35,237 nucleotides of DNA from a bacterium (GTDB lineage: Bacteria > Zhuqueibacterota > Zhuqueibacteria > Oceanimicrobiales > Oceanimicrobiaceae). Positions 1 through 35,237 of the stretch are shown piece by piece. A program made the position numbers and the translations under genes. The DNA lies in assembly GCA_046757165.1 (NCBI GenBank), contig JBHHXT010000032.1, positions 1 through 35,237 of the forward strand. Reading direction: 5' to 3'. Under the pieces are notes generated by a model. The model ran no database searches. It was given only the letters and a program-made list of their open reading frames with translations, and had not been told where the DNA came from. The number at the start of each line of letters is the position of its first letter. Position 1 is the stretch's first letter.

Positions 1-2
1 TT

Positions 3-65
3 CTGTTTAAACAGCATGTTCAGTTGCCTGAAACCGCGCCACTGAGCCAGGCGATAGGCGCTTAA
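3..65 (+). CDS. possible 3' end of an upstream gene (partial, LFKQHVQLPETAPLSQAIGA*)
   Basis: Frame 3 is open from the window edge to TAA at 63-65 and is co-oriented with the next gene; too short to identify. Confidence 0.3.
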   Translation: MFKQHVQLPETAPLSQAIGA

Positions 66-82
66 CCACTTAAGAATGCCTG

Positions 83-188
83 GCCATGGATTCACACTGA
101 TAAAGCACAGATCTTGTTAATGATGAAAACACTTCATATTCAAATTCAAACATCATCCTATTCGTGCCAATTCGTGTAAATTCATGGC
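83..188. repeat. imperfect inverted repeat (~30-bp arms) with internal ~10-nt periodicity
   Basis: Left arm GCCATGGATTCACACTGATAAAGCACAGAT (83-112); the right arm ATTCGTGCCAATTCGTGTAAATTCATGGC (160-188) reverse-complements to GCCATGAATTTACACGAATTGGCACGAAT. There is also an inner ATGATG/CATCAT pair (120-125/151-156). Confidence 0.6.
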
Positions 189-236
189 TGAACTGAGACA
201 TAATACTATCGGACGATGAAGACCCGGAGGAAGCCA

Positions 237-752
237 ATGTCATCAAATTCAAAACATGTGTTGATGGTGATAGCACATAACAATTTCAGAGACGAGGAGT
301 ACACCTCGGCGCGCAACAGACTGGAGACAAACGGCACCCGCGTCACAGTGGCGTCCACAGTCAGGACCGACGCCCGCGGGTCGCAAGGGCTAAAGCTCGA
401 CCCTGGTTTGTTGATAGATGACGTTGACCCGGGCCAGTACGACGGTGTCGTTTTCATCGGAGGGACCGGCGCCAGCCAGTATTGGCATGACGTCAAGGCG
501 CATGAAATTGCCACGGCGCTCAATAACGAGGGCAAGGTAGTCGCGGCGTGCTCGCATGCACCAGCCCTGTTAGCCGTAGCGGGACTCTTGAAAGACAAGA
601 AGGCCACCGGTCATGTGACGATTTACGAAAAACTGCAAGTCGCCGGTGCCTACTATACCGGCAGCAAAACGGAGAAAGATGGCAACATCATCACCAGCTC
701 AGGCGTCAATGCCGCCAAAGAGTTTGCCGAAATGCTGACGCAAGCGGTTTGA
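237..752 (+). CDS. DJ-1/PfpI family protein
   Basis: FRDEEY motif, YDGVVFIGGTGA, VAACSHAP at the nucleophile elbow, DGNIITSSG; GGAGG RBS at 226-230 before ATG 237. Confidence 0.9.
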   Translation: MSSNSKHVLMVIAHNNFRDEEYTSARNRLETNGTRVTVASTVRTDARGSQGLKLDPGLLIDDVDPGQYDGVVFIGGTGASQYWHDVKAHEIATALNNEGKVVAACSHAPALLAVAGLLKDKKATGHVTIYEKLQVAGAYYTGSKTEKDGNIITSSGVNAAKEFAEMLTQAV

Positions 753-783
753 CGGCACGCGCCATCATATGGCGGCTCGAACC

Positions 784-1788
784 ATGCTCTCTTCACCCAA
801 ACGATACAATGCCTACGGCGCTTTTTTGCGACAGAAATTCGGCTGCCGCTTCCACAAAATTACAATCAATGCGGGCTTCACCTGTCCCAACCGGGATGGC
901 AAGGTTGCTGTTGGCGGCTGCACCTACTGCAACATCGACAGCTTTACGCCTGAGGCAGCGCGGGCCAGAATTCCAGTCAGGCAGCAAGTCGAGGATGGCA
1001 TAGCTTACCTCAAACAGCGGTTCAGAGCCCGGGCCTTCATCGCCTATTTCCAGCCCTACTCCAACACCTATGCGTCGCTCGAGCGGGTGCAAGAGCTGGT
1101 CGAGCAAGCGTTGTCGCATCCCGAGGTCGTGGGCCTTTCTATCGGCACACGTCCGGATTGCATCGACGAAGACAAGCTGGCCTATTTCGGGGAGCTCGCG
1201 CGTAAGTACTTCGTTACCATCGAGTACGGCATCGAGTCGGTCCATGACGAAACGCTGCGACTGATCAATCGTGGCCACGACTATCGCTGTACCGTCGAGG
1301 CCATTCACGCAACGGCCAACCGGGGCCTTCATATTTGCGGCCATCTTGTCTTTGGCTTCCCGAACGAAAGCAGAGCGCAAATGCTCCATACCGTTGCTGA
1401 GGTTTCCAGGCTACCGCTGGACTTCATCAAGCTGCACAACTTGCACGTTGTGCGGTACACTGAACTGGCCAAACAATTCCGCGCCACCCCGTTCCACGTG
1501 TTTTCCTTTGAAGAATGGGTGGAGTTTGTTTGCGAGGTGATCGTGCGCCTCAACCCGCAATTCAAGATCGAGCGGCTTTATGGTGAGGCGCCGAAGCATC
1601 TCCTGATCGCGCCGCAGTGGTGTCGAGAGAAAAGTGCTGCTCAGATCATCACCGCCGTACGACAGAAATTGGAAAGCCTTGACACCTGGCAGGGCAACTG
1701 TTTTCAGCCCGTCCGGGCGCAAACGGAAGGCCAGCAATCCCAACACAGCCCGCACGAATTTGCAAATATAGGATCAGAAGATGGATGA
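784..1788 (+). CDS. TIGR01212/YhcC-family radical SAM protein
   Basis: AGFTCPNRDG...GGCTYC cysteine motif, YFQPYSNTY, IGTRPDC, INRGH, IKLHNLHVV; start is 769 or 784. Confidence 0.92.
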   Translation: MLSSPKRYNAYGAFLRQKFGCRFHKITINAGFTCPNRDGKVAVGGCTYCNIDSFTPEAARARIPVRQQVEDGIAYLKQRFRARAFIAYFQPYSNTYASLERVQELVEQALSHPEVVGLSIGTRPDCIDEDKLAYFGELARKYFVTIEYGIESVHDETLRLINRGHDYRCTVEAIHATANRGLHICGHLVFGFPNESRAQMLHTVAEVSRLPLDFIKLHNLHVVRYTELAKQFRATPFHVFSFEEWVEFVCEVIVRLNPQFKIERLYGEAPKHLLIAPQWCREKSAAQIITAVRQKLESLDTWQGNCFQPVRAQTEGQQSQHSPHEFANIGSEDG

Positions 1789-1894
1789 AACAAAAAAGAA
1801 TACAGCCAGGAAACACCTGGCGCTGATAACGCTTGCGGTTGTGGGCACTTTGGTCTTGCTTTCTCTTCTGTCGCTGTTCTCATCCCATCCGTGA
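1781..1894 (+). CDS. putative 37-aa single-pass membrane peptide (MDETKKNTARKHLALITLAVVGTLVLLSLLSLFSSHP)
   Basis: ATG 1781 overlaps the end of the radical SAM gene, with AGGA upstream. A charged N-terminus is followed by a ~21-residue hydrophobic run, and the ORF fills most of the gap before folE. It is below the ORF-track length cutoff. Confidence 0.55.
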   Translation: MDETKKNTARKHLALITLAVVGTLVLLSLLSLFSSHP

Positions 1895-1940
1895 CCTTTG
1901 AGGCGTGGCGGACCTTTTTCTATGGGGAGTCATTCGCTTT

Positions 1941-2495
1941 ATGCAGAAATTAATTCGAGAGGTATTAATAGCAATCGGTGAAAATCCGGAGCGCGAAGGA
2001 CTGGTCAAAACGCCTGTGCGCGTAGAACGGTCGTACGAATTCTTGACCAGCGGCTACGGGGAAGATCCTTGCAAGATTCTGGAGAATGCCCTGTTCAATG
2101 AAAGATACGACGAGATGGTGGTGGTGCGGGACATTGAGCTCTATAGCCTGTGTGAGCACCATCTCCTCCCCTTTTACGGCAAATGTCACGTGGCCTATAT
2201 GCCCAACGGCACCGTTGTCGGTCTGAGCAAGATTCCGCGTGTCGTCGACATCTTTGCCAAGCGGCTGCAAGTGCAAGAGCGCTTGACGAATCAAATCGCT
2301 GACATCATGATGCAGTGCCTGAAACCGCAAGGCGTGGGAGTCGTGGTCGAAGCACGCCACCTGTGTATGATGATGCGCGGTGTACAGAAACAAAACACCG
2401 TCGTCAGTACCAGTGCATTGCGGGGCATCTTTCGCGATAATCTCCCGACGCGGCAGGAGTTTATGCAGCTTATCAAACCGCAGAGGTATGTCTAA
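1941..2495 (+). CDS. folE: GTP cyclohydrolase I
   Basis: [60 protein letters not shown] before ATG 1941. Confidence 0.97.
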
Positions 2496-2565
2496 CTATT
2501 GTGTGTAAGCGGCTCGAGAATCAATTCTTGTAAATCAAGGGTCAACAGAACCTGGAGGAGACACC

Positions 2566-3252
2566 ATGGCTAAGTTAACCTATCTCAGTCACGCCGCATT
2601 CCTGCTGGAAAGCGACGGCAGCACGATTTTGATCGATCCCTTTCTGAGCGGCAACCCGCTGGCGGCGGTCAAGCCCGAAGACATCCGCTGTCATTACATC
2701 CTGCTGACGCACGGCCACGGTGACCATATTGGAGACACGGTCGCCATTGCCAAACAGAACAACGCCACGGTCATCTCGAACTACGAGATCGCGACCTGGT
2801 GCACCAAGCAAGGATTGAGCGCACACGCCATGCACATCGGTGGGGCGCACGATTTCTCCTTTGGCCGGGTCAAACTCACCATCGCTCATCATGGCTCGGG
2901 GTACGATAGCGGGGATGGCATGGTATACCTGGGCAATCCGGCCGGCGTTCTCATCACCGTCAACGACAAGACCCTTTACCACGCCGGGGACACGGCGCTA
3001 TTCTATGACATGAAGCTGATCGGCGAAATGAACGCCATCGACGTGGCGCTGCTGCCCATCGGCGACAACTTCACCATGGGCATCGACGACGCTGTCAAAG
3101 CGGTTGAATTTCTCAAGCCCAGGCTGGCGGTCCCGATGCACTTCAAAACCTTTGACCTCATCGATGTCAACCCGGAAGAGTTCGTCAGAAAGGTGCAAGC
3201 CATCGGTAAAGAGGCGCAAATACTCGCTATCGGCGGTGAGCTGACGTTCTGA
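2566..3252 (+). CDS. UPF0173 metal-dependent hydrolase (metallo-beta-lactamase fold)
   Basis: LIDPF, THGHGDH metal motif, YHAGDT, LPIGDNFTMG, PMH; GGAGGAG RBS. Confidence 0.93.
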   Translation: MAKLTYLSHAAFLLESDGSTILIDPFLSGNPLAAVKPEDIRCHYILLTHGHGDHIGDTVAIAKQNNATVISNYEIATWCTKQGLSAHAMHIGGAHDFSFGRVKLTIAHHGSGYDSGDGMVYLGNPAGVLITVNDKTLYHAGDTALFYDMKLIGEMNAIDVALLPIGDNFTMGIDDAVKAVEFLKPRLAVPMHFKTFDLIDVNPEEFVRKVQAIGKEAQILAIGGELTF

Positions 3253-3256
3253 GCCG

Positions 3257-3838
3257 TTACGACTGATAGTAAGGGTTCGTCCCGCCCGCGTGGTCGGTCA
3301 CATCCATCACTCCCTTGAGCTCGGGCACCGCCTCTTTGAGCATCACCTCGACGCCTTGCTTGAGGGTTACGTCAACCATGCCGCATCCCTGGCACCCGCC
3401 ACCGAAGCGTAAATACGCAATGTCGTCCCGAACGTCCACCAGGGAGACCACGCCACCATGGCTGCGGATGGCAGGATTGATGCGGGACTGGAGCACCTGC
3501 TGCACTTTCTCGGCCACCGGTCCGCTTGGCCTCGGAGGGCCGGCCGTATTGGGGTTGGTGATCTTGAACCCGCTTTCGTTCAACGAAGACACATAATCCA
3601 CAATGGCACCATCGAGCAAGGGCGCGCTCTGGGGATCGATATAGACCTGGAAGCCGTCGAATTCGATGACCTTGTCCGCCTCGCTCTCCTCGCCCGGCGC
3701 AACGAACGACAGCCCATACTCCACCGAAAACGGCGAGGCGCCGCGTGCCGCAGTCACCCGCAGACCGGAGCCCCGTCGTTCTTCCTCATCGAGGATGGAA
3801 AGGAATTTGTTCTTCGCGGTGTCAGTGATGGTTATCAT
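3257..3838 (-). CDS. nfuA: Fe-S biogenesis protein NfuA (degenerate A-type carrier domain plus NifU C-terminal domain)
   Basis: ITITDTA...GLRV...GFKITNPN N-terminal domain lacking Cys, then INPAIRSHGG...FGGGCQGC...VMDVTDHAGGTNPYY; GGAGG RBS supports start 3838. Confidence 0.9.
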   Translation of the reverse strand: MITITDTAKNKFLSILDEEERRGSGLRVTAARGASPFSVEYGLSFVAPGEESEADKVIEFDGFQVYIDPQSAPLLDGAIVDYVSSLNESGFKITNPNTAGPPRPSGPVAEKVQQVLQSRINPAIRSHGGVVSLVDVRDDIAYLRFGGGCQGCGMVDVTLKQGVEVMLKEAVPELKGVMDVTDHAGGTNPYYQS

Positions 3839-3988
3839 TACATCCTCCATATTTGGACCGAAATCTGTACTACAAGCGGCATCGGTGATTTTCCTTGCTC
3901 TCAAATCTTTCCCTCCGAAGGGCGCCGAAGTCACCGAAATCCACCAATTGGGCTTGCGGCTTTGTCGCGCCGGGTCAATCGCCGGTCT

Positions 3989-4999
3989 TCAGCCGCCGAT
4001 CTGATACATTTCAACCCTGCGCTCATTCTGCCCTTCGGTTGCGGAGGACCGCTCCTCGGAGTACCGGTCGAATCTTCCGCGCCAGAGGGAGACGATGCGC
4101 TCGAGAAGCTCGGCGTCTTCGGCCCCCTGCCGCATACGCGTTTTCACATCGAGGCCGTCGCTGCCGAAGAGGCAGGTATAGATTTTTCCATCCGCCGACA
4201 GCCGCGCGCGGGTGCAGGTGGTACAGAACGGCTGCGACACAGATGCGATGACGCCGAGTTCTCCTGAGCCGTCGTCAAATTTGAACCGATTCGCAACTTC
4301 ATTCTGTTGCGTTTTGGGCACGGGAATGAGCGGAACCTCCCGTGAAACAATTTCGACGATCTCATCGGCTGTCACGACTTCATCCATCTTCCAGCCATTG
4401 AGATTACCAACATCCATATATTCGATAAACCGAATAATATGCCCGTGCGTTCTTGCGAATCTGACCAGCGGCAGGATCTCGTGCTCATTGACACCCCGCT
4501 GGATAACGGTGTTGATCTTGATCGGGGAAAAACCCATGTCTGTAGCCGCACGGATTCCCTCCAAAACTCTCTCGAGCTGCAAATGCCCGCCAGCAAGCCT
4601 CTTGAACGCCTCCGGCGCAAGGGTATCGAGGCTGATGGTCAGACGATGCAGTCCAGCTTCCTTCAACATCTGCGCTTTCTGTGCCAGAAAGTAGCCGTTG
4701 GTGGTCAAAGCGATGTCGTGCAGGCCTGCAACTTGTGCCAGTTGTCCAATCAACTTCTCGAGCTGGTGGCGAAGCAGGGGTTCCCCTCCGGTCAACCTGA
4801 CTTTGGTCACACCCAATTGGACAAACAGGGTGACCAGCCGTGTGATCTCTTCAAAGGTCAGGATCTTGTACCTGGGCAAGAACTCATACTTGAAGCCAAA
4901 GACTTCTTCGGGCATACAGTACGTGCAGCGAAAATTGCACTTGTCCGTGACTGAAATGCGAAGATCCTTTAAAGGGCGATTGAGTTGATCTATGAGCAT
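3989..4999 (-). CDS. moaA: GTP 3',8-cyclase (molybdenum cofactor biosynthesis)
   Basis: LRISVTDKCNFRCTYCMP, RLTGGEPL, RFIEYM, FCTTCTRARL...YTCLF and a C-terminal IGG. The start is most likely 4999 (MLIDQLNRP). Confidence 0.96.
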   Translation of the reverse strand: MLIDQLNRPLKDLRISVTDKCNFRCTYCMPEEVFGFKYEFLPRYKILTFEEITRLVTLFVQLGVTKVRLTGGEPLLRHQLEKLIGQLAQVAGLHDIALTTNGYFLAQKAQMLKEAGLHRLTISLDTLAPEAFKRLAGGHLQLERVLEGIRAATDMGFSPIKINTVIQRGVNEHEILPLVRFARTHGHIIRFIEYMDVGNLNGWKMDEVVTADEIVEIVSREVPLIPVPKTQQNEVANRFKFDDGSGELGVIASVSQPFCTTCTRARLSADGKIYTCLFGSDGLDVKTRMRQGAEDAELLERIVSLWRGRFDRYSEERSSATEGQNERRVEMYQIGG

Positions 5000-5021
5000 G
5001 GCAACATATTGGGGTTCATAA

Positions 5022-5171
5022 CTAAAGTTCAGAGATGATGGCTTTCGTGATTTCTGTTGTCGAGGCATTGCCGCCTAAATCCCGCGTCAGGCATTTGCCA
5101 TCTTGCGTCACTCGATGGACTGCATTTCGGATCTTATCGGCGATGTCGTCCTTGTCAAGATGGCGCAGCAT
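5022..5171 (-). pseudogene. C-terminal remnant of an isocitrate/isopropylmalate dehydrogenase family gene (49 codons)
   Basis: Translates to MLRHLDKDDIADKIRNAVHRVTQDGKCLTRDLGGNASTTEITKAIISEL*, matching the family tail MLxHL...A..I..AV......G...TxDLGG..sT.E...AI. No N-terminal part is present. Confidence 0.8.
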
Positions 5172-5174
5172 CTG

Positions 5175-5888
5175 CTATGGGTTTGTCGGGCGAATGTCGA
5201 TCTCACTGACCATGGCCCGCTGAGGCAGTTTCAAGGCCGCGACTGTTATCTGCGCCACATCATCGGGCTTCAAAATCTTCTCCGGATTGGGATTCGGCAG
5301 GGACTCGTGCATGAAAAAATGCGTATCGACCGAACCGGGACAAACAGCCAGAACCCGCACGCCTGCCTGCCGCTCTTCCAGCAGCAAACACTTCGAAAAG
5401 GCCAACACCCCCGATTTACAGGCAGCATAGCCGGCCCCGCCCACGAAAGCGTTCTTGCCGGCAAGCGAGGCGATGTTCACAACAGCACTCTCGCTCTTCT
5501 TCTTCAAATGGGGCAAGGCTTCCCGGGTGCAGATAAACATGGCACGTAGATTGACCTCGAACATATCATCCCAGTCCTGCGTCGCCAGAGACTCCACGCG
5601 GCCAAACCGTCCGATACCGGCATTGTTTACCAGGATGTCCAGGCCGCCAAATTTTTGCACCGTTTGTTTGATGATCTCCTTGAGCAAGCTTTCCCGTGTG
5701 ACGTCTGCTTCAAACGGGAACGCCTTTCGGCCCATATCGCCGATCTCCCTGGCCACGTTCTGCAGTCGTTTCATGGTGCGAGACACGAGCGCGAGATTGG
5801 CCCCTTCTTTTGCCAGCTCGATCGCAAGGGCTCTGCCAATCCCCCTTCCTGCTCCGGTAATCAGCGCAACTTTGTTTTTGATATCCAT
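5175..5888 (-). CDS. short-chain dehydrogenase/reductase (SDR)
   Basis: TGAGRGIG, NNAG, catalytic S and YAACK (YxxxK), PGSVDT; AAGGAG RBS before ATG 5888. Confidence 0.93.
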   Translation of the reverse strand: MDIKNKVALITGAGRGIGRALAIELAKEGANLALVSRTMKRLQNVAREIGDMGRKAFPFEADVTRESLLKEIIKQTVQKFGGLDILVNNAGIGRFGRVESLATQDWDDMFEVNLRAMFICTREALPHLKKKSESAVVNIASLAGKNAFVGGAGYAACKSGVLAFSKCLLLEERQAGVRVLAVCPGSVDTHFFMHESLPNPNPEKILKPDDVAQITVAALKLPQRAMVSEIDIRPTNP

Positions 5889-5916
5889 ATTCTCTCCTTT
5901 CAAACTCCCTTTTGAA

Positions 5917-6279
5917 TTACAACCAAAATGCGTTCTCGATGTGCTTGATTTTCCACTCGCCGGCGGCCACCTGCACCGCAATGACATCGAACCGGCAATC
6001 GACCTCTTCGATTTCTTCCTGCTGCAGGTATCGCTCAGCCACCCTGCCGATTTGCTGCTGCTTTCGCTCCGTCACCCAGGTTTCAGGCTCGCCAAATGTT
6101 GTGCTGGCTGCGGTTTTGACTTCGACAAACACCAGCACGTCATCTTTCCTGGCCACGATATCGATTTCACCACGCGCGAAACGGTAATTTCGCGCCAGGA
6201 TGGCGTAATCCTTTCGAGTCAGAAATGCTGCCGCCAGCGCCTCGCCCTGTCGTCCAATCTTTTGGGTCGACTTACTCAT
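5917..6279 (-). CDS. yraN: YraN family (UPF0102) putative endonuclease
   Basis: GRQGEALAA, ARNYR, GEIDIVA, VFVEVK, CRFDVIAV, HIENAF; overlaps the rnhB stop. Confidence 0.92.
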   Translation of the reverse strand: MSKSTQKIGRQGEALAAAFLTRKDYAILARNYRFARGEIDIVARKDDVLVFVEVKTAASTTFGEPETWVTERKQQQIGRVAERYLQQEEIEEVDCRFDVIAVQVAAGEWKIKHIENAFWL

Positions 6280-6970
6280 TGTTGAAGATCATCAGTTGTG
6301 TATCCAGAAATCTCTTCGGGTGGAAAGAGCGACGATGGATAGAGCAGAAGCCGAATTGCTCAATGGCATCCAGGTGTGCCGGGGTGGCATACCCCTTGTG
6401 GCGGGAAAAGCCGTAGTGCGGAAACCGTTTGTCATAGTCCTGCATGATGCGATCACGCGTAACCTTCGCCAGAATGGAGGCCGCAGCGATAGAATAAGAG
6501 AGGCTGTCACCCTTGACAAGCGTCGAGTATGGGATGCCATCGATGTGAAACGACTTACCGTCAACAAGCAAATAATCTGGTGTGACGCCGAGATTCTTGA
6601 CCGCCCGGTTCATTGCGACGATGGAAGCTTGCAAGATATTGAGCTGGTCGATTTCGCTCACGTCTGCGACCCCGATACCAAAATGAATCGCCTCCTGCAC
6701 AATGATATCAAACAAGTAGACCCGCAGCTCCTCGGACAACCTCTTTGAATCATCGACCATCGGGATGTCCGGATGCTTGCGAAAGATCACCGCGGCGGCT
6801 ACCACGGGTCCAGCTAACGGTCCCCGCCCGGCCTCGTCCACTCCGGCGACCAATTCTCGCCCTGCACGCCAGTGACGTCTTTCGTGGATTTGCATTTGCT
6901 GAATGCGGTCGAGCTCTTCAGCATTCATTTCTATTTTCAGTTTCAACAGTGCACTCTGGATCGATACCAT
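6272..6970 (-). CDS. rnhB: ribonuclease HII
   Basis: GVDEAGRGPLAGPV, DSKRL, VKGD, SIAAASILAKVTRD, HKGY, HRRSF; start is 6970 or 6928. Confidence 0.97.
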   Translation of the reverse strand: MVSIQSALLKLKIEMNAEELDRIQQMQIHERRHWRAGRELVAGVDEAGRGPLAGPVVAAAVIFRKHPDIPMVDDSKRLSEELRVYLFDIIVQEAIHFGIGVADVSEIDQLNILQASIVAMNRAVKNLGVTPDYLLVDGKSFHIDGIPYSTLVKGDSLSYSIAAASILAKVTRDRIMQDYDKRFPHYGFSRHKGYATPAHLDAIEQFGFCSIHRRSFHPKRFLDTQLMIFNNE

Positions 6971-6984
6971 AAAATCTGCCCCTC

Positions 6985-7013
6985 AATTTAATCAACTATG
7001 CCCATAAAGTCAA
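6985..7013 (-). promoter_or_regulatory. sigma70-type promoter for rnhB-yraN-SDR
   Basis: Minus strand TTGACT-17 nt-TAAATT. Confidence 0.6.
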
Positions 7014-7108
7014 GCACAGTCAACCGTGATCTGCATCTAAGAGAACACTCACCCGTTCCCAAAATCTCCGCATTTGCACTGCCTCAAAGAACCTTCTCGA
7101 ATACTAAC

Positions 7109-7139
7109 AAAAAAGCCACTGTGGAAAATCCACAATGGC
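7109..7139 (-). terminator. intrinsic terminator after the mlaC-like gene
   Basis: Minus strand GCCATTGTGGA-TTT-TCCACAGTGGC followed by TTTTTT. Confidence 0.8.
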
Positions 7140-7167
7140 CAAAATTGAAGGGACAGGTTGCGAGAAG

Positions 7168-7779
7168 CTACTTCGATTCCTTCAGTCTCTTGACCAGTTT
7201 GTTGTACATTTCCTGATAAGAAGTCTTGGCGATCTGCTTGTAGAAAGATTCGCGATAGTTGCGTGCCGTACTGGCACCGTCGATCTCCAGATCATAAACC
7301 TTCCATTGCTCCCCGACCTTGTGCAGCTTATAAAGCACCTCCACCTCTTTGCGCTTCTTATGGGCAACGGTGGTCACCCTGGCCTTGTCGCCGTTAATCT
7401 CTGGCTCTTCGTATACGATGCGATCCGCCTTGTACGCCTCGAGTTTCTTGACCGAGGAGTTCCTGATCAACTGCTGAAAGACATTCACAAAATCTCTCTT
7501 CTCCTGCGCTGTACGCTCTTTCCAGTATTTTCCCAACGCCAGCCGGGACAACTCCTCGAAATCGATGAAACTGTTGATGACGTCCTTCAATTGCTCCTTG
7601 GTTTCGTCGCTGACCTGGTCACCGGCAGCATCCAGGATGGTTTCAACCTTCTGATTCCGCGCCTTGATAAGGGCCAGCGGAGATTCGTTCGCGGCCACAG
7701 CCTCCTGGCAAAAAAAGGACATGAGCAGGGAACCCACCAGTGCCCAACCCATCGTGGTCTTTTTCCTATCTGTAAACAT
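7168..7779 (-). CDS. MlaC/Ttg2D-family periplasmic lipid-binding protein
   Basis: Signal peptide; FIDFEELSRLALGKYW, FVNVFQQLI, WKVYDLEIDGASTARNYRESF. Confidence 0.88.
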   Translation of the reverse strand: MFTDRKKTTMGWALVGSLLMSFFCQEAVAANESPLALIKARNQKVETILDAAGDQVSDETKEQLKDVINSFIDFEELSRLALGKYWKERTAQEKRDFVNVFQQLIRNSSVKKLEAYKADRIVYEEPEINGDKARVTTVAHKKRKEVEVLYKLHKVGEQWKVYDLEIDGASTARNYRESFYKQIAKTSYQEMYNKLVKRLKESK

Positions 7780-7809
7780 GGCTTACCTCACGCACAATGA
7801 TGTTTCCGG

Positions 7810-9174
7810 TTAGTTCGGATACAAATCTCGGCCCACGGCCTTACTCAGTCTGGCAAGAGCCAGGTTGAATTTGTAGATATTTCGGAAATATTCTGTCTGC
7901 ATCTGTCCGTTTGCCTTGAAGGCATCGATCAACTCCTTCACCTCCCCCACTCCGATGTCAAAAGTCATGGTGGCGGAACGGAGCCAATTGTCGCTGGCTT
8001 TCAAGGCCTTGCGACTCGCGCGCATGTTGGTTTCAGCGCGCTTGAGATCCAGATACGCCTTGTGAACCTCCAGTTTGATGCCGGCTTGCAAAAGATCTTC
8101 CTTGCGCGCCAGCACATTATACTCAGCCTGCTCCGCTCTCACCTTATCCCGGGTCTGAAGAAAATTCAAGTTGAAGTTCAAGCCGAGCACAAACCCGGGT
8201 CGAAAAAAATTGGTTGGATTATGAACGAACGGATTGTTCGAGTCAAAACGATCTTTGGCAAAATTATATTTCACTTGTGCGCCCAAAAAAACCTGCGGGA
8301 AATAGTCGCTTTTGGCCACATTGACCAGAGCTCTCCTCGCATTCAACCCGGAACGCAACCGGGCAATTTCAGGGCGATTGGAAAAAGCCATATCCATATA
8401 GACTGACAGCTCCTCAATGGTCGTCACAATCGGGTCGAGATATTCAGCCGCAATGACTATGCCGACATCTTGCTGCAGGCCAAGCATGCTGCGCAGTTGA
8501 GCTTGCGAAAGCTCGAGGTCATCCAGCGTTTTGCGATGACGTTTGTGTATCTCATAGTCGAATATTTGCAGCTTAAACAGGTCGGTCTGGCTCACTTCTT
8601 CCGACCCTTCATCCAATTTCTCCTGAATTCTGCTATCGGCTTTGTCAACTTCTGTCATGGCGTCCTGAATCACAGCCAGCAGCTCTTTTGCGAGCAGAAG
8701 TGACCAGTACAGCTCACGCACTTGGAGCCGGACTTCCTGCTGTTTGCCCTCCAGTCCGGCCTTCTCCACCTGCACACCGTGCCGAGCGGCCCGGTTGAGA
8801 TTGCTTAGCTTGCCAAAGGTGAAGATTGGCTGCACCAGATTCAGCTCGACTTCGGTGTAATACCTGATGTTGCTGACACGAAAGGTGGTGTCGGGCGAAG
8901 TCAGCACCCCGTTGACAAAAAGCTCGCGTGCACGCGATATTGGCCCCCACACGTTTTTGAGCTCCAGTTTTGGCAGAATGCCGGCGTGCGACGCCTGTGA
9001 TTGCCTGGCCTGCGCTAACTGCAAGTTCATCTCCGCCTCTTTGACGAGATGATTGTTTTCCAGCGCGAACTTTTCACATTGTTTCAGGTCCAGAACAACT
9101 GTCTGCTTTTCCTGGGCAGCGGCATTCAGAGGGTGAACTGCAAGGCACAAAAAGGCGACGCAGTGCTTTACCAT
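7810..9174 (-). CDS. TolC-family outer membrane efflux protein
   Basis: Signal peptide ending AAA-Q; LDLKQCEKFALENN, LVQPIFTFGK, AFSNRPEI, AKSDYFPQV, terminal LARLSKAVG. A purine-rich RBS precedes ATG 9174; the ORF-track extension to 9630 overlaps the upstream gene. Confidence 0.9.
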   Translation of the reverse strand: MVKHCVAFLCLAVHPLNAAAQEKQTVVLDLKQCEKFALENNHLVKEAEMNLQLAQARQSQASHAGILPKLELKNVWGPISRARELFVNGVLTSPDTTFRVSNIRYYTEVELNLVQPIFTFGKLSNLNRAARHGVQVEKAGLEGKQQEVRLQVRELYWSLLLAKELLAVIQDAMTEVDKADSRIQEKLDEGSEEVSQTDLFKLQIFDYEIHKRHRKTLDDLELSQAQLRSMLGLQQDVGIVIAAEYLDPIVTTIEELSVYMDMAFSNRPEIARLRSGLNARRALVNVAKSDYFPQVFLGAQVKYNFAKDRFDSNNPFVHNPTNFFRPGFVLGLNFNLNFLQTRDKVRAEQAEYNVLARKEDLLQAGIKLEVHKAYLDLKRAETNMRASRKALKASDNWLRSATMTFDIGVGEVKELIDAFKANGQMQTEYFRNIYKFNLALARLSKAVGRDLYPN

Positions 9175-9190
9175 GCCTTCCTTTCTTTCC

Positions 9191-10459
9191 TTATTCAGCT
9201 TCCAAATGCTCCTTGACGCCAGAATCTGCTTCGGCGTTTCGGAGCGCCCGAATATCGTCGTAATCAGCGTAGGCCATGGATTTCGTGGAGTTCGCATCCG
9301 ACAAAATGCCGATGCCAATGGGTTTGTCAGGTGGGTCTCCCCCGAAGGTCTTGCGGTAGGCTTCGTAAAGATTGAAGACGTATGTGTGCCACTGGCCAAG
9401 ATTTGCCGCACCGCTTTCAGCAACAACCATCCACGGGCGTCCGGTACCGCTGCGCCGCATGGCTGAGCCAATAGGCAGGGTGGTGCTCCAAACATACTTG
9501 ACAGACTCGGGAATGAGTCCGATCTTCTTGCGATAGATAAAGTAAATGCCGGCCGCGCTGTCGACGGATTTTCCAAACCTTTCATCCCCGCCATCGGGAA
9601 GCTTACGGCCGCGCCAGCGAAACGAGACATAGGGATATTTCTTCAAATTCCACTTCACTTTTTTGCCCAGAATGACAGATTCGCCGTTGTCGTTCGCAGC
9701 CAAATACTGGTTACCGTCCTGGCTTTGAATCTCGTACGGCTTGTTCTTGTTGTTGTCTTTGCTCTTCCAGGTCCACCTTCTCGGCAAGCTTCCGACCTCG
9801 CCCGACTCAAAATCTTCCAGGACGATATAGCCCTCATCCCTCAACTCGCCGATCAAATACGGGAAAGAGTAGTCATCGAAAAGATCGTTGCACAAGGTAT
9901 AGTAATAGCGTAGAAGCGATTCTTTCTTCCCTTTGATGTTGCTTATTTTCCAGCTTCCCTCTGCATCTTTTAGCATGAAAAGCGTGACTGCTGTCGTGCC
10001 CTGCTCGCCGGCAAAAGAGTAGTTCAGCCTGGCAAATTTTTCTTTCAATTCCTTGCTTTGCAGAACCAGCGTCGGCGGAGCAACCTGATTGCTTTGTGCA
10101 ATCAAATAGACAAATTTCTTTTTGATGGATCTCTGAATGGCGCGCTTGAATTCCGCCTGCTCATAACCATTCAATTTTTGCCAGCGCTTCTGCAGAAGTT
10201 GAGGCGCGAACCGCTCGATATCAAATATTTCACCGATGAAGGTCAGGAGACGCGCATCCACGTCATCCCCGTCCGCCTCACTTCGCTGGAAATAAATCTC
10301 AGACAAGACTTTTGTGTAGTGTTCAACAGTCTGTTGCGCATCAAGACCGTTGTCGCCACCCAGCACATTGGCAAACCCGGGACCCGTCATGGCGCACAAA
10401 GCAACCGCGCACAGAACGATGCCGGACAAATCGGTTGATCTATTGGGCAGAAATTTCAA
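9191..10459 (-). CDS. secreted protein: N-terminal MlaC-like domain fused to a C-terminal DUF3047 domain
   Basis: N-half IFDIERFAPQLLQKRW...EQAEF...WKISNIKGKKESLLRYY parallels the MlaC pattern. C-half YPYVSFRWR..LPDGGDE...DSAAGIY...KYVWS...VVAESG...GQW...GIGILSDANST is DUF3047-like. TTG start. Confidence 0.75.
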   Translation of the reverse strand: MKFLPNRSTDLSGIVLCAVALCAMTGPGFANVLGGDNGLDAQQTVEHYTKVLSEIYFQRSEADGDDVDARLLTFIGEIFDIERFAPQLLQKRWQKLNGYEQAEFKRAIQRSIKKKFVYLIAQSNQVAPPTLVLQSKELKEKFARLNYSFAGEQGTTAVTLFMLKDAEGSWKISNIKGKKESLLRYYYTLCNDLFDDYSFPYLIGELRDEGYIVLEDFESGEVGSLPRRWTWKSKDNNKNKPYEIQSQDGNQYLAANDNGESVILGKKVKWNLKKYPYVSFRWRGRKLPDGGDERFGKSVDSAAGIYFIYRKKIGLIPESVKYVWSTTLPIGSAMRRSGTGRPWMVVAESGAANLGQWHTYVFNLYEAYRKTFGGDPPDKPIGIGILSDANSTKSMAYADYDDIRALRNAEADSGVKEHLEAE

Positions 10460-10651
10460 AGACTCAATCCCTTATTCCAGTTCGAAAACGATGGCTGCAG
10501 CTCCCCCATTCCGTGCAGCTAATTCATTCTATGCTACTCACCACAGTAAATGGAAGTTCCAAGATTTAAGCAAAGGCTTGCGGACAATCGGGTGCAGATG
10601 AAGCTTATGTGAGACTTGAATTGAATGGGGCGAGGTCGAGAATCGGACGAG

Positions 10652-11725
10652 TTATGTCCCCTGACAGTTTTCGCAAAGCGTACCGGCCAAATCCCGATCC
10701 TTCATCCTCTGCCGGTACGCTCGGTAGTCGGCGCCATTCCAGATGTCCTTGATCGACTCTTCGTGAATGTTGCCAAATACGGCTGAACGCTCCCAGTCAA
10801 CGCAGCAGAGCACCATGTCTCCATTCCAGAGAATCCAGGCACGCCAGTAGGGAATGGTGCAATAGTGTGCGTACCTCCACTCCACGTCATCGCTTGCCAT
10901 TGCGCTGGTATCGACAATGTCAGGGTTGGCGCGGTTGTCGAGCTGGCGCCCTTTGAAACGAATACCGCGCGTTTTCCAGAAGTGCTTCGTTTGGTCGAGC
11001 TGTGCCTGAACCTCTTTGGTCAGCACCGCCCAGACCTCGATGTGAGGGTTCTTCGCGCCGAGTTCCTCTTTGATGCGCACCAACCGTTCGATGTTCTCGA
11101 TCACGGTCTCGAATGTCGGCCCTTGCATGATATCGTCGTAGATCTGCTTATCAACCCCGTGTACGCTAAAGACGATATACTCCAGCCCGGCCCTGATCAA
11201 ATTGTAGGCACGTTCCTCGGTCAGGAGGCCACCATTGGTAATGATTTTTGTTTTCGGATAAATCTTTCTTCTGCGCACAGCGCGGATGATCGCAATGCGT
11301 TCGTGCAGGTGCTTATCCACGAGCGGGTCGTTCTGCAAATAGGGGCTGAGCACCTTGACCCTGTTGTCGACCGCCTCTTTGACGATGCGCTCAAAAGTCG
11401 CATTATTCATTCGCCCCTTGATTTGGTTTTGCTCACGTCCCATCGGGCAAAAGACGCACCGGGCGTTACACCCGTACTGCGTTTGCACCTGGATGATTTG
11501 TGGGAATGAAGGCGTAAAAGTGGTAAAACAGTAGTACTTGAGGTACTCCATAAAGGGGACAGAGGCGGCTGCGGGCCCGGCGGGCATCAACCTTTGCCGC
11601 ACCTTCTTGAGCTGGCGGGTAAGGGTAAATCTATGTGACGTATCAACTAGCATAAACTCGGCTGCCAGCTTTCTTGCTTGTCGATCTGCTTGTGCTCTTT
11701 CGGGTACATACGTTTTCCTGGTCAA
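10652..11725 (-). CDS. radical SAM protein with SPASM/twitch C-terminal domain
   Basis: CNARCVFC, ITNGGLL, C-terminal CTIPY...WNGDMVLCCVD...GNI...IWNG...CENC. The TTG start overlaps the upstream TGA, with an AAGGAAGG RBS. Confidence 0.9.
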   Translation of the reverse strand: MTRKTYVPERAQADRQARKLAAEFMLVDTSHRFTLTRQLKKVRQRLMPAGPAAASVPFMEYLKYYCFTTFTPSFPQIIQVQTQYGCNARCVFCPMGREQNQIKGRMNNATFERIVKEAVDNRVKVLSPYLQNDPLVDKHLHERIAIIRAVRRRKIYPKTKIITNGGLLTEERAYNLIRAGLEYIVFSVHGVDKQIYDDIMQGPTFETVIENIERLVRIKEELGAKNPHIEVWAVLTKEVQAQLDQTKHFWKTRGIRFKGRQLDNRANPDIVDTSAMASDDVEWRYAHYCTIPYWRAWILWNGDMVLCCVDWERSAVFGNIHEESIKDIWNGADYRAYRQRMKDRDLAGTLCENCQGT

Positions 11726-13254
11726 TCCCTTCCTTGCATCGCAAGCCGGTGGCGATTGCTTTTCGCCAGCAAGACGGTAACAGAGATCGGGATGCCAACA
11801 ACGATGATACAGAGAAAAAGCATGAGTGCAGCATAAAAAACTGTGAGGTTGCCACTAAGCAGCACCAACATGGCTGCGAACGAAAAGAGATCCCTGCGTC
11901 CGAAATGATGGATGATGCCAAACAATTTCAAATACCATACCTTCTGGCCGGAATGGTTGAGAGAAGCAATCCCCTCGTCCAGCGTACGCAGGCTGGCGGA
12001 CCCTTGCTTCTTCACAAAAATACGCGCCATATTGAGCGCAAAGAGCAGACCCAGCACCATGAACCCGGTCACATAAAAAACGATCGGGTTGCCGGTGGCA
12101 TGATACACGCCGACGGTTATGCCGATGATGAAACTAACATAGGAAAGATGGTCCGTCAGGGTATCAACAAACGCACCCCGCTTCGAATCCCTGAGCTTGA
12201 TCACAGCGACTTCACCGTCACATCCATCGAGCACGGAGGCGAGTTGAAACAGGACGCCGCCGAGAATGGTCGTCGCGGGTTTTCCCAAAGAAACCAGCCA
12301 CGCAACAAAGAATGAAAAGAAGAGGTTGAGCACCGAAATCTGATTGGGCGTAATCGGTGTTTTCAGCAACCACTTCGTGATGCGGTTGGAGATTCTGCGG
12401 TTGAGGGTTCTGGCGATAATCCCGTCGTCTTTTGAGCGGGTCGACCGCAGCAGCAACCGCTCCGCATAACGGGCGTCCGGGATGGTGTCGACATCTTGCC
12501 AAAAGCAGTCGCCGATATCCACCGTTCGCATTCTGCCGTCCTGCGCCAGCACGCGAATGCCGCCGGAAAGCGAATAATCGCCACTGTCCTGGCTCTGACG
12601 CAACGCATCGAACAATTCAGGGGTACAGACGAAAATGCCGACATCGATCGCATTGAAATCGGTAAGACTCTTATCCAGATTGATCAACCGGTTGTTCTCG
12701 GTACGCACCTTGGTGGCATCATCCAAATTGGGAACACGGGTCAGATTGTAGTCAACGCAGAGCAGACCCTCATCCTTGCCAAGGTCCACATCTTTGATTC
12801 GATTCAAAATCTTGTGGTCAAAAATATGGTCGGACATGAAGAGCAGAAAGTTGCCATAGACGTAACGCTCAGCCTTCAACACCGACAAGCCGTTCGGTTT
12901 CCGCCAGTCGACATTTCTAACCCAGGTGATCTTCACCCCTAACTTCTTCGAGTTGATGGCCTTACGGATGCGGGCAGCCTGGTAGCCAATGACGATGACG
13001 AACTCCGTAATTCCGATTTTCTTTGCGGATAAAATGACGCGCTGTAACAAGTGAATCCCCCCAACCTTCAACAACGGCTTCGGGCAGCCATTTTGATAGC
13101 CTTGCAAACGGCTCCCGTTGCCGGCCGCGATGATAACAGCCTTGGTTATCGGGCTGCGGCCATGGCCTCTAAAAAGATCGGATCTCAGGATGGACGGATC
13201 TTCGGCAGGCACGTATGCAAAATACGCACTATTTCCTCGCAGATTCAAGCCCAT
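11722..13254 (-). CDS. bifunctional NTP transferase / CDP-alcohol phosphotransferase (IPCT/DIPPS-like)
   Basis: AVIIAAGNGSRL...PKPLLKVGG, MSDH, DDATKV, WQDVDT; then NRRIS, ITPNQIS, LDGCDGEVA...GAFVDTLTD and several TM helices. Confidence 0.88.
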   Translation of the reverse strand: MGLNLRGNSAYFAYVPAEDPSILRSDLFRGHGRSPITKAVIIAAGNGSRLQGYQNGCPKPLLKVGGIHLLQRVILSAKKIGITEFVIVIGYQAARIRKAINSKKLGVKITWVRNVDWRKPNGLSVLKAERYVYGNFLLFMSDHIFDHKILNRIKDVDLGKDEGLLCVDYNLTRVPNLDDATKVRTENNRLINLDKSLTDFNAIDVGIFVCTPELFDALRQSQDSGDYSLSGGIRVLAQDGRMRTVDIGDCFWQDVDTIPDARYAERLLLRSTRSKDDGIIARTLNRRISNRITKWLLKTPITPNQISVLNLFFSFFVAWLVSLGKPATTILGGVLFQLASVLDGCDGEVAVIKLRDSKRGAFVDTLTDHLSYVSFIIGITVGVYHATGNPIVFYVTGFMVLGLLFALNMARIFVKKQGSASLRTLDEGIASLNHSGQKVWYLKLFGIIHHFGRRDLFSFAAMLVLLSGNLTVFYAALMLFLCIIVVGIPISVTVLLAKSNRHRLAMQGRD

Positions 13255-13369
13255 TTTCTCTCCACTCCGGTAGTTTGTAAGTTCAGCTCTCTATTGAAAC
13301 AACAAGGTGGGAAACAACCTCCACCCGACCAAGTCCGTCTGATCAGAATATTTAGCAAATTAAGCCGTC

Positions 13370-13398
13370 AATATACAAAATCTTTCCCTGTATGTCAA
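13370..13398 (-). promoter_or_regulatory. proximal sigma70-type promoter of the IPCT/DIPPS-like cluster
   Basis: Minus strand TTGACA-17 nt-TATATT. Confidence 0.75.
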
Positions 13399-13511
13399 GC
13401 AAATCTCTTGGCGAGTGAAAAAATGCTCCCAAACCCGTTCGCAAAATTATCCTCGCCATTGCTTTCGGTGCCGAACATGTGGATTGTGCCGGCTGCGGCA
13501 AAAGTGCACAA

Positions 13512-13540
13512 AAGTTAGCAATGTTCGTTCGAAATGTCAA
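13512..13540 (-). promoter_or_regulatory. distal sigma70-type promoter (extended -10)
   Basis: Minus strand TTGACA-17 nt-TAACTT with TG preceding the -10. Confidence 0.6.
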
Positions 13541-13653
13541 GAAGAATGCTAAAGAATCTTAACATTCTTTACCGCTCTGGATGCACCAAATCCTGGTGCC
13601 ACTCTCAGGCATGAAAGGAGCATGAAGTCGCGTTTAGGGGAGGGCCAGAGGAA

Positions 13654-15279
13654 TCAAAGATATGTTTTTCGAAACAAGGCCTTTGTTGCAGCGGGCAAGG
13701 CCCTCAGCCTGGTCCAGAAGGAAGGACCGTGCAGAAGAAGGATGAACGTTTTGAGATCTTGCACCAGGCGCTTACTATATTTGAACCACCAGACATCGTT
13801 CTCTGCCAAAGGTTTGTAGATGAAACGCAAAAGCGAGGGCATGACTTTTCTGTCCGTGCTGATGTACTTCGGATGCACCATCTCCATCATGCCCCAGGGC
13901 CCGTGACTGACGCCCAGCCCGCTGCTCTTGTACCCGGTGTACGGTGCCTCAAACTGAGCCAGGTGGGCGAGGACTTCGTTGATCAACACCGCGCCGGACT
14001 GAATTCTTGCCGCTAACCTTTGCCCGCGTTTCAGATCTCTGGTCCAGATAGTGGCAGAGAGACCAAACTCCGAATCATTGGCGAGCGCAACAGCTTCTTC
14101 ATCGCTGGCAAAGGGCATGACCGAAAGCACCGGGCCAAACACCTCCTGTCGCGCAATGTCCATAGAATCATCGACATTGGTCAGGATGGTTGGGGGAAAA
14201 TAGAGCCCGGTGTGGTCCGGGCGGGTGTTCCCCCCCAAACGAACCATCGCCCCCTTGCCGGCGGCATCTTTGACCAGCGCCTGGATCTTTTGAAATTGCA
14301 GCTCGTTGTTCAAACTGGCGACATCGCCTTCGGTCTGCTCTCCGCGGCTTGGCCGGAGCCCATGCGCCTTTTGCACCAACTGCTCAACGAATGGCTCGAA
14401 GATGGTTTCATGCACATAGAGCCGCTCCACAGAGACACAAGTCTGTCCGGCATTGCTGAAGGCCCCCCACAACGCCCCATTGACCGCTCGCTCGAGATAG
14501 GCGTCCTCGAGCACGATCATCGGGTCGCTTCCCCCCAGCTCCATATTAACCGGCACCAGGTTTTGCGCCGCGGACTGATAAATCTTCCTGCCAACGCTGG
14601 TGCTGCCTGTAAAGAATATCTTGTCGACTTTCGCGGCGACCAGCGCCTGCCCAACATCCGCAAACCCGGTCACGACGGTTAGAACATTCCTGGGCAAATA
14701 GGCCCGGTCGAATATCTCCCGAATCTCGAGTCCCGTAAGGGTCGTATACTCCGACGGCTTGTGAATCACCACATTACCGGCAAGAAGAGCCGGCACGATG
14801 TGCTGCATGGCGAGCAGAAATGGATAATTCCAGGGGGAAATCACCGCAACCACGCCTAAAGGCTCATAACGAACATACCCTCGCCGCAGTTTTAGCAGCG
14901 GGTTGAGCGCGCGGATATTCTGCTCGTTGAGAAGCTTCCTGGCATGTTTGCCATAATACTTGAAACAGTCCAGAACAGGTAAGATTTCACTGGAATAAGC
15001 CTCGGCTAATGGCTTGCCCGTTTCTTCTGAAATGAGAGAGGCGAGCTCCTCCCGGTGCGCATAGAACTCGAGGTAGGCCTTGTTGAACAGCTCCAACCGC
15101 GTCTCGAGCGACAGACCCGACCACTGTTCAAAAGCAGACCTGGATTTTGCCAGAACTGTGGGGAGTTCGGAGCACAGCGTGGGAGTAAATGCGCCGATGG
15201 CACGTCCGGTTGCAGGATTAACGGATGGAACCGCGGCGGCATCTCGATCGACTGCGACTGCCGTTCGAGTTGGCGTCAT
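13654..15279 (-). CDS. aldehyde dehydrogenase family protein
   Basis: ISPWNYP, KPSE, FTGSTSVG, MELGGSD (catalytic Glu), NAGQTCVS (catalytic Cys), EVFGP; AAGGAG RBS. Confidence 0.95.
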   Translation of the reverse strand: MTPTRTAVAVDRDAAAVPSVNPATGRAIGAFTPTLCSELPTVLAKSRSAFEQWSGLSLETRLELFNKAYLEFYAHREELASLISEETGKPLAEAYSSEILPVLDCFKYYGKHARKLLNEQNIRALNPLLKLRRGYVRYEPLGVVAVISPWNYPFLLAMQHIVPALLAGNVVIHKPSEYTTLTGLEIREIFDRAYLPRNVLTVVTGFADVGQALVAAKVDKIFFTGSTSVGRKIYQSAAQNLVPVNMELGGSDPMIVLEDAYLERAVNGALWGAFSNAGQTCVSVERLYVHETIFEPFVEQLVQKAHGLRPSRGEQTEGDVASLNNELQFQKIQALVKDAAGKGAMVRLGGNTRPDHTGLYFPPTILTNVDDSMDIARQEVFGPVLSVMPFASDEEAVALANDSEFGLSATIWTRDLKRGQRLAARIQSGAVLINEVLAHLAQFEAPYTGYKSSGLGVSHGPWGMMEMVHPKYISTDRKVMPSLLRFIYKPLAENDVWWFKYSKRLVQDLKTFILLLHGPSFWTRLRALPAATKALFRKTYL

Positions 15280-15313
15280 TGCGAAGACTCCTTATTCTCA
15301 TGAAGCCGTGGCA

Positions 15314-15544
15314 TCAGCTCAAAGCAAGGAATTTCACCATCTCATCATCCAGAAATTTGCCGTGCTCGTCATTGAGCGGGTCCAGGCGATACTCATTCAT
15401 CAACATAAGCTGCTGGCCGACCCAACTCTGCCAGCACCCTTCGCACGTCTGCTGCAACACCTTCTGACCCAATTCACCGGGAAGCGGCGCTTCGCTCAAG
15501 GCGGGGGTATCCTGCTTGCATTTTGAACAATGCACAGTGGCCAT
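15314..15544 (-). CDS. yggX: Fe(II)-trafficking / oxidative damage protection protein (YggX family)
   Basis: TVHC...PLPGELGQKV...WQSW...QLMLMNEYRL...FL..EM.KFL. Confidence 0.85.
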   Translation of the reverse strand: MATVHCSKCKQDTPALSEAPLPGELGQKVLQQTCEGCWQSWVGQQLMLMNEYRLDPLNDEHGKFLDDEMVKFLALS

Positions 15545-15659
15545 AACGATTCAGGGGGTTAGAGTGTTAGGCTGTAGGTTGATTAAGTTTTGGGCAATGC
15601 TCCAGTGCCAAAACCGTTTCAGTCTCTTATTATTCTTATTATTCTTGACTCGCAGTGGT

Positions 15660-15688
15660 TATGTAACGGAAAATCTCAAGAAAGTCAA
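15660..15688 (-). promoter_or_regulatory. sigma70-type promoter for yggX-aldehyde dehydrogenase
   Basis: Minus strand TTGACT-17 nt-TACATA. Confidence 0.5.
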
Positions 15689-15726
15689 GCGATTTCAGCC
15701 GGGCTTCACTCTTTAAAAAAACGTCA

Positions 15727-15743
15727 TGTTTCAATCTGAAACA
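15727..15743. promoter_or_regulatory. perfect palindrome TGTTTCA-ATC-TGAAACA, candidate enhancer-binding-protein site (UAS)
   Basis: 7-3-7 dyad of TGT-N11-ACA form, ~140 bp upstream of a -24/-12-like element. Confidence 0.6.
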
Positions 15744-15882
15744 GTGTCAGGAAATGAACGCCAGTTTTTGCGAAATTCTAATAATATTATAACGATATCT
15801 TCGATCACAATATCGGCTTAACTATCTGCAACTATAGATCTTATATCGTTTTTGTCGACTCCCCATATTGCCAAAACAATCG

Positions 15883-15897
15883 TGGCACAAAAGTTGT
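15883..15897 (+). promoter_or_regulatory. sigma54-type -24/-12 promoter (TGGCAC-AAAAG-TTGT)
   Basis: Matches TGGCAC-N5-TTGC except for the last C to T. It points towards a terminator with no convincing protein gene in between. Confidence 0.55.
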
Positions 15898-15908
15898 TAA
15901 GAACTTAT

Positions 15909-16022
15909 CGAACATGACGAAAGAAAAAGCAAGGGCGTTGTCTTGCTTCAGCATAAAAGTTGATTAAAGTTCTCCATCCACCCCTCCTTTCCCTAAACGG
16001 CGGAACTTAGTTCCGCCGTTTT
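15909..16022 (+). ncRNA. candidate sigma54-dependent small RNA (~110 nt)
   Basis: Promoter upstream, internal hairpin AAGCAAGG/TCTTGCTT (15927-15948), C/U tract TTCTCCATCCACCCCTCCTTTCCCT (15970-15994) and a 12-bp terminator. The 5' end is inferred. Confidence 0.55.
15995..16022. terminator. intrinsic terminator, potentially bidirectional
   Basis: AAACGGCGGAAC-TTA-GTTCCGCCGTTT(T) perfect stem; sits 10 nt past the stop of the minus-strand DUF4097 gene. Confidence 0.85.
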
Positions 16023-16032
16023 GGTTTCTCCT

Positions 16033-16818
16033 TTATCCCCCTTCCAGGATTCGGATTCCACCATTTGTCGTGTGCAAGACAATTCGTCCCCCGCCACCGT
16101 TGATTTCGCCGCGTATCTTTCGCCGGCTCATTTCCCCCTTGACCTTCATCGGAAAATCTGTTCTCACACGGCCGTTGGTGGTCCTCGCTTCGATGTAAGC
16201 GCGAAAATCACGGGGAAACGAGACTTCAATGCCACCATTTGTGGTCTTGAAATACATATCTTCGTCCTGGTCATAGTCGACAAGTTCAGCTTCAATTCTG
16301 CCATTGGTTGTCTTGGCTTCGATTTGCCCCCTGGACTCGATGATACGAATACTACCATTGGTACTGTGCGCACCAATCTTTCCGCGCAGGTCCGAGACCC
16401 GGATCTTGCCGTTGACCGTGCTGACGTGCAAGTCGAGCTCACGCGGCGCGGTGATACGGTAAGAAACCGTTACGTTTATCCCTCGTCCAAAAAGTGCGTT
16501 CCAGAAGCCATCGTGAAACCTGGGATAGTCAGTTTCGATCTCGAGAAAGTCATCCTCATGCTTTATGTGAATGCGTACCCGTTCCATGATTTCCCGGGCT
16601 TCACGACTGCTTCCAGCTCGTACAACCTTTTCGGCCACAACCCGCACCTCGTCCCGCTCCCAGGTATCAACGACGACTTCCCCATTGGTATTGCTGACAA
16701 CCACTTTGCCGCCCGTCCTCATGGGATAGGTCTGCTCAAATGTTTCACGATGCGTACCCGCCAGCACGCTACCCTGGAACAGGAGCAGGCCGCTTATGCA
16801 GAGAATCTTGAAACGCAT
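16033..16818 (-). CDS. DUF4097 family beta-strand repeat protein
   Basis: Signal peptide, repeated (S/T)TNGxI units, VSYRITAP, GEINGGGGRIVLHTTNGGIRI; AAGGAGG RBS before ATG 16818. Confidence 0.88.
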   Translation of the reverse strand: MRFKILCISGLLLFQGSVLAGTHRETFEQTYPMRTGGKVVVSNTNGEVVVDTWERDEVRVVAEKVVRAGSSREAREIMERVRIHIKHEDDFLEIETDYPRFHDGFWNALFGRGINVTVSYRITAPRELDLHVSTVNGKIRVSDLRGKIGAHSTNGSIRIIESRGQIEAKTTNGRIEAELVDYDQDEDMYFKTTNGGIEVSFPRDFRAYIEARTTNGRVRTDFPMKVKGEMSRRKIRGEINGGGGRIVLHTTNGGIRILEGG

Positions 16819-16880
16819 CGGTCCCTCCTTACTGTTTAGAGTCTGAAGAATTGTGGAAAGAAAAGTTAAGGCAAGCACAA

Positions 16881-17864
16881 TCAATTGCCCTTGAGAATAA
16901 TATTGCCATCGTCTGTTGTCGCTGTCAGGCGAGACTCCGCGCGACCCAGCACCCCATTCAATCTCTCACCGTCCTCGCCCCACTCGTGTATCGAGAACGC
17001 AAAGTCGGAGCGGATGCGGCCGTCTGCAGTGGTGAGATCGAGCGAGACGTTGCTCTCTTCAGACAGGGTGATGAGAATGTGGCCTTCGTCCGTAGACAGA
17101 CGGCACCGGCCTTCCGACGGGAGCTGAAGCTCCACCTCGACGTCTCCTTCGTCGGAGGAGATTCTACAATCTCCCGTTTTGACCTGGCTCACCATGATAT
17201 CGCCTTCATCGCTTCCAAGCTGGACATCACGCAATTCACAATTGACAAGCCGGATGCCTCCTTCATCAACGGAAAAATCCAGGCGTGAGCCGGGACCGCG
17301 GATGGTTTCGCATTCAACATCTCCCTCATCCAGGCGCAGTCTGACATCGACGGCTTGTAGATCCTTCAACGTGACATTGCCTTCATCCACCTGCAAATCC
17401 AACCGTCCTGAGACCCGCGAGACCTCCACGTCCCCCTCATCATTCTCAATTCTTAGCCTGATTCTTGCCGGAACAGTCAACTCATAATCGATCTGGTAAC
17501 TGGTGTGGTGACGCCACCGATTCGAATCGAATAGGTCGGCGAATCTGAAGGAGTCGTGACCATGCATCGCCGCTTCTTTAATGAAGAGCCTGTCGGCGGA
17601 ATGATCGATCTTGACGAACAGTTCTTCCATCAGCTCCTGCGCGCGGCGTTTATCCTGCTCCCAAACCGTCTTCGTAATTTTGAGATGGACTTCATCTCTG
17701 TCCCATGAGCTCACCGTTATGCGTCCCTCGTCACCGATGACTGTGACCGAGCCCCCTGTGCGCATTTGAAACCGTTTTTCCTCGACTTCCTTGATCTGGG
17801 CGGCAGAAAGACTCCACCAACAACTGAGCAGACCAAAAGAAAACAGCAAAATCCTTCTTCTCAT
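16881..17864 (-). CDS. DUF4097 family beta-strand repeat protein (acidic DEG repeats)
   Basis: Signal peptide, IDYELTVP, repeated xDEG(D)V/I units, TTDDGNII; GGAGAG RBS. Confidence 0.85.
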   Translation of the reverse strand: MRRRILLFSFGLLSCWWSLSAAQIKEVEEKRFQMRTGGSVTVIGDEGRITVSSWDRDEVHLKITKTVWEQDKRRAQELMEELFVKIDHSADRLFIKEAAMHGHDSFRFADLFDSNRWRHHTSYQIDYELTVPARIRLRIENDEGDVEVSRVSGRLDLQVDEGNVTLKDLQAVDVRLRLDEGDVECETIRGPGSRLDFSVDEGGIRLVNCELRDVQLGSDEGDIMVSQVKTGDCRISSDEGDVEVELQLPSEGRCRLSTDEGHILITLSEESNVSLDLTTADGRIRSDFAFSIHEWGEDGERLNGVLGRAESRLTATTDDGNIILKGN

Positions 17865-17895
17865 TTTTCTCTCCACAAATCTTGTCAAATATTAT

Positions 17896-17923
17896 CAGAC
17901 AGGTCGAATTTGGAATTGTTGCA
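17896..17923 (-). promoter_or_regulatory. candidate ECF-sigma promoter (TGCAAC-N16-TGTCTG)
   Basis: AAC-containing -35 and GTC-containing -10 at 16-nt spacing, ~30 nt upstream of the DUF4097 start. Confidence 0.45.
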
Positions 17924-17970
17924 GCCGGGTGAGAAGAGACAATCAGTTGCCTCAACTAAGCACAATAAAA

Positions 17971-18999
17971 TTATGCCTTTTCACTACGAAGGCAGTCGAG
18001 CAAAAGTTGCATGTCTTCGGGCAGACTCGATTCAAACCGCATGTACTCGTTCGTGATGGGATGGGTAAAGCCAAGCACTTTTGCGTGCAAGGCCTGGCGT
18101 GGCATCATCTCGAGCAGCGTGGTCGCAGCTTGCCGGTCGCGGCTGGAGAGCGCGTTCAGTTGCCGGCGGCGCCCGCCGTACACATAGTCTCCAAAGACCG
18201 GATGGCCCAGGAAGGAAAGATGGACCCGGATCTGGTGGGTTCTGCCTGTTTCCAATTTCAATTGAACCAAAGCATGATTTCTGAAACGCTCCAGGACCTG
18301 GTAGTGGGTGATCGCCAGCTTGCCGTCCGGCTGTACGCTCATACGCCTCCTGTCCTTTGGGCTGCGCGCAATGGTGTTTTCGATGCGGCCTTGTTTGTGC
18401 CTGAAGGGATGCCAGGCGATCGCCCGGTAAAGTCGTTCTGTCGACTTTTGCTTGAACTGGGCAGAGAGGTCTCGATGAGCCCGATCATTCTTGGCCACGA
18501 CCATGATGCCAGAGGTCTCTTTGTCGAGCCGGTGGACAATCCCTGGCCGTTGTCGCCCCCCGATCGAAGAAAGGTCTCCACAGTGATACAAGAGTGCGTT
18601 GACCAGCGTACCGGTGTAGTTGGCAAAGGCAGGATGGACCACCATGCCCGTGTCCTTATTCAGGACCAGCAGATGCTCATCCTCATACAATATCTTGATT
18701 GGAATCTTCTCTGGCAGGATATCGACTTTCGTGGGCTTTGGAATACAGACGTCGATCTTCTGAGCAGGCAGAACGATGTGGCTGGATTTCGCCGGCTCAC
18801 CATCAACCAGCACCAATCCCTCCGCGATGACCTTCTGCAGCCGTGCACGAGAGAACTGGCCGAGAAACCGCGTCAGAAATTTATCCAGACGCTCCCTGGT
18901 CTGGTTCCGGGGAACAACGATTTCAAAAAGGTTTTCCTCCTGCATAAGAAAGGGATTGGGATGTGGTAAGAGAGGAAAGGCGTGCAGCGATGGACTCAA
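17971..18999 (-). CDS. rluD: RluA/RluD family 23S rRNA pseudouridine synthase
   Basis: S4 domain (RLDKFL...SRARLQ), GMVVHP, GIVHRLDKETSG, LETGRTHQIRVH, QALHA; start is 18999 or 18945. Confidence 0.93.
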   Translation of the reverse strand: MSPSLHAFPLLPHPNPFLMQEENLFEIVVPRNQTRERLDKFLTRFLGQFSRARLQKVIAEGLVLVDGEPAKSSHIVLPAQKIDVCIPKPTKVDILPEKIPIKILYEDEHLLVLNKDTGMVVHPAFANYTGTLVNALLYHCGDLSSIGGRQRPGIVHRLDKETSGIMVVAKNDRAHRDLSAQFKQKSTERLYRAIAWHPFRHKQGRIENTIARSPKDRRRMSVQPDGKLAITHYQVLERFRNHALVQLKLETGRTHQIRVHLSFLGHPVFGDYVYGGRRRQLNALSSRDRQAATTLLEMMPRQALHAKVLGFTHPITNEYMRFESSLPEDMQLLLDCLRSEKA

Positions 19000-19478
19000 G
19001 CCGCAATCTTTTTGCCTTCATCCGCCTTTTGTGGGCTTTTGTCGAAAAGAATCATTGTCAGGAGCATCACCATGCCGATGGTCACGGCACTGTCAGCGAT
19101 ATTGAAAATCGGCCAATCGATTCCACCGACGCGCACATCGATAAAATCGACGACTCCGCCGTAGAGAAAGCGGTCGATAAGATTGCCAACCGCACCACCT
19201 AGGATAAGCGTGAGTGAGAGGCGTAGCATCACTCTTTCCTCGCGCGCCCGAACAATATAAATAAAAATAACCACGGTCGCCAGCAGTGAGAAGACGGTGA
19301 AAAACGTCTGGCCTCCGAATTGAATTCCAAAAGCCATGCCCCGGTTCTCGATAAACGTCAACGACACCCATTCGCCGATAATCTTGTGCTGCTTGCCATA
19401 TTCGAAATAGAAACGAACAAGCAATTTTGAAATTTGATCTATTATTATCACAATAATAGACAGACTCGAGACCTTCAA
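18996..19478 (-). CDS. lspA: lipoprotein signal peptidase II
   Basis: DQISK, NRGMAFG, GGAVGNLIDR, VVDFI, PIFNIADS. Confidence 0.96.
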   Translation of the reverse strand: MKVSSLSIIVIIIDQISKLLVRFYFEYGKQHKIIGEWVSLTFIENRGMAFGIQFGGQTFFTVFSLLATVVIFIYIVRAREERVMLRLSLTLILGGAVGNLIDRFLYGGVVDFIDVRVGGIDWPIFNIADSAVTIGMVMLLTMILFDKSPQKADEGKKIAA

Positions 19479-19505
19479 ATGACCTTGCCGAGGTTCGTTA
19501 GAACA

Positions 19506-19877
19506 TTATTGCTTTTCAGCCTTTTCCTTGCAAGGGACACAGCGAGTAGCCGTGGGGACAGCGAGCAGCCTTTCCCGCGGAATAGGCTGGGAGCAATCCG
19601 GGCAAATCCCATACGAGCCGTCATCGATCCGCTCCAACGCCTGCTCTATGTGAGACAGATACTTCCCCTCCCTCGAAGCAAGAAAGAACGCCTTTTCACG
19701 CTCCATGTTATCTGTGCCCACATCTGCCATATGAAAAGAATAGGCAGAGTTCTCTCCGGAGGAATCCTTTAAAGTCGCGGCCGCATCACGATCCTTGAAC
19801 TGATCCAGGTCTTTGAGCAGCTCGTTCCGTTTTTCAAGAAGTATTTGCTTGAACTCTTCAATCTCTTCTCGAGTCAT
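19506..19877 (-). CDS. TraR/DksA family C4 zinc-finger protein
   Basis: Coiled coil with HMADVGTD, then ALERI..GSYGICPDC...IPRERLLAVP.A..CVPC; GGAGG RBS. Confidence 0.92.
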   Translation of the reverse strand: MTREEIEEFKQILLEKRNELLKDLDQFKDRDAAATLKDSSGENSAYSFHMADVGTDNMEREKAFFLASREGKYLSHIEQALERIDDGSYGICPDCSQPIPRERLLAVPTATRCVPCKEKAEKQ

Positions 19878-19942
19878 ACAGACCTCCTATGCATATGATT
19901 TTCAGCTTAGATCCCTTAAACCCAATTGCGATCTTTCCAATA

Positions 19943-22900
19943 TTAACTGACTTTTTCGATTCCAATTACAGTCTTGCATCCGTCAATCTCCCATTCTTCA
20001 GAAACCGCAGAGGGTGCCATCTCTGCTGAAATAGACGCGGCCAGGGTTTCATTGCGAACATAGTTCGATTGTACCTCGATAGCTCTGAGCACCTCATCGG
20101 ATGAGGAGCAGTAAATATTTATTCGGTCGACGACATCAAATCCTGCATTTTTGCGCATATTCTGCACACGGTTGACAAACTCTCGGGCCAACCCTTCCAG
20201 ACGGAGCGCTTCGTTGATGCGAATATCCAGGGCGACTGTCAGGCCGTTCTCGGTCTGCACAGCCAGACCTTCGGCGCTTTCGGACCGAACTTCGACCTCG
20301 TCTGGTAAGACCCTGTGCTTTGTCCCATCAATTTCGACCTCGACTTCACCGGCTGCGGCAAGGGTTTCAATTTGGTCATCGCCCCATTCACGGATTATTT
20401 TTGCCACTTTGTTGACGTTCTTGACAAAGCGGGGACCAAGCTGCTTGAAGTTTGGAAGAGCTTGTTTGGAGGTAAGCTGCCGTGCATCGGCCACAAACTC
20501 AACCTGCTTGATGTTCAGCTCGTCCAAAACCAGGCTGGCCATGCCGGTTATCTGCTCTTGCATCTTCTGGTCACGGGCAACCACGATGATCCGCTGCAAC
20601 GGCTGCCGCACTTTGAGCCCTATTTCATTGCGAATGGCCCGCCCCAGAAAAACCACCCGCCGAACGACGTTCATTCTTGCGACCAGTTCGTTGTCTCTGT
20701 AGGCATGCTGCGGTGCTTCCGGTCTCGGACGGTAGGTCAGGTGCACGCTTTCGGCTTTCTCACTCAGGCTGCGCGTGAGATTCAAATAGATCTCGTCAGA
20801 CAAAAAGGGCGCATAGGGAGCCATGAGTTTGGCAACCGTCAGCAGCACCTCGTAAAGTGTTTCGTAGGCCGCACGCTTATCAGACCCCATTTCCGACTTC
20901 CAGAACCGGCGACGGCAGCGGCGGACATACCAATTGGAGAGATCGTCAAGCACGAAATCAGCGATTGCGCGGGCAGCTTTGGTCAGCTCGTAGCGTGTGA
21001 GCTGGCTGTCGACCTGCGCAACCAGCGCGTTCAGCGCGCTCAGGAGCCAACGGTCGATCTCAGCTCGCTTTTCCACCTCCACCTCTGACTTTGTGTAGAC
21101 AAAATTGTCAATGTTGGCGTACATGGCAAAAAACGAATACACGTTCAGCAGGGTGCCAAAGAATTTTCGCACAACTTCCTTGACGCCCTCCGGGTCAAAC
21201 CTAGTTGGCACCCACGGAGGACTGACCGTTAGCAGGTACCACCGGAGCGCATCGGCGCCATGTTCGTTCAGAATCCTGTTCGGGTCCACGGTGTTTCCCA
21301 CCGACTTGGACATCTTCTTGCCGAACTTGTCAAGGATCATGTCGACCGAAACGCAAGTCTTGTAACACGGCTTATCAAAAAGCATGGTGGCAATGGCCAG
21401 CAAAGAGTAAAACCACCCACGTGTTTGATCGACCCCTTCCGAAATAAAATCCGCCGGAAACGACTGCTCGAAAATCTTCTTGTTTTCGAACGGGTAGTGC
21501 CACTGCGCCACCGGCATACTCCCGGAGTCGAACCAGACATCGATCACCTCAGGCACGCGCGCCATCGTGCTTCCACATTTCTGGCAGGGAACCTGGACCG
21601 CGTCGATGTGCGGCTTGTGCAAGTCCGGGATCTGCTCGCTGCCAGCCAGTTCCTGCAGCTCTTGCACGCTGCCGATGCAATGCGCGTGCTCGCACGCATC
21701 ACACAGCCAGATTGGCAGTGGCGTTCCCCAGTAGCGGTCCCGGGAAAGCGACCAGTCGACATTGTTCTGCAACCACTCACCAAAACGGCCCTCGCCGATT
21801 TCTTTTGGAATCCAGGTGACGGAGCTGTTGTGGTGAAGTAGGCGGTCTTTCAATGAGGTGGTGCGAATGAACCAGGATTCCCTGGCACAATAGAGCAGCG
21901 GCGAGCTACACCGCCAGCAATGCGGGTAGCTGTGCCGGAACGTTTCCGCTTTGTAGAGCAGGCCCCTTTGGTCCAAATCTGCAATGATTTCCGGGTCTGC
22001 TGCCTTCACGAACCGGTCCCGGAACTGCGTGACTTCGGCGGTGAACTTTCCGCTCTTGTCAACAGGTTGCAGGACGGGCAGATCATACTTCTTTCCGATA
22101 ACATAATCGTCCTCGCCAAATGCGGGCGCGATATGCACAATGCCAGAGCCCTCTTCGGTTGAGACAAACGGCCCCCCAACGGTGTAGTATAGCTTCTTGT
22201 CCGTCTTGCAGAAGGTAAACAGCGGCTCATACTCCATACCGGCCAGGGCATTGCCCGTGAATGCTTCCACAATCGCGTACTCGCCTTCGAGAACCGATAA
22301 ACGCGCTTCGGCCAGAATCAGGAACTCCCCCCGGTGTTGGACTTTGACGTATTTAATCTCTGGATGTAGCGCCAGGGCGACATTCGAAATCAGTGTCCAC
22401 GGGGTGGTCGTCCAGACCAGAAAGGAGGTGCTCTCCTGGCCTTTCACAGCCATTTTCACGTACAGCGACGGATCTTCTACGTCCTGGTACCCTTGCGACA
22501 CCTCGTGGCTGGAAAGCGGTGTCTCACATCGGGGACAGTACGGGATGATCCGATGTCCGCGATAGAGCAAGTCCTTCTTCCAAAACTCGCTCAGAATCCA
22601 CCAAACCGATTCAATGTAGTCATTTTCATAGGTGATGTAGGGGTGTTCGAGATCGACCCAAAAGCCGATTCTACGAGTCAGGTCATCCCATTCGTTTTTG
22701 TACTTCCAGACACTTTCGCGGCATTTGGCATTGAACTTGTCGATACCAAATTCTTCGATTTGCTCCTTGCTCGTGAACCCCAGCTCTTTTTCGACCTCGA
22801 TTTCAACCGGCAAGCCATGCGTGTCCCATCCGGCCTTGCGCTCCACCCGGTAGCCTTCCATGGTCTTGAGCCGGCACACCAGGTCTTTGATAGTCCTGGA

Positions 22901-23086
22901 AATCACGTGGTGGATACCCGGCTTGCCGTTTGCGGTTGGCGGCCCTTCATAAAAGATAAAAGGCTTCTCCGGGTCGCGGCTGTCAATACTCTGCTGGAAG
23001 ATGCTGTGCTTCTCCCAGTACTCGAGGATTTCGTTTTCCAATTCAGGAAAATTTAGCTGTGACGAAAGTTGCTTATACATCGACAT
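19943..23086 (-). CDS. ileS: isoleucine--tRNA ligase, type 2
   Basis: EGPPTANGKPGIHH, GWDTHGLP, WTTTPWTL, SRDRYWGTPLP, EGVDQTRGWF, KMSKS, and a type-2 C-terminus (EGLAREFVNRVQNMRK) without a zinc-finger tail. Confidence 0.97.
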   Translation of the reverse strand: MSMYKQLSSQLNFPELENEILEYWEKHSIFQQSIDSRDPEKPFIFYEGPPTANGKPGIHHVISRTIKDLVCRLKTMEGYRVERKAGWDTHGLPVEIEVEKELGFTSKEQIEEFGIDKFNAKCRESVWKYKNEWDDLTRRIGFWVDLEHPYITYENDYIESVWWILSEFWKKDLLYRGHRIIPYCPRCETPLSSHEVSQGYQDVEDPSLYVKMAVKGQESTSFLVWTTTPWTLISNVALALHPEIKYVKVQHRGEFLILAEARLSVLEGEYAIVEAFTGNALAGMEYEPLFTFCKTDKKLYYTVGGPFVSTEEGSGIVHIAPAFGEDDYVIGKKYDLPVLQPVDKSGKFTAEVTQFRDRFVKAADPEIIADLDQRGLLYKAETFRHSYPHCWRCSSPLLYCARESWFIRTTSLKDRLLHHNSSVTWIPKEIGEGRFGEWLQNNVDWSLSRDRYWGTPLPIWLCDACEHAHCIGSVQELQELAGSEQIPDLHKPHIDAVQVPCQKCGSTMARVPEVIDVWFDSGSMPVAQWHYPFENKKIFEQSFPADFISEGVDQTRGWFYSLLAIATMLFDKPCYKTCVSVDMILDKFGKKMSKSVGNTVDPNRILNEHGADALRWYLLTVSPPWVPTRFDPEGVKEVVRKFFGTLLNVYSFFAMYANIDNFVYTKSEVEVEKRAEIDRWLLSALNALVAQVDSQLTRYELTKAARAIADFVLDDLSNWYVRRCRRRFWKSEMGSDKRAAYETLYEVLLTVAKLMAPYAPFLSDEIYLNLTRSLSEKAESVHLTYRPRPEAPQHAYRDNELVARMNVVRRVVFLGRAIRNEIGLKVRQPLQRIIVVARDQKMQEQITGMASLVLDELNIKQVEFVADARQLTSKQALPNFKQLGPRFVKNVNKVAKIIREWGDDQIETLAAAGEVEVEIDGTKHRVLPDEVEVRSESAEGLAVQTENGLTVALDIRINEALRLEGLAREFVNRVQNMRKNAGFDVVDRINIYCSSSDEVLRAIEVQSNYVRNETLAASISAEMAPSAVSEEWEIDGCKTVIGIEKVS

Positions 23087-23117
23087 CCAAGGTTGTCCGT
23101 AAAGGTGTCTATTCCAA

Positions 23118-23939
23118 TTAAGTGCTCTCGATAACTTTCTTCATGATTCTCGTTAGTTTGGGCTCGGCTTCCGCTGCCACTCTCAGAATCTCCTGAATGT
23201 TTACCGGCTTGAGCGCATCAGGCAAGCAGGCGTCGGTGACAACGGAAAGTCCCAGAACCCGCATCGAGCTGTGCACCGCAACAATGACCTCTGGCACGGT
23301 CGACATGCCGACGACATCGGCGCCGATGCACCGAAGGAATCGGTACTCCGCGCGCGTTTCGAGGCACGGTCCGGCAACTGCGACGTAGACGCCCTTCTGG
23401 ACTTTGATTCCTTCCTGCAGCGCGATTTGCTCAGCGAGCTCGATCAGCTCATGGCAGTACGGCTCAGACATGTCCGGGAATCTCGGTCCCAGTGCATCGT
23501 CGTTCGGCCCTATCAATGGGTTGTCACCCAGCAGGTTGATGTGATCGGAAATGATCATAATGTCGCCCGGCGAGTATTGCGGATTCATGCCGCCGCAAGC
23601 GTTTGAAACCAGCAGCGTCTGGGCTCCCGTGCTTTTCATCACCCTGACCGGAAAGGTGATCTGATGCATGGTGTACCCTTCGTAATAGTGAAACCGACCC
23701 TGCATCGCCATCACGGGCTTGCCGGCAATCTTACCGAAGATCAAACGTCCTTGATGGCTCTCGACCGTCGACAGGGGAAAGTGTGGAATCTCATCATACG
23801 GGATAAGCGCTTCCTGCTCGATCTCTTCAGCCAGCGCGCCCAGCCCGGTGCCTAAGATAATTCCGACTTCGGGCGAGATACCCGTCTTGGCCGCCAGGAA
23901 GTCAGAAGCTTCTTCAATATTGGCTCGCAAGTCTTCCAT
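23118..23939 (-). CDS. punA: purine-nucleoside phosphorylase (trimeric PNP/MTAP family)
   Basis: [47 protein letters not shown]. Confidence 0.93.
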
Positions 23940-23949
23940 TCGTCCTCAA

Positions 23950-24666
23950 TCAGATGATCAATTGGTCTGAAATTCGTGAGTTCTTTTCCTGCTCAGGGTC
24001 GTCGTGTTTCTCACCTTCGTCATCAATCCGTCTCCTTCCCCAATTGATCCCATGCGGTGATTCCACATCGACGGCCCCTGGTTCGGGTGCGGGAGAGGCT
24101 GCTGGCTGTTGCGGCAGCGCGTCGTCCACAGCTTCAAACTCGGGTTTCGCCTGCGGTCGCGGAACTGGTTGCGTGTGCGCCGGTCGCGGCTGAGATTCGT
24201 ATTTCTTAAAGCCCAGGTCGTCGAGCTCGAGGACGGCGATCAAATCCAGTTGCGATTCTAGCAGATGGCGCAGTCTGCGGGCAAATGAATCCTTTTGAGC
24301 TTTCACCACGACGAGCTCATTTTTCATCTCGGCCAATCTCAGCTTCGCACTCTCGAGCACCTTCTCTGCTTTCAGCTCGGCCTCGCGGATGATCATCTCC
24401 GCTTCCCGGTTGGAATTCTCTTTGGACTCCTTGATAGATTCCTGGGCGCTGACCAGAGTTTCCTGCAAAGTTCTTTCAACGCTCTGGTAATCTTTAAGCT
24501 GTGTCTTTAACGTCAGCACTTCATCTGCCAACTGCTTCCTTTCGCCAATCAAGCGTTCAAGCTCATCCGACACCATTTCCAAAAACGCATCGACCTCTAC
24601 CGCGTCATAGCCTCGGAATGACTTTTTGAACTCTTGTTTCTTAACATCCAACGGAGTGAGCTTCAT
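23950..24666 (-). CDS. DivIVA domain-containing protein
   Basis: MKLTPLDVKKQEFKKSFRGYDAVEVDAFL, a long coiled coil and a Pro/acidic tail; AGGAGG RBS before ATG 24666. Confidence 0.92.
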   Translation of the reverse strand: MKLTPLDVKKQEFKKSFRGYDAVEVDAFLEMVSDELERLIGERKQLADEVLTLKTQLKDYQSVERTLQETLVSAQESIKESKENSNREAEMIIREAELKAEKVLESAKLRLAEMKNELVVVKAQKDSFARRLRHLLESQLDLIAVLELDDLGFKKYESQPRPAHTQPVPRPQAKPEFEAVDDALPQQPAASPAPEPGAVDVESPHGINWGRRRIDDEGEKHDDPEQEKNSRISDQLII

Positions 24667-24732
24667 CTTGATCACCTCCTGCGAAAATACGTTTCAGATA
24701 TCATCATCACCCTTCGACGCCATTCATGATGC

Positions 24733-24966
24733 TCAATAGATCAGATTGCGCAAGAACGACAGGGCAAGAATCAGAATGAGCGGTGACAAATCGAGACCGC
24801 CGATGCTCGGAATGACCCCGCGGATTTTGCTCAAGACCGGCTCGGTGATGTCCACCAGGAATTTAACGAAAGGATTGCTGGCGTCCACACTGAACCACGA
24901 AAGAATAACGCGAATAATCACGACAGCCATGTAGATATCGATGAGATTAGCCAGTAAGTGTGCCAT
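24733..24966 (-). CDS. yggT: YggT family membrane protein
   Basis: RVILSW...NPFVKFL...TEPVL..IR..IP.IGGLDLSP. Confidence 0.92.
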   Translation of the reverse strand: MAHLLANLIDIYMAVVIIRVILSWFSVDASNPFVKFLVDITEPVLSKIRGVIPSIGGLDLSPLILILALSFLRNLIY

Positions 24967-24980
24967 AGTGCCTCAACAGT

Positions 24981-25667
24981 CTATTGCCGCTCGCCGAAGA
25001 TTGAGCGGCCGATTCGGACCATGGTCGCCCCTTCCTCAATTGCGAGCTCAAAATCATTTGTCATGCCCATAGATAGCTCATGCATGACCACTCCGCTTAT
25101 TTGGTGTTCTTCGACTCTGTCGCGCAACTCCCGGAGTCTCCGAAAACACCCCTGCACCACCTCGACCTCCGTTGTGAATGCGCCAATGGTCATCAACCCT
25201 TTGATTTGCACCCTTGGAAACTGCGCCATTTCCTTAATCGCTGGCAGCGCCTCTTCGGGTGCCAACCCAAACTTTGATTCCTCTCCTGAGGTATTCACCT
25301 GTATCAAGACTTCGACGGTTTTGTCGAGCTTTTCTGCCTGTACTTGAATTTCGTGCGCCAATCGCGTGCTATCGACAGAATGAATCATCTGGACAAATTG
25401 CAGCGCACGTCTGACCTTGTTGGTCTGCAGGTGCCCGATGAGATGCCAATGAACGGCCGCATCGACCGCATTGAATTTTTGCCACGCCTCCTGCACACGA
25501 TTCTCGCCGACACAGGTCACGCCGGCGGCAACCGCTTCCTGAATCCGGCTGGCATCGACTGCTTTTGTAACTACCACGAGCTTGACTGTCTGCGGACCCC
25601 GATTTGCCCTACCACAAGCGCGCTCAATGCTCGCTTTGACCTCTTTTATGTTCTCCGCAATCGACAT
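24981..25667 (-). CDS. yggS: YggS family PLP homeostasis protein
   Basis: LVVVTK, GENRVQEA, WHLIGHLQTNKV, GLMTI, LSMGMTND, VRIGRSIFG. Confidence 0.96.
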   Translation of the reverse strand: MSIAENIKEVKASIERACGRANRGPQTVKLVVVTKAVDASRIQEAVAAGVTCVGENRVQEAWQKFNAVDAAVHWHLIGHLQTNKVRRALQFVQMIHSVDSTRLAHEIQVQAEKLDKTVEVLIQVNTSGEESKFGLAPEEALPAIKEMAQFPRVQIKGLMTIGAFTTEVEVVQGCFRRLRELRDRVEEHQISGVVMHELSMGMTNDFELAIEEGATMVRIGRSIFGERQ

Positions 25668-25686
25668 GAAGATTACAAAAGTATTA

Positions 25687-25715
25687 AATATAAATAACTA
25701 ACGTATCAAAATCAA
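25687..25715 (-). promoter_or_regulatory. sigma70-type promoter for the yggS-ileS-rluD run
   Basis: Minus strand TTGATT-17 nt-TATATT. Confidence 0.55.
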
Positions 25716-25796
25716 CAAAAAACTCACGGAAGAAAAACGACCACAGGAATGAGCCGTGCTGCCGCATAGCAGCGGAGCGAAGCGAGACGGAGGCGC

Positions 25797-27278
25797 CTAA
25801 AGCTTGCCAGCGAGAACCAGGGTTTTCTTCTGCGTTTCCAGCACGCCGGCCTGTGCATTCAGCGCTTGCAAAAAGACGATGTAGATACCCATGCGTGCAA
25901 TTTCTCCGTGGCTGTCTGTGCCATCCCAGACAATGGTGTTCTGAGAGGCGGCAGGCCGGTTGTTGGCGAGAAACCGGATCAGCCGACCGCGCAAATCATA
26001 AATCTTGACATTCACGGAAGCGGTCGTCATGGGGAGCTCGTAGCCAATGAGCACGAAGTCATCTTTGCCATCGCCATCAGGAGAAAAGGGATTCGGTGTG
26101 ATGGAAATCCTGCCGCCAGCAACCACCGTTTCGGCGAAAATGCTGTTTCTTGCACCAGGTGTGCCCCCCAGGAACGTCACTGAAGAGCTCCAGTTAGAGC
26201 TATCCCCGGAGGCGAGATCGGGTCTGATTTTTTCCAGAGAGATGCCGCGCGCGCCGCCCCAGCTTTTCCGGTAATCCACCCGGTCTATCTGCTGACCGAG
26301 CAAGTCGAGCGCAACGACGCTGTCGAAATCATCGTTTAAACTCGGCAAAGCTTTCAGTTCAACGAGCGAACGCGGTGACGGACTGAAAACCTCCAGAATG
26401 GAGGAATCCGCCACCAGCACCAGAAAAGCCTCCGGCGCAAGGAACACCCGATCTAGGATGAAAACCCGGGCGCGGGTATCCGAATCCGTGACTGCCCAGC
26501 GGGTGAGATCAATCGTTGTGGGGAGTGTATTGATGATCTCGATCCACTCCGGCTGCCCGTCGAGTGGGGAATACATGATTTCGTTCACTCTGACCGAGCT
26601 CGGCGCGAACCCCTGCAAAGTTGTGCTATTCGTCCCTCCGGGCGTACCCAGCACGACCTTACCGTCTTGCCAGTTGTCCGGCACATCCGACCCAAACAAA
26701 TCGATTTTTTCATCGGGAAAGCCACCAGCATTGGGGGTGGTATACGTGTACACGGACACCACCCGCCCGGATGCGTCAAGCAAGGAAACGATTTCTGGTG
26801 TCTCATTCGCCAGACCCCTCAGGCCAAAGGCGCTATTATCGATGGTGAGAATCAAGGCGTTGTCAGGGATGAAATCGTCGTAGGAGGTCGAGTTGTTGAA
26901 ATAAGTGGCGTCCAGAACGAGTCCGAATTGACCTGGCTGCAGGACCAGACCCCGCTCATGGGCAGCGAGGTCGTCCGTACTGCTGCCATCACTGATTCGC
27001 CAGCCCATCAAATCTACCGCCTCGGCTTCAGATAGATTAACAATCTCGATAAACTCATCATGCGACTCGCTGCCAAGCGGATTGAACATGATTTCCGAAA
27101 GCACGACCTGTCCGGATGCTGAGGAGGCGGCTGACAAAACGAGGCAGAAAGCCCATTTTTTCAAACCTTTACAACCAAAGCGCTCGCGAGAAGGCAGGCG
27201 AATCTGCCGGCTGCAGGTCTGTTTTTGAACAGAGCACATCTCATGACTCCCCTGGCGCGGTGAAACTGCAAAGCTCAA
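25797..27278 (-). CDS. secreted lamin-tail-domain protein with CHU_C/FlgD-Ig-like C-terminal domain
   Basis: Two repeats V(V/R)(L/V)(S/N)EIM..P...E(F/W)IEI.N...DL..W...GTPG..NS; C-terminal PNPFSPDGDGKDD...VKIYDLRGRLIR...WDGTD...GIYIV. True start is uncertain (27239 or 27164 more likely). Confidence 0.82.
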   Translation of the reverse strand: MSFAVSPRQGSHEMCSVQKQTCSRQIRLPSRERFGCKGLKKWAFCLVLSAASSASGQVVLSEIMFNPLGSESHDEFIEIVNLSEAEAVDLMGWRISDGSSTDDLAAHERGLVLQPGQFGLVLDATYFNNSTSYDDFIPDNALILTIDNSAFGLRGLANETPEIVSLLDASGRVVSVYTYTTPNAGGFPDEKIDLFGSDVPDNWQDGKVVLGTPGGTNSTTLQGFAPSSVRVNEIMYSPLDGQPEWIEIINTLPTTIDLTRWAVTDSDTRARVFILDRVFLAPEAFLVLVADSSILEVFSPSPRSLVELKALPSLNDDFDSVVALDLLGQQIDRVDYRKSWGGARGISLEKIRPDLASGDSSNWSSSVTFLGGTPGARNSIFAETVVAGGRISITPNPFSPDGDGKDDFVLIGYELPMTTASVNVKIYDLRGRLIRFLANNRPAASQNTIVWDGTDSHGEIARMGIYIVFLQALNAQAGVLETQKKTLVLAGKL

Positions 27279-27299
27279 CCCGTAACCGCGAGTGCACCC

Positions 27300-27335
27300 A
27301 AAAGAAAACGCCCAGGATTCAGCACCCTGAGCGTT
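27300..27335 (-). terminator. intrinsic terminator after the M23 peptidase gene
   Basis: Minus strand AACGCTCAGGG-TGCTGAA-TCCTGGGCGTT followed by TTCTTTT. Confidence 0.75.
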
Positions 27336-27362
27336 GCATTCGTCGTAAGTGTGGAGAGCCGG

Positions 27363-28283
27363 TTAGTTCAGGATATAGGCAAGCGGGTCGATAGCCTGTC
27401 CGTCCTTGCGGACTTCATAATGCAGATGTGCTCCCGTCGCCAACCCTGTGTCGCCAACCATCCCAATGGCTTTCCATCTATCAGTCTTTTGCCCTTTCTG
27501 CACCAGGACTTTCGATAGGTGGCCATAGAGCGTTTTGATGCCAAAGCCGTGGTCGATGATCACATATTTGCCCCAGCCATGATTCTTCTTATAGTCAGTC
27601 ACGACTTTTTCCACCTTTCCAGCAGCCGTGGCAAAAACTTCCGTTCCCCGTTCAGCCGCAATGTCGATGCCCTTGTGATGCTTGACTTTTTCAAGCAGAG
27701 GGTGAATTCGAAAGCCGAATTTGTCCTTGATTCTGCCCCCAAGAAGGGGTCGAATTGAGGGCGTGTGCTTCATGACAACCTTGTTGTGCTCAATCTTGTG
27801 TCTGATTTCATCGCGACTGTGCCGGGTCAGGGCGAGCCGTCTTTCCATCTTGTCAAGAACTTCTTGATATTCCATGACCTGGTCCGCGACTTCCTTGGAC
27901 ACCACGGGGAACTCAAAGTTGACCGGGATGACCCCCCCTACACCGACATTGCGTGTATCATCGTCAATCTTGGGCAAATCGGCGATGATGCGGAGATGGT
28001 CATCCTCGCGTTCCAGTTCTTTAACACGACCCTCGATTTGCGCAAGTTTGCCGTCCATGTTGACCAATTCACTCTTCAACTGCTCATTGATCTCGGAGAG
28101 CGAAGAGATTGTAACGTTTTGATAGAAATCGGTGAAGAAGGCGAGTGAGCCTGAAACAAGGAATAGTAACACGACAAAACCTGTACAAAGAATTGAGAAA
28201 AACTTACGCCAGGTTAGCTCAAATTCTTTCGAACCCGAATCCCGTAAGGAAAAGTATATGATCTTCACCTTTTTTGTTTGCAT
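27363..28283 (-). CDS. M23 family metallopeptidase with N-terminal TM and coiled coil
   Basis: TPSIRP, FGFRIHP, HKGID (HxxxD), YGHLS, ATGAHLHYEV (HxH). Confidence 0.94.
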   Translation of the reverse strand: MQTKKVKIIYFSLRDSGSKEFELTWRKFFSILCTGFVVLLFLVSGSLAFFTDFYQNVTISSLSEINEQLKSELVNMDGKLAQIEGRVKELEREDDHLRIIADLPKIDDDTRNVGVGGVIPVNFEFPVVSKEVADQVMEYQEVLDKMERRLALTRHSRDEIRHKIEHNKVVMKHTPSIRPLLGGRIKDKFGFRIHPLLEKVKHHKGIDIAAERGTEVFATAAGKVEKVVTDYKKNHGWGKYVIIDHGFGIKTLYGHLSKVLVQKGQKTDRWKAIGMVGDTGLATGAHLHYEVRKDGQAIDPLAYILN

Positions 28284-28478
28284 GGTATTAGCCCTTCCTC
28301 AGAGACAAAGCCAGCAACTTTGCACCAACTGGATTACCCATAAACGACCATACCCCGTGACGATGCAGCAACTACATATACTAGAAGAAAAGCATCAAAA
28401 TGCAATCAATGAAAAAAACGAATAAAAACCGTTTCCTCAAGTTAAGGTAGGACTATCTGAAGCAATCAGTACGAACGG

Positions 28479-28507
28479 AATGTAACAATTTCAATCTTTT
28501 TTGTCAA
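28479..28507 (-). promoter_or_regulatory. sigma70-type promoter for the M23 gene (long leader)
   Basis: Minus strand TTGACA-17 nt-TACATT with extended -10 TG; ~190 nt upstream of the ATG. Confidence 0.7.
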
Positions 28508-28803
28508 GAAAAAAATAAAGAGATCGGTACTAAATTGAAAATAGTTACGAAAATAAGTCAAATTTACCTACCTCAACCAGGACTTCATGAAAAGCTCGAG
28601 CAATTTTCTACGAAAACGGCTCCGGATGATGTCGGGCAGGTTAACTGACAGTCGCTAGTTAAGATTCCCGATTCCAATATACCTGACATGCTCCGAATCA
28701 CAAGAAAACGCAATCAATTTTTGTTAAAAGATGAAACTCGAGGCCCGCCAGAGGCTTAAACCATTCAACACACGTATCTGTTCAATCGGGGTCAATCAAG
28801 CGA

Positions 28804-29835
28804 ATGAAGGTCTTCATTTCCACGGTCACCGTCCTGTTTCTTGTTGCAATCGGCGATTGCAGAAGCACATTGCCACGGCAAATCGACAGCCTGGTGGTAC
28901 AAGGGATTCAATTAAGCATGCTGCAGTCCTATTCGGATGCCATCGACATTTTTACCGGGATTCAGGACGAACTTCCGGACCACCCCGCTGGCTACTTCTT
29001 TCACGCCGCCGTGGTTCAAACGCGCATGATGGACTTCGAGCACTACGATCAGGAGGAAAGATTCCTGTCGCTCATCGACACCACTATCGAGCTGGCAAAA
29101 CAGAAGATCAAGCGAGACAAAGATGACGCCTGGGCGTACTTCTTCCTTGGAGGCGGCTACGGCTACCTGTCCTTTTATCGAGCCAAACAAAAGAAGTTCT
29201 GGGAAGCCTTCCACACGGCCAGATACAGCGTGGAGGCACTGCAAATCGCCGTCGCCAAAGACTCGACACTCTACGATGCCTACCTGGGATTAGGGACGTA
29301 TAAGTACTACCGCAGCCGGTATAGCCGCTATCTCTCGTGGCTGCCCCTGATCTCCGATGAAAGAGAAGGCGGCATCGACTTGATCAAGGTTGCGATGACG
29401 AAAAGCCGCTTCTCGCGCTATGGCGCTATCAACGGCATTTGCTGGATATTCGTTGAAGAAAAACGCTACCAGGAGGGCCTGGCGATCGCAGAATCTGTCT
29501 TGCGGGATTACCCTGACAGCCGCGTCTTCCTATGGTGCGCAGCAAAACTCTGTAAAAAATTGCAGCGCTGGCACGAGGCTGCCAAATACTATGAACGGAT
29601 ACTCGCCTCCTTGCACAGGCAAGGTATCCAATCGCCGGTTAATGAATTGACCTGCCGCAAGAATCTCTCGCACATCTATTCCAAGCTCCAACAGCATGAC
29701 AGAGCACGACAACAGTGTGAAATGGCGAGCATCATCCATTTGGATAAGAAAACAAAGAAACAATGCTCGCAAACATTGCAAGACATCGCAGAAACTTGCG
29801 CTGCTGAGCTAAATCAGGCGTGGCCGGTGGAGTGA
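28804..29835 (+). CDS. exported TPR-like helical repeat protein
   Basis: Hydrophobic N-terminus; PDHPAGYFF, AYFFLGGGYG, YDAYLGLGTY, EAAKYYE helical-repeat patterns. Confidence 0.75.
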   Translation: MKVFISTVTVLFLVAIGDCRSTLPRQIDSLVVQGIQLSMLQSYSDAIDIFTGIQDELPDHPAGYFFHAAVVQTRMMDFEHYDQEERFLSLIDTTIELAKQKIKRDKDDAWAYFFLGGGYGYLSFYRAKQKKFWEAFHTARYSVEALQIAVAKDSTLYDAYLGLGTYKYYRSRYSRYLSWLPLISDEREGGIDLIKVAMTKSRFSRYGAINGICWIFVEEKRYQEGLAIAESVLRDYPDSRVFLWCAAKLCKKLQRWHEAAKYYERILASLHRQGIQSPVNELTCRKNLSHIYSKLQQHDRARQQCEMASIIHLDKKTKKQCSQTLQDIAETCAAELNQAWPVE

Positions 29836-29898
29836 CCACAGCCAGGTGTGACACTTTGCGGCAAGCCATTGTCAATTCGCCTACTTAAGCGACAAATT

Positions 29899-30921
29899 TC
29901 AGCTCCGCGCGGCCAACTGCCCACATCCTGCGTCGATATCGTCCCCTTTGCTCCAACGAATGGTCACAGGGGCTCGCATACCAGCAAGCCGTGAATAAAA
30001 CTGCAAGATACGATGTTCTGGCGGGCGCTGGTACGCGCCACTCGTCGCATTGTAGGGAATCAGGTTGACCTTGCAAAGGAGGCCTCGCATCAGCTCCTTT
30101 AGTCGATCAGCATCGTCGAGCGAATCATTGATACCATTGAGCAGGACATACTCAAACGTCACGGGGTGATGCATTTTCTCACTGTAGTAGCGAGCCGCAT
30201 CGAGCAACGCCCGAATAGGCCACTTCTTGTTGAGCGGCATGATGCGTGTGCGCACATCGTCCCGGGTGGCATTGAGAGAAATGGCCAGTCGGTACTTCTG
30301 CCGCTCATCAGCGAACTGATAAATCCTTGGAATCAACCCGCTGGTTGACACGACAATGTGGCGCCGGGCCACCCCGGGACCACCGGCTGCGCTCATCAGG
30401 GCACAGGCCGTCATCAGATTGTCATAATTATGAAACGGCTCCCCCATCCCCATACACACGACGTTGGTCACCTTGTGTCCAGACAAGAACTGTACGGCGA
30501 GCAATTGATCGACGATTTCACCGGAGCTCAGATTGCGTTTCAGTCCCATCATACCCGTGGCGCAAAACTTGCAATCGATAGCACAGCCAACCTGTGTCGA
30601 GATACAGAGCGTCGTGCGATGCTCTTCAACCATCAGCACAGACTCGATGGACATCCGATCTTCCAGGTGAAACACATACTTGATGGACTCATCTTTGCGA
30701 GATTCCAGAGCCGTGCGCAATTCTAATAAGCTCACTGTTGCCTGCTGCGCTAATTTGGCTCTAAGCGCCGCTCCCAGGTTTGTCATGTCATCGAATGAAC
30801 GCACCCCCTTGCCGTACATCCAGCCAAATAGCTGCCGGGCGCGAAAGCGCTTCTCGCCTATCGATTCGACATAGTCCTCCAACTCAGCTAGATCCAGACC
30901 CTTCAGGTTGATTTTGCTCAT
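29899..30921 (-). CDS. rlmN: 23S rRNA (adenine(2503)-C2)-methyltransferase
   Basis: CISTQVGCAIDCKFCATG, MGMGEP, ISLNA, FEYVLL, NLIPYN, GDDIDAGCGQL. Confidence 0.96.
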   Translation of the reverse strand: MSKINLKGLDLAELEDYVESIGEKRFRARQLFGWMYGKGVRSFDDMTNLGAALRAKLAQQATVSLLELRTALESRKDESIKYVFHLEDRMSIESVLMVEEHRTTLCISTQVGCAIDCKFCATGMMGLKRNLSSGEIVDQLLAVQFLSGHKVTNVVCMGMGEPFHNYDNLMTACALMSAAGGPGVARRHIVVSTSGLIPRIYQFADERQKYRLAISLNATRDDVRTRIMPLNKKWPIRALLDAARYYSEKMHHPVTFEYVLLNGINDSLDDADRLKELMRGLLCKVNLIPYNATSGAYQRPPEHRILQFYSRLAGMRAPVTIRWSKGDDIDAGCGQLAARS

Positions 30922-31019
30922 CTGATTCAGTGTTTGCTGGAAAACACAGCGCGGCGCAGCCTCAGTCGAGAAGGATGTTTCATTGTTCTATTGTTTCATG
31001 GTTCGCTTGTAATACGACA

Positions 31020-31048
31020 AATGTAAGTAAACCTGGCATGAAGTACAA
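31020..31048 (-). promoter_or_regulatory. sigma70-type promoter for rlmN
   Basis: Minus strand TTGTAC-17 nt-TACATT. Confidence 0.5.
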
Positions 31049-31143
31049 GGAACAATTCTCCCGGTTCTACATGTCAACGAAGGAATACTTCAAAGATTTC
31101 TGGCTGAAAGGTGAAAAGAAAGACAACGGAGAAGTGATTCAAC

Positions 31144-31172
31144 TTGACATTCGAGAAGCAATTTCTTAGCTT
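31144..31172 (+). promoter_or_regulatory. sigma70-type promoter for moxR-DUF58
   Basis: TTGACA-17 nt-TAGCTT. Confidence 0.65.
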
Positions 31173-31223
31173 CATTCTTCCAACTTGAGGCATTCAGACG
31201 ACTCGAAACATTGGAGGTTTTTC

Positions 31224-32228
31224 ATGGCAGCCATTGAGGCAAAAGCAAGCGACATCGAAACCGTTGCACAGCTTGAAAAAGCGAGCAAGAAGATCACCGC
31301 CGAAATCGGCAAAATTATTGTCGGGCAAGCCAAAGTCATTGAGGAGCTCCTCATTTCATTGCTGGCAAGTGGACACTGCTTGCTGGTTGGCGTACCGGGC
31401 CTGGCAAAGACATTGCTGATCAACACGCTGGCGCAGGTGCTCGATTTGAAGTTCAATCGTATCCAATTCACGCCGGACCTGATGCCCTCTGACATCACCG
31501 GTACCGAGATTATTGAGGAGGACACGACCACCGGACATAAGGCATTCAAATTCATCAAAGGACCGGTTTTCGCCAACATCGTGCTCGCCGACGAAATCAA
31601 CCGTACGCCGCCCAAAACGCAAGCGGCCCTCCTGCAGGCGATGCAGGAGCACGAAGTCACCGCCGCCGGCACTACCTATCGACTGGAAGAACCGTTTTTC
31701 GTGCTCGCGACCCAGAATCCCATCGAGCAAGAGGGCACCTATCCGCTGCCGGAAGCTCAGCTCGACCGCTTTATGTTCAATCTCTGGGTCGACTACCCGT
31801 CGCGTGATGAAGAAGTGGAGATTGTTAAATCAACCACCAGCGCATACGAAGCAAACGTCAACGCGATGCTTAACGCCGAAGAGATTTTGAAATTGCAGAA
31901 GCTGGTCCGCCGCGTACCGGTCGCGGACCAGGTGATCGATTATGCCGTGGCTTTGGTGCGGAAAACGCGTCCGACATACACGCATGCGCCAGAATTTGTT
32001 CGCGAGTGGATTCGATGGGGCGCAGGGCCGCGCGCGTCACAATACCTGATTCTGGCGGCCAAAACCCGCGCCATTCTGAGCGGCCGGCCAACGCCGGAAA
32101 TCGAAGATGTGAAAGCCACAGCGAGACCCGTTCTGCGCCACCGCCTGGTGACCAATTTCAACGCAGAAGCGGAAGGCGTCGGCACCGTCGACATTGTCAA
32201 CCGCCTGCTAGACATGGGGCAGTCCTGA
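31224..32228 (+). CDS. MoxR family AAA+ ATPase
   Basis: GVPGLAKT, RIQFTPDLMPSDITG, LADEINRTPPKTQAALL, ATQNPIEQEGTYPLPEAQLDRF; GGAGG RBS. Confidence 0.96.
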   Translation: MAAIEAKASDIETVAQLEKASKKITAEIGKIIVGQAKVIEELLISLLASGHCLLVGVPGLAKTLLINTLAQVLDLKFNRIQFTPDLMPSDITGTEIIEEDTTTGHKAFKFIKGPVFANIVLADEINRTPPKTQAALLQAMQEHEVTAAGTTYRLEEPFFVLATQNPIEQEGTYPLPEAQLDRFMFNLWVDYPSRDEEVEIVKSTTSAYEANVNAMLNAEEILKLQKLVRRVPVADQVIDYAVALVRKTRPTYTHAPEFVREWIRWGAGPRASQYLILAAKTRAILSGRPTPEIEDVKATARPVLRHRLVTNFNAEAEGVGTVDIVNRLLDMGQS

Positions 32229-33139
32229 TGGCCAAGACCGAAAAAGGTGACTACCGCAAGTACCTCAAACCCGAGATAGTCTCCAAACTTTCATCCATGG
32301 ATCTGCGCGCCCGCCTGGTGGTAGAAGGCTTCATCACCGGATTGCACAAGAGTCCATACCACGGCTTCAGCGTTGAGTTCGCAGAGCACCGGCAGTACAT
32401 GCCCGGCGACGAAATCAAGCACGTCGACTGGAAGGTCTACGGCAAGACGGATCGCTTTTATGTTAAACAATTCGAAGAAGAGACCAACCTGAAATCATAC
32501 CTGTTGCTCGATGCCTCGGCATCGATGGGGTATGCTTCCAGCACCCTGAGCAAGCTGCAATACGCCTCCTATCTTGCCGGCGCGCTGGCCTACCTCATGA
32601 TTCGTCAACGTGATGCCGTCGGCCTGGTGACCTTTGATGAGAAAATTCGTCGCTACCTGCCGCCGCACTCGGTAACCACCTACCTGCATGAAATCCTGCT
32701 CGAGCTGGACAAAACCGAACACAGCTCGAAGACCGATCTGGCTTCCGCTCTGCACCAGATGGCAGACCGCATTCAGCGCCGCGGCCTGATTATTCTGTTT
32801 TCCGATTTGCTCGACGAGCCGCAGCAGGTCATGTCCGGCTTGAAACACTTTCGCTACAAGAAAAATGAAGTCATCGTCTTCCAAATTCTCGATCCCCTCG
32901 AGCTCAGTTTCGATTTTCCCCAGGATGCCGTCTTCAAGGATCTGGAGTCGGGTGAGGAAATCAACACACAGCCCTGGCACATCAGAAACGACTACCGGGC
33001 GCAAGTCGCTGAATTCAACCACATGTACAAGAAGTTTTGCCGCGAGCACCAGATCGAGTTTGTTTCGCTGAGTACAAAACAAAGCTACGACCGCGCGCTG
33101 ATCGAGTACTTGTTGAAGCGCAAACGAATCGGCGGGTAA
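32228..33139 (+). CDS. DUF58 domain protein
   Basis: GLHKSPYHGFSVEFAEHRQYMPGD...DWKVYGKTD, LLDASASM, LFSD; TGATG overlap with moxR. Confidence 0.95.
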   Translation: MAKTEKGDYRKYLKPEIVSKLSSMDLRARLVVEGFITGLHKSPYHGFSVEFAEHRQYMPGDEIKHVDWKVYGKTDRFYVKQFEEETNLKSYLLLDASASMGYASSTLSKLQYASYLAGALAYLMIRQRDAVGLVTFDEKIRRYLPPHSVTTYLHEILLELDKTEHSSKTDLASALHQMADRIQRRGLIILFSDLLDEPQQVMSGLKHFRYKKNEVIVFQILDPLELSFDFPQDAVFKDLESGEEINTQPWHIRNDYRAQVAEFNHMYKKFCREHQIEFVSLSTKQSYDRALIEYLLKRKRIGG

Positions 33140-33328
33140 CCTGAGTAAATTTTTCCAATACCTTCGTTGGTCGTAAGCACGCCTATGCGGAGACCTATCT
33201 AGATTCGGGGAAAAAGATGGGTATCGTCGTGAAGAAAACTCAGGAGGCTTAGCGAAGAGGCAAGCACGACATTTTCTCCGGCTCAGCAATACCCAATGGC
33301 TTCATGTAGGTGATAAAGGAGGTCCTGA

Positions 33329-33985
33329 TCAAATCGATAGCTTCTTGAACTCATCGTACAGTTTCAGAACAAACGGGACATAGTTACGCGTTTCTGCCCA
33401 CAGGATGTCATCCGCCTTGTCGCTCGCAAGCCAGCGCTCGACCACCCTGCCTCCGCCATTGTATGCCGCCAGTCCGCCTTCAAGCCCATACATTTCGATC
33501 AACGTAGACAGGTAACGGCACCCCATGCGGATATTATGAACGGGATGATAGAGCACCTCCTCGGGAGTCGTCCAGGCAATCCCGTCAACGGGGGCCAGCC
33601 ATTTGCCGGTGCCGGGCATGATTTGCATCAAACCCATGGCCCCGGCCCAGGAAGTCGCCTCAGGATGCCAGGAACGGCCACTTTCATGCGTGATCATCGC
33701 GCAAATGAGATCGACGTCAAGATTTGGATATTTGACACTCATCTCATAGATTTCTTCGGCAATGTCATGTCTCATTTCCACGTCCATGTCGGGATTGAAT
33801 CTGGCAATAATTCTGTTGACTTTGTGATGCGTCTTTTGACGCATGTAGTCCACATCCCGTACATTGTTTGCGAAGTTTATGAAACGCTCCAACTCTGTAA
33901 TTTTACCAAGAATCGAGTCATTTTTGATGACCAAGAAGTTCAGCGAAAACAACCCAACGACCACAGGAATAAGCAGTGACTTCAT
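33329..33985 (-). CDS. lytic transglycosylase (SLT domain) with N-terminal membrane anchor
   Basis: AMITHES (catalytic Glu), GAMGLMQIMP, NIRMGCRYL, LAAYNGG, ETRNYV; GAGGAG RBS supports start 33985. Confidence 0.93.
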   Translation of the reverse strand: MKSLLIPVVVGLFSLNFLVIKNDSILGKITELERFINFANNVRDVDYMRQKTHHKVNRIIARFNPDMDVEMRHDIAEEIYEMSVKYPNLDVDLICAMITHESGRSWHPEATSWAGAMGLMQIMPGTGKWLAPVDGIAWTTPEEVLYHPVHNIRMGCRYLSTLIEMYGLEGGLAAYNGGGRVVERWLASDKADDILWAETRNYVPFVLKLYDEFKKLSI

Positions 33986-34174
33986 TGTCTCCTCACTCAT
34001 AAGTTATCTTCTCAAATCCTTTCTTCTAAGAGACCAGAGCAGCAACTAATCTCTCATTAGAGAAGTCCGATGGGTTAGGTTCTGGCTAAAAAGCAGAACA
34101 GGCAAAGATGTGGGCGCTTATTGATGAGACTCTGACTTTTGCAACCTAACACGTTCAAAATTGAACTCTCTTTT

Positions 34175-34190
34175 TGCAACTACTATTCCA
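34175..34190 (-). promoter_or_regulatory. sigma54-type promoter TGGAAT-AGTAG-TTGCA upstream of the SLT gene
   Basis: GG-N10-GC spacing with TTGCA intact; IHF-like TAATTTATTGTTT at 34219-34231 and UAS-like sites further upstream. Confidence 0.6.
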
Positions 34191-34289
34191 AAAAATCACG
34201 CGAAACGAAAAAGATTCCTAATTTATTGTTTTTATGGAATATGCCTAGAATTTTTCGGTGCGGGCGAGGGGGAGTTGATCTTAAGAAAA

Positions 34290-34339
34290 TGTGTTAATTG
34301 GAAACACGTGGGACAGGCAGGTTGACCCAATCTGAAACA
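34290..34339. promoter_or_regulatory. two candidate enhancer sites, TGTGTTAATTGGAAACA (34290-34306) and TGACCCAATCTGAAACA (34323-34339)
   Basis: Both are 17-bp TG...ACA sites, 33 bp apart; the second matches the 15727 palindrome at 14 of 17 positions. Confidence 0.5.
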
Positions 34340-34741
34340 TTATCTTTGATAGACAGTATGTCCGTTCAAATTGAATTCTGCGGCTGCGGCTTCTACGGAG
34401 GGATAGGTGTTCAGGAACCACTCAAACTCGAGGATTTTGAAGACTTGGTAAACATTGGGCTGTATGCGGGCAAGTTTCAAATCGCCGTCGTTTAGCCGCA
34501 CTTCATTGATCTTGCTCAAGAAGACGCTCCAGCCCATGCTGCTGATATACTCGACTTCGTATAAATCTATGATAATGTTGAAATGCTTTGCGGTCAAAAG
34601 CTCGTCAATGGCAACATCCAGCTCTTCAGATGTAATGACGTCAAGATACCCCTTCACTTTTATGACGGAAATCTCGCCGTTCATCTTGCGGCCATTATGA
34701 GTTATGACGGTCTTTTCCACTGATGTATGCCCGAGATGCAT
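34340..34741 (-). CDS. STAS domain anti-sigma factor antagonist
   Basis: IKVKGYLD...IIIDL..VEYISSMG...GDLKL...VYQVF.IL; the true start may be internal. Confidence 0.9.
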   Translation of the reverse strand: MHLGHTSVEKTVITHNGRKMNGEISVIKVKGYLDVITSEELDVAIDELLTAKHFNIIIDLYEVEYISSMGWSVFLSKINEVRLNDGDLKLARIQPNVYQVFKILEFEWFLNTYPSVEAAAAEFNLNGHTVYQR

Positions 34742-34908
34742 GGACCAAGGATGAAGTTCAAACTAAGCCGTATGATTTGATATGATATTTGTTATTACCC
34801 GCATTGAACAGGAACTGCGGGATATTTCCCGAAGAAAGTTAGCGAATTTTCGCTGGACAAAAGGATTCAAACGATCCGGTGAAATCATCTCGAATTGTGC
34901 CCAAACGC

Positions 34909-34937
34909 TTGACTAAACCAACAAAAATGACTATCAT
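34909..34937 (+). promoter_or_regulatory. sigma70-type promoter for the downstream oxidoreductase
   Basis: TTGACT-17 nt-TATCAT. Confidence 0.7.
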
Positions 34938-35032
34938 AACAATCATAACGCTGAGCCGCTAGATGACTTTTCCAACGGCTCACTCCTATCCGAAGCAGAC
35001 CGATTCGAAACTCTTCACGAGGAGGTTGCAAC

Positions 35033-35237
35033 ATGCTCTATGAAACGGCTATCGTGGGCGGGGGTCCGGCTGGCCTGTCTGCTGCCATTCATTTGGCCTG
35101 GCACGATCGCAAGATTCTGGTCATCGACCGTCGGACCGGCCCGCTGTTTTTCACGCTCGAGCACTTGTACAACGTGCCGGGCATGCCCGCCATCCGCGGC
35201 ATAGATCTGCTGAAACGGTTGCAGCGGCAAGCCGAAG
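35033..35237 (+). CDS. NAD(P)/FAD-dependent oxidoreductase, thioredoxin-reductase-like (5' part, runs off the window)
   Basis: GAGGAGG RBS; MLYETAIVGGGPAGLSAAIHLAWHDRKILVID...YNVPG..AIRGIDLL. Missing from the ORF track because it has no stop in the window. Confidence 0.88.
   Translation, partial: MLYETAIVGGGPAGLSAAIHLAWHDRKILVIDRRTGPLFFTLEHLYNVPGMPAIRGIDLLKRLQRQAE

Follow-up and report, generated by a model that had tools for sequence, protein, structure and literature searches.

A conserved sigma-54-type transcription unit of Calditrichota predicted to yield a small RNA with an anti-Shine-Dalgarno-like tract

Locus and predicted transcript

In the window analyzed here, a stretch of 35,237 nucleotides of bacterial DNA, a gap at positions 15545-16032 separates two minus-strand genes, one YggX-like and the other a DUF4097 gene. 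An initial annotation, made from the letters alone, had placed in this gap a complete sigma-54 transcription unit for a candidate new small RNA carrying an anti-Shine-Dalgarno (anti-SD) tract. When the window sequence was re-read, the gap and every motif listed by that annotation were recovered where it had put them. The elements of the locus are as follows.

15314-15544, minus strand: YggX-like gene (PF04362)
15727-15743, no strand assigned: upstream dyad TGTTTCA-ATC-TGAAACA, perfect, 156 nt 5' of the promoter; predicted enhancer-binding-protein site
15744-15774, no strand assigned: second conserved block GTGT(A/C)A..AACGCC..TTTTTGCGAA, directly 3' of the dyad in same-family loci
15775-15882, no strand assigned: AT-rich spacer between the dyad block and the promoter (G+C 32.4% from dyad to promoter; gap 39.5%; window 52.2%)
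15883-15897, plus strand: sigma-54-type promoter TGGCAC-AAAAG-TTGT, spaced as GG-N10-G, the consensus -12 C being replaced by T
15909 to about 16027-16029, plus strand: predicted small RNA of about 119-121 nt, its start taken from promoter geometry and its end from the terminator U-tail
About 15928-15947, plus strand: 5' stem-loop GCAAGG...CTTGC, from fold prediction
15970-15994, plus strand: C-rich tract TTCTCCATCCACCCCTCCTTTCCCT, 25 nt, 23/25 pyrimidines
15973-15992, plus strand: tract core TCCATCCACCCCTCCTTTCC, invariant, containing CCTCCTTTC; predicted seed
15995-16029, plus strand: intrinsic terminator with a 12-bp perfect stem (15995-16021), a 3-nt loop, and the U-rich tail TGGTTTCT
16033-16884 and 16881-17888, minus strand: tandem DUF4097/LiaG-like genes

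If transcription begins 12 nt beyond the -12 element, the predicted RNA runs from 15909 to about 16027 and measures 119 nt; over all of the loci described below, predicted lengths range from 88 to 157 nt. The initial annotation had suggested an RNA of about 110 nt, and although its plus-strand unit with a start near 15909 is also what we predict, the length comes to about 119 nt rather than 110. The minimum free energy of the RNA is -36.3 kcal/mol (z = -3.85 relative to shuffled sequences), and the predicted fold consists of a 5' hairpin, an A/U-rich linker, a largely unpaired tract, and the terminator. Similar GCAAG/CTTGC hairpins occur at the 5' end in many same-family loci and are missing from three short metagenome variants, in which the tract begins 44 nt from the first promoter base; by this comparison, the 5' hairpin appears to be common but dispensable.

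The 12-bp terminator stem, which includes 7 G-C pairs, is maintained across 58 distinct sequences, with pairing in 98.8% of cells compared with 44-64% in slid controls and compensatory changes in 4 of the 12 pairs, the alignment having been fitted to the model with a bias that favors structure. The compensatory changes argue for selection on the RNA. A U-rich tail resembling TTTTGGTTT follows the stem on the plus strand, and on that strand only, in all loci; on the minus strand, the hairpin is followed by TTT only.

No plus-strand open reading frame (ORF) of at least 30 amino acids spans the tract, and the frames are closed just upstream, so a plus-strand small protein was rejected. Scanning the window against Rfam gave no matches at the gathering score. 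At E values of up to 10, the region from 15500 to 16100 returned only eight matches, all weak and unrelated, led by sraA with 22.9 bits where its gathering score is 56, and none to the models of Pxr (RF01812), Qrr (RF00378), or RsaE (RF01820). The initial annotation had counted such a lack of family matches as support for novelty.

Conservation of the unit and its promoter

Sites of the form TGGCAYN5TTGH occur 4 times in the window, against 0.79 expected, and 4 were reached in 2 of 100 shuffles. Because a promoter-like string on its own is not rare, it is comparison with other genomes that carries the case for a transcription unit. The full series of elements in order (dyad, AT-rich spacer, TGGCAY-N5-TTG(T/A), a 5' part that varies, the invariant C-rich tract, and the terminator) was present at all 32 genome loci examined, which come from at least three families within one Calditrichota class, and at 34 of 37 further distinct metagenome loci. 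The latter were collected by an exact-match scan that gave 45 loci, from which 7 copies of genome loci and 1 duplicate were set aside; among the 37 left, 34 have both the hairpin and the promoter, and the other 3 are unrelated chance matches with neither.

In a DNA search of 40 relatives, 20/20 same-family genomes, representing 17 genera, carried the 3' module (tract plus hairpin) with 80-97% identity, and 2/2 genomes of a second family gave weaker matches. A covariance model of this module, R1, matched 42 of 151 genomes of the phylum, with one match per genome. By family, the matches were 17/17 in f1, 12/14 in f10, 9/10 in f8, 1/17 in f9, and 2/12 (weak) in f11, and there were none in the other 20 families sampled from the phylum. 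The exact 20-mer of the tract was found at 19 loci in records labelled Caldithrix, Calditrichaceae, or candidate division KSB1 metagenome-assembled genomes. Two of these 19 loci carry the label Cytophagia from their submitters, and several are called simply "bacterium."

The unit is present in one copy per genome, and a repeat or mobile element was rejected on that ground. Joint conservation of promoter, dyad, C-rich tract, and terminator, which the initial annotation had proposed to check, thus holds across genera and families. Taken singly, each motif would be weak evidence, whereas the conservation of the motifs together is strong; judged by these alignments, the ordered arrangement at 32/32 genome and 34/37 metagenome loci is not explained by chance.

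The promoter itself shows a consistent departure from the sigma-54 consensus. Its -24 element has the form TGG(C/T)A(C/T), with GG kept, at 32/32 genome loci and 34/37 distinct metagenome loci, and reads TGGCAC here (15883-15888). The -12 element reads TTGT at 25, TTGA at 6, and TTGC at 1 of the 32 genome loci, and TTGT at 28 and TTGA at 6 of the 34 metagenome loci; every locus retains the spacing and the G, and the consensus C is replaced by T or A in 65/66. The distance from the first base of the promoter to the tract core ranges from 59 to 121 nt at the genome loci and from 44 to 117 nt at the metagenome loci.

Across the organism's own genome, the fraction of TGGCAY-N5-TTGN sites falling outside long ORFs was 35/62 for C, 19/53 for T, 17/62 for A, and 1/51 for G at the last position, against a background of 11.4% of the genome lying outside long ORFs. 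This enrichment of TTGT and TTGA suggests that T and A at -12 are used variants in the host organism. The GT at -12, which the initial annotation had entered as a caveat to its own proposal, is therefore a milder objection than it seemed: being kept at homologous loci, it is a conserved property of the promoter rather than a defect of a single copy, even though the consensus C is still absent from 65 of the 66 loci. The non-consensus -12 element would then be typical of the lineage. Both of the protein components that such a promoter calls for, and that had been proposed for checking, were found in the genome: rpoN is represented by one Sigma54_DBD match (215 bits), and enhancer-binding proteins are represented by 53 Sigma54_activat matches, 47 of them strong (E of 1e-46 or less).

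Under a strict rule, the dyad consensus TGT(T/C)TCA-N3-TG(A/G)(A/G)ACA was found 114-166 nt 5' of the promoter at 26 of the 32 genome loci; the six misses include one locus with too little upstream sequence and two with degenerate copies. The dyad was also found at 32 of the 34 metagenome loci that have promoter and terminator. Its distance from the promoter falls within the roughly 80-200 bp expected of an upstream activator site, and binding by an activator is predicted. The dyad occurs at 4 sites in the whole 6.09-Mb genome, and a looser pattern gave 90 matches, compared with 18 for a reversed control, over 21 genomes of the family. The second block, which BLAST matched in six relatives (query positions 167-234), could serve as a further site for an activator or as a site of bending. 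The AT-rich spacer that follows is not conserved in sequence and is roughly constant in length.

On this comparative evidence, the locus very probably holds a real, independently transcribed small RNA gene under sigma-54 and activator control. The initial annotation had also named the computational outcomes that would count against it, namely a genome without rpoN, a promoter and C-rich tract that are not conserved, and a hairpin serving only as the DUF4097 terminator, and all of these analyses came out on the side of its reading.

Candidate activator, the tract, and possible partners

The 35-kb window contains no activator gene, and the other dyad sites in the genome offered a lead. Two of them, on contig C12, are each about 100 nt 5' of TGG(C/T)ACAGTATTTGT promoters that face a TPR protein gene and an operon of proteins without family assignment. 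Another dyad, at C366:325-341, is located 212 nt 5' of the start of a gene for a REC-AAA+-HTH (NtrC-type) response regulator (G000:C366:537-1907), with a TGGCAT-N5-TGGC promoter in between. Besides the promoter of the small RNA, two promoters next to copies of the dyad also read TTGT.

Among orthologues of this regulator in 11 relatives (at least 62% identity), 10/11 have the dyad 194-229 nt upstream, and the eleventh locus has too little upstream DNA; among best matches at the level of paralogues (59% identity or less), the dyad is upstream in 0/14. Because the dyad lies upstream of the regulator's own gene and is kept there by orthologues, the C366 regulator is a candidate for the cognate, self-regulated activator of the dyad-bearing promoters. 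A clear orthologue was seen in only 11 of the 20 same-family genomes, and in families f10 and f8 the best matches to the activator have no dyad. In NCBIfam, the candidate activator and the proteins of the putative regulon had matches below the cutoffs or none, and the activator fell in no named equivalog. When 29 of the roughly 90 loose-dyad sites were examined, some were found to precede homologues of the C12 cluster or a TolB-like propeller gene; in the host genome, a TolB-like propeller gene follows the C366 activator gene.

Within the predicted RNA, the 20 bases at 15971-15990 (TCTCCATCCACCCCTCCTTT) are invariant in 20/20 same-family sequences, while the part upstream varies in content and length. 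Other families retain the tract core, which is shorter by one C in loci L067 and L068, and in 26 of the 32 genome loci at least 14 of its 17-18 bases are unpaired in the minimum free energy fold. The 3' tail of 16S rRNA, read in relatives of the same family, is GGATCACCTCCTTTCT; it shares the exact 9-mer CCTCCTTTC with the tract, which extends this 9-mer with more C. The description of the tract as anti-SD is borne out to this extent, in that it carries the 9-mer of the 16S tail and is predicted to be mostly unpaired. In the organism's own genome, GGAGG is enriched 4-8 nt 5' of candidate starts, which suggests that a subset of genes uses SD sequences. One gene for CsrA is present, and Hfq was not found in the genome.

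The search for partners of the tract covered mRNAs, neighboring genes, and rRNA. Complements of 10-12 nt exist close to ribosome-binding sites, for example in C127, C112, C258, and C146; on crude gene calls, conservation was shown for none of these. Apart from the locus itself, the closest match to the 23-nt tract complement in the own genome has 5 mismatches. Near-complements to 16-mers (up to 3 mismatches) numbered 47 in the own genome compared with 38 for a reversed control, with no clear excess, and 16-mer complements were about as frequent as in the reversed control across 21 genomes of the family. Among the matches listed for six genomes, the sole site with 0-1 mismatch was the small RNA locus itself. 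Two energy-based target rankings, run on crude ORF starts, were dominated by spurious frames and allow no conclusion. The best candidate near a ribosome-binding site, C146 (a small membrane protein, with complementarity at 18/23 positions), was rejected as a core target: homologues occur in 4/20 relatives, and the pairing is not kept.

Start regions of neighboring genes (both DUF4097 genes and those for RluD-like, YggX, and aldehyde dehydrogenase proteins) gave no meaningful duplex, with energies of -4 to -12 kcal/mol. In rRNA, the exact complements are only 7-8 nt long, and a duplex of -28.3 kcal/mol is predicted with the universal G-rich 16S 1180 region (GGAGGAGGGUGGGGAUGA), which is unexplained. 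Altogether, the complement, energy, and homologue comparisons yielded no conserved mRNA target.

Proposed mode of action and rival readings

With moderate confidence, we propose that the locus is a conserved sigma-54-type gene, absent from Rfam, for an RNA of about 120 nt whose tract would pair in trans with SD/start regions and block ribosome binding. A phosphorylated NtrC-type regulator, for which the C366 gene product is the candidate, would bind the dyad and open the sigma-54 promoter, and would also activate its own gene. The resulting RNA would start near 15909 and end near 16027 and, given that no Hfq was found, would work without it. It would act on some of the SD-led mRNAs, those whose extended SDs are rich in G (GAAAGGAGGGG...), and it would belong to a small regulon with envelope-type genes, including those for the TPR protein, the TolB-like propeller, and the operon of proteins without family assignment.

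By analogy with the C-rich motifs of RsaE and RoxS, the RNA would most likely pair with G-rich SD/start regions independently of Hfq, a view suggested by the 9-mer shared with 16S rRNA, the SDs in use, the complements near ribosome-binding sites, and the failure to find Hfq. As to the effect of that pairing, we lean modestly toward occlusion of the ribosome-binding site.

Precedents exist both for small RNAs that depend on sigma-54 and for C-rich anti-SD small RNAs, and the RNA described here matches none of their models. The Vibrio RNAs Qrr1-5 are driven by sigma-54 and an NtrC-type regulator (LuxO), carry a long invariant single-stranded seed and a terminator, require Hfq, and exist in several copies. 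The unit here is like them in its predicted sigma-54/NtrC-type drive, long invariant unpaired seed, and terminator, and is unlike them in occurring once per genome and in that a search for Hfq found none; furthermore, the Qrr seed is not anti-SD-like. RsaE and RoxS are controlled by redox and two-component regulators acting on ordinary promoters, whereas control by sigma-54 and an enhancer-binding protein is predicted for the present RNA. RsaE has duplicated C-rich motifs in loops, in contrast to the one long linear tract found here. RsaE/RoxS, a highly conserved family, use C-rich motifs to bind G-rich SD regions and prevent formation of the initiation complex (PMC6158497), and both RsaE/RoxS and the staphylococcal UCCC-motif small RNAs act without Hfq (PMC8216469).

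A further relative in design is Pxr of Myxococcus xanthus and its relatives, which is described as apparently transcribed from a sigma-54 promoter beside the response regulator gene nla19 (PMC5568312). Pxr folds into stem-loops, and its Northern probe implies a C-rich stretch with CCACCCC, which is also in the tract here (PMC5568312); its targets are said to remain unknown (PMC11928866). The two differ in that pxr is directly downstream of nla19, whereas the candidate activator here is on another contig, and in that the present RNA belongs to another phylum and its seed is a linear tract before the terminator.

In the literature searched, no described regulatory RNA was found for Calditrichota, and the RNA would give a first handle on post-transcriptional control in this lineage. 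From sequence, the locus can be laid out as a testable circuit that leads from a candidate self-regulated regulator, through the dyad and a sigma-54-type promoter, to an RNA of roughly 90-160 nt with an invariant 20-nt anti-SD-like tract.

The invariance of the tract beyond normal seed length raises the question of 16S-tail mimicry. Because 20 invariant nucleotides across families exceed what a simple, short SD seed needs, there is room for a reading in which the RNA is real and acts as a mimic or decoy of the 16S 3' tail, titrating a factor that recognizes the 16S anti-SD end (for instance, a maturation or modification enzyme or a ribosomal protein) or pairing with G-rich rRNA or pre-rRNA, so that global translation is retuned. 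The exact 9-mer of the tail (CCTCCTTTC) and a flanking ATC.ACC order resembling GGATCACC are consistent with this, as are the failure to find a specific conserved mRNA target and the -28.3 kcal/mol duplex predicted with the 16S region.

However, three C residues have to be counted as insertions when the tract is likened to the tail, mature ribosomes have a structured 16S 1180 region, and known protein-sponge RNAs carry many motif copies, whereas each RNA here carries one; nor did a candidate binding protein emerge. We regard the decoy reading as unlikely. Distinctly unlikely is a global switch in which a regulated copy of the anti-SD tail would compete with 16S rRNA for every strong SD or titrate a factor that handles the 16S tail. 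Were it true, a two-component signal would shift the translatome from SD-led to SD-less mRNAs in a lineage in which a minority of genes use SDs.

The remaining alternatives take the tract or the hairpin to act other than through a trans-acting plus-strand RNA. The reverse complement of the tract, GGAAAGGAGGGGTGGATGGAGAA, forms a perfect SD and start codon (AGGAGG-5 nt-ATG-GAG) and could be the start of a very short ORF or a leader peptide following the DUF4097 gene; small ORFs do follow, with 9 codons in the window. These ORFs differ beyond Met-Glu-(Asn/Lys) and range from 6 to about 30 codons, and this variation in sequence and length argues against a conserved peptide. On the minus strand, neither a promoter nor a downstream gene is conserved, whereas the plus-strand promoter and dyad are, and the U-tail sits on the plus strand, which together make a minus-strand function very improbable. 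That the tract is a DNA-level protein-binding site or a spacer conserved by chance, next to a promoter-like string that is unused, draws on the frequency of that string in the window (4 against 0.79 expected) and is extremely improbable, given that four separate elements co-vary in position at variable distances over 66 loci and that the compensatory stem changes point to selection on RNA.

Action mainly in cis on the convergent DUF4097 (LiaG-like) operon, as an antisense to read-through transcripts or as a bidirectional terminator, would suit both the palindrome-like perfect stem, which is usable on both strands, and the presence of convergent DUF4097 directly downstream in 11/19 same-family and 10/12 other-family loci. 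Antisense pairing in cis, however, requires no invariant sequence, and only TTT follows the hairpin on the minus strand. In the other 8 of the 19 same-family loci, the unit, hairpin included, is intact beside a different neighbor. A mainly cis role is accordingly quite improbable, and since the U-tail is on the plus strand and the unit persists where the neighbor differs, the hairpin is not simply the DUF4097 terminator, a possibility that the initial annotation had raised against itself. Behind the association with DUF4097 there may be a hairpin used in common or a relationship in cis. On the other side of the unit, genes for YggX and an aldehyde dehydrogenase are located upstream in only 8 of the 19 same-family loci.

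Dyad-flanking sequence and dyad-linked genes elsewhere in the genome

In loci of the same family, the dyad is adjoined by a second conserved sequence:

Window 15744-15774: second conserved block, GTGTCA..AACGCC..TTTTTGCGAA, adjoining the dyad

In other families, TTTTGTAATTG lies immediately 5' of the dyad in place of this block.

Two additional dyad copies were found within 28030-29360 of contig C12 of the genome itself (G000; positions 6031-7357 of locus L070), each approximately 100 nt upstream of a TGG(C/T)ACAGTATTTGT promoter. These promoters are divergent, with one leading to a gene for a TPR protein of 555 aa, after which comes a Ser/Thr kinase, and the other to a five-protein operon, none of whose products was assigned to a Pfam or NCBIfam family. 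A further copy lies on contig C366 of the same genome (locus L071), which includes the following:

Within G000:C366:325-1907: NtrC-type response-regulator activator gene, with a dyad 212 nt upstream
G000:C366:2146-3306: TolB-like beta-propeller gene, next after the activator gene

The activator gene also has a TGGCAT-N5-TGGC promoter. Based on this promoter and its own upstream dyad, the gene is probably self-activated.

The C-rich tract and minimal forms of the RNA

Pairing of the tract with the universal G-rich 16S rRNA stretch GGAGGAGGGUGGGGAUGA, near E. coli position 1180, was predicted to yield a duplex of -28.3 kcal/mol (16S rRNA from locus L214, G001:C185), stronger than at any predicted 23S or 5S rRNA site. 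On the minus strand (window 15954-15980), the reverse complement of the tract reads as a textbook Shine-Dalgarno sequence and ATG. The ORF that comes next has 9 codons (MENFNQLLC) and runs into the beginning of another ORF, of 37 aa (15841-15954). Since the peptides are not conserved, this arrangement was judged to be a mirror image of the seed.

In three metagenome loci (L187, L200, and L213), the tract starts just 44 nt downstream of the promoter's first base; these loci would thus encode minimal variants of the RNA, predicted to be ~75 nt long and to lack the 5' hairpin.

Neighboring genes and carriers

The RNA gene is accompanied by the following:

Window 16033-17888: two DUF4097 "toastrack" genes in tandem, convergent with the RNA gene, with weak likeness to LiaG/LiaX

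Linkage of these genes to the RNA gene is retained across three families. Two carrier MAGs (L031 and L037) group in the same family yet are titled "uncultured Cytophagia bacterium," which is probably a labelling issue.
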